Origin: an uncultured Clostridia bacterium
Lineage (GTDB): Bacteria; Bacillota; Dehalobacteriia; UBA4068; JAAVYR01
Assembly: GCA_946562005.1 (NCBI GenBank)
Contig: CAMNVD010000002.1
Span: 1 to 38,701, forward strand
Reading direction: 5' to 3'
DNA length: 38,701 nucleotides
Shown: positions 1 through 38,701 of the stretch, piece by piece
Layout: each line of letters begins with the position of its first letter
Numbering within the stretch: position 1 is the first letter of the stretch
Made by a program: the position numbers and the translations under genes
The notes under the pieces: generated by a model
The model's database searches: none
Told to the model about the DNA's origin: nothing
The model's input: the letters and a program-made list of their open reading frames with translations, nothing else

Positions 1-210
1 GTCTAACACATCAGATAAAACAATATCAGCAGAGGCGTCTAAGGCATTTAATATCTCTATGAAGGTAGGCAGTGAAGGTGTTTTTTCTCCTCGTTCTACA
101 GAACCAATGTAGTTTGCGCTTAATTCTGCTAGTTCTGCCAAATCTTCCTGACGAAGATTTTTAGATAAACGATATTTTTTGATGTTTTTTCCGATGCTAT
201 CAAGTTTCAT
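1..210 (-). CDS. XRE-family helix-turn-helix transcriptional regulator (3' end cut by window edge)
   Basis: Reverse-complement translation from the ATG at 210-208 gives MKLDSIGKNIKKYRLSKNLRQEDLAELAELSANYIGSVERGEKTPSLPTFIEILNAL..., a classic Cro/C1-type HTH. The frame stays open to position 1. Confidence 0.75.
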   Translation of the reverse strand, partial: MKLDSIGKNIKKYRLSKNLRQEDLAELAELSANYIGSVERGEKTPSLPTFIEILNALDASADIVLSDVLD

Positions 211-619
211 TTTTAGTGTTCCTTCACCGCATACTTTTCTACTTATGAGTATATCTAAAGAGAAAATATTTATGAACACACCATTGGTTTGTCCCCATGT
301 CTCATAGGCATGATATCGATAAATTTTCTAAATCTATTATAAAAGAATTTTTTATGTTTGAATATCTGCGAAATCTCGTACCTAAAATTAAAAGGATTTT
401 ATATCCTATGTTTACCTTTAACAGGTGGGCAAGTGCAATATGTTACCTTGGGTCACTTTTCTGTTCTTTGCCCGCAAAGAACCAAACTTGCAATCTGGTT
501 GTCTTAACCTGGCAGCCTCGCCAAAAGATAACGGTCCCCGCAACAAACAGATTGCCTTCCCCGACAAGTTGACTAGGCATTCCTTAGAAATTCTTGTTGT
601 CAAAAGTGAATGGCATTAC

Positions 620-656
620 AAAAAAAGACTTGCAATATTTTGCAAGTCTTTTTTTA
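620..656. terminator. Bidirectional hairpin terminator
   Basis: Stems agacttgcaa (626-635) and ttgcaagtct (640-649) are a perfect 10-bp pair around a tatt loop. An A-run precedes it and a T-run follows. Confidence 0.5.
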
Positions 657-847
657 TTAAATAATCTCAAAATTCATCGGGGAGCCGCCGCCTGTTTGCC
701 GAGGGGAGAGAAGAGTAGTGGCGACGCTTCCCACTAGGGCAACCAGGCGGCAATTTTGGTTCTTTTTGTAAAAGAACAAATAATAGCCTAAAGTAAGTTA
801 TTCGTACTTGCCCTGCTGTCAGAGGTAGTCCGTATTTTTTATGTTTG

Positions 848-876
848 TTGACAATAGTGCTTGGTTTGCATATAAT
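848..876 (+). promoter_or_regulatory. Sigma-A type promoter driving a short convergent RNA
   Basis: TTGACA (848-853), a 17-nt spacer, then TATAAT (871-876). No ORF follows before the terminator hairpin at 936-981. Confidence 0.5.
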
Positions 877-882
877 TATAGA

Positions 883-985
883 TAGAAAAGGTGCTGCCGA
901 TAAGCGGCTAGCCCCTCGAAAGTTTTTAAGTTAAAGAAATAACCGCAAACTTTGTCAGGGTTGGGCGGTTATTTCTTTTTTATGA
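883..985 (+). ncRNA. Candidate antitoxin sRNA of a type I toxin-antitoxin pair
   Basis: The ~100-nt interval between the consensus promoter and the hairpin gaaataaccgc/gcggttatttc plus T-run is non-coding. Its 3' end overlaps the 3' end of the convergent 27-aa ORF. It carries agcccctc (910-917), which is complementary to the toxin Shine-Dalgarno GAGGGG. Confidence 0.35.
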
Positions 986-1052
986 TAGAGTATGTAACAA
1001 ATACTACATTGACAATTAAACCAATAAAAGCAATTATCTCTGTGGTTGTCAT
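969..1052 (-). CDS. 27-aa hydrophobic peptide, type I toxin-like (resembles holin-like toxin family peptides)
   Basis: The ORF is below the track cut-off. ATG at 1052 is preceded by AGGGGGGTGA and gives MTTTEIIAFIGLIVNVVFVTYSIIKKK*: a single TM helix with a lysine tail. The SD lies inside a CCCCTC...GAGGGG hairpin. Confidence 0.5.
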   Translation of the reverse strand: MTTTEIIAFIGLIVNVVFVTYSIIKKK

Positions 1053-1115
1053 ATCTATCACCCCCCTCTAGAAGAGGGGCTAACCGCCTACCGTATTATG
1101 GCAGCACCTGGGTTT

Positions 1116-1144
1116 ATCTTACAAATTTTTACATTATTTGTCAA
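1116..1144 (-). promoter_or_regulatory. Sigma-A type promoter for the toxin mRNA
   Basis: On the minus strand: TTGACA (1144-1139), a 17-nt spacer, then TAAGAT (1121-1116). Confidence 0.45.
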
Positions 1145-1180
1145 TTTCTCTCTCAGGGATTACCTTGACAATAGCTTTTT

Positions 1181-1214
1181 AGATTCTTCGTCGTTTCACT
1201 CCTCCGAATGACAG
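1181..1214 (+). repeat. Dispersed intergenic repeat, copy A (agattcttcg...c[ct]c[ac]gaatgaca)
   Basis: It shares the agattcttYgc ... ctcagaatga core with copies at 8075-8103, 27373-27400 and 33038-33064. Confidence 0.55.
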
Positions 1215-1235
1215 TTAGCAGTAGTTTGTACTTGT

Positions 1236-1835
1236 TTATTCTTGAAATTCTAGAATTTCTGCTAGAGGTTTCCTCGGTCTGGGCTCTGGGCTTTCAGCGG
1301 CATATCCTAGGGCGATAGCGCTGATAAGCTGGTGCTCTGTGCCCATGAAGTCTACTAGCTCCGGGTAGGCAAAGCAGGTGTTGGCTATCCAGAGGGTAGC
1401 GATACCTTCCCGCTCCGCTTGGAGCAGCAGGTTTTGGATGGCGGCGCCGATAGAGAGACTGTCTACGATTTCCGTTACCCGCTGGTCCCGAGTAAGGGGC
1501 GAGAGGATGGATTTACCGCAAGTGTTGAGCACGGTAATGATGATGGGCGCCTCTTCCATGATGCGTAAGGTGTTTTTGGCGTCGGGCATCCCCCAGCGGG
1601 AGTTTGGCAGTACCATATCTTCTCCTGCTTCTTCCCGGGCTAGACCTGCTGCCATCCTAGCTACGAATTGTACTTTTGCTTCTCCCTGGTAGACGATGAA
1701 CTGCCAGGGTTGTTTATTGGTGCCGGAGGGGGCAAGGCGTGCTGCGGCAATGAGCGCTTCTATGGTTTCTTTTGGTACTTCTTGGGGTTGGAATTTGCGG
1801 ATGCTGCGGCGTGTTTCGATTTCTGGAATCATCAT
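1236..1835 (-). CDS. Nitroreductase family protein
   Basis: 199-aa ORF. RRSIRKFQPQEVP...APSGTNKQPWQFIV is the typical nitroreductase N-terminal signature. Confidence 0.85.
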   Translation of the reverse strand: MMIPEIETRRSIRKFQPQEVPKETIEALIAAARLAPSGTNKQPWQFIVYQGEAKVQFVARMAAGLAREEAGEDMVLPNSRWGMPDAKNTLRIMEEAPIIITVLNTCGKSILSPLTRDQRVTEIVDSLSIGAAIQNLLLQAEREGIATLWIANTCFAYPELVDFMGTEHQLISAIALGYAAESPEPRPRKPLAEILEFQE

Positions 1836-3181
1836 AATTCTACCTTTCTTTGGGATTGGAGTTTATTTTTGTAGTAAAAGCGGCAGAGATAAATGGCCAG
1901 CAGCACTACCCAGGAAAAGGCCTCTGCATAGCCAATGACCATATTGCCGAATCTAGCGGCGCCGCCATAGGAGGCACCGATGCGGACGGCAAGGGCGGTG
2001 ATACCGGCAAGACCGGAGAAGAGCATATCTCCCAGCCCCTCTAAGTAGCCCCGCACTGCCATAGCAAGCCCATAGATGATGTAACAGACGGCGATGGATT
2101 GAAAAAATGCCTTACCAATGGCAACGGACTCCGCTGTGAGGCCAAAGAGGGCGATGAGCGGCCCGCCGGCAAATAGCACAATGGCCGTAAGGATGAGGGC
2201 TACGACGGCTATCATCATAGCGCCTGTTTTTAATACTTCTTTGGCCCGTTTTTCATTGCCGGCGCCTATATTCTGGGCGACGACAGTAGCAATGCCGGAA
2301 CCAAAATTGACGATAGGCAGGATGATGACGCAATCTATCCGGTAGGCTGTCGTAATGGCGGCTACGGTCTGTTCACCGAAGCCATTCATAAACCGTTGTA
2401 AGAAGATGCTCCCTAAGGAGCTGGTGCCTGCTTGTACTGCCGGCGGCAGGCTAAAGGCGGTGCCGCCGGATAACAAAAGCCCGTTTATAGCTTGGCGGTT
2501 GAAACGGAATTTTAATAGCGGATGCTTGCTAAGGGTATAACTGATGACGAAAACCGTCATGGCTGCCTGGGAAATGACAGTAGCGGTAGCAGCCCCGGCG
2601 GCGCCATAAGGCAGTATGACAACGAAAAGGATATCTAGGATAACATTGAGCCCTGAACATACTAGTACCGATAAAAAGGGTGCTCGGCTATCGCCGAAGC
2701 CCCGAAGCACAGCAGCGTATACGTTATAAATGGCAAGGCAGGGGACGCCTAGGAACATGATTTGCATATAGCTTTTGCCAATAGCAAAGATATCTGCCGG
2801 CGTATCCAAAAGCGTTAGGATAGGGCCTGTCAGGGGGATGCCTACAGCGGCAATGGCGACGAACACACCGCCTAATAGGAAAACAAAAGAGGATAAGATA
2901 TCCCGTAACTGTTCTCGTTCGCCCATGCCGTAGCGTTGGGCGGTAAGCACCGAGATGCCGGAGGTGAAGCCCACGATGACAGTGACAAAGAGATTATAAA
3001 GAGAGGTGGTGGCACCAATGCCCGCAAGGGCGCCTTCTCCCTCTACATTACCGACAATGAAAGCGTCCACCCAATTGAAGACCTGCTGCAATAGGCCGCT
3101 TAAGATTAGGGGAACGGTAAACAGTACTAATGTTTTTATAATGCTGCCTTGGGTTAAGTCTTGTTTCCTTTCTTGTTGCAT
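1832..3181 (-). CDS. MATE family efflux transporter
   Basis: The ORF is polytopic with about 12 TM segments and MATE-like motifs. I prefer the internal ATG at 3181 (MQQERKQDL), which follows a GGGGGAA SD, over the ORF-track start at 3241. It overlaps the downstream nitroreductase gene by 4 nt. Confidence 0.85.
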   Translation of the reverse strand: MQQERKQDLTQGSIIKTLVLFTVPLILSGLLQQVFNWVDAFIVGNVEGEGALAGIGATTSLYNLFVTVIVGFTSGISVLTAQRYGMGEREQLRDILSSFVFLLGGVFVAIAAVGIPLTGPILTLLDTPADIFAIGKSYMQIMFLGVPCLAIYNVYAAVLRGFGDSRAPFLSVLVCSGLNVILDILFVVILPYGAAGAATATVISQAAMTVFVISYTLSKHPLLKFRFNRQAINGLLLSGGTAFSLPPAVQAGTSSLGSIFLQRFMNGFGEQTVAAITTAYRIDCVIILPIVNFGSGIATVVAQNIGAGNEKRAKEVLKTGAMMIAVVALILTAIVLFAGGPLIALFGLTAESVAIGKAFFQSIAVCYIIYGLAMAVRGYLEGLGDMLFSGLAGITALAVRIGASYGGAARFGNMVIGYAEAFSWVVLLAIYLCRFYYKNKLQSQRKVEL

Positions 3182-3375
3182 CTGTTGTCCTGTTCCCCCT
3201 TTGCCATATGTTATAAAAAGAGACGGACGGAAAGCTACCATGCAGCTAGTGCCGCACCACAGGGGTAACTTCCGAACGCCTCAATAAAATCATGTGTTAT
3301 TGTTTTGCCCATTATACCAAAAGATATTTCATAAGTCAAATAATCCGTTAGGGGGATTATGTATGGGGTAGGTCA

Positions 3376-4602
3376 TTAGATGGCTGATAGTGGGCAGACC
3401 AGGGGAAGCTGTACTTTCTTTCCATAGTGATAGATAGCCCGCTGCTTCCGGAGGTTTCTTAAATTCTCTAATGGATTAGCTTCTAAGATGAGGAAATCTG
3501 CTCTTAGGCCTGGTTGTAATGTTCCTAGCTCTTGAGAAAGTCCGATAGCCTCTGCTGCATTGGCAGTGGAGGTTTTGATGACTTCCATCCTAGTCATGCC
3601 GGCTTCCTCATAGCAGAGGAGCTCTTCAAAGTAACGTTCGGGTGGGAAGCCAGGAGAGCAATTATCAGTGCCGGTGGCAATCTTCACCCCGGCCTTGATG
3701 GCTTTTTGCAGTACGGGGAAGTGGACGGCGGCGATTTTCTTGGCTTTTTCTACAACTTGGGCGGGAAGGCCCAAGTCTTCTTCTGCTACGATACGAATAG
3801 CTTTGATAGTCGGTATCATGTAAGTGCCTTGCTCTACGAATTTTTCGATACAAGCGTCATCTGCACAACAGCAGTGCTCGATGGTATCGGCACCAGCGGC
3901 TAAGGCATTGCGGATACCTTCTAATCCTTCTGCATGGATAGAGGCGATGCGGCCTTTGGCATGGGCTACTTCTACGGCCGCCCGCATTTCTTCTACAGTC
4001 AGTTCCGGGGAGCCGGGCTCTTCGCCTTTTGGGGAATTAATCCCGCCGCTGGCTAACATTTTAATGAAGTCAGCGCCGTTTTTCAGGTGGAGGCGGGCTT
4101 CTTTCCGAGCTTCATCAGCGCCGTCTACCTCTACGCCGCCTGTCTTAAAGTGTCCGCCTGTCATGATGATAGGCGCACCTGCTGCTAGCATATAAGGACC
4201 TACAAATAGTCCCATATCAAAGGCCTTCTTGGCCGAGATAGCGGAAAGCCCCGGAGAGCCGTTGTCTTTAATGGTGGTGATGCCTACTTCTAGGTGGCGC
4301 TGGGCGTTGCGGATGCAGCGGATAGCAATGATTTCTGGTCGTTCGGTGCGGAGGATGGCGTCGGGGCTATGGCTACCGTCTCGCATAGTGTGGACATGGC
4401 AGTCAATCAGGCCGGGAGTGATATATCCTCCTTGTACGTCTATAATATCTTCCGGGGCAAGGCCTATCCCTTGTTTGCTGTAGTCGCCGGTGCCCACTGC
4501 TATGATGGTACCGTTTTTTTCATCTATGAGCATCCAGGCGTTTTCCAGCGGTTGGTCTTGGACGCCATCAATGAGATGAGCGTTGAAAAAAAGCTTGGAC
4601 AT
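3376..4602 (-). CDS. Amidohydrolase family metal-dependent hydrolase
   Basis: 408 aa. The GLIDCHVH metal-binding HxH motif and downstream His/Asp residues are typical of the amidohydrolase superfamily. The substrate is not assignable. Confidence 0.8.
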   Translation of the reverse strand: MSKLFFNAHLIDGVQDQPLENAWMLIDEKNGTIIAVGTGDYSKQGIGLAPEDIIDVQGGYITPGLIDCHVHTMRDGSHSPDAILRTERPEIIAIRCIRNAQRHLEVGITTIKDNGSPGLSAISAKKAFDMGLFVGPYMLAAGAPIIMTGGHFKTGGVEVDGADEARKEARLHLKNGADFIKMLASGGINSPKGEEPGSPELTVEEMRAAVEVAHAKGRIASIHAEGLEGIRNALAAGADTIEHCCCADDACIEKFVEQGTYMIPTIKAIRIVAEEDLGLPAQVVEKAKKIAAVHFPVLQKAIKAGVKIATGTDNCSPGFPPERYFEELLCYEEAGMTRMEVIKTSTANAAEAIGLSQELGTLQPGLRADFLILEANPLENLRNLRKQRAIYHYGKKVQLPLVCPLSAI

Positions 4603-4671
4603 AGAAAAAACCTCCTTCTTTATCGTTTTCTGAAAAAAAGGACAGGAAACTTTCTTCCTGTCCTTTGAAAT

Positions 4672-6669
4672 TTATTTTGCTTTTGGTTGGTTCTGTAAAA
4701 TAGGCGGCGCATTTAAGTCATATTCATTTTGGTATTGTTTGTATTGAATGAAGGTGAGCACCACAAAGGCTGTAACCCCTATGATAGAGGTAAGGGCGCC
4801 TGGGTCAATGGTCAATGCTAAAATGCCCAGAAGAACTGCTGCCTGCCAAATACGGAGTCTGGTGAGATAAAACCGTTCTAAGAGAACTGCTACACAAGCG
4901 CAGGCAATAAGAGCGCTTAAGAATGCCAAGGTGGCATCGATAAAGCCTGCATCTATCCAGAGGATTTCTGGCCGGTAGATGAAAAATACCGGGAGGGCAA
5001 AACCAGGGAGAGCCAGCCGTGTTGCTTCTAAGGCGGTCTTCATATAGCTGCCGCCGGAGAGGCCGCTAGCGACAATGGCGCCTACCCCTACTGGTGGGGT
5101 AACAGAAGCCATAAGACCATAATAGAACACGAAGAAGTGGGCGGCTGCTAGCGGAATACCATAGGTAACCAATGCAGGAGCAGCTAAGATAGATACTACC
5201 AAATATGCCCCGGTGGTCGGCATCCCCATGCCAAATAAAATGCAGGTAAGCGCTACATAGAACAGAAGCAATGGCAAAATACCGCCGGAAAGTTCAATCA
5301 TCTGGAAAGACATCTTTTGTGCGAAACCGGTGATAACGAAGATTTCTACCATGATACCAAGACAAGCTAGAATCAAACCGATTTTGGTGCCTTGGATAGC
5401 GCCATCCTTAAAGCCTAAATATAAGAAAGTTTTCATTTCTACGAAGAACCGTTGCATATCGCCTTTGCAGGTAACTAGCTTTTTGGCTGCGACTAAGCCG
5501 ATGAGGGTGACGCAAGTCCAGAAAGCGGCAATAGCAGGCGGTGTGCTGATAGATAGGAGATAAATGAGCACCGGTAAGAATAAGAGCAAGTGACCGTTTT
5601 CTTTAAAGGCTTGTTTTGTTTCGGATACCTTTTCACCTTTTGGTAAGTGGAGTTTTAATGCTTTAATCTGAATGCTGAAGCAGAGATATAAGAAATAAAC
5701 GAGAGCTGGGTACAGTGCCATCTTACAAATGGTGATATAAGGAAGGCTGGTAGAGGAGGCAATGAGGAAAGCCGCTACCCCCATAACAGGCGGCATCAGC
5801 TGCCCGCCGGTGGAGGCGCAGGTTTCTACAGCTCCTGCAAATTCCTTTGAATAGCCGGTCTTAATCATCATGGGAATGGTAATACTACCAGTCGTAACAA
5901 CGTTTGCTGCAATAGAACCGGAGATGGTTCCCATGCAACCGCTAGCGATAACTGCTGTTTGGGCCGGGCCGGAACGGAACCGGCTGCCGATACCTTTAGA
6001 GATTTTCATGAAGAAGTCAATGCCGCCGGAAGCCTCTAAAAGACAGCCTAGGAGGACGAACATGAATACTTCCATAGCCCCGGAGCTGGAAAGGGAACCG
6101 TAAATACCGGTAAAGTTCGTGCAGATATAAGCGACGATACGAGAGAGTCTGAGTCCCCCATGATAGAAAATCCCTGGTAAATAATTACCAAAAGCCGCAT
6201 AAGCAATGGCGAGAATCACGATAGCCGGGATAATAGGCCCCCAGGACCGTCTGGTGCCTTCTAACACCAAAAGGATTGTAAGAATGCCTAAAATCAGGTC
6301 TGCATCATTCGGGGTGATGCGGGCTTGGATGGCATAGTAATTCATCGCTGTGTAAATCGCTACCCCTGCGGAGAGGGCTGCTAATGCATAGGAAATGATT
6401 TTATAAAATTTTGATTTGTTCTTGGTGGAGAGTAAGAATACCAAAACAAGACCGGTGCCTAAGTGGATGGCTTTGTGCTGGTCTAGTGCCCAAAACATAA
6501 AGCGGGCATTTAAGAAATGGTACACTGCTACCACCAGAGCGAAAATGGAAATAAACTTCATCACAAAAGAAGTATCAAAGTTACCTTTAGGGGTGGTTTG
6601 TACTTCTTGTGCCGGTTGTTCTTCTATTTGCTTTTCTATTTGGGAGGCAGGTTTTTCCTGGTTTGTCAC
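4672..6669 (-). CDS. TRAP transporter fused permease (TAXI-type)
   Basis: 665-aa polytopic membrane protein lying immediately downstream of a TAXI solute-binding protein gene. Confidence 0.85.
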   Translation of the reverse strand: MTNQEKPASQIEKQIEEQPAQEVQTTPKGNFDTSFVMKFISIFALVVAVYHFLNARFMFWALDQHKAIHLGTGLVLVFLLSTKNKSKFYKIISYALAALSAGVAIYTAMNYYAIQARITPNDADLILGILTILLVLEGTRRSWGPIIPAIVILAIAYAAFGNYLPGIFYHGGLRLSRIVAYICTNFTGIYGSLSSSGAMEVFMFVLLGCLLEASGGIDFFMKISKGIGSRFRSGPAQTAVIASGCMGTISGSIAANVVTTGSITIPMMIKTGYSKEFAGAVETCASTGGQLMPPVMGVAAFLIASSTSLPYITICKMALYPALVYFLYLCFSIQIKALKLHLPKGEKVSETKQAFKENGHLLLFLPVLIYLLSISTPPAIAAFWTCVTLIGLVAAKKLVTCKGDMQRFFVEMKTFLYLGFKDGAIQGTKIGLILACLGIMVEIFVITGFAQKMSFQMIELSGGILPLLLFYVALTCILFGMGMPTTGAYLVVSILAAPALVTYGIPLAAAHFFVFYYGLMASVTPPVGVGAIVASGLSGGSYMKTALEATRLALPGFALPVFFIYRPEILWIDAGFIDATLAFLSALIACACVAVLLERFYLTRLRIWQAAVLLGILALTIDPGALTSIIGVTAFVVLTFIQYKQYQNEYDLNAPPILQNQPKAK

Positions 6670-6798
6670 GGGGGAAAACCACCTTTCTTTTGAGGATTTA
6701 AATAATTATTTGAAGAAAGGTTGTCCATTCCATTCTTTCTAAAATGAACAACCCTTGCTAGTTTTCTGATTTAGTTTTTTGCTCAAATAAAACGGGAA

Positions 6799-6843
6799 AA
6801 TAAGAACCCGCAGGGCGAGCTGTCTCTCCCTGCGTTTCTTATT
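6799..6843 (-). terminator. Intercistronic hairpin between the TAXI receptor and permease genes (possible partial terminator)
   Basis: aataagaacccgcaggg ... ccctgcgtttcttatt forms a long imperfect stem. Confidence 0.4.
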
Positions 6844-6871
6844 AATGTTAGCAATATTAGCTAAATAGCAA

Positions 6872-7909
6872 CTATTCAGCCATTACCATATCGTCGGTCC
6901 AGAGGCCTGCTTCTTTATAGTATTTTGCAGCGCCTGGATGGATAGGATACCCAGGTACTAAAGTCTTGATAGCCATTTCTTTGCTAAAGCCATCTAATTG
7001 GGTAGGTGCCATTTCGGTAACGATATCAACATTTTCTAAAATGATTTTGGTAACGGTGTAAACAACATCTTCGGGAACGTCAGCCCGGCAGCAGAGAACT
7101 GCAGTCGTTCCTACGCAAGGTTGTTCGCCTTTGTAGGCAGGATATGCGCCGTCTAAGATTTTAGAAACAAATAAGCCTTCGTGTTTGCTAACTAAGCTTT
7201 CGATAACGGCAGGGTCAACACCGATAGCCCGCATTGGTTTGGTTTCATATAATTCTTGGAATACGGAAGTAACATACTTACCGTTGATGTGATAGTTGAC
7301 AGCTGCGTCAGCCTGACCTACTTTTAATGCGTCGGCGCATTCTTGCCAAGAGCCGTAAACAAAGGTAACATCGTCAGACATGCCTAATTCTTCAAAGAGA
7401 ATTTTTGCAACGAAAGCTGCGCCACCGTTAGCAGGACCAACAGCGATTTTTGCGCCTTTCAAATCTTCTGGTTTTTGATAAGCGGAGTCTTCAAATACAA
7501 CGATTGGTAGGTCGGAGTTTTGATAGCCTAAAACTTGGTTGAATTCGATTACTTTGCCGTATGGTTCTAAGCCGTTTTTCGCATTAGCCATGTCGGAGCT
7601 CATGCCTTGACCAAATTGGATTTCGTTGTCAGCCAAAAGCTGCATGTTTTCAGCGCCGCCGCCGGTAGCTACAGAAGAGTTTTGGAAGCCAACAGGTTCT
7701 TTGTTTTTATTAATGGTAGAAACAAATGCTTCGATAATCACATAACCGTTAGAGCCTAAGGAAGCAGAGCCCCATACATAGCTGGAAGCGGTTTGTTTGT
7801 CATTACCTTCTGGTTGTTTGCCTTCATCATCTTTATTGCCGCAGCCAGCAAAAGAGAAAGCAACGAGACCTAAAGACAATAAAAGAGCGATAGATTTTTT
7901 CATCTTCAT
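6872..7909 (-). CDS. TAXI family TRAP transporter solute-binding lipoprotein
   Basis: 345 aa with a lipoprotein signal (MKMKKSIALLLSLGLVAFSFAGC). The body resembles TAXI/immunogenic-protein family receptors. Confidence 0.85.
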   Translation of the reverse strand: MKMKKSIALLLSLGLVAFSFAGCGNKDDEGKQPEGNDKQTASSYVWGSASLGSNGYVIIEAFVSTINKNKEPVGFQNSSVATGGGAENMQLLADNEIQFGQGMSSDMANAKNGLEPYGKVIEFNQVLGYQNSDLPIVVFEDSAYQKPEDLKGAKIAVGPANGGAAFVAKILFEELGMSDDVTFVYGSWQECADALKVGQADAAVNYHINGKYVTSVFQELYETKPMRAIGVDPAVIESLVSKHEGLFVSKILDGAYPAYKGEQPCVGTTAVLCCRADVPEDVVYTVTKIILENVDIVTEMAPTQLDGFSKEMAIKTLVPGYPIHPGAAKYYKEAGLWTDDMVMAE

Positions 7910-8074
7910 CTAGAGAGTCCTCCTTAAATTTATGATATAGGCAAGCGTTAAGCCCATACTCGTATTTATATTTTACCAAATGCTGCTAGAGAAAGCAATA
8001 ACTTATCTGATAATGGGTTCATGTTGGATAGTTGAAAGAAAGGGATTTTTTTAGTAAAATGAGAACAGGTAAAA

Positions 8075-8103
8075 AGATTCTTCGCATTCGTTCAGAATGA
8101 TAG
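8075..8103 (+). repeat. Dispersed intergenic repeat, copy B
   Basis: agattcttcgcattcgttcagaatgatag, about 47 nt upstream of the ggt start codon. Confidence 0.55.
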
Positions 8104-8149
8104 GGATATAAGTGGTTTAATTTCTATAGAAAGAAAGGAAGAAAAAGAT

Positions 8150-9766
8150 ATGAATCTGGATGCTATGTATTATCCTTATGCCTCCAAGCGATTTGCCACT
8201 TTTGCGAAAAATGGTATGGTTTCCACCTCGCAAAATCTTGCAGCGCAAGCTGGTCTTTCCATCTTGCAAAAAGGCGGCAATGCTATTGACGCCGCTATCG
8301 CTACAGCGGCCTGTCTTACGGTAGTAGAGCCTACCTCTAACGGTATCGGCGGCGACAACTTTGCTCTTGTTTGGACAGGAAGAAAGCTCCACGGTATGAA
8401 CTCCAGCGGCTTTGCGCCGGGGCTTGCTTCTATTGATGCGTTAAAGGAACGGGGCATTACGGAGATGCCTTCGGAAGGATTCCTCTCTGTCACGGTGCCG
8501 GGGGCCCCTGCTGGTTGGGCGGCGCTTGCCAAGAAATTCGGCCGGTTGCCGCTCACCGAGACATTAGCGCCTGCTATCCGCTATGCGGAAGAGGGGTTCC
8601 CGGTGTCTCCCATTGTAGCCAAATACTGGCGCAATGAAATCGCTTACTACCGCAGTAAAGACTGGGGAGAGGTATTGGAGCCCTTCTTTGGTACCTTTAC
8701 CAATGGTGAGGGGAAAGCGCCTGTGGCCGGGGAATATTGGCGTTGTCCTGACCAGGGTGCAACGCTTCGCTTGATTGCCGAAACTGACGGTGAAGCTTTT
8801 TATCATGGGGAGCTGGCCGAAAAAATCGACGCTTTTTCTCGGAAGCATAACGCTTTCATCCGGAAAGAAGATTTGGCAGCTTTTGCTACCGAATGGGTAG
8901 ACCCTATCAGCGTCAACTACCGGGGGTATGATGTCTGGGAAATCCCGCCTAGCGGACAAGGCTTGGTAGCGCTCATGGCGCTTAATACTTTAAATGGCAT
9001 GGATATGGAAGCCAAAGATACGCCGGCTGCTTACCACAAGCAAATTGAAGCATTGAAATTAGCCTTTAGCGACGGCAAAGCTTATATTAGCGACCCTCGT
9101 TTTATGCAGGCTAAGGTAACAGATTTACTTTCGGAAGAATTTGCGGCGGCTAGACGGGCGCAGTTTAATCCGGAAGAAGCTATCCTGCCGCAGCCGGGGA
9201 CATTGCCTAGCGGTGGTACTGTATACTTAGCGGCGGCAGACGGCGAAGGCAATATGATTTCTATGATTCAAAGCAACTATCGGAAGTTTGGTTCTGGCAT
9301 TGTGGTGCCGGGGACTGGCATTTCCCTGCAAAACAGAGGCGCCGGCTTTACCTTGGATGAAAATCATCCTAATGCCTTAGCGCCGGGGAAAAAGCCTTAT
9401 CACACCATTATTCCTGGTTTCCTTACCAAAGACGGAGAAGCGGTAGGACCTTTCGGCGTTATGGGCGGCTTCATGCAGCCCCAAGGCCACTTGCAAGTGG
9501 TGATGAACACCATTGACTGGCATTTGAATCCGCAAGCTGCCTTAGATGCGCCTAGATGGATGTGGACGGAGGGAAAAACGGTGAAAGTAGAACCGGAATT
9601 CCCCAAACACATTGCAGAGGCATTAGCTCGTATGGGACACGACATTGTGCCCTCCGTCGATGAAAACGGCTTTGGCCGGGGGCAAATCATCTGGCGTGAC
9701 CCGAAAACCGGTGTGCTCATGGGCGGCACGGACCGCCGCTGTGATTCCCAAATCGCTGCATATTAA
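8150..9766 (+). CDS. ggt: Gamma-glutamyltransferase family protein (no signal peptide seen)
   Basis: 538 aa. Family-typical blocks are present: TSNGIGGD, a putative autoprocessing Thr in PSGGTVYLAAAD, and HTIIPGF...GVMGG. Confidence 0.9.
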   Translation: MNLDAMYYPYASKRFATFAKNGMVSTSQNLAAQAGLSILQKGGNAIDAAIATAACLTVVEPTSNGIGGDNFALVWTGRKLHGMNSSGFAPGLASIDALKERGITEMPSEGFLSVTVPGAPAGWAALAKKFGRLPLTETLAPAIRYAEEGFPVSPIVAKYWRNEIAYYRSKDWGEVLEPFFGTFTNGEGKAPVAGEYWRCPDQGATLRLIAETDGEAFYHGELAEKIDAFSRKHNAFIRKEDLAAFATEWVDPISVNYRGYDVWEIPPSGQGLVALMALNTLNGMDMEAKDTPAAYHKQIEALKLAFSDGKAYISDPRFMQAKVTDLLSEEFAAARRAQFNPEEAILPQPGTLPSGGTVYLAAADGEGNMISMIQSNYRKFGSGIVVPGTGISLQNRGAGFTLDENHPNALAPGKKPYHTIIPGFLTKDGEAVGPFGVMGGFMQPQGHLQVVMNTIDWHLNPQAALDAPRWMWTEGKTVKVEPEFPKHIAEALARMGHDIVPSVDENGFGRGQIIWRDPKTGVLMGGTDRRCDSQIAAY

Positions 9767-9783
9767 TTCACTTTGTATCTGAT

Positions 9784-9838
9784 AAATACTTACTGCCGCT
9801 TATCGCTTATTTTATGTTAGCGGCAGTAAGTATTTTTT
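9784..9838 (+). terminator. Rho-independent terminator after ggt
   Basis: aaatacttactgccgct / agcggcagtaagtattt form a 17-bp stem followed by a T-run. Confidence 0.7.
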
Positions 9839-9963
9839 ATTTTATGGGATAGCTGGGGATTCTACTGTCCGTGGATAAGGTTCCACAGATTGTTTCTTGT
9901 CTTTCTGGCATCTATGTATTATGCTGAGGCAGAAAGAACATCATAAGTAACGAGGGGATATAT

Positions 9964-10644
9964 ATGAAAATCATTGCTCATATTCAGACAGATTTTCCGG
10001 ATAAATTTGGCATTCCCCGGCAAAGCGGCTTGGTACCATCTTTGCAGGGGCGAGTAATCTTTACACCGGAGTTTCGCACGCCGGAAGCAGTCCGTGGCTT
10101 GGAACAGTTTTCTCATATTTGGCTGTTGTGGCAGTTTTCTAAGAGCGGCAAAGAACATTGGTCGGCGACTGTTCGGCCGCCTCGGCTCGATGGCAATACC
10201 CGCATTGGTGTTTTTGCTACCCGTTCTCCTTTTCGCCCCAATGATATCGGTCTTTCTTCTGTGCGGCTGGAAAAGGTAGAATTTACTGAGACGCTGGGGC
10301 CGGTGCTTTGGGTATCTGGTGTTGATTTGTTAGACGGTACGCCCATTTATGATATTAAACCCTATATACCTTATACGGATTGTCATCCCGAGGCGACGGA
10401 AGGATACACCGGAAAAACAAAGCAATATGGCTTGCAGGTGGATTTTCCGCCTCATCTTTTAGAAAGACTGCCTCTGGTAAAAAGAGAAGGGGCGCTGGGC
10501 GTCCTGGCTCAAGACCCTCGTCCTGCTTATCAGCATGATCCAGACCGGATTTATGGTGTATCTTTTGCCGGTTTTGATGTGAGATTTACTGTTGATAGGG
10601 ATAAGCTTACTGTGTGTGATGTAATAGACCAGGCAGCTGAATAA
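9964..10644 (+). CDS. trmO: tRNA (m6t6A37) methyltransferase TrmO (TsaA/YaeB family)
   Basis: FGIPRQSGL, AVRGLEQFSHIWLLW, VRPPRL..N.R.GVFATRSPFRPN, DGTPIYDIKPY and AQDPRPAY all match the conserved E. coli YaeB/TrmO blocks that I recall. Confidence 0.8.
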   Translation: MKIIAHIQTDFPDKFGIPRQSGLVPSLQGRVIFTPEFRTPEAVRGLEQFSHIWLLWQFSKSGKEHWSATVRPPRLDGNTRIGVFATRSPFRPNDIGLSSVRLEKVEFTETLGPVLWVSGVDLLDGTPIYDIKPYIPYTDCHPEATEGYTGKTKQYGLQVDFPPHLLERLPLVKREGALGVLAQDPRPAYQHDPDRIYGVSFAGFDVRFTVDRDKLTVCDVIDQAAE

Positions 10645-10687
10645 ATATGATAAATAAACATAATGGAATAGAAAGGCGGGATAGGGT

Positions 10688-11401
10688 ATGATTGATAGTC
10701 AGAAAATCGGTCAATTTATTTTAGAAAAGCGAAAATCCTTTGGCTACACCCAGCAGCAGCTGGCAGAGGTGCTTGGCGTTACCAACAAGGCTGTCTCTAA
10801 ATGGGAGACAGGGGAAGGCTTACCAGATATCAGTCTTTTCCCTGTTCTCGGAGAAGTGTTGGGCGTATCTGTAGATGAATTGCTGCAAGGGGGAGCGTTA
10901 GCGCATAGCAGCGAAGATAATCAAGGTAGAAAAACTTCTGTAACAGATGGTGTGGCGCTTTCTCGTTATCAGTGGGAACGGCAAATAGAAAAATTTAAAA
11001 AACGCTGTCTTGTGTCGCTCTTCATCAGCTTGCTGGGTACCATTTGCTTCGGTATTGTTTGGCTGGAGCAGCAGGATTATTATAGCTTTGGCATTGGGAT
11101 TATTGCTCAGTTGGTTAGCATTTGTCTGTTTGTGGCGTCTTATTGGTCTCTTGCCTTTGAGGAACGGGCATATCTGGCCTTGTACTCTGAGGAGAAGCCT
11201 CAGAGTAGGGCTTTGTTTTGGAAGTTTCTCTGTTGGCTCCTGATGTTTTGGCTCATTGTACCGCTCCTCCTTTTAGATAATTTTGTGGTGCGGTTGATTC
11301 CCTGGGCGCGTAGCAGCATTGCTGATATCTCTTTCTTCTTGGCAGGGATTGGCATTATCGCTCTTTTCCTTCTTTTTAATCACTATAGAAGACGTTGGTA
11401 A
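10688..11401 (+). CDS. XRE-family HTH domain protein with C-terminal membrane domain
   Basis: The N-terminus FGYTQQQLAEVLGVTNKAVSKWETGEGLPDISLF is an HTH_3 motif. About four hydrophobic helices follow. Confidence 0.7.
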   Translation: MIDSQKIGQFILEKRKSFGYTQQQLAEVLGVTNKAVSKWETGEGLPDISLFPVLGEVLGVSVDELLQGGALAHSSEDNQGRKTSVTDGVALSRYQWERQIEKFKKRCLVSLFISLLGTICFGIVWLEQQDYYSFGIGIIAQLVSICLFVASYWSLAFEERAYLALYSEEKPQSRALFWKFLCWLLMFWLIVPLLLLDNFVVRLIPWARSSIADISFFLAGIGIIALFLLFNHYRRRW

Positions 11402-11488
11402 AAAAGGATTTGCTCTGGGGACGTGCTCCTGTTTCTTTATTTTGCATATATTGTCTATATGATTCGCAAAAATATAGGAGGATGTTCT

Positions 11489-11809
11489 ATGGCAATTCCT
11501 TTTTTAACGGAAGAAAATACGCTGAGTTTTCTGGCAAAGCAGGAAAAACCGGTGTTGGTAGACTTCTTTGCGCCTTGGTGCGGACCATGTAAAATGCTGG
11601 CGCCCATGATAGAGCAGCTGGCGGAGACGGAAAAAGACCGGGTAGTGGTGGCAAAGGTGAATGTGGAAGAAGCAAAGAACTTGGCAAAGGCTTATCATGT
11701 TTATTCTATTCCTACTGTTATCTGTTTTGTCGGTGGGAAAGATATTGCCCGCCATGTGGGCTTTGGCTCCAAACAACAAATATTGGGATTATTGCCCAAA
11801 CAGGTGTAG
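11489..11809 (+). CDS. trxA: Thioredoxin
   Basis: ATG at 11489 follows an AGGAGGA SD. The WCGPC active site is present. About 106 aa. Confidence 0.9.
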   Translation: MAIPFLTEENTLSFLAKQEKPVLVDFFAPWCGPCKMLAPMIEQLAETEKDRVVVAKVNVEEAKNLAKAYHVYSIPTVICFVGGKDIARHVGFGSKQQILGLLPKQV

Positions 11810-12286
11810 GATGTCGAGGATTATCCGCAAAGAACCAGTATGGTTCCCCTTTTTCTTTGAGCAGCATATATTGAAAATAGAATGCGACAGTGAAAGGGGA
11901 ACTTCCATTTTATGGCGCAGTATAATGGTAGAAACAGGAAGAAAATAGATGACAAAACCCAGCGCCAAAATGAAAGGGCTAGCCGTCATGAGGACCCTTG
12001 TGAAAATCCTTTTGCAGGCTTTGACTTGCCGCCTTGCGCTCGATTTCTCAATAATTACAACCCTATGGTCAATGCAGAGGGACAATGTATTTTTATCAAC
12101 TATAACCGGGTTTATTGCTTTGTTAGCCTTTTTTGTCAGCAAGGCGATGAAAATCCGTTTATCAAAAATAATCTATCTGCCTTTGCTTGTCAGTCCACCA
12201 TTAATTATCAAATATCCTTTGCTAATTTTCTCTTAGCGGTACTGATTCATCAAATACAGCTGGGGGAGGTAAAAAAAACAAAGGAT

Positions 12287-12727
12287 ATGGTGTTTCATCA
12301 TGATAAAGTAATGAACGATATGATTAACAGCTTGTTAGATGATACGCCAAAAATGGATTGTGACTGTGTGCCATCTATTACATTGTATTGCTCTAATTCT
12401 AATGCGGTGATGCCCTTATATACTGTTACCACCAACATTAGTCCATTAAATTTTTATATTATTATCCTGTTGATTTTATGGGAGCGGGATGCAGGGCTTT
12501 ACCTGGGAAATAATGCTTATGTGACGCCGGACACGATTAATTACAGTTTATCTTCTTTGTATTTTCCTTGCCCGGACCCAAGTTGCGTGCATTGCGGCAT
12601 GGCTTGTGATTTTTGCGGCAATCCCTGGCAAAAAAAGGAGGGTGGCGGACGAGATAGTGTTTGCAATAAAAAGCAGAAGAATGGGCAAACTAAACACGGT
12701 GATAGAAAAAAAGAGCGAAAAAAATAA
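12287..12727 (+). CDS. Hypothetical Cys-rich, Lys-rich-tailed protein (coding status doubtful)
   Basis: This is the distal part of the 271-aa ORF 11912-12727 (MVFHHDKVMNDMINSLLDD...CDC...CPDPSCVHCGMACDFCG...KKERKK). No well-spaced SD is visible. I see at most a vague CotY/CotZ-like flavour, which I cannot verify. Confidence 0.25.
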   Translation: MVFHHDKVMNDMINSLLDDTPKMDCDCVPSITLYCSNSNAVMPLYTVTTNISPLNFYIIILLILWERDAGLYLGNNAYVTPDTINYSLSSLYFPCPDPSCVHCGMACDFCGNPWQKKEGGGRDSVCNKKQKNGQTKHGDRKKERKK

Positions 12728-12745
12728 GAAATTTCTCAGAAGCTC

Positions 12746-12774
12746 TTGCATATGTAAGAAGCTTGTGGTAAAAT
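12746..12774 (+). promoter_or_regulatory. Sigma-A type promoter for tRNA-Thr
   Basis: TTGCAT (12746-12751), a 17-nt spacer, then an extended -10 TGgTAAAAT (12769-12774). Confidence 0.55.
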
Positions 12775-12797
12775 AGCTCTTGCAGTTATGGCTGTGT

Positions 12798-12873
12798 GCC
12801 GCAGTAGCTCAGTAGGTAGAGCGCTACCTTGGTAAGGTAGAGGTCACCGGTTCGACTCCGGTCTGTGGCTCCA
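12798..12873 (+). tRNA. tRNA-Thr (anticodon GGT)
   Basis: Manual cloverleaf: acceptor GCCGCAG/CTGTGGC, D arm GCTC/GAGC, anticodon stem CTACC/GGTAG with loop TTGGTAA, T arm ACCGG-TTCGACT-CCGGT, and an encoded CCA. Confidence 0.95.
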
Positions 12874-12878
12874 AAGAA

Positions 12879-12922
12879 ATCCCTGATAGCGATTTAGGCA
12901 TCAGGGATTATTTTATTTTTTT
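12879..12922 (+). terminator. Rho-independent terminator after tRNA-Thr
   Basis: atccctgat / atcagggat stem followed by a long T-rich run. Confidence 0.75.
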
Positions 12923-12930
12923 AAATAAGT

Positions 12931-12962
12931 AAAAGGAGAGGACATTGGTCCCCTCCTTTTTT
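12931..12962. terminator. Second hairpin with flanking A/T runs (bidirectional)
   Basis: aaaaggagaggac-att-ggtcccctcctttttt, with one mismatch in the stem. Confidence 0.45.
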
Positions 12963-13079
12963 ATTAGCTGGTTAGAATCGTTTTGTTTTGGTAGATGCTT
13001 TGCTTTGCAGGCGGTCGAGGGCTTCAAGTCTTCGGATAGATTGAAGTAAATATGGCCTAAAAAAATAGGCTGTTGCTCT

Positions 13080-14594
13080 TTAAATTTTCCAGGTGATTTC
13101 CGCTTTGCCGTCTGCTACTTTAATGACCTTAATAAGGGTGTCTGTTACCGCTTGTTTATCTTCGGTGGAAAGGGTATCCCATTTTGCCACATGGTCGGTG
13201 ATTTGCCCTAAATTGTTTTCTGTTTGCTGGTAAGTAAGAGAAATAATTTCCTCTTGTAATGTGTTATGCTCTTTGTCCAGGTCGTCAATTTTTTCATTGA
13301 TGTAGCGCATCAGTGTAGGGTTTGCATTGACTACTTTTTCCAGTAGGCTGCTGATTTCTTCTTCTATTTGCGTTAAGCGAATTTTGTTTTTTGCTATTTT
13401 GGGGATTGCTTGCCTTTCTTTCTCATCAGAAAGTTTTTCAAACTCTGATAATTTCTCCCGGATAGCTTTTTCCATGTATGCCTCAAAGACATCAGCGTAA
13501 ATGGTGCTGCCGGTTCCAGTGCAATTACCATGGCTGCCTGCCTGACTGCAAACGAAATATCGTCCCCATTTGGTTTTTGCCTTTTTGACTGTAACGGCGT
13601 AGCCGCAATTACCGCATTTCACTTTTCCTACTAACCAAGAATTTTTTGCTTTGCAGGTTTGCGCAGATTGGCGGTTGTTTAAGCAGCGCACTCGGCAAGC
13701 TAACCATGTTTCAGAAGGGATAATTCCTTTGTGGGGCGCAAGGACGACCTCCTTATTTTCTAAGTGATTGAATTTGCGTCCTTGATAGGAATTATCCCTG
13801 GTTTTGTAAAGGTAACAGGCGTTGCCGTTGGTAAAGTCGGAAACAGGATTGGTGATCTCTGCCCCCTGGCTTTTGAGAAAATTGTAAACATCAATGTCTG
13901 TTTGTACATAGACAGGATTTCTCAGCATATCGCTGATTTTTGCCCTCGACCAAGGGGCGCCTCGTAGTTTTTTAATGCCATGCTCATTTAGGTACCGTAG
14001 AATATCACCAAGAGAATTTTGTGCGTTGGCATACAGAGAATAAATTAATTTCACCTGTTCGCTTTCTTCCGGCACTTCTTCGTACATAGAAGTACGAATG
14101 CCGTCAATGGCTGTTTCTTTTAAGCGGTAGCCGTACGGCGCAGGACCGCCCATAAAGAACCCTCGTTTGCTCCTGGCATAATAAGCGTCGGTTACCCGCT
14201 TCTGTATGGTTTCTCGTTCTAGCTGGGCAAAAACAATGCAAATATTCAACATGGCTCTGCCAATGGGGGTAGAGGTGTCGAACTTTTCTGTGGAGGAAAC
14301 AAACTCTACATTATGCTTCTGGAATGTTTCCATCATGTTGGCAAAGTCCAAGATAGAACGGCTAATACGGTCTAACTTATAAACGATAACTCGTTTAATT
14401 TTTCCGGCTCTAATATCATTCATCATTCGTTCAAAATCTGGACGGTTGGTGTCTTTTCCGCTAAAGCCTCTGTCTGCATATTCAATATAAGGGTTGCCGT
14501 GAGTTTCATACCGGCAATATTCCAGCTGACTTTCTACTGAGATACTGTCCTTTTTCTCGATGGATTGTCGTCCGTATAATGCGTCATATATCAC
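13080..14594 (-). CDS. Large serine recombinase (resolvase/invertase N-domain, recombinase and zinc-ribbon domains, coiled coil)
   Basis: Catalytic region IYDALYGRQSIEKKDS, VIVYKLDRISRS, and a Cys cluster CGNCGY...C..C. I prefer the GTG at 14594 (behind GGAGGAAAA) to the ORF-track GTG at 14633, because it places the catalytic Ser at about residue 11. Confidence 0.9.
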   Translation of the reverse strand: MIYDALYGRQSIEKKDSISVESQLEYCRYETHGNPYIEYADRGFSGKDTNRPDFERMMNDIRAGKIKRVIVYKLDRISRSILDFANMMETFQKHNVEFVSSTEKFDTSTPIGRAMLNICIVFAQLERETIQKRVTDAYYARSKRGFFMGGPAPYGYRLKETAIDGIRTSMYEEVPEESEQVKLIYSLYANAQNSLGDILRYLNEHGIKKLRGAPWSRAKISDMLRNPVYVQTDIDVYNFLKSQGAEITNPVSDFTNGNACYLYKTRDNSYQGRKFNHLENKEVVLAPHKGIIPSETWLACRVRCLNNRQSAQTCKAKNSWLVGKVKCGNCGYAVTVKKAKTKWGRYFVCSQAGSHGNCTGTGSTIYADVFEAYMEKAIREKLSEFEKLSDEKERQAIPKIAKNKIRLTQIEEEISSLLEKVVNANPTLMRYINEKIDDLDKEHNTLQEEIISLTYQQTENNLGQITDHVAKWDTLSTEDKQAVTDTLIKVIKVADGKAEITWKI

Positions 14595-14677
14595 AGTGTT
14601 TTCCTCCGTGGCAGGATATATGACATAATTCACCCATAACTACATGATACCGTAAGAAAATAGTGTTGCCAATCCGA

Positions 14678-14842
14678 TTATTCATATTTCTGAAAGATGT
14701 GGAAAAGCTCTTTTTCAATTTCTTGTTTGATGATTTCCTGAGATTTTCCTATGTATTGCGGGCAGTGGTGAACGACAACCAGATGCATATTATCCTGGTT
14801 AATGCTGGCGGTATTAGTGATATAAGATAGTTTACTTCTCAT
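14678..14842 (-). CDS. 54-aa hypothetical protein upstream of the recombinase (candidate accessory or directionality factor)
   Basis: Below the ORF-track cut-off. ATG at 14842 follows an AAAGGGGGG SD and gives MRSKLSYITNTASINQDNMHLVVVHHCPQYIGKSQEIIKQEIEKELFHIFQKYE*. Confidence 0.4.
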   Translation of the reverse strand: MRSKLSYITNTASINQDNMHLVVVHHCPQYIGKSQEIIKQEIEKELFHIFQKYE

Positions 14843-15023
14843 AAAAGATACCCCCCTTTGTTTTCATATATTTTATGAATGAGGGATTGTCTCTTATGAC
14901 AGAAGAACTGGGGTATAGTTTTGCTGCATAGGTAATCCTCCTTAAAAAATCATTCTAAGAAACAAATACCCAGGAAGGGGGCAAAACGGAATACCACGAT
15001 ACGCCAAAAACCGGGAGCGCCAA

Positions 15024-15056
15024 TAAAAAAATGACGAGAACAGGAAGGTTCTCGCC
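15024..15056 (-). terminator. Rho-independent terminator of the RT operon
   Basis: The minus strand reads ggcgagaaccttcctgttctcgtc followed by attttttt. It lies about 200 nt downstream of the RT stop codon. Confidence 0.65.
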
Positions 15057-15260
15057 ACGAAAAATTATAGATGGGCTGGTAGAAATTGGTTTAGTCAAGT
15101 GTTTGGATTGTCGGAAAGTTTTTAGGAGTAGCCTAAGATATGTTTTGAGATCCTGTGGATTTTAATACGTTAGTTGGAAACTGTTAGAGACTCTTTACTA
15201 ATTATGGGATAGCTTAAAATAGTTTTATGATTATCGCTTGAAATGCTAGAAACAGGAGGA

Positions 15261-18200
15261 TTATTCTTTGTTTTCTACATATTCTCTAAGGTAGTCAAAT
15301 ACTTTACCCGGTATTTCTGTATTTGCAATCACATTAATATTTATTTTTACTTCAGAGGAAAAGAAGTTATCAGAAATCGAATTTAAATATTTCTTTAATG
15401 CCGCAAATTCTTTTAGCAGGTATCCATTTTTTATAGTAAACCATTTACAAAGAAACATGCATTCGTGTTCTTCGCAACAACCCTTTTGATCACATGCAAT
15501 AATGATTCTGGGCGTATCTTGTCTATTGATTTCATTTTTGATCGTTGATACATATTTACAGTGTCTCTTTTTAACTGTAGTTGTTTGAGACATTAATACA
15601 TTTACGGTTAATTCTAAATTTTCAACGATTGATCCTTGACGCAAAGAGCTTTCTGTTTCGCTTGTATTATTCGTGGGGTTATAATTTACTGAAATTTGAC
15701 AACTATCTGTAATTAAATGGGATATCCAGTGAAATCGTGATATCTCGTTTAGATTGGCAAGGTTATGATTTAAAATTATATTTGAAATGCGATATCTGTT
15801 CATATCAGCTAAGTCACTAAGTCTCAAGATAATTTTAATAAATTTTTCATTTATTAATGATTCTTGTCCAATCGATTTAACAGTGTAAATATCAGATGTA
15901 TCATAACCGTGGGCTTCAGAAACTCTAGCAATAAACTCTCGCATTTCTGGATTAAGAAAACAAAGTTCTGGAAATTTTCTGATTTCTTTCCCGCTATTTA
16001 TTGCATGATTGTTTCTTATATCATTTTCAAAAAAACCATCAATTTTTTCATATGCGTTATACAGTGCATGCAGTTTGTTTTCTGTTTTGTTAGAGTCAAG
16101 TTGTAATTTTAAATCTGTATAGATTTGTTTTGCTTCTAAACTTTTTCCTGTATAAAATTTATCGGTATGTGGCAATGATACCATAGATATATCATGCAAA
16201 TAACATGCGGCAAATAAAATAAAGTAGTCTTGTTGCTTTAATTTGAAATAAGAAATTGCTCGTATCCATTCAATCGAACGATGAATAAGAGTCACTGCAT
16301 GTTCTTGGTTGTGTAGCGTATAGAAATATAAATGCTTTGATCCATTTTTCCAAGTGTCACAACAGTATTTGTGGGTTAGAATTAGCTGGTCAATTAAATC
16401 TATCTTGCCAACAAATGTTTTGAAAATATGCATTACCTGTAGGAGTGAATAATCTGCCACACTGCAAAATTCATCTTGCGTATAATTAGGATATTTTTTA
16501 ATGAAGTCTTCAAAACTGAACTGAGAATTTCTTAATGCTGATAAAACTCGTATTTGTGCATATTGGATGGGTTGTCGACCTTGTTTTGCAAAAGAGAACT
16601 GATCAGTTAAATCATATTCAAAGATATAGGAAAAGACTGCATTAAGAAGTATTCTAATTAATACATCAGATTTAGCTTGTATATATTTACTACAATCAAA
16701 CAAATATGGGAACATATCTTTAAATAAATTTTCTTTATTTTTCTCAAGTAAGCCTTTGAATTTTTCCCACTTTAGCTCATTTTTTTGTTTGCGGGCACTG
16801 TAAAAATGAGAAAATAATTCGGGGAGGATATCCTCATATAAATCACTGGAATAATAATTCAATTTGTTATCCTGATAACACTCACATGTTTTTTGGAGGT
16901 ATGAATGTTTTGTGTGATTATCGTGAATATGTTCTGCTAAACTTTTTACAGCACTAATTAAATCTTTATTACTAGAGCAATCCTCTGCACAACGTCTGAG
17001 TACAAAATGTATACTTGAAGCTAAAATATCATCTGTGTATTTTTCATGAAAAGATTTAATATAATCAGAACCCTTTCTTAATGTTATGTCCTCAATCACT
17101 TTAGCGGATAGATTTTTAATATCCCCGCTTTCCTGATAGGATAAAATAGTTTCGCGATATTTAAAGAATTTCTGATATCGTAGTAATTTTTCTTTATATG
17201 TTTCTTGATTTTCCAGAGTATTGATGCGTTCCAGTTCATTGGAGATGATTTTAACTATGCTGCGGGTTCGACTAAGTAACATTGGGATTTCGTTTTCTGA
17301 AAAAATGGTATGCATATCAAAATTAATATTAGATGTTTCTCTGCTTAGTCCATGTAGATATATTTCACCACTATTTTCTTTAGCATCTGGGATAGTAGAG
17401 AATGTGCTTTTCAGTTCTTCATGTACTGAAATTCCAAAGTCGTCATCTCGATAAGGGTAATCCTTTGGAAGTTGTAGAGTATAATTATTGGAATTTAATA
17501 GTTGTTTTTCTTTAAGGCAAATATTCTCATTTAACTTTGTAATACAATCTTTAAATTCTGTCTCATTCAGAAAATTATTAAGTCCGTTTGTGAATATGAC
17601 AGAATCATCTACATAGAATACCATTTCTCCGGGAAATATTTTTTCATATTGCTTTTTCACCAGTAGCATGTATAAATTAGCTAGAAAATAGGTATGTGGA
17701 AGTCCTTGAGGAAGTCCTTTTGCATAGTTGCAACAATCGGAAAAAGCGGATTCTTCTTTATTTAGATACCAACTAATTTCTTTTTGGTCGAGTTTGCATA
17801 ATTTAAACACCATCAGTTTTTCTAAAATGGTTTGAACGGTTAAGTCATCTTTCCAAGATAACGGCAGCTTGTTGTAAATTAAACGGTATAAGATTTTGGG
17901 ATTAATTGAAGGGAAAAAGTTTTTTAAATCTAGACTGACTTCATATTTATATTCTTTGGTTTCGCTATATTTTGAAAGGAATTCATTTGCTGTTGTGGTG
18001 TATTTTTGATACTGTTCCCGCCAAGGCACAAATAATTGTTTACTGTCATAAGAAACGATATTTCCATAAAAATTTGAAGGAAGTTGCCTGCTTAGTTCCG
18101 ATGGCAGGAGTTTTTCCTTTTGATTGAAATCGTATACTAAAACCTGTAACATCGCAATCATTGCAATTTGATCAATTAGTGAGGCGGTGTGTAAGGGGCG

Positions 18201-18485
18201 GAATATTGTTTTGCCTTCTTGATATTTTTTTGGCTTAAAATATACAGTTATTTGAAAAAAATCAGTTTTATCATCCAAGATTTGGCATAGCCGTTTACGT
18301 ATTTTTTTAATATTTTCTTCGATATTTTTTGTATTAAAAATTCGTTTCAATTTTGTTAGTTCTTCTTGATCATCTTGTGATAATAAATCCCTATTTTGGA
18401 CATAGGAATTAACTAAGTAAATTGCAAGAAATATATTTTGATCAGAAAGAAGCTGTTCTCTGATTTCTAGCTTTTGCATACTCAT
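15261..18485 (-). CDS. Reverse transcriptase fused to a helical middle region and a C-terminal HD-domain phosphohydrolase/nuclease (~1074 aa)
   Basis: RT motifs: FRPLHTASLIDQIAM (motifs 1/2), SLDLKNFFPSI (A), GLPQGLPHTYFLANLYM (B) and FYVDDSVIF (C; YVDD = nt 17615-17604). HD motifs: NQEHAV, CYLHDIS (HD = nt 16196-16191), NNHAINSG, SEAHG and LRLSDLADMN. The ATG at 18485 behind a GGAG SD is preferred over the TTG at 18503. Confidence 0.85.
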   Translation of the reverse strand: MSMQKLEIREQLLSDQNIFLAIYLVNSYVQNRDLLSQDDQEELTKLKRIFNTKNIEENIKKIRKRLCQILDDKTDFFQITVYFKPKKYQEGKTIFRPLHTASLIDQIAMIAMLQVLVYDFNQKEKLLPSELSRQLPSNFYGNIVSYDSKQLFVPWREQYQKYTTTANEFLSKYSETKEYKYEVSLDLKNFFPSINPKILYRLIYNKLPLSWKDDLTVQTILEKLMVFKLCKLDQKEISWYLNKEESAFSDCCNYAKGLPQGLPHTYFLANLYMLLVKKQYEKIFPGEMVFYVDDSVIFTNGLNNFLNETEFKDCITKLNENICLKEKQLLNSNNYTLQLPKDYPYRDDDFGISVHEELKSTFSTIPDAKENSGEIYLHGLSRETSNINFDMHTIFSENEIPMLLSRTRSIVKIISNELERINTLENQETYKEKLLRYQKFFKYRETILSYQESGDIKNLSAKVIEDITLRKGSDYIKSFHEKYTDDILASSIHFVLRRCAEDCSSNKDLISAVKSLAEHIHDNHTKHSYLQKTCECYQDNKLNYYSSDLYEDILPELFSHFYSARKQKNELKWEKFKGLLEKNKENLFKDMFPYLFDCSKYIQAKSDVLIRILLNAVFSYIFEYDLTDQFSFAKQGRQPIQYAQIRVLSALRNSQFSFEDFIKKYPNYTQDEFCSVADYSLLQVMHIFKTFVGKIDLIDQLILTHKYCCDTWKNGSKHLYFYTLHNQEHAVTLIHRSIEWIRAISYFKLKQQDYFILFAACYLHDISMVSLPHTDKFYTGKSLEAKQIYTDLKLQLDSNKTENKLHALYNAYEKIDGFFENDIRNNHAINSGKEIRKFPELCFLNPEMREFIARVSEAHGYDTSDIYTVKSIGQESLINEKFIKIILRLSDLADMNRYRISNIILNHNLANLNEISRFHWISHLITDSCQISVNYNPTNNTSETESSLRQGSIVENLELTVNVLMSQTTTVKKRHCKYVSTIKNEINRQDTPRIIIACDQKGCCEEHECMFLCKWFTIKNGYLLKEFAALKKYLNSISDNFFSSEVKININVIANTEIPGKVFDYLREYVENKE

Positions 18486-18506
18486 TTTTCTTCTCCTGTT
18501 CAATTT

Positions 18507-19010
18507 TTATATTTGTAATAGCTGTTTTATTATCGCTATCAGATCTTCGTCGTTGATAGAATCAAAAATATTAAATTCCTGTTCTCCGTATCGAAGCGTG
18601 ATGATATTATTTGCTTCTTTGTCAGCATCTGTTTTAATTTTTGCATCTTTTGATAAATGGCATTCGTTATCTGTTAGGTTCATTTCCCAAAAGTTATTGA
18701 GTATGATTACTGGGGGTGTCATATCGTTTTTTCTTTCCATTCGTTCAGAAAATTGGGAAAGCGTCTTTTTGAATTTTGTTACAAATTCAATTAAAACCTT
18801 CCTTTTTTTTGTGCACTCATCGAAAAAATCTTGAAAGTCCTGGTTTTTTTGAACCAAAAAACTAGGAGTATAGTGATAGGCGGGGTCCATTTTATATAAA
18901 TAGTATGAGAATAATTCAATATAATCTGCTATTTCGTTATTATGTTTCTGGAAGTTATTGTCTGTAGAAAAAAGTTTTTCTAGAATATTTAAATCGGATT
19001 GCTTTGTCAT
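18507..19010 (-). CDS. 167-aa hypothetical protein, first gene of the RT operon
   Basis: ATG at 19010 sits behind GGAGACAAA. The ORF-track TTG at 19058 overlaps the promoter -10 and is rejected. The stop lies 21 nt before the RT ATG. I recognise no motif. Confidence 0.6.
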   Translation of the reverse strand: MTKQSDLNILEKLFSTDNNFQKHNNEIADYIELFSYYLYKMDPAYHYTPSFLVQKNQDFQDFFDECTKKRKVLIEFVTKFKKTLSQFSERMERKNDMTPPVIILNNFWEMNLTDNECHLSKDAKIKTDADKEANNIITLRYGEQEFNIFDSINDEDLIAIIKQLLQI

Positions 19011-19057
19011 TTTGTCTCCATTTTCTATAGTTGTAACATTAAATAGCTTTTGAAACA

Positions 19058-19087
19058 ATCATACCAAAAGGATAGCTGTTATTTCAA
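19058..19087 (-). promoter_or_regulatory. Sigma-A type promoter of the RT operon
   Basis: On the minus strand: TTGAAA (19087-19082), an 18-nt spacer, then an extended -10 TGgTATGAT (TATGAT = 19063-19058). Confidence 0.5.
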
Positions 19088-19143
19088 TAATAAATCGACT
19101 TATTTTTTTATAAAGAGAGGATTGAAAATACTTTGGAAAATTC

Positions 19144-19161
19144 CAGATGTATATACATCTG
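19144..19161. promoter_or_regulatory. Perfect 18-bp palindrome, candidate operator
   Basis: CAGATGTATATACATCTG lies about 57 bp upstream of the RT-operon -35. It sits between that promoter and the terminator of the XRE operon. Confidence 0.4.
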
Positions 19162-19242
19162 CTGTGCTTGCTACTTTTAAATTTAGCTAATTTTAGAGCT
19201 ATGATTAGGTAGTAACGATAAACTTTAGTGTTTTCTACATAA

Positions 19243-19280
19243 TAAAAAGACTCACACTTTTACGGTGTGGGTCTTTTTAT
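19243..19280 (-). terminator. Hairpin terminator after the XRE/heptad-protein operon (A/T runs on both sides)
   Basis: agactcacac / gtgtgggtct stem (one wobble) flanked by aaaaa and ttttt. Confidence 0.65.
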
Positions 19281-19284
19281 TTCT

Positions 19285-19794
19285 TTATGCCCTTTTCAGG
19301 GAAACAACATGTTGTTCTAGCTTATCTATTTGCTGGTCGTGTTTGTCCAAGCGAGGCAATATATCTTCTACGATTTTTTCATGGTCTCGGGTGTCAGCGT
19401 CAAAGAGCACGTCTAGTTTCTTACCATGTTCAACTTCCATACGAGCCACAATTTGACGAGTGGATTGAACATCTTCCTTGACTTCTTTCATATCTGCATT
19501 TAATCCGGTAACATCATTCTTTAAACCAACGATATCTTCTTTTACTTCGCTCATATTCGTTTTTAAAGAAGTAACATCATTCTTCAAACCAACAATATCC
19601 TCTTTTACTTCACTCATATCTGTTTTTAAAGAAGTAACATCTGATTTTAAATCGGTAACATCCTCTTTTAAAGAACTAACATCTTTCTTTACACCGGACA
19701 AGTCTTTTCTCATATCAGCGATATTTTGTTCCATTTTATCAAAGCGCTCATCCATCTTGTTTAATAATTGCGCCAACATCTCTTCCTGGTTCAT
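19285..19794 (-). CDS. Heptad-repeat coiled-coil protein (169 aa)
   Basis: About 12 consecutive heptads of the D[VIM]xxLK type: KDLSGVK KDVSSLK EDVTDLK SDVTSLK TDMSEVK EDIVGLK NDVTSLK ... Its start is coupled to the upstream stop (TAATG overlap at 19794). Confidence 0.7.
   Translation of the reverse strand: MNQEEMLAQLLNKMDERFDKMEQNIADMRKDLSGVKKDVSSLKEDVTDLKSDVTSLKTDMSEVKEDIVGLKNDVTSLKTNMSEVKEDIVGLKNDVTGLNADMKEVKEDVQSTRQIVARMEVEHGKKLDVLFDADTRDHEKIVEDILPRLDKHDQQIDKLEQHVVSLKRA
19508..19633. repeat. Two tandem 63-bp repeats (~90 percent identical by eye) inside the coiled-coil gene
   Basis: Units 19508-19570 and 19571-19633 both read gtaacatcattcttYaaaccaacRatatcYtcttttacttcRctcatatYYgtttttaaagaa. 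Degenerate 21-bp units continue on either side. Confidence 0.8.
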
Positions 19795-20168
19795 TAGAAT
19801 TCCTCCTCGTCTATCTCATCTATGCGGTTAAGCAGCGTGCTTTGCAAATAGGTATCTATCAAGTCAGCTAATACTGCAATATGATTTTCTGGTAGGTCTG
19901 CCATCTTGGCGTTGATTTCTTGTAGTACCAGAGCGTAATCAGCGTAGAGGCTGTCCATCAGCAGGGCGTCTGCCGGTATATTTAATGTTTCTAACAACTT
20001 CATAAAATTAGATAATGTCGGCACTCGTTTGCCGTTTTCCAGTAAAACAATAGTGGTGCTAGTAAGACCTGCCAGTGCTGCTAAATCTTTTACCAGTAAC
20101 CCTCGTTTTACTCGTTCTGCCTTTAATCGTTCTCCAAATGCTTTGGTATCAAAATAGTTTTTTGCCAT
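19794..20168 (-). CDS. XRE-family HTH transcriptional regulator (124 aa)
   Basis: FGERLKAERVKRGLLVKDLAALAGLTSTTIVLLENGKRVPTLSNFMKLLETL is an HTH_3 motif. Confidence 0.8.
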   Translation of the reverse strand: MAKNYFDTKAFGERLKAERVKRGLLVKDLAALAGLTSTTIVLLENGKRVPTLSNFMKLLETLNIPADALLMDSLYADYALVLQEINAKMADLPENHIAVLADLIDTYLQSTLLNRIDEIDEEEF

Positions 20169-20180
20169 AATACTTTTCTC

Positions 20181-20522
20181 CTAATCCTGTTTCGCTACAT
20201 TGCTAATGTAGGTGGAGATAATATCAGATAGATTTTTCAACTCATTAGGCGTTAATTTATGGATATCTGTCTGGAAGGGCTTTAAGGCATTTATGTATTC
20301 TTGTTCTTCAGGTATGTCGCTGCCTAGCAATATGCTATTGGCGTTTACTTTGAAAATATTTAAGAATTTAATCAAAGTTACCAGACCGATTTTTACCCTG
20401 CCCTGCTCAATGCCGTACCAATAATTGTCGTTTATGTTCAATTCTTCGCATAATTGTGCGATTGTCATTTGGTTCTTTTTTCTGGTTTCTTTTATTCTTT
20501 GACCAATGGCGACCATATCCAT
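20181..20522 (-). CDS. XRE-family HTH transcriptional regulator (113 aa)
   Basis: IGQRIKETRKKNQMTIAQLCEELNINDNYWYGIEQGRVKIGLVTLIKFLN is an HTH_3 motif. Confidence 0.8.
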   Translation of the reverse strand: MDMVAIGQRIKETRKKNQMTIAQLCEELNINDNYWYGIEQGRVKIGLVTLIKFLNIFKVNANSILLGSDIPEEQEYINALKPFQTDIHKLTPNELKNLSDIISTYISNVAKQD

Positions 20523-20704
20523 GATTTTTATTACCGCCTCTATAGTTAATTCACTTATAGTCTACTTGCTGTGAGAAAAATGTATAATGAAGTAATTATT
20601 TATTGCATTAACTATAGATGAGAAAAGCATTGATAATTTTTTATATATCTGATATATTTATGGTAGTAAATTTGTTTTGGGGAAAATTTTGGAGTGTGAA
20701 TTTC

Positions 20705-21103
20705 ATGGAAGAATTAGTTGTCAGCGAAACAGCAGGAAGATGCATTGCTAATCTTGCGGAATTGATAAAGCAGGAGAACCGTAGCGTTGGAGAGGCTCGG
20801 GATTTGGTTGAGGAACATCAACGGCTTTGGCGAAAAATTAGGGAAGTGCTTGGCTCTGATGTAATGTTGCTAGAGTATGCAGCTTTTACTGATACAGAAA
20901 TTTCCTTCTTTGACCTGAACAAAGCATATTTGGCAGGAAGGTTAGCAAAGCTGGATAGTGTTGCAAAAGAAGAAGCCTATGTTATGCATATTGAAGATAT
21001 TAAAAAAGGCGAAACATATAACGAGGCTAGAGTGGCATTAAATAGTGTGTTTGAACGAATTTTACCGCTTTTGCATACCGAAATACTCAAGGATGATATG
21101 TAG
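20705..21103 (+). CDS. Hypothetical protein (132 aa), divergent from the XRE operon
   Basis: The ATG at 20705 behind GGAGTG is preferred over the ORF-track start at 20618. The product looks helical and acidic, with no recognisable motif. Confidence 0.5.
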   Translation: MEELVVSETAGRCIANLAELIKQENRSVGEARDLVEEHQRLWRKIREVLGSDVMLLEYAAFTDTEISFFDLNKAYLAGRLAKLDSVAKEEAYVMHIEDIKKGETYNEARVALNSVFERILPLLHTEILKDDM

Positions 21104-21500
21104 TCTTGATGTGCTCCATAACATGATTTATGGGGCTATCAAACGGAAGTTGTATATCTTTTTCAACCTTGGTTTTGACTGCTGTATTGTGGAGCCGGAA
21201 GAGATTGGATTGGTGAATAGACTGTAGTCGTTGCTGTGTAACAATCCCAGCTAGAGAGGTTTTAAAGTAACGAGTAAAGGGTTAGGTATTACCTAGCCCT
21301 TTTTTGATGTTTTTATACCTTCTCTAACTGGGATGTTTGATGTTGAAATTGCCTTTACAGGCTCAGTTTTTATGGTTGTTTTGAGAAAGCAAAGATTTTA
21401 TCTCAAAATTTAGAGAGGACTTGTCCTATTTTTTCTTTTTGGGGTTTTAAATAGTGGGTGGATTATGTTTTTTCCTGCAAGTTTTAGATTGAAATTTGTT

Positions 21501-21860
21501 TCAATCTATCCGGTTCGGTTCGCCAAACCGTTGAAAGTGTACTACTTCTCTTTCCCGTAAATAGCGAATGACTTTGTTCACATCTGGATCATCAGAAACC
21601 CGCAAAATATTTTCATAGGTGACACGGGCTTTCTGTTCTGCAGCTAAATCCTCTACTAAATCAGCAATAGGGTCGCCTTTTACAGCGATGGCCATGGCAT
21701 CAAATGCTTGACCTGCAGCGGCGGCAGGATATACGCCTTTGCCGTGGTCGATATAATAGGGCGCAAGTGGGGTCCCTTCTATATCAGAATCTTTCAAGTT
21801 TTTGGTTAATTGGTGAACAATAGTACCGACCATCTCCAGGTGGGCCAGTTCTTCTGTACC
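21501..21860 (-). CDS. cotJC: cotJC 3' segment (manganese-catalase-like spore coat protein, C-terminal ~119 codons; split gene)
   Basis: The frame reads GTEELAHLEMVGTIVHQLTKN...KGDPIADLVEDLAAEQKARVTYENILRVSDDPDVNKVIRYLREREVVHFQRF. This aligns with the B. subtilis CotJC blocks I recall (IGTEEFAHLEMI...KGDPIADL...EEKAR...FLREREIVH). No start codon or N-terminus is present upstream. Confidence 0.85.
   Translation of the reverse strand, partial: GTEELAHLEMVGTIVHQLTKNLKDSDIEGTPLAPYYIDHGKGVYPAAAAGQAFDAMAIAVKGDPIADLVEDLAAEQKARVTYENILRVSDDPDVNKVIRYLREREVVHFQRFGEPNRID
21852..21860. repeat. Left copy of the 9-bp core TTCTGTACC (candidate att core)
   Basis: Identical to 26479-26487. On the coding strand it reads GGT ACA GAA (G-T-E) in the cotJC frame at both copies. 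Confidence 0.7.
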
Positions 21861-22054
21861 TATAGAAATGGCAAAATGGGCAACGACCGCTTTCTGCCGG
21901 CAGTTGGAAAATTTGTCTTGTTTTTAGGGTCAATCCCTCGCACCTTGGGGACAAACTTTTCATATAATACATTGATGAAGAAAACTAGCGCTATTTCTCT
22001 TTCATCTCTATTTATCTTCCCGTTCCGGATAATAATTTGATTGGAGGGAAAGGA

Positions 22055-24576
<2,522 letters not shown>

Positions 24577-24616
24577 ATCTTAAATAAATGAAGATTTCCT
24601 TGGCTTAACATAGAAA

Positions 24617-24659
24617 ATGCAGGCTGCTCTATCTACGGAGTAGCCTGCATTTTTATTTT
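24617..24659 (+). terminator. Rho-independent terminator after the collagen-like genes
   Basis: atgcaggctgctc / gagtagcctgcat stem (one mismatch) followed by a T-run. Confidence 0.75.
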
Positions 24660-24724
24660 GGACATAGAAAACCGTCTTCTTCATAGAATAAAAGCAGAAC
24701 CATAAGAAATATGAGGCGATTTTT

Positions 24725-24913
24725 ATGTTCACCTTTATTCAATTGCAAACACAGCCGGCGAGGGAACTGTTTTTCTATAAAGAAAACGGAACCTTTTGCG
24801 CCTTGGTCGAGAAGGCGCTGCTATTATCTTTATATGAGAGAAAGTTAATATCCACAGAAGTATACCAACAATGTCTCTATTTAAAAGGAAAGGAATGGGG
24901 CGATTTTGATTAA
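24725..24913 (+). CDS. 62-aa hypothetical protein overlapping the recombinase start (candidate accessory factor)
   Basis: ORF MFTFIQLQTQPARELFFYKENGTFCALVEKALLLSLYERKLISTEVYQQCLYLKGKEWGDFD. It overlaps the recombinase start by 8 nt. Confidence 0.45.
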   Translation: MFTFIQLQTQPARELFFYKENGTFCALVEKALLLSLYERKLISTEVYQQCLYLKGKEWGDFD

Positions 24914-26447
24914 GGCGGCGGCTTATTGTCGGGTATCTACTGAAAAAGACGAACAGCTTAATTCTCTAGCCAATCAACAGCAGTTTTTTCGCCATTACAT
25001 AGAAGGGCGCCCTGATTGGGAGTTAACAGATATCTATGTAGACGAGGGAGCTTCTGGTACTGCTGTGGGCCATCGTCCAGGTTTCTTAAAAATGCTGGCG
25101 GCGGGAAAAGCTGGTGAATTCCAGATTTTACTTACCAAAGAAATCAGCCGTTTTGCCCGTAATACATTAGATAGTATCTACTATACCCGCAAGCTAAAGG
25201 AATGGGGTGTCGGTGTTATTTTCCTCAATGATAATATTCATACTCTGGACCCTGATGCAGAGTTACGCTTAACCATTATGGCTTCTATTGCCCAGGAGGA
25301 AAGCCGCAAAACCTCTGAACGGGTAAAGTGGGGGCAGCGGCGACAGATGGAAAAGGGCGTTGTCTTTGGTCATGGTCTCCTTGGTTATCAGTTACAGCAG
25401 GGGCGGCTGGAGATAGAAGAAAGCGGTGCGGCCATCGTCCGGCAAATCTTTGAAAAATATGCCTGGGAGCAGAAGGGGGCATCTGTCATTGCCCGTGAAC
25501 TGACGGAAGCAGGGATTCCCACGCCAAGTGGAGGACAGGGATGGTCCCATAATGTGGTATTGAAAATCTTGAAAAATGAAAAATACATGGGAGATTTGGT
25601 GCAAAAAAAAACCTATACCCCTAGTTATCTCACGCATAAAAAGAAAATCAATCAAGGGGCGGAACCTTTGGTTATCTTGGAACAGCATCACCCGCCTATT
25701 ATCTCTCCAGAGCTCTTTGCTGCTGTTGCGGCAATTCTTGCGGAACGAGGGAAAGGGCAGAAAGAGGGGCGTCGTTATTCCCGAAGTTATTGTTTCTCGG
25801 GAAAGCTCTACTGCGGACAGTGTGGCAGTCGGTTGGTGGCGCGAACCAAGAAAAAAGGAGAGCACGTCTATCTATATTGGCAGTGCTATGCGAAAACAAA
25901 AAAAGGTAGCGCTATCTGTCCTAGTGCCACCCTGAGTCAGTCTTATTTGGAGCTAGTCATTTTACAGGCTATGAGAGAGGTTATGGCTTTGGTGGGACGG
26001 GAGCCTGTTTGGCAGCAAACTATGGTAGCGTTTTATGATGGTATCAAGCAGGTCTTGCAGCGGGAGGATGGCGGTGCCCGACAGAAGGAGCAGTGGCAGA
26101 GGCGTCTATCCCAGTTGGAGCTGGAACAGCAAAAGCTACTCCATCTGCACTTGCAGGCCCATATATCAGAAGAAGTATTTCTCCGGGAAAATACGATTTA
26201 TCGGAAAAAAGTCAAAGAGCTACAAGCAAAAATAGAGAGTAGTTGCCTAACGGAGAAGGACGATGATAAAGATAAAATGGCTGCAATCATCCATAAATGT
26301 CAGGAGATTTTAACCAGTGAGGTGTTTATAGATAGCTTTTATCGAGAAATATTAGAAAGAGTGGACATAGAAGATAAAGACCGAATGACCATATATTTTT
26401 CCGGTTTCCCTTGGGGTATCCGCTACAGGGGGCCGCTGGATAGCTAG
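24906..26447 (+). CDS. Large serine recombinase (513 aa)
   Basis: AAYCRVSTEKDEQLNSLANQ holds the catalytic Ser. Also present are LLTKEISRFARN, a recombinase domain, a zinc ribbon (CGQCGS...C...C) and a C-terminal coiled coil. TTG start. The stop lies 32 bp from the right core repeat. Confidence 0.9.
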   Translation: MIKAAAYCRVSTEKDEQLNSLANQQQFFRHYIEGRPDWELTDIYVDEGASGTAVGHRPGFLKMLAAGKAGEFQILLTKEISRFARNTLDSIYYTRKLKEWGVGVIFLNDNIHTLDPDAELRLTIMASIAQEESRKTSERVKWGQRRQMEKGVVFGHGLLGYQLQQGRLEIEESGAAIVRQIFEKYAWEQKGASVIARELTEAGIPTPSGGQGWSHNVVLKILKNEKYMGDLVQKKTYTPSYLTHKKKINQGAEPLVILEQHHPPIISPELFAAVAAILAERGKGQKEGRRYSRSYCFSGKLYCGQCGSRLVARTKKKGEHVYLYWQCYAKTKKGSAICPSATLSQSYLELVILQAMREVMALVGREPVWQQTMVAFYDGIKQVLQREDGGARQKEQWQRRLSQLELEQQKLLHLHLQAHISEEVFLRENTIYRKKVKELQAKIESSCLTEKDDDKDKMAAIIHKCQEILTSEVFIDSFYREILERVDIEDKDRMTIYFSGFPWGIRYRGPLDS

Positions 26448-26478
26448 GAAAATTTTATTTTTTTCTTCATTTTAGGCA

Positions 26479-26487
26479 TTCTGTACC
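26479..26487. repeat. Right copy of the 9-bp core TTCTGTACC
   Basis: Identical to 21852-21860. Confidence 0.7.
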
Positions 26488-26670
26488 GATATCGGTCAGT
26501 AACCCTTTGCAAACGTCATCGGTCATAGAATACCGTTGCGATAAGTAGCGAAGGGAAGCGGCAAGCTCCCCGTCCGGTCCGCCATATTGGCTAATGATGT
26601 AGCTAGCCAAAGCAGGATTTGGGTTTTTGATATTGATGGGAAACTGTAATTTCTTTTCATATTGCCACAT
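26479..26670 (-). CDS. cotJC: cotJC 5' segment (N-terminal 64 codons; split gene, runs into element DNA and stops at 26467)
   Basis: MWQYEKKLQFPINIKNPNPALASYIISQYGGPDGELAASLRYLSQRYSMTDDVCKGLLTDIGTE matches the CotJC N-terminus (MWVYEKKLQYP...QYGG.DGELAA.LRYL.QRY...LLTDIGTE). Three foreign codons (CLK) and a stop follow. Confidence 0.85.
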
Positions 26671-26685
26671 AAACAGATACCTCCT

Positions 26686-26949
26686 TTAGTTTTCCCAGGG
26701 CCAAGGGCCTGCAAGCCAAGTCCACTGGTCTTTGGCTTTTACTTTACTGGAGCACAGCGCACCGAAGTGTTCCTCATAGCGGGCTTTGGCCTGTTCGCAT
26801 TTGACTTGGATATCACGGTACATATCTAGCGCTTCGCAATCGTTGGGATGGGTATCTAAAAATAAAATCAATTCATTGAGAACAAAGTCATATTCCATGA
26901 CTTCTTTTAACAATTTTTTTCTATCTGGTGTGCTAGCCACGGCGTCCAT
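26686..26949 (-). CDS. cotJB: Spore coat protein CotJB
   Basis: DFVLNELILFLDTHPND...GPWPWEN matches the CotJB signature (LYLDTHPDD...PWPW). Confidence 0.85.
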   Translation of the reverse strand: MDAVASTPDRKKLLKEVMEYDFVLNELILFLDTHPNDCEALDMYRDIQVKCEQAKARYEEHFGALCSSKVKAKDQWTWLAGPWPWEN

Positions 26950-27121
26950 CCCCCTTCATAGTGCCCATGGGGTCTTGATAGACGGACATGGGCAGGTATA
27001 GGATAGGGAACAATGTCCCCTTTTCTAATGCTTCTTCTGGTTTGTAGGTGGTGTCGAATTTTTGCGGCGGCACATAGGTATAGCCGGGGCGCATGACTAC
27101 TACTCTGCGTGATTCTTCCAT
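26933..27121 (-). CDS. cotJA: Spore coat-associated protein CotJA
   Basis: 62 aa with the PEEALEKGTLFPILY motif typical of CotJA. A GGAGA SD precedes it. It is the first gene of the cotJ operon and overlaps cotJB. Confidence 0.8.
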   Translation of the reverse strand: MEESRRVVVMRPGYTYVPPQKFDTTYKPEEALEKGTLFPILYLPMSVYQDPMGTMKGDGRRG

Positions 27122-27372
27122 TTGTTTTGTCTCCTTTCCTTTTTCTTTTGTCTGCTTCGGACAATTACAGTATATGTAAGTAAAACGGCTGCGGTGCGGA
27201 GAGAGTTTTTTCCTGCCACTGAAAAAGATGGTGAATCACGCAACCAAATACTGTGGTAAAATAGTAGGGTACAAAAGAATAGGGAAAAGAAAAAGCACCA
27301 AGGTTCAAGAGAACCAGAGTGCTTTTTTTATACCCCAAAAGAGGTGATTGTAATGGAAATTTAATCGCAAAG

Positions 27373-27400
27373 AGATTCTTTGCTAGTGCTCAGAATGACA
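27373..27400 (+). repeat. Dispersed intergenic repeat, copy C
   Basis: agattctttgctagtgctcagaatgaca, about 32 nt upstream of the ATG at 27432. Confidence 0.55.
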
Positions 27401-27431
27401 AAAAGAAAAAGGAAAAAAGCGGAGGTAGTGT

Positions 27432-28634
27432 ATGATGAAAAACTATAGACCAAAAAATATTGCAGAATTTGTTCGGATTGTGCGTCCTGCAAGTTATCGG
27501 GCGGCATTAACAATGCACCAGGAAAATGAAATCAAACAATGGATAGACCGGCATGGGCATTATTGGCAGCCGGGGGTTAGTGATATGTTAATCAATGATA
27601 GAAATTTAAATAGAAAACAGTTAGATTTGCAAAAGGAGGCTATTATATCCATGTTTGAGACTTGGCCGGATTATTATTGGCAGTTTCTAGTGGATAGCAG
27701 CACTTTAGACCCGCCGGAGCCGCTGATTGCTTGTCGGACCTTGAGCCAATTAGAGAAACGGCTAAACCCAATCCCGCCGGCACCTTATCTTGTAATTAGT
27801 ATGGCCGGCAGTTATAATAATAAAATATATAGTAATGCCATTAGTCTGTTGCAGGAGAAATTAAATGTACGGATAACCGGTCTTTATGATTGGGATACAG
27901 CAGTGGCTGTTTCCAAAAAGATAGGAAACGTGGTGCCGGACGGTGTAGGGTACTTTGCCCACGAGGTATACCCACAGATGCTGTTTCGCTATGATGATAC
28001 TTGGTTGATTTATGGCATAGACAGGGACCTATGGCTAAAGCTGGGAATGGATGAAAATGATTTGGTGCCGGATGATGCTACTTATTGGCAAACAGGCAGT
28101 CCCATGATAGGAGAAACTACCAAAGAAATCTATGAAATAGGTGGCTATGGCCTTAACACTGCTGTGCGAAATTGGGAAAAAGCAAACGAAACAATTGAAG
28201 ATGTTCGTGTATTAAATTCCAATGAAATTAGAATCAAAACCAATCGTCCAGTTGGAGAGGTATGGAGCGCTTTGAGCACGGCTTTTTCCATGGTATCTAC
28301 AGCAGAGGAAATGGTGCAAGAAGGTATTCATGATCCTAGCGCTATTGCCACAGAAGTCGTTATTACCGGAGTGCAAGAAGTAGTGTCTGGTAAAGTTGCA
28401 GAAAAAGCAGTTACCTTTACATTAAAAATCGTTTTTGGTTCTACTGGGGCAGGGGCTTTTTATATAGTTACGGCGATTGCCTTAGATTGGCTATTTGGGC
28501 AATATATTGACGATTTAACGGAAAAGGTTGTACAGTTTTTCCGAGAGGACTTTATCCCATTGATGAATCAGTATAGCTTGGGGTTGCAGGAAAGCCATGA
28601 ACGAGATATTGAGGCTGGTATTCGGCTAGATTAA
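27432..28634 (+). CDS. Hypothetical 400-aa protein with a hydrophobic Gly-rich C-terminal module ending EAGIRLD (toxin-like)
   Basis: A GGAGG SD precedes it. The C-terminal ~110 aa (…KIVFGSTGAGAFYIVTAIALDWLFG…SHERDIEAGIRLD) are related to the 130-aa ORF 29393-29785. A weak PG-binding-like stretch (LLQEKLNVRITGLYDWDTAVAV) is also present. Confidence 0.6.
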   Translation: MMKNYRPKNIAEFVRIVRPASYRAALTMHQENEIKQWIDRHGHYWQPGVSDMLINDRNLNRKQLDLQKEAIISMFETWPDYYWQFLVDSSTLDPPEPLIACRTLSQLEKRLNPIPPAPYLVISMAGSYNNKIYSNAISLLQEKLNVRITGLYDWDTAVAVSKKIGNVVPDGVGYFAHEVYPQMLFRYDDTWLIYGIDRDLWLKLGMDENDLVPDDATYWQTGSPMIGETTKEIYEIGGYGLNTAVRNWEKANETIEDVRVLNSNEIRIKTNRPVGEVWSALSTAFSMVSTAEEMVQEGIHDPSAIATEVVITGVQEVVSGKVAEKAVTFTLKIVFGSTGAGAFYIVTAIALDWLFGQYIDDLTEKVVQFFREDFIPLMNQYSLGLQESHERDIEAGIRLD

Positions 28635-28659
28635 AAAATCCGAAAGGATATGATGGAAA

Positions 28660-29343
28660 ATGGAAAAACCTTGGCGGGAAAAACTGCCAAAGTCGCAAAA
28701 AAGACAATGGTTAGATGAATACCCAGAAATAATGAAGAATATTCCGGGCACAGAAGAACGAGTTGCTTCTTTTTGGGTACGGCAATTAAGAGATACGCCG
28801 CTTCGAGCGATATTGATTATCATTGGTGCTTTGCCGATATTTCTTTTTTTCGAGAAACGGCATGGTAGAATACCGCCAATCATAGAAGTAAGTGAATTCG
28901 TAAAAGCCGGAAGTGCCATTTTCTTTCTTGTGATATTAGGCAGCATATTATATATAGGGCGCAAGGAAAAAGGTCATATTGACATTTATCCTGAAATGGT
29001 AGTGTTTTATGACTATGATCATAACCAAAAGAAAGCCCGTCCCACTCGCTTTTATCATTGGAAAGATGTGGTGCAGTACCACGGAAAAGACCCTTATCTT
29101 TGGCTTCATTCCCGGGAAACATTACCTGTCAATACAGTTATTTCTATAAAAAAACTTCGTCCTTATTTAAAGCAATATGCGCCACAAGCGAAGGAAGCAA
29201 TCTTTTATATGAAAGATTATTGGAAAATGGTAGAAAAAAATGCGGATAGACATAGCAGCTCGGAGGAGGTAACCATAGAAGCAGCAATGGCAGCCAACCG
29301 GGAAAAAGCCGAAGACCGCTGGAAGAAATATCCGGAGGAATAA
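28660..29343 (+). CDS. 2-TM membrane protein with PH-like cytoplasmic domain (immunity-like), paralogue 1
   Basis: WLDEYPEI, two hydrophobic helices, IDIYPEMVVFYDYD, HWKDVVQYH and YAPQAKEA all recur in the ORF 29813-30553. Confidence 0.6.
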   Translation: MEKPWREKLPKSQKRQWLDEYPEIMKNIPGTEERVASFWVRQLRDTPLRAILIIIGALPIFLFFEKRHGRIPPIIEVSEFVKAGSAIFFLVILGSILYIGRKEKGHIDIYPEMVVFYDYDHNQKKARPTRFYHWKDVVQYHGKDPYLWLHSRETLPVNTVISIKKLRPYLKQYAPQAKEAIFYMKDYWKMVEKNADRHSSSEEVTIEAAMAANREKAEDRWKKYPEE

Positions 29344-29346
29344 AAA

Positions 29347-29385
29347 AGGACCTGCCTAACGTACTGTTTAGACAGGTCCTTTTTG
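29347..29385 (+). terminator. Rho-independent terminator
   Basis: aggacctgcctaa / ttagacaggtcct stem (one mismatch) followed by tttt. The 3' arm recurs at 30552-30570. Confidence 0.75.
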
Positions 29386-29392
29386 GGGACGA

Positions 29393-29785
29393 GTGACAGC
29401 GGACATTCTGGGAACAGTATTGAAAAGGTTAGGTACAATCTTTCAATTTGCTGAACCTATTGAAGCGAACCTTACTGCTGATGAAGTAGACCTGGGTAAA
29501 ATGGTTAAAGAAATAGGAATAGTAGGCGTGGAAGTGACTGTTGCTACACCATTAGCAGCGGGATTGATTGGGTGGATGACATTAGAGTTTGGATTGAATG
29601 ATGGTACTACTTGGTGGCATACGGTCCGAAATGTCGGAATAAAATTTGGTGCAGAAACGGGTGTCTTTTGGGGGGTATCAGAAACTGTAGAATACATTTT
29701 TACCAAGGAGTTTTGGGACAATGTGAGTACTTATCTTCAAGAAGAACATCGTAAAGACTTGGAAGCAGGTATCCGGATGGACTAG
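29393..29785 (+). CDS. Orphan C-terminal toxin-like module (130 aa, GTG start, no convincing SD or promoter)
   Basis: It ends HRKDLEAGIRMD, compared with HERDIEAGIRLD in the 400-aa protein. It has hydrophobic Gly-rich helices. The ORF starts 8 nt after a strong terminator. Confidence 0.4.
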   Translation: MTADILGTVLKRLGTIFQFAEPIEANLTADEVDLGKMVKEIGIVGVEVTVATPLAAGLIGWMTLEFGLNDGTTWWHTVRNVGIKFGAETGVFWGVSETVEYIFTKEFWDNVSTYLQEEHRKDLEAGIRMD

Positions 29786-29812
29786 GTTAGAAGGGAAAGG
29801 ATGTGACAGCGA

Positions 29813-30553
29813 ATGGCAGTGTTTCATAATGAGAAACGACCTTGGTTAGATGATGACCCTGAGATTGAAGACCGGCTATGGGTAGATAAAAAACAGGAAG
29901 AAATTGCAAAAATCTTGCCGAAAGAAGGGTGTGTTGACCGTATACCTATTCGTTGCCATAATTATTGGGTTCCCTGTGTTGCACTAGTCTTATCTTTGTT
30001 AATTGCGGGGCGTAGTGGTTTTTTGGTACCTTTTGATATAGTGTTGCGTTACTGGACATTTCTTCTTGCGCTTGTTGCTATATTCTGGCCTTTAGAAGCC
30101 TTTATTTTTCGTAATGCATGGGGTTATATTGAAATTTACTCAGAAATGTTTGTAATTTATGAATATAATAGTAGGCACAAAAACCTTTATTTGGCTGAAT
30201 ACTACAGTTGGAAAGATGTTACCCGATATGACCATGGGATGGATGGCATCCGTATTGATTTTGTATCCGGGCAATATGTTTGTTTTAAGGCAAAGAAAAA
30301 AGAATTTTACCCATATTTATTGCGATATGCACCACAAGCGAAAAAGCTGACCCGTGAGGAACGAAAGCTGAGGGCAAAGGCGCAACAGCAGGAGCAGAAA
30401 AAGCGCAAAGAGAAATGGAAAAAGGAAAATGCAGAATATCTGTGCCAAATAAAAGAATATAATGCGAAAAAGAAAGCACTAATAGAAGAAGCTCGACGGA
30501 AAGCCCAGCAAGAACAGGAGAAAAACCATAAAAAAGACCTGTCTAATTTATAA
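29813..30553 (+). CDS. 2-TM membrane protein with PH-like domain (immunity-like), paralogue 2, with Lys/Glu-rich tail
   Basis: WLDDDPEI, IEIYSEMFVIYEYN, SWKDVTRYDH and YAPQAKKL parallel the ORF 28660-29343. Confidence 0.6.
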   Translation: MAVFHNEKRPWLDDDPEIEDRLWVDKKQEEIAKILPKEGCVDRIPIRCHNYWVPCVALVLSLLIAGRSGFLVPFDIVLRYWTFLLALVAIFWPLEAFIFRNAWGYIEIYSEMFVIYEYNSRHKNLYLAEYYSWKDVTRYDHGMDGIRIDFVSGQYVCFKAKKKEFYPYLLRYAPQAKKLTREERKLRAKAQQQEQKKRKEKWKKENAEYLCQIKEYNAKKKALIEEARRKAQQEQEKNHKKDLSNL

Positions 30554-30571
30554 TTAGACAGGTCCTTTTTG
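30536..30571. terminator. Bidirectional terminator shared by the cassette (+) and the tRNA operon (-)
   Basis: gacctgtctaatt / aattagacaggtc form a 13-bp stem with A-run and T-run flanks. Confidence 0.7.
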
Positions 30572-30573
30572 TT

Positions 30574-30650
30574 TGGTGACGCGTATGGGATTCGAACCCA
30601 TGGATGCCAGCGTGAAAGGCTGGTGAGTTAAGCCACTTCTCCAACGCGCC
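30574..30650 (-). tRNA. tRNA-Glu (anticodon TTC)
   Basis: The reverse complement GGCGCGTTGGAGAAGTGGCTTAACTCACCAGCCTTTCACGCTGGCATCCATGGGTTCGAATCCCATACGCGTCACCA folds as a cloverleaf. The anticodon loop is CTTTCAC. Confidence 0.9.
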
Positions 30651-30655
30651 ATAGA

Positions 30656-30731
30656 TGGTAGCGGTGAGTGGATTTGAACCACTGACACCCCGGGTATGAA
30701 CCGAGTGCTCTGACCACTGAGCTACACCGCC
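30656..30731 (-). tRNA. tRNA-Met (anticodon CAT; elongator-like, Ile2/lysidine type not excluded)
   Basis: The reverse complement GGCGGTGTAGCTCAGTGGTCAGAGCACTCGGTTCATACCCGGGGTGTCAGTGGTTCAAATCCACTCACCGCTACCA folds as a cloverleaf. The anticodon loop is TTCATAC. Confidence 0.9.
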
Positions 30732-30750
30732 ATTTCTTGCGTGCCATATC

Positions 30751-30779
30751 ATTATGCAGTATCCTAGGAAAAATGTCAA
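30751..30779 (-). promoter_or_regulatory. Sigma-A type promoter of the tRNA-Met/tRNA-Glu operon
   Basis: On the minus strand: TTGACA (30779-30774), a 17-nt spacer, then CATAAT (30756-30751). Confidence 0.6.
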
Positions 30780-30784
30780 TAGCA

Positions 30785-30825
30785 AAAAATAAATTTCCTG
30801 ACGAGCAGGAAATTTATTTTATTTA
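30785..30825. terminator. Bidirectional hairpin terminator
   Basis: aaataaatttcctg / caggaaatttattt stem with A/T-run flanks. It lies downstream of the DMT gene on the minus strand. Confidence 0.7.
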
Positions 30826-30832
30826 TAAAGCG

Positions 30833-31276
30833 TTATTTATAGAGCATCATCTTACCGCCAATGGCAAGAATGGCAATGCCCAAAAGCCGCCACCAGTGGA
30901 AAGGCACCCGCTCCATGCCAAACAGCCCAAACATATCAATGAGAAAAGCCATACCCACTTGCCCGATGATAATAGCGGTGGTAGAGTTTGCAGCGCCGAT
31001 AGAAGGGATGGACCACATCACGCCATAGATAATCAATACATTTAGGATACCGCCTAAGTAGCTATACCAGGGGGCTTCGCCCATTTTGCTCAAATCTCCT
31101 TTGCCTAGGCCTAACAAAAACAAACAAACCATGACAACGGCTAGGGCAATAACGTGCATAATGAAAGAGCCCTCTAATACACCGACAACTTTACCCAGGG
31201 CGCCATTGATGGTGCCTTGCACTGCCATGAGCACGCCAGCTGCGGCGGCCACGCCCAGAAAAAACGGAAAACTCAT
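30833..31276 (-). CDS. DMT superfamily membrane protein (DUF606/YdcZ-like)
   Basis: 147 aa with about 5 TM segments. AVQGTINGALGK is the typical YdcZ-family N-terminal motif. Confidence 0.8.
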   Translation of the reverse strand: MSFPFFLGVAAAAGVLMAVQGTINGALGKVVGVLEGSFIMHVIALAVVMVCLFLLGLGKGDLSKMGEAPWYSYLGGILNVLIIYGVMWSIPSIGAANSTTAIIIGQVGMAFLIDMFGLFGMERVPFHWWRLLGIAILAIGGKMMLYK

Positions 31277-31457
31277 AATTCACCTCAAATCATTACATCA
31301 TAATTTGTGGTTAGTATGAGCAGAAATGGATATTTTATACAGGCTTATTTGATAAGAATCTTTTTTATAGGCAGGAAATTGTCGGAAACAGGCAGAATGT
31401 TTACAAGATAATAGGGAGCGGGGAGAATTTGACAAAAAAAGGAATGGTGACTGCAAA

Positions 31458-32063
31458 ATGGTAGGCAGCGATTGGTTTTGGATAGGGTGTATCATCCTTT
31501 CCTTATTTATTGGTTGGCAGTTAGGTGTTTTTCGGGTACTGACTCGTTTGGGTGCGCCGGTCATTGCTTTTGTTGCGGCAAGGCGTTTTTCGGCTTTTGG
31601 CGGTGTACTTTTAGACCAGCAATTTGGCATTTCGGAAAAGTTAACGGAAAACGATACCATTTCCTTTTTGCAGCAGGTCCTTAGCAGCTTTTATGAAACG
31701 CCGCCTAGTATTAGCTTATGGCTGGTGCAGACTTTGGCTTTTCTTCTGATTTTCTTTTTATTCGCAAAAGGTATCAAGCTTTTGGCGGTTGTCTGGGATA
31801 AGTCGTTTGGAACTACGGTGCTGGGCACCATCGACCGGGTGCTGGGGGCAATCATCAGCTTTTTTATTTTTGCGCTTGTGGCGGTATTCTTTTACCTTCA
31901 TTTTCTTCCAGCGTTTTTGGATAATTCGGACTGGCAGGGATGGGTGTGGCTATGGCAGCAGACCCAATACTCTCTCTGGGTTTGGCCGGCTTTAGAAACA
32001 TTAGCCGGTAGTCTTATCCAAACGGCCCAGGACACCTACAACCAATGGTTTTTTAATGAATAA
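31458..32063 (+). CDS. CvpA-family-like membrane protein
   Basis: 201 aa with 4-5 TM segments. The N-terminal helix pattern resembles CvpA; this is a weak call. Confidence 0.5.
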   Translation: MVGSDWFWIGCIILSLFIGWQLGVFRVLTRLGAPVIAFVAARRFSAFGGVLLDQQFGISEKLTENDTISFLQQVLSSFYETPPSISLWLVQTLAFLLIFFLFAKGIKLLAVVWDKSFGTTVLGTIDRVLGAIISFFIFALVAVFFYLHFLPAFLDNSDWQGWVWLWQQTQYSLWVWPALETLAGSLIQTAQDTYNQWFFNE

Positions 32064-32103
32064 ACAGACGCTATAAAAAGTATAAGAAACGGCAGGTGAA
32101 GAA

Positions 32104-33036
32104 ATGCAGCTAGTGGCATGGTTTCAATCAATTTCTTACCCGTGGGGTGTGGTAATCTTATTCGGCGGCGCTTTGGTTATCTTATTATTGATTATTTTGC
32201 TGCTGGGGAAATCTATCTTTTCTGGTAATGGAGAAAAGGATAAAAATCTAAGTCAATGGGCAGACATGACAGAAAGCGAGCTTTTGGCCTTTTTGGCGGA
32301 GGGGACCATCACTGAAGTTTTTGCCTGTGCTGCTCAGGTTGTGCTTGAAGAGGATATGGGCAAACGGCAGGTAGTTTGCGATTATCTGAAGGAAAAACAT
32401 CTAATGAAAGAATATCTATTGCGTTTAGGTACGGAGGGTTATCCTGCTGCATATGCTGTCCGTTTATGGCCATACTTAAAAGAGGATAGCTATTATAAGT
32501 TACTATTAGAAAAGTTTCGGTTAAAATGTTCCTTGGACGAGCAATTAGCTGCCAAAGAATTTTTTGAAGCGGTGCGGGATACGGTGGCTTTGCCGTATTT
32601 ATTACAAGGTGTGGTGCAACCGGAGCGGTATGTCCTTTCTCGGATTGCCGAAGCGTTGGTACCCCTGGGAGCGGTAGCAGGAAAGGCGCTGACGGCGCTG
32701 CTCTCTATGGTAAGCGCACAGACTGCCTCTGGGGTATTGGCTATCTTAGAGCAGATGCCAGGGCAGTTTCCTATGGAGCCGGTCTTAGCTTGTATGAATC
32801 ACGAAGAATGGACCATTCGTATGGCTGCTATCCATGTTCTAGCTGGGCAAAAGACAGCTGCGCCTCAGTTGGTGCCGGCATTAGACGACAAGCAATGGCA
32901 AGTGCGAGCAGCGGCGGTGAAGGCTCTAGGCGAAATGCACTGTTATCCTGCAAAAGATAAAATCCGCAGTATGCTAGCAGATGAGAGCAAAGGTGTGCGT
33001 ATTGCTGTCGAAAAGGCGATTCAGAAGTTATCCTAA
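32104..33036 (+). CDS. HEAT-repeat protein with N-terminal TM anchor
   Basis: The C-terminal repeats EEWTIRMAAIHVLAG / DDKQWQVRAAAVKALGE / DESKGVRIAVEKAI are PBS-lyase-type HEAT repeats. Confidence 0.7.
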   Translation: MQLVAWFQSISYPWGVVILFGGALVILLLIILLLGKSIFSGNGEKDKNLSQWADMTESELLAFLAEGTITEVFACAAQVVLEEDMGKRQVVCDYLKEKHLMKEYLLRLGTEGYPAAYAVRLWPYLKEDSYYKLLLEKFRLKCSLDEQLAAKEFFEAVRDTVALPYLLQGVVQPERYVLSRIAEALVPLGAVAGKALTALLSMVSAQTASGVLAILEQMPGQFPMEPVLACMNHEEWTIRMAAIHVLAGQKTAAPQLVPALDDKQWQVRAAAVKALGEMHCYPAKDKIRSMLADESKGVRIAVEKAIQKLS

Positions 33037-33037
33037 A

Positions 33038-33064
33038 AGATTCTTCGCTGTGCTCAGAATGACA
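33038..33064 (+). repeat. Dispersed intergenic repeat, copy D
   Basis: agattcttcgctgtgctcagaatgaca. Its 3' half is then tandemly amplified. Confidence 0.6.
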
Positions 33065-33120
33065 AGTGGGCTGCGCTCAGAATGACAAGCGGGCTGCGCT
33101 CAGAATGACAGGTGGGCTTC
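33052..33120 (+). repeat. 3 x 23-bp direct tandem repeat
   Basis: The three units are gctcagaatgacaagtgggctgc, gctcagaatgacaagcgggctgc and gctcagaatgacaggtgggcttc. They are contiguous, with no spacers. Confidence 0.85.
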
Positions 33121-33192
33121 GCCCTGCGTGACATACGATGCCACGGAGTGTGTGAGAACTTCGATGGAATAAAAGAAAAATCAGGTGAGAGC

Positions 33193-34056
33193 ATGAAAAC
33201 AATATGGGACAATATTGAATGGGTAGTCCTGGGACAGCTGTTTTTGAAGGTGATTTTGATTATCATCGGCTGTCGTATTTTAGTGGCTATCGGGCGGCGG
33301 ATGATAAACAAAGCCTTCCAAATAAAAAGCAGTCATTCCCGGTTCCAGCCTGATGAAGGCAGAATCAAAACCCTGGATAAGCTGATGCAAAATATCCTTC
33401 GTTATACTATCTATTTTATTGGTATCATGATGATACTATCTCTCTTCGGGGTGAATACGGCATCTCTCATTGCCTCTGCCGGGGTACTGGGGTTGGCGGT
33501 AAGCTTCGGCGCACAAAACCTGGTGAAAGATGTGATTACCGGATTTTTTGTGATTTTTGAAGATACTTATAAGGTGGGCGATTTTGTCCAGATTGGTAAT
33601 GCTTCAGGCGTGGTGGAGGAAATCGGTCTTCGTTCCAGTAAGATCAGAAGTGATTCTGGAGAGCTTTATATCTTCCCAAACGGACAAGTTTCTACTGTAG
33701 TGAATTATTCTCGTGGCGTCTTTCAGTCAATCGTATCTGTAGGCATTGCCTATGAAGAGGATGTGGAACGGGCCATTGCTGTTCTCAGGGAAATGTGTGA
33801 AACATTAAAAAAGCATTTTCCGGAGCAAGTGCACAATGCTCGGGTTTTGGGTGTGGGCAATTTGGGGGATTCGGATGTCTCCATTGATATCGCTATCTAC
33901 ACGCCTTATGCGGATAGATTGTCCATGCGCCGGGAAACACGGAAACGATGCAAGCTCGTCTTAGATGAGGCGGGGATTGAGATTCCTTATCAAAAGCAGA
34001 TTCTTTATATCCAAAACCAGGAGGTGGAAGCATATGGCCGAACAGAGGGACATTAA
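33193..34056 (+). CDS. Mechanosensitive ion channel (MscS family)
   Basis: TM helices are followed by GLAVSFGAQNLVKDVITGFFVIFEDTYKVGDFV...G.VEEIGLRSSKIR. The ATG at 33193 behind AGGTGA is preferred to the ORF-track start at 33112. Confidence 0.85.
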   Translation: MKTIWDNIEWVVLGQLFLKVILIIIGCRILVAIGRRMINKAFQIKSSHSRFQPDEGRIKTLDKLMQNILRYTIYFIGIMMILSLFGVNTASLIASAGVLGLAVSFGAQNLVKDVITGFFVIFEDTYKVGDFVQIGNASGVVEEIGLRSSKIRSDSGELYIFPNGQVSTVVNYSRGVFQSIVSVGIAYEEDVERAIAVLREMCETLKKHFPEQVHNARVLGVGNLGDSDVSIDIAIYTPYADRLSMRRETRKRCKLVLDEAGIEIPYQKQILYIQNQEVEAYGRTEGH

Positions 34057-34234
34057 GGTAGGGGATATCTTAGAAATGAAGAAAACCCATCCTTGTGGCG
34101 GTCTGGAGTGGGAAGTGTTACGGGTAGGTATGGATTTTCGCCTCAAGTGTCTGGGCTGCGGCAGGATGATAATGCTTTCCCGTGGCGATGTAATGAAAAG
34201 AATGAAAAAAATAGTCAAATCTGCCGACGCATAA
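34034..34234 (+). CDS. DUF951 family protein (YyzM-like)
   Basis: MAEQRDIKVGDILEMKKTHPCGGLEWEVLRVGMDFRLKCLGCGRMIMLSR matches the B. subtilis YyzM pattern. A GGAGGTGG SD precedes it. Its position upstream of rpsF is conserved. Confidence 0.75.
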   Translation: MAEQRDIKVGDILEMKKTHPCGGLEWEVLRVGMDFRLKCLGCGRMIMLSRGDVMKRMKKIVKSADA

Positions 34235-34255
34235 ATAAAAAATTGTCAGTATGGC

Positions 34256-34284
34256 TTGCAATCAATGGTTTTTCATGGTAAAAT
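34256..34284 (+). promoter_or_regulatory. Sigma-A type promoter of rpsF-ssb-rpsR
   Basis: TTGCAA (34256-34261), a 17-nt spacer, then TAAAAT (34279-34284). Confidence 0.55.
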
Positions 34285-34354
34285 GATTTGTCTTATGACA
34301 AGGTCCCTGCCCCAGAGTGGGGCCGTTAGTCCAAAGGGAGGAGGTGAAGGATAG

Positions 34355-34642
34355 ATGCGTAACTATGAAGTAATGTATATTTTGAAACCTGATTATGATG
34401 AAGAAAAATATGCAGCAATTATGGAAAAGTATACTGCAATTATCCAAAATAATGGTGGTGAGGTTTTAAAAGTTGAGCCTTGGGGGAAAAGACGGCTTGC
34501 TTATGAAATCGAAAAACTCCATGACGGATATTATGTATTAGTAAACTTCCGCAGCGGCACAGACGTACCTGCTGAATTAGAAAGAAATTTCAGAATTTCT
34601 GATGAAGTTATCCGTTATTTAGTAGTGAAAAAAGAAGACTAG
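34355..34642 (+). CDS. rpsF: 30S ribosomal protein S6
   Basis: MRNYEVMYILKPD...WGKRRLAYEI..., 95 aa. Confidence 0.95.
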   Translation: MRNYEVMYILKPDYDEEKYAAIMEKYTAIIQNNGGEVLKVEPWGKRRLAYEIEKLHDGYYVLVNFRSGTDVPAELERNFRISDEVIRYLVVKKED

Positions 34643-34684
34643 AAGCGTACCTGCTTTTAGTAAGATAGCAAGAGGTGGATTCCT

Positions 34685-35116
34685 ATGTATAATCGAGTGA
34701 TCTTAATCGGTCGTCTTACTCGTGACCCGGAACTCCGTTACACTGCCAATGGTTCTGCTGTGGCAAGCTTTGCGCTGGCTGTAGACAGAAACTTCCGCAG
34801 CGCAAGCGGCGAACGGGAAACTGATTTTATCAATATCGTTGCTTGGCGTAACTTGGGAGAACGCTGCTCTGAATATTTATCGAAGGGGAAACTGGCTGCT
34901 GTAGAAGGCCGGTTGCAAGTCCGTAGCTATGAAGGGCAAGACGGACAAAAGCGGACAGTAGCAGAAGTTGTTGCTGATGATGTTCGTTTCTTATCCCCTC
35001 GAGATGGTGCAAGCAATAACCATAATAACGGCGGCGGGTCTAACAATTTTGGCGGCGGTATGGATGATTTTGGCGTAGGAAGTATGCCTAGCACCGATGA
35101 TGATGTACCGTTTTAA
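34685..35116 (+). CDS. ssb: Single-stranded DNA-binding protein
   Basis: MYNRVILIGRLTRDPELRYT... forms the OB fold. A Gly/Asn-rich linker and an acidic DDDVPF tail follow. Confidence 0.95.
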   Translation: MYNRVILIGRLTRDPELRYTANGSAVASFALAVDRNFRSASGERETDFINIVAWRNLGERCSEYLSKGKLAAVEGRLQVRSYEGQDGQKRTVAEVVADDVRFLSPRDGASNNHNNGGGSNNFGGGMDDFGVGSMPSTDDDVPF

Positions 35117-35158
35117 GTAAAACGGTAAGATAGAATAACCGAAAGAGGAGGGTGGATT

Positions 35159-35443
35159 ATGGCTGATAACGAAAGAAGCGCTCGTTTTGAACGGGGCGAT
35201 AAAGAATTCGGCGGCAGAGGCGGCAGAGGCCGCAGAAGCCGGAGAAGAGTTTGCAGTTTCTGTGTAGAAAAAGCAACTGATATCGACTATAAAGATTTGA
35301 ACAAATTACGGAAATATGTAACAGACAGAGGAAAGATTTTACCTCGTCGTATTTCTGGTAACTGTGCAAAACATCAACGTTGCTTGACTGAAGCAATCAA
35401 AAAAGCAAGAGTCGTTGCACTCTTGCCTTATACCAACGACTAA
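35159..35443 (+). CDS. rpsR: 30S ribosomal protein S18
   Basis: RRRVCSFC...IDYKD...[32 protein letters not shown]. Confidence 0.95.
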
Positions 35444-35445
35444 TC

Positions 35446-35473
35446 AAAAAGGACTCGCAAGAGTCCTTTTTTT
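35446..35473 (+). terminator. Rho-independent terminator after rpsR
   Basis: aaaaaggactc-gcaa-gagtcc followed by ttttttt. Confidence 0.85.
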
Positions 35474-35599
35474 GTTACTGTCGGTTTCTATCTTTCAGGT
35501 TATTTTAGGGTGGTGGCAGGAAAATATAGGGAAATAACGAATCTTTAAGAAACAACTGTGCTTTTAGGACTTTGTCTCTATGTATAGAAAGGAACGAAT

Positions 35600-36790
35600 A
35601 TGACCAACTTACCGGATGAAGAAAAAACAGAACAATCTGAGCAATCTGAACAGTCTGAACGGCTGGAGGCTGAACAGATGGAGGAGACGCAGCCTTTTTG
35701 GGTAATGGAGGAAAAGCCGGCAGGTGATCCTAGCTTAGGCGTTCCCACTGATTTGCGGGAGGAAGAGGCTGGCTGGAATCAACCGGAAGAAATCTACCAA
35801 CAAATGACGCAACCTGCTATGCCTCAGGGGGGCGCTAGAGTATTGGTAGTAGGGGCTATGTGCGCTTGTCTTATGGTGGTTCTCGCTCTTCTGGGGCATT
35901 ATATGCCCTTTTTAAGTTTTATACTCTCCTTCATGGTGCCTCTGCCTATGGTGGTGGCGGGTCTTGTATGTGGGCTGACCACTGGTTTAGTGAGTCTAGC
36001 AGCGGCAAGTATTCTCATTGGGCTGTTTGTGGGGCCGCTGGGCGGGATTTCCATTGCTATGCGTTATGGCGTTATGGGCTTCGTCTTGGGGCTTTGCTTC
36101 CGGCGGGGATATACGGGGGGTAAGGTTTTTACCATTACGACCGTTGCGTCTACCGTTTCTATTGCGCTGGGTGTTTTAGTTTCTTTTTGGGTGGCGGGCA
36201 TTCCCATCCTGCTGGGCATCGAAAAAATGATAGCCTCTGTGACGGTGGTCTATGATGTGCTAGCTGGACAAGAACAGATGCTAGCCCTGCTCCCGCCGGG
36301 CATGGGCATGGAGGAATATATCGACATCCTGAAACGGACTACGGCAGCCATCCTTCCTTCGGTGTTTGTCATTTACTGTATGTCTATGGTTTGGGTAAAC
36401 TATCTGATTAGTCAGTTTGTGTTAGGACGGATGGGATATGGCATTACCCCTTTGCCTTCTTTTGCCCGTTGGCAAATGCCGCTGTCTATTCTTTGGCTTG
36501 CCATGCTGGGCTTGGCTTTGGGTATTGCTGGGAATTATCTGGGAATGGAGATGCTTTCTAATATTAGTTTTAATCTGCTTTATATGACCATTCCTTTATT
36601 TTTGCCCTGCGGGATGAGCGTATTATATTACTATTTGCGGCGGCGGGAGATTCCTCAAGTGATGAAAACCATGACGTTGTTATTCTTGATTCTTTTTGCT
36701 GCTTTTGGTTTTGTGCTTTTGGTAACAGTAGGGATGTTTGATACGGTATTTGATTGGCGCAGATTGCATGGCGCCTCCATAAGAAAATGA
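35600..36790 (+). CDS. DUF2232 (YybS-like) membrane protein, paralogue 1, with acidic N-terminal extension
   Basis: Polytopic membrane protein. The block ...GVMGFVLGLCFRRGYTGGKVF... is shared with paralogue 2. The N-terminus carries an (EQS)x3 repeat. Confidence 0.75.
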   Translation: MTNLPDEEKTEQSEQSEQSERLEAEQMEETQPFWVMEEKPAGDPSLGVPTDLREEEAGWNQPEEIYQQMTQPAMPQGGARVLVVGAMCACLMVVLALLGHYMPFLSFILSFMVPLPMVVAGLVCGLTTGLVSLAAASILIGLFVGPLGGISIAMRYGVMGFVLGLCFRRGYTGGKVFTITTVASTVSIALGVLVSFWVAGIPILLGIEKMIASVTVVYDVLAGQEQMLALLPPGMGMEEYIDILKRTTAAILPSVFVIYCMSMVWVNYLISQFVLGRMGYGITPLPSFARWQMPLSILWLAMLGLALGIAGNYLGMEMLSNISFNLLYMTIPLFLPCGMSVLYYYLRRREIPQVMKTMTLLFLILFAAFGFVLLVTVGMFDTVFDWRRLHGASIRK

Positions 36791-36811
36791 TTTAGAAAAT
36801 GGTATAAGGCG

Positions 36812-36840
36812 AAAAAGGACTTGCAGGAAAGTCCTTTTTC
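36812..36840 (+). terminator. Hairpin terminator between the DUF2232 paralogues
   Basis: aaaaaggac-ttgcaggaaa-gtcc followed by ttttt. Confidence 0.6.
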
Positions 36841-36958
36841 TGGTTGTTCTTCTCTTGTCGAAAAGCAGGAAAACGTGGAAAATAGGAAGAATATAAACAG
36901 GATATCATCGTAAGATGTTTTGTATGCTCCTGCAAAATATGATAGAAGGAAAGAGGCA

Positions 36959-38236
36959 ATGACGGAAGAACAAACAAAACAGATAGAACAAGTTACTCTT
37001 ATGGAAAAGATTGAGGAAAAGACAGCTGCTATTGCAAATAGCGAAAATATCGAAAAAAGTGAAATGGTCGAGCCGGAGATGAGCTTGGTACAGAAAATCA
37101 TCCTTTGTTTAATGAGCGCAGGGCTGCTTTTTGGAGCGGTTTCGATTCATGAATTTGTACCGGTGATTGGTTTCTTTGCTTATTTTATTTATCCGATTGT
37201 TGTGGCAAATCTGACTTATCGTTATGGTTATATCATGTCCCTGGGGGCTATGGTTATAGCCCATTGCCTGATAGGGGGCGTCTGGGACCCTTATGTGGCT
37301 CGTGCTGCCATTCTTGGGGAAGGGTTTATCGGTCTTCTTTTTGGTTTCTGCTTTCGTCGGGGGTATTCTGGCAAAGTGACTTTCTTGACGGTAGCGGGGG
37401 TCTTTACTGGTGTAGCATTGCTATTGCAGATGTTGCCGCTATCATCAGGCGGGGTCTTAGGGGCTATTGTTGAAGAGTTCTATGTGCGGACTATTTTTGC
37501 AAGGAAGCTGATTGGTTCTCTGGGGGCAGCTTTTGTAGCAGAGAGTTTCATGGTGTCATCGGAGATATCGGCGGAGCTGATATTTGCGGTACTTAAGTCT
37601 ATGATACCTGCTACCTTTATTTTTCAGCAGGCGTTCCTGATTTGGTTGTATTACCTGGCTATTGGTTTTGCCATGAAAGAAATGGGACGTAATGTCGCTG
37701 CTATGCCGGCTCTTTCTACCTGGCAGGTGCCTAGATGGCTGTTTTGGACGGCGCTGGCGGTAGGGGTCATTGACGGCTTCGTACCGTTTCGTGCTAGTTG
37801 GTTTTCCTTCCTTTGTGTGAATATTGCAGTTTGTTCGGTGCTGTTTTTTGTGGCTTGCGGCATTAGCGTTGGCTGGTATTGTTTCCGCTTTAGTCGGGTG
37901 TCATGGTTTTTGAAAGTAGTTGCTGTTGTCGTTGTGGTCTATTTCTTAAGTTATGGTCTGGGGGCCGCTATGCTTATCGGGGCGTTAGACGCTATCTTTG
38001 ACTTCCGTAAGCTGAGAAAGCAAGGGGACGCTGCACTGGCGGGCTCCGCTGGGGAAGCGGCAGTAGCCTGGGAAAAGGCGGAACTGGAGAAATCTCTCCA
38101 GGAAAAGATGGCTGAGGAAAGAACGGCAGACGCAGAAGCTCCAGGTGTGGTAGCAGAGGAAAGCCAAACCGAGGAAGCGGAAAAAAAGATAGAAAAGATA
38201 GAAAAGATAGAAAATCATCAGGATGAGGAAAAATGA
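36959..38236 (+). CDS. DUF2232 (YybS-like) membrane protein, paralogue 2, with acidic C-terminal tail
   Basis: The ATG at 36959 behind GGAAAGAGG is preferred to the TTG at 36920. GEGFIGLLFGFCFRRGYSGKVTF parallels paralogue 1. The tail contains a KIEKIEKIE repeat. Confidence 0.7.
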   Translation: MTEEQTKQIEQVTLMEKIEEKTAAIANSENIEKSEMVEPEMSLVQKIILCLMSAGLLFGAVSIHEFVPVIGFFAYFIYPIVVANLTYRYGYIMSLGAMVIAHCLIGGVWDPYVARAAILGEGFIGLLFGFCFRRGYSGKVTFLTVAGVFTGVALLLQMLPLSSGGVLGAIVEEFYVRTIFARKLIGSLGAAFVAESFMVSSEISAELIFAVLKSMIPATFIFQQAFLIWLYYLAIGFAMKEMGRNVAAMPALSTWQVPRWLFWTALAVGVIDGFVPFRASWFSFLCVNIAVCSVLFFVACGISVGWYCFRFSRVSWFLKVVAVVVVVYFLSYGLGAAMLIGALDAIFDFRKLRKQGDAALAGSAGEAAVAWEKAELEKSLQEKMAEERTADAEAPGVVAEESQTEEAEKKIEKIEKIENHQDEEK

Positions 38237-38260
38237 TTTATCATAGATGAGGAGGTTGGA

Positions 38261-38701
38261 ATGGTGAAAGTAATCTTATTACAGGATGTAAAGGCCTTAG
38301 GGAAGAAAGGCGATGTCAAAGAGGTGGCGGACGGCTATGCCCGTAATGTATTGTTCGCAAAAAAGCTAGCTATGGAAGCCAATAAATCTAATCTGAACAT
38401 ATTTGAGAATACCCAAAAGAAATTAGCGGAAAAAGCCGCTCAGGAATTAGCTGATGCCCAAGCCTTAGGCGAAAAGCTGAAAAAGCTGGATGTGGTGCTT
38501 CAGGTGAAAGCAGGAGACGGCGGTCGGCTTTTCGGGGCGGTTACCAATAAGGAAGTGGCCGACGCCATCAGTGCGTTAGTCGGACAGGAAATAGACAAGC
38601 GGAAGGTGGAGCTGAAAGATGTGTTGAAAATCATTGGTACCCACACGGTGATGATAAAGCTGCACTCTAAAGTTCATGTGGAAATCCCTGTTCGTCTCAT
38701 T
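38261..38701 (+). CDS. rplI: 50S ribosomal protein L9 (3' end cut by window edge)
   Basis: A GGAGG SD precedes it. [30 protein letters not shown] is a typical L9 N-terminus. The frame stays open to the window end. Confidence 0.9.

Follow-up and report, generated by a model that had tools for sequence, protein, structure and literature searches.

UG24 was catalogued by Mestre et al. (2022, NAR; PMC9226505) as a class 3 UG/Abi reverse transcriptase (RT) with a C-terminal COG3294 phosphohydrolase. Its accessory genes belong to clusters 1299/1808 (in the non-primase variant, RTas1808 is listed alongside 1299) or else encode a DnaG-type primase, and a role in defense was predicted. We did not find experimental work on any UG24 member in the literature. 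Among characterized systems, UG24 is closest to DRT1 and DRT11, two RT-nitrilase fusions that are also the only characterized members of class 3. For DRT1 (UG1), cryo-EM and biochemistry showed that both catalytic domains are needed and that DNA synthesis is template-free and protein-primed; the DRT5 protein synthesizes DNA in the same way (NSMB 2026, PMC13275509). DRT11 (UG5-large, from Sinorhizobium meliloti) has an abortive-infection-like phenotype and sits in a defense-rich mobile region, and no ncRNA was detected for it (PMC13436386).

We analyzed a stretch of 38,701 nucleotides from an uncultured Clostridia bacterium ("the window"). An earlier note on this DNA had pointed out a two-gene operon that encodes an RT-HD fusion protein and a small partner, and our analysis supports that description. 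The operon is self-contained: it has two genes, its own extended -10 promoter, and its own terminator, all of which we found as the note had claimed (Table 1). The promoter is the best-ranked promoter-like site in the scanned region (10 of 12 matches, plus the TG). The open reading frames confirm that the genes for the 167-aa and 1074-aa proteins are 21 nt apart, and each ATG is preceded by a GGAG ribosome-binding site. The small gene probably begins with the ATG at 19010, since the TTG at 19058 falls within the -10 element. A 3' untranslated region of 202 nt (15059-15260) separates the stop codon of the large gene from the terminator, and a second terminator (19241-19281) shields the operon from the gene upstream of it. 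The AT-richness that the note had judged by eye is real: the GC content is 0.30-0.32 over 15-19.5 kb vs. 0.40-0.57 in the surroundings.

Table 1. Features of the UG24 operon and of the island that carries it (window coordinates)
Feature	Position	Strand	Details
Large gene	ORF 15261-18503, ATG at 18485; coding 15261..18485 incl. stop	(-)	1074 aa
Large protein RT_UG24	15261..18485	(-)	Class 3 UG/Abi RT fused to HD-CE phosphohydrolase domain; PADLOC
RT (fingers/palm) domain, residues ~77-330	17496..18257	(-)	Pfam RVT_1, conserved residues, fold matches
YVDD of RT domain	17604-17615	(-)	Confirmed by translation
All-helical middle region, residues ~399-714	16344..17291	(-)	DSSP on AlphaFold model
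HD-CE phosphohydrolase domain, residues 722-937	15675..16322	(-)	Pfam PF24391, E 2.5e-24
HD dyad (H764-D765)	16191-16196	(-)	Confirmed by translation
C-terminal beta-rich domain with four conserved Cys	15264..15674	(-)	Strands in 926-1052 of model
Small partner gene	ORF 18507-19058, ATG at 19010; coding 18507..19010	(-)	167 aa
Y45-H-Y47 of small partner	18870..18878	(-)	Translates to YHY
Operon promoter	19058..19087	(-)	TTGAAA, 18-nt spacer, extended -10 TGgTATGAT
Operon intrinsic terminator	15031..15058	(-)	11 pairs, then T-run
Mobile island carrying operon, 8.49 kb	13027..21518	.	blastn synteny break vs. L093, split reading frame, GC dip
Left terminal inverted repeat of island	13033..13051	.	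Pairs with 21494-21512
Right terminal inverted repeat of island	21494..21512	.	Pairs with 13033-13051
Island large serine recombinase	13080..14633	(-)	Pfam Resolvase, Recombinase, Zn_ribbon_recom
Two XRE-type HTH regulators, upstream of operon	20181-20522 and 19794-20168	(-)	Pfam
169-aa coiled-coil repeat protein, upstream of operon	19285-19794	(-)	

The large protein is a full-length match to PADLOC's RT_UG24 profile (1077 bits; positions 3-1035 of the 1036 in the profile), and the RTas1299 profile matches the 167-aa protein (E = 4.6e-7; one homolog of this protein matches at 1.1e-65). The proposal that the pair is a novel type or subtype does not survive this result: together with PMC9226505, these profiles place the operon cleanly in UG24 with RTas1299, so it is a member of a catalogued family. 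That family has the same architecture as this operon, and it has been catalogued rather than characterized. To call the system uncharacterized was therefore fair.

Both domains of the large protein, which has more than 554 homologs, are intact. Pfam's RVT_1 matches residues 167-307 (E = 1.5e-8), and the RT motifs listed in the note (FRPLHTASLIDQI, LDLKNFFPSI, GLPQGLPHTYFLANLYM, and FYVDD) are literally present in the translation. So are the HD motifs (NQEH, YLHD, NNH, EAH, and LSDLAD) and the Cys-rich string HCK...CDQKGCCEEHEC. Across 18-33 homologs with 41-63% identity, the key residues of all these motifs are invariant, including R96, P97, D186, G257-P263, and Y291-S295 of the RT domain. In homologs with identities as low as about 30%, the HD residues and the RT's catalytic residues, YVDD among them, are still invariant. 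The AlphaFold2 model of the protein (pLDDT 86, pTM 0.82, with pLDDT under 50 for only 4 residues) bears out the note's impression that the middle of the protein is helical. All class 3 RTs have such a helical extension (PMC9226505).

The candidate metal ligands of the HD-CE domain are H729, H764-D765, H827, H859, and D891/D894, and they are invariant across all three architectures of UG24. This set of six conserved His and Asp positions (H...HD...H...H...D) points to a two-metal phosphodiesterase that would act on nucleic acid or nucleotides. A search of PDB by sequence found no relative of the HD domain. In the C-terminal domain, C976, C1004, C1009, and C1013 are invariant across 29 diverse homologs, and this cluster is possibly a zinc site.

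We also considered whether the RT might belong to a selfish retroelement (a group II intron, a retron, or a diversity-generating retroelement) and be misread as a defense gene. When the model was compared to known structures, the RT domain matched a group II intron RT, G2L4, AbiA, and DRT2. Group II intron RTs were the best fold matches, because the RT fold is shared. There is also a weak match to a model of group II intron RTs/maturases (TIGR04416), but the score is 25.7 bits and the cutoff is 300. We found no intron or retron RNA with Rfam and no template/variable repeat pairs in a repeat search, and the full-length match to RT_UG24 covers the HD domain as well. This explanation is effectively refuted.

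UG24 as defined in PADLOC (RT_UG24, RTas1299, RTas1808, and RTasDnaG-like) resembles the operon in having the same C-terminal phosphohydrolase, a length of over 1000 aa, a helical link between the RT and the effector, and an RTas1299-type small gene upstream. The difference is RTas1808, which is listed for the non-primase variant in PMC9226505 and is missing here: across the whole window, the best match to its profile had E = 3.3. The two-gene form without RTas1808 accounts for 18 of the 25 RT clades in the loci that we sampled, and the architecture is coherent inside each clade. The two-gene form is thus the commonest and more diverse architecture among the sampled RT clades, which is new here.

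Another new finding is the constancy of the small partner. Wherever a locus could be assessed, the partner is directly upstream of the RT and on the same strand. This includes 80 loci with an RTas1299-type partner; in 5 loci of the primase variant, a protein of 225-246 aa with the same tyrosine motif is directly upstream of the RT. The partner and RT genes often overlap in homologous loci. The motif of the family, FS.Y(L/I)...(N/D).(D/A)Y.YN.T(Y/F)L, has Y45-H-Y47 at its core. In an alignment position count over 136 representatives of the family, conservation is 100% for Y47, 96% for S35, and 95% for Y45. The predicted structure of the partner (pLDDT 73.6) has a helical N-terminal half and a small beta/alpha C-terminal half, and the motif lies in a predicted loop between helices (residues 42-48). 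Searches of PDB and BFVD with this model did not return a matching fold.

The operon is the cargo of an 8.49-kb serine-recombinase island that is inserted within a cotJC-like Mn-catalase (sporulation) gene, which is also new here. The island splits the frame of this gene (...HFQRFGE / ALDRLQSK...), and a related Peptococcaceae MAG (L093) is syntenic but lacks the island and has an uninterrupted site (by blastn). Terminal inverted repeats of 19 nt (89% complementary and 8442 nt apart) were found by a repeat search and also by eye. The island can be compared to the gene-intervening elements of sporulation, such as skin, SPbeta in spsM, and gin in gerE (PMC5595907, PMC4191935); this comparison concerns the island, not the operon. 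Shared features are the large serine recombinase, the insertion inside a spore-coat coding sequence, the terminal inverted repeats, and the uninterrupted site in a relative. The island differs in that its cargo is a DRT-type system. Among the papers that we listed on these elements, we did not find cotJC as an insertion target.

The earlier note had placed the operon in a recombinase-bounded island next to XRE regulators. The regulators and serine recombinases are real, and so is the mobile island, but it is not bounded by two recombinases: the second one belongs to a separate, neighboring element. The XRE pair and the coiled-coil gene end at their own terminator (the one that insulates the operon). 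They are present only in identical copies of the island and are absent from other UG24 loci, and they are not conserved parts of the UG24 system.

Given this vehicle, the operon might instead be an addiction or maintenance module, with an HD toxin and a small antitoxin that stabilize the 8.5-kb element, or it might act in excision or replication. The close coupling of a small upstream gene with a large gene for an enzyme recalls toxin-antitoxin layouts, and neither the island nor the operon's immediate neighbors in the window include another recognized defense system. However, the homologs are found in very different vehicles, and a serine recombinase is nearby in only 4 sources, of which one is the window and another is an identical copy of its island. 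As the note had anticipated, the homologs are often near defense genes: type I restriction-modification genes, AriA, AbiLi, PtuA, GajA, Old, and GmrSD. For example, in Clostridium botulinum (CP027778.1), the two-gene form adjoins hsdRMS. Such neighbors are the signature of defense cargo, not of element-specific functions. Also, a simple toxin would not need the strictly conserved catalytic residues of the RT. We consider an addiction module unlikely, but there is overlap between the two readings, since abortive-infection systems often resemble toxin-antitoxin pairs.

If the operon is for defense, the RT might copy a dedicated ncRNA encoded in a flank, and the cDNA would drive defense, as in retrons and the class 2 DRTs (DRT2, DRT9, and DRT10). 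Many defense RTs act this way, and the 202-nt untranslated stretch could hold such an RNA. But this stretch is unstructured: its predicted fold is no better than those of shuffled sequences (z = +1.16). Outside identical loci, there is no conservation of either flank, and the only Rfam matches were terminator look-alikes. Furthermore, the class 3 RTs that have been tested are template-free (PMC13275509), and the work on UG5 detected no ncRNA (PMC13436386). An RNA template is quite improbable.

The note had described the layout as AbiA-like. AbiA does have an RT and a C-terminal effector, and it causes abortive infection, but it is a class 1 system that contains HEAT-like repeats and whose effector is HEPN, while UG24 is in class 3 with DRT1/UG1 and UG5/DRT11. 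The AbiA structure (8oz7) matched the RT domain with a TM-score of only 0.2-0.36, and no AbiA profile was among the PADLOC matches of the operon's proteins. DRT1 is a better comparison. It falls into the same class as UG24 in the RT phylogeny of Mestre et al. Like UG24, it is a large single polypeptide that begins with the RT and has a hydrolytic effector at the C-terminus, and Drt1a is the second-best PADLOC match of the large protein (44 bits, residues 145-284 only, which is the RT core). The sequence similarity is confined to this core. DRT1's priming Ser402 is in a disordered insert of 97 residues (382-478) that has no counterpart in the UG24 model, and its frequent partner is a transmembrane protein. 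Neither DRT1 nor DRT11, which is a single gene, needs a small partner; in UG24, the partner is small and presumably obligate. Since the effector is an HD domain and not a nitrilase, the transfer of the mechanism from DRT1 is by analogy.

Overall, this is a two-gene UG24 operon on a mobile island that probably serves in defense, with a mechanism like that of DRT1 or DRT11 and an HD effector. Most likely, untemplated and protein-primed DNA synthesis controls the effector. The RT would need no RNA template and would synthesize short DNA with a protein hydroxyl group as the primer, and the protein-DNA adduct would keep the enzyme oligomeric and poised. The small partner may be an obligate subunit that serves as a regulator or sensor, or else it might provide the priming tyrosine. 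Phage infection would then free the C-terminal HD hydrolase, and the outcome would be abortive infection.

Judged by profile similarity, this locus is a member of UG24, a group of UG/Abi reverse transcriptases (RTs) that has already been catalogued; it is class 3 and DRT1-like, not AbiA-like. Among PADLOC's models, the large protein matches RT_UG24 (E = 0, 1077 bits; residues 7-1071 align to positions 3-1035 of 1036), and the next match, Drt1a, reaches 44 bits and covers the RT core alone. The secondary matches include Drt1a and RT_UG6, both of class 3. The small protein matches the PADLOC model RTas1299 (E 4.6e-7, residues 14-82), and it is in one family with the upstream genes of other loci, which score up to 1.1e-65 on that model.

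Mestre et al. (2022, PMC9226505) placed UG24 among the class 3 UG/Abi RTs and predicted a phosphohydrolase (COG3294) at its C-terminus, where UG1, UG5, and UG29 have a nitrilase. They recognized two variants of UG24, one of which goes with a DnaG-type primase (cluster 192). In the window, the large protein has a C-terminal HD-superfamily phosphohydrolase (the HD-CE match) instead of a nitrilase, it exceeds 1000 amino acids and has a helical extension between the RT and the C-terminal domain, and a cluster-1299 accessory gene is adjacent. The cluster-1808 gene and the DnaG-type primase are absent: no neighboring gene matches the PADLOC models RTas1808 or RTasDnaG-like. An earlier note had proposed a candidate novel type of system. 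The PADLOC profiles uphold the RT-HD protein and its partner as real but not the novelty, as the pair falls in a catalogued group. A specialist who ran PADLOC would label the locus at once, and our finding defines no new system.

UG24 was predicted to be defensive from individual loci, and it lies outside the set of systems assayed by Mestre et al. (2022, PMC9226505). The DRT systems numbered so far run up to DRT11 (UG5; PMC13436386), and we found no later paper on UG24 or on an RT-HD DRT, so UG24 is catalogued yet experimentally uncharacterised. From its sequence, we consider the locus a genuine RT-HD system, probably functional, that has an obligate small partner and is carried on a mobile island.

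Pfam supports both domains of the large protein: RVT_1 matches residues 167-307 (E 1.5e-8) and HD-CE matches residues 722-937 (E 2.5e-24). There is also a weak match to the PRK10119 phosphohydrolase model. (In the literature, we found no relevant explanation for the name HD-CE.) The RT, HD, and Cys motifs that were quoted in the earlier note are all present in the translation. To describe conservation, we aligned 18 and 33 homologues (41-63% identity). In both alignments, R96, P97, H99, D186, G257, P259, Q260, G261, P263, Y291, V292, D293, D294, and S295 of the RT are invariant, and so are H729, H764, D765, H827, H859, D891, and D894 of the HD domain. C1013 is invariant as well, and conservation is 90% or higher for C976, C1004, and C1009. 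In the window, YVDD is encoded at 17604-17615 and H764/D765 at 16191-16196. We also aligned the last 390 residues from 29 loci of all architectures, with identity down to 32%, and the same seven HD residues and all four cysteines are invariant.

Two-metal HD phosphodiesterases, such as the HD domain of Cas3, HD-GYP, and PgpH, bind their metals through an H...HD...H...H...D set, and SAMHD1-type dNTPases have an H...HD...D set instead. UG24 has the two-metal set, so we favor hydrolysis of phosphodiester bonds, in nucleic acid or in a nucleotide, as the predicted activity of the HD effector.

An AlphaFold2 model of the large protein, built on 33 sequences (pLDDT 86, pTM 0.82), has four parts (Table), and the middle of the protein is helical, as had been noticed by eye. 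The four invariant cysteines are in the beta-rich domain and suggest a structural zinc site. The fold neighbors of the model in PDB are RT folds (group II intron RT, G2L4, AbiA, and DRT2), and the top 50 hits of the whole-model search are RT and RdRp folds only, so this search does not type the HD domain. Searching PDB with the HD region (by phmmer or with the 29-sequence profile) found nothing meaningful, and searching it with a full-length profile found only a weak match to an RT.

It is extremely unlikely that this is the RT of a selfish retroelement. It scores just 25.7 bits against TIGR04416, for which the cut-off is 300; Rfam finds no intron or retron RNA; and there are no TR/VR repeats and no long direct repeat that involves the locus. 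With the RT profile below its cut-off, no cognate RNA, and no template/variable repeats, we rejected group II intron, retron, and DGR as identities.

The two genes are co-directional, 21 nt apart on the minus strand, and each ATG is preceded by a GGAG ribosome-binding site. Given its own promoter, its own terminator, and an insulating terminator upstream (Table), the operon appears, on sequence grounds, to be a self-contained transcription unit. These features match what had been read by eye, as does the operon's AT-richness: the GC content is 0.30-0.32 over 15-19.5 kb, compared to 0.40-0.44 to the left and 0.47-0.57 past 21.5 kb.

Features of the locus and of its two proteins. Nucleotide positions are in the window; partner residues use the window's numbering, and their conservation is among 136 representatives of the family.
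Feature	Position	Strand	Details
19-nt inverted repeats ending the island	13033-13051 and 21494-21512
Large serine recombinase of the island	13080-14633
Operon terminator	15058-15031	-	11-pair hairpin + T-run; consensus scan
Large ORF (RT-HD)	15261-18503	-	1074 aa from ATG 18485
Small ORF (partner)	18507-19058	-	167 aa from ATG 19010
Promoter TTGAAA-18-TGgTATGAT	19087-19058	-	top promoter-like site of region; consensus scan
Strong terminator between operon and upstream gene	19241-19281		consensus scan
Coiled-coil protein	19285-19794	-	169 aa; 63-nt (21-aa) tandem repeats at 19471-19701, D/E-V-x-x-L-K type
XRE gene flanking the 15-nt repeat	20181-20522	-
161-aa gene flanking the 15-nt repeat	20618-21103	+
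Second element	~21.8-26.4 kb (about 21834-26447)		BclA-like collagen genes + recombinase
BclA-like collagen-repeat (exosporium-type) genes	22037-23197; 23200-24576		second element; GC 0.53-0.57
Large serine recombinase of the second element	24906-26447
RT fold	residues 77-330		large protein, AlphaFold2 model
All-helical block	residues 399-714		large protein, AlphaFold2 model
HD helices	residues 717-925		large protein, AlphaFold2 model
Beta-rich C-terminal domain	residues 926-1072		large protein, AlphaFold2 model
S35	partner		96% conserved
Y45	partner		95% conserved
Y47	partner		100% conserved
N48	partner		96% conserved; window has T
L52	partner		95% conserved
F59	partner		94% conserved
K69	partner		90% conserved

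We identified at least 554 UG24 proteins (E ≤ 1e-5). There are 378 confirmed UG24 loci in metagenomes, 4 in genomes, and 6 in IMG/VR; those from IMG/VR are all distant. Most come from Firmicutes of the gut and of bioreactors, among them Pseudoflavonifractor, Lachnospiraceae, and Clostridium botulinum. A tblastn search of isolated phages and plasmids gave no match to UG24. We fetched 80 of the 378 metagenome loci, called ORFs in all loci, and searched these with HMMs. Wherever a locus extends far enough upstream, it encodes a homologue of the small protein directly before the RT, in the same orientation; the two genes mostly overlap or are just a few nt apart. Two loci seemed to lack the partner, but both do encode it; their RT genes carry frameshifts.

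In 33 loci, there is a third gene of about 287 amino acids, two positions upstream of the RT, which is RTas1808 (E 1e-134). It is missing in 38 of the 76 loci that could be judged, so RTas1808 is an accessory that varies between loci, and UG24 is not defined by it. An HMM built from the 1808 homologues found none in the window (best E = 3.3). Five of the six IMG/VR loci are of the primase variant, in which RTasDnaG-like is followed by a protein of 225-246 amino acids and then the RT. (An example is L088, 2337-7557; the IMG/VR contigs are L087-L092.) Clustering the RTs at 60% identity gave 18 two-gene groups, 5 three-gene groups, and 2 groups of the primase type, and no group mixes architectures. 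The window and all of its nearest relatives (L001-L013, 43-52% identity) are two-gene. Overall, the two-gene form without RTas1808 is normal, and apparently the commonest architecture for UG24, rather than a novelty of this locus.

In one two-gene clade (L014-L020), the gene two positions upstream of the RT encodes a protein of 552-562 amino acids with Schlafen AlbA_2, HATPase_c_4, and wHTH domains, in at least 6 loci. It has weak PADLOC matches to pAgo-associated and CARF-type models.

The complete genome of a cultured isolate of C. botulinum (CP027778.1; L094, 3843397-3862654) has a two-gene UG24, at 7406-11258 of L094. Its 200-aa partner gene overlaps the gene for a 1085-aa RT-HD protein that is 54% identical to the window's. 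An HNH_4 gene is on one side, and DUF5677 and type I restriction-modification (hsdR, hsdM, hsdS) are on the other. This isolate is a practical source for experiments.

More broadly, UG24 homologues are often near known defense genes (type I restriction-modification, AriA, AbiLi, PtuA, GajA, Old, and GmrSD), and the systems that adjoin them are restriction-modification, PARIS, Septu, Gabija, and Abi, which agrees with the defense context first suggested for the window. These neighbors, including hsdRMS in CP027778.1, argue against the idea that the operon is an addiction module that maintains the island, rather than a defense system. Also, the homologues travel in many contexts. We consider an addiction module to be quite unlikely. 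A serine recombinase is nearby in just four sources, two of which are the window and an identical copy of its island; this count also argues against an addiction module, and on it we rejected the serine recombinase as the general vehicle of UG24.

An exhaustive profile search for the small partner yielded 211 representatives after clustering at 50%. Nearly all family members are stand-alone proteins of 150-200 amino acids, and the family has a slightly acidic median pI of 5.5. The conserved residues (Table) give the motif FS.Y(L/I)...(N/D).(D/A)Y.YN.T(Y/F)L...F..F. In the window, the residue right after the invariant Tyr47 is Thr48 (nt 18867-18869), which just ~2% of representatives share. In an AlphaFold2 model (pLDDT 73.6), Y45-Y47 (encoded at 18870-18878) are in a loop, residues 42-48, between two helices, and the C-terminal half folds into a small beta/alpha unit. 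The fold has no significant match in PDB or BFVD (all matches had E > 0.1), and the sequence matches nothing in Pfam, NCBIfam, or PHROGs. We rejected the long members of the family as informative fusions: they join the partner's N-terminus to pieces of RT-HD or to a neighboring gene, and look like deletion derivatives or assembly chimeras. In P0153, P0154, P0172, and P0189, all from metagenomes, it is the N-terminal 75-130 residues that are joined to such sequences.

In the primase variant, the gene just upstream of the RT encodes a protein of 225-246 aa, and we rejected overall homology to RTas1299, as the similarity is not significant overall (hhalign probability 2%, P = 0.024). The sole segment that hhalign aligned is the Tyr motif (NHHFKYGFGYF or NKNFHYNFGFF): both families have N..[YF].Y...[YF][LF]. 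A relaxed form of this pattern occurs in 12 of 5313 other ORFs from the loci. This is suggestive, but post hoc, of every UG24 architecture keeping a Tyr-motif partner beside the RT.

The window's housekeeping proteins have relatives at 90% identity or above in a Peptococcaceae MAG, and a contig from this MAG (L093) is syntenic with the window at ~81% nucleotide identity. Relative to L093, the window has an extra 8.49 kb (13027-21518). This island lies within a cotJC-like Mn-catalase gene on the minus strand, which it splits after ...HFQRFGE (21501-21833); the remainder, EALDRLQSKASTKTKRF*, is at 12972-13026. In L093, the reading frame is continuous across the junction (...REREVVHFQRFGEALDRLQSKAATKPKRF*). 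A tRNA-Thr(GGT) gene (12798-12873, plus strand) is ~100 nt from the C-terminal remnant of cotJC and ~150 nt from the left end of the island; the insertion site is cotJC, not this tRNA gene.

In both L093 and the window, the same cotJC-like gene is also split by a second serine-recombinase element, at a site further upstream (after ...TDIGTE). The earlier note had described one recombinase-bounded island; the recombinases are real, but there are two adjacent elements with one recombinase each. Together, they break the window's cotJC-like gene into three minus-strand pieces (12972-13026, 21501-21833, and about 26450-26650). In L093, it has the second interruption only (pieces at 14843-15322 and 19953-20165), and CotJB and CotJA follow. 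Intervening elements of sporulation genes carry a large serine recombinase and are inserted in a sporulation coding sequence that is intact in relatives; developmentally regulated excision restores the gene in the mother cell. The island has the recombinase, the insertion in a coding sequence, and the uninterrupted junction in a relative, and by its sequence, the arrangement of the two elements resembles such intervening elements (PMC5595907, PMC4191935).

Besides the recombinase and the UG24 operon, the island carries a 54-aa ORF, a coiled-coil repeat protein, two XRE regulators, and a 161-aa protein. The coiled-coil gene is co-transcribed with the two XRE genes and was seen only in identical copies of the island. 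We rejected these three genes as parts of UG24 given this distribution and their own terminator. A 15-nt inverted repeat (20539-20553 and 20604-20618, 93% complementary) in a 95-nt divergent intergenic region looks like a putative operator for a cI/Cro-style switch of the island.

How might the RT control the HD domain? The earlier note had envisioned an AbiA-like layout. AbiA is of class 1 (HEAT-like repeats and HEPN), but the window protein has no AbiA or HEPN match and resembles AbiA (8oz7) only at the level of the RT fold. Of the characterised systems, the RT-nitrilases of class 3 are the closest to UG24. DRT1 synthesizes DNA without a template, in a protein-primed reaction on Ser402 within a disordered insert, and the adducts drive a poised tetrameric or filamentous state (PMC13275509). 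The RT and nitrilase active sites of DRT1 are both required, with an abortive infection phenotype (PMC13275509). Similarly, both domains of DRT11 (UG5) are required, and no ncRNA was detected (PMC13436386). UG24 differs from DRT1 in several ways. The nitrilase of DRT1 (UG1) has a catalytic Cys, while the window protein matches no nitrilase family in Pfam or NCBIfam and no CN_hydrolase in Pfam. Its similarity to the Drt1a profile is limited to the RT core. Also, DRT1 has a long disordered insert (382-478), and the UG24 model has nothing comparable.

The absence of an ncRNA candidate at the window locus is compatible with DRT1-type template-free synthesis. In the window, Rfam found only sub-threshold "leader" matches at 19.1-19.3 kb, which look like terminators. 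We found no conservation in the flanks between the UG24 loci that we compared, and the 202-nt 3' UTR of the operon is unstructured (z = +1.16). With nothing relevant in Rfam either, a mechanism in which the RT copies an RNA template seems very unlikely. Given the likeness to DRT1 and DRT11 and the lack of an ncRNA candidate, we favor untemplated, protein-primed synthesis: the RT would make untemplated DNA, primed by a protein, and this DNA would control the fused HD effector. This is the most likely mechanism on our analysis.

If synthesis is protein-primed, the primer might be the partner. Y47 is in an exposed AY.Y(N/T) loop, and together with the lack of a DRT1-like insert and the strict coupling of the partner to the RT, this invariant Tyr would allow the RT to place untemplated DNA on Y47 in trans. 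The terminal-protein-like adduct would then be on the partner, not on the RT (unlike in DRT1), and would gate the HD effector. We consider this version fairly unlikely. If it is true, a primer protein acting in trans would be what unites all UG24 architectures, as the Tyr motif recurs just upstream of the RT in the primase variant.

With this island, a predicted defense system is carried by an element that splits a spore-coat gene. For studying UG24, we now have a minimal two-gene form, a homologue from C. botulinum (CP027778.1), the catalytic residues, and an invariant Tyr in the partner. UG24 is the only class 3 branch of defense RTs to use a phosphohydrolase in place of a nitrilase, so learning how the RT controls the HD enzyme would tell whether the logic of DRT1, with a DNA adduct that regulates a fused effector, is general.
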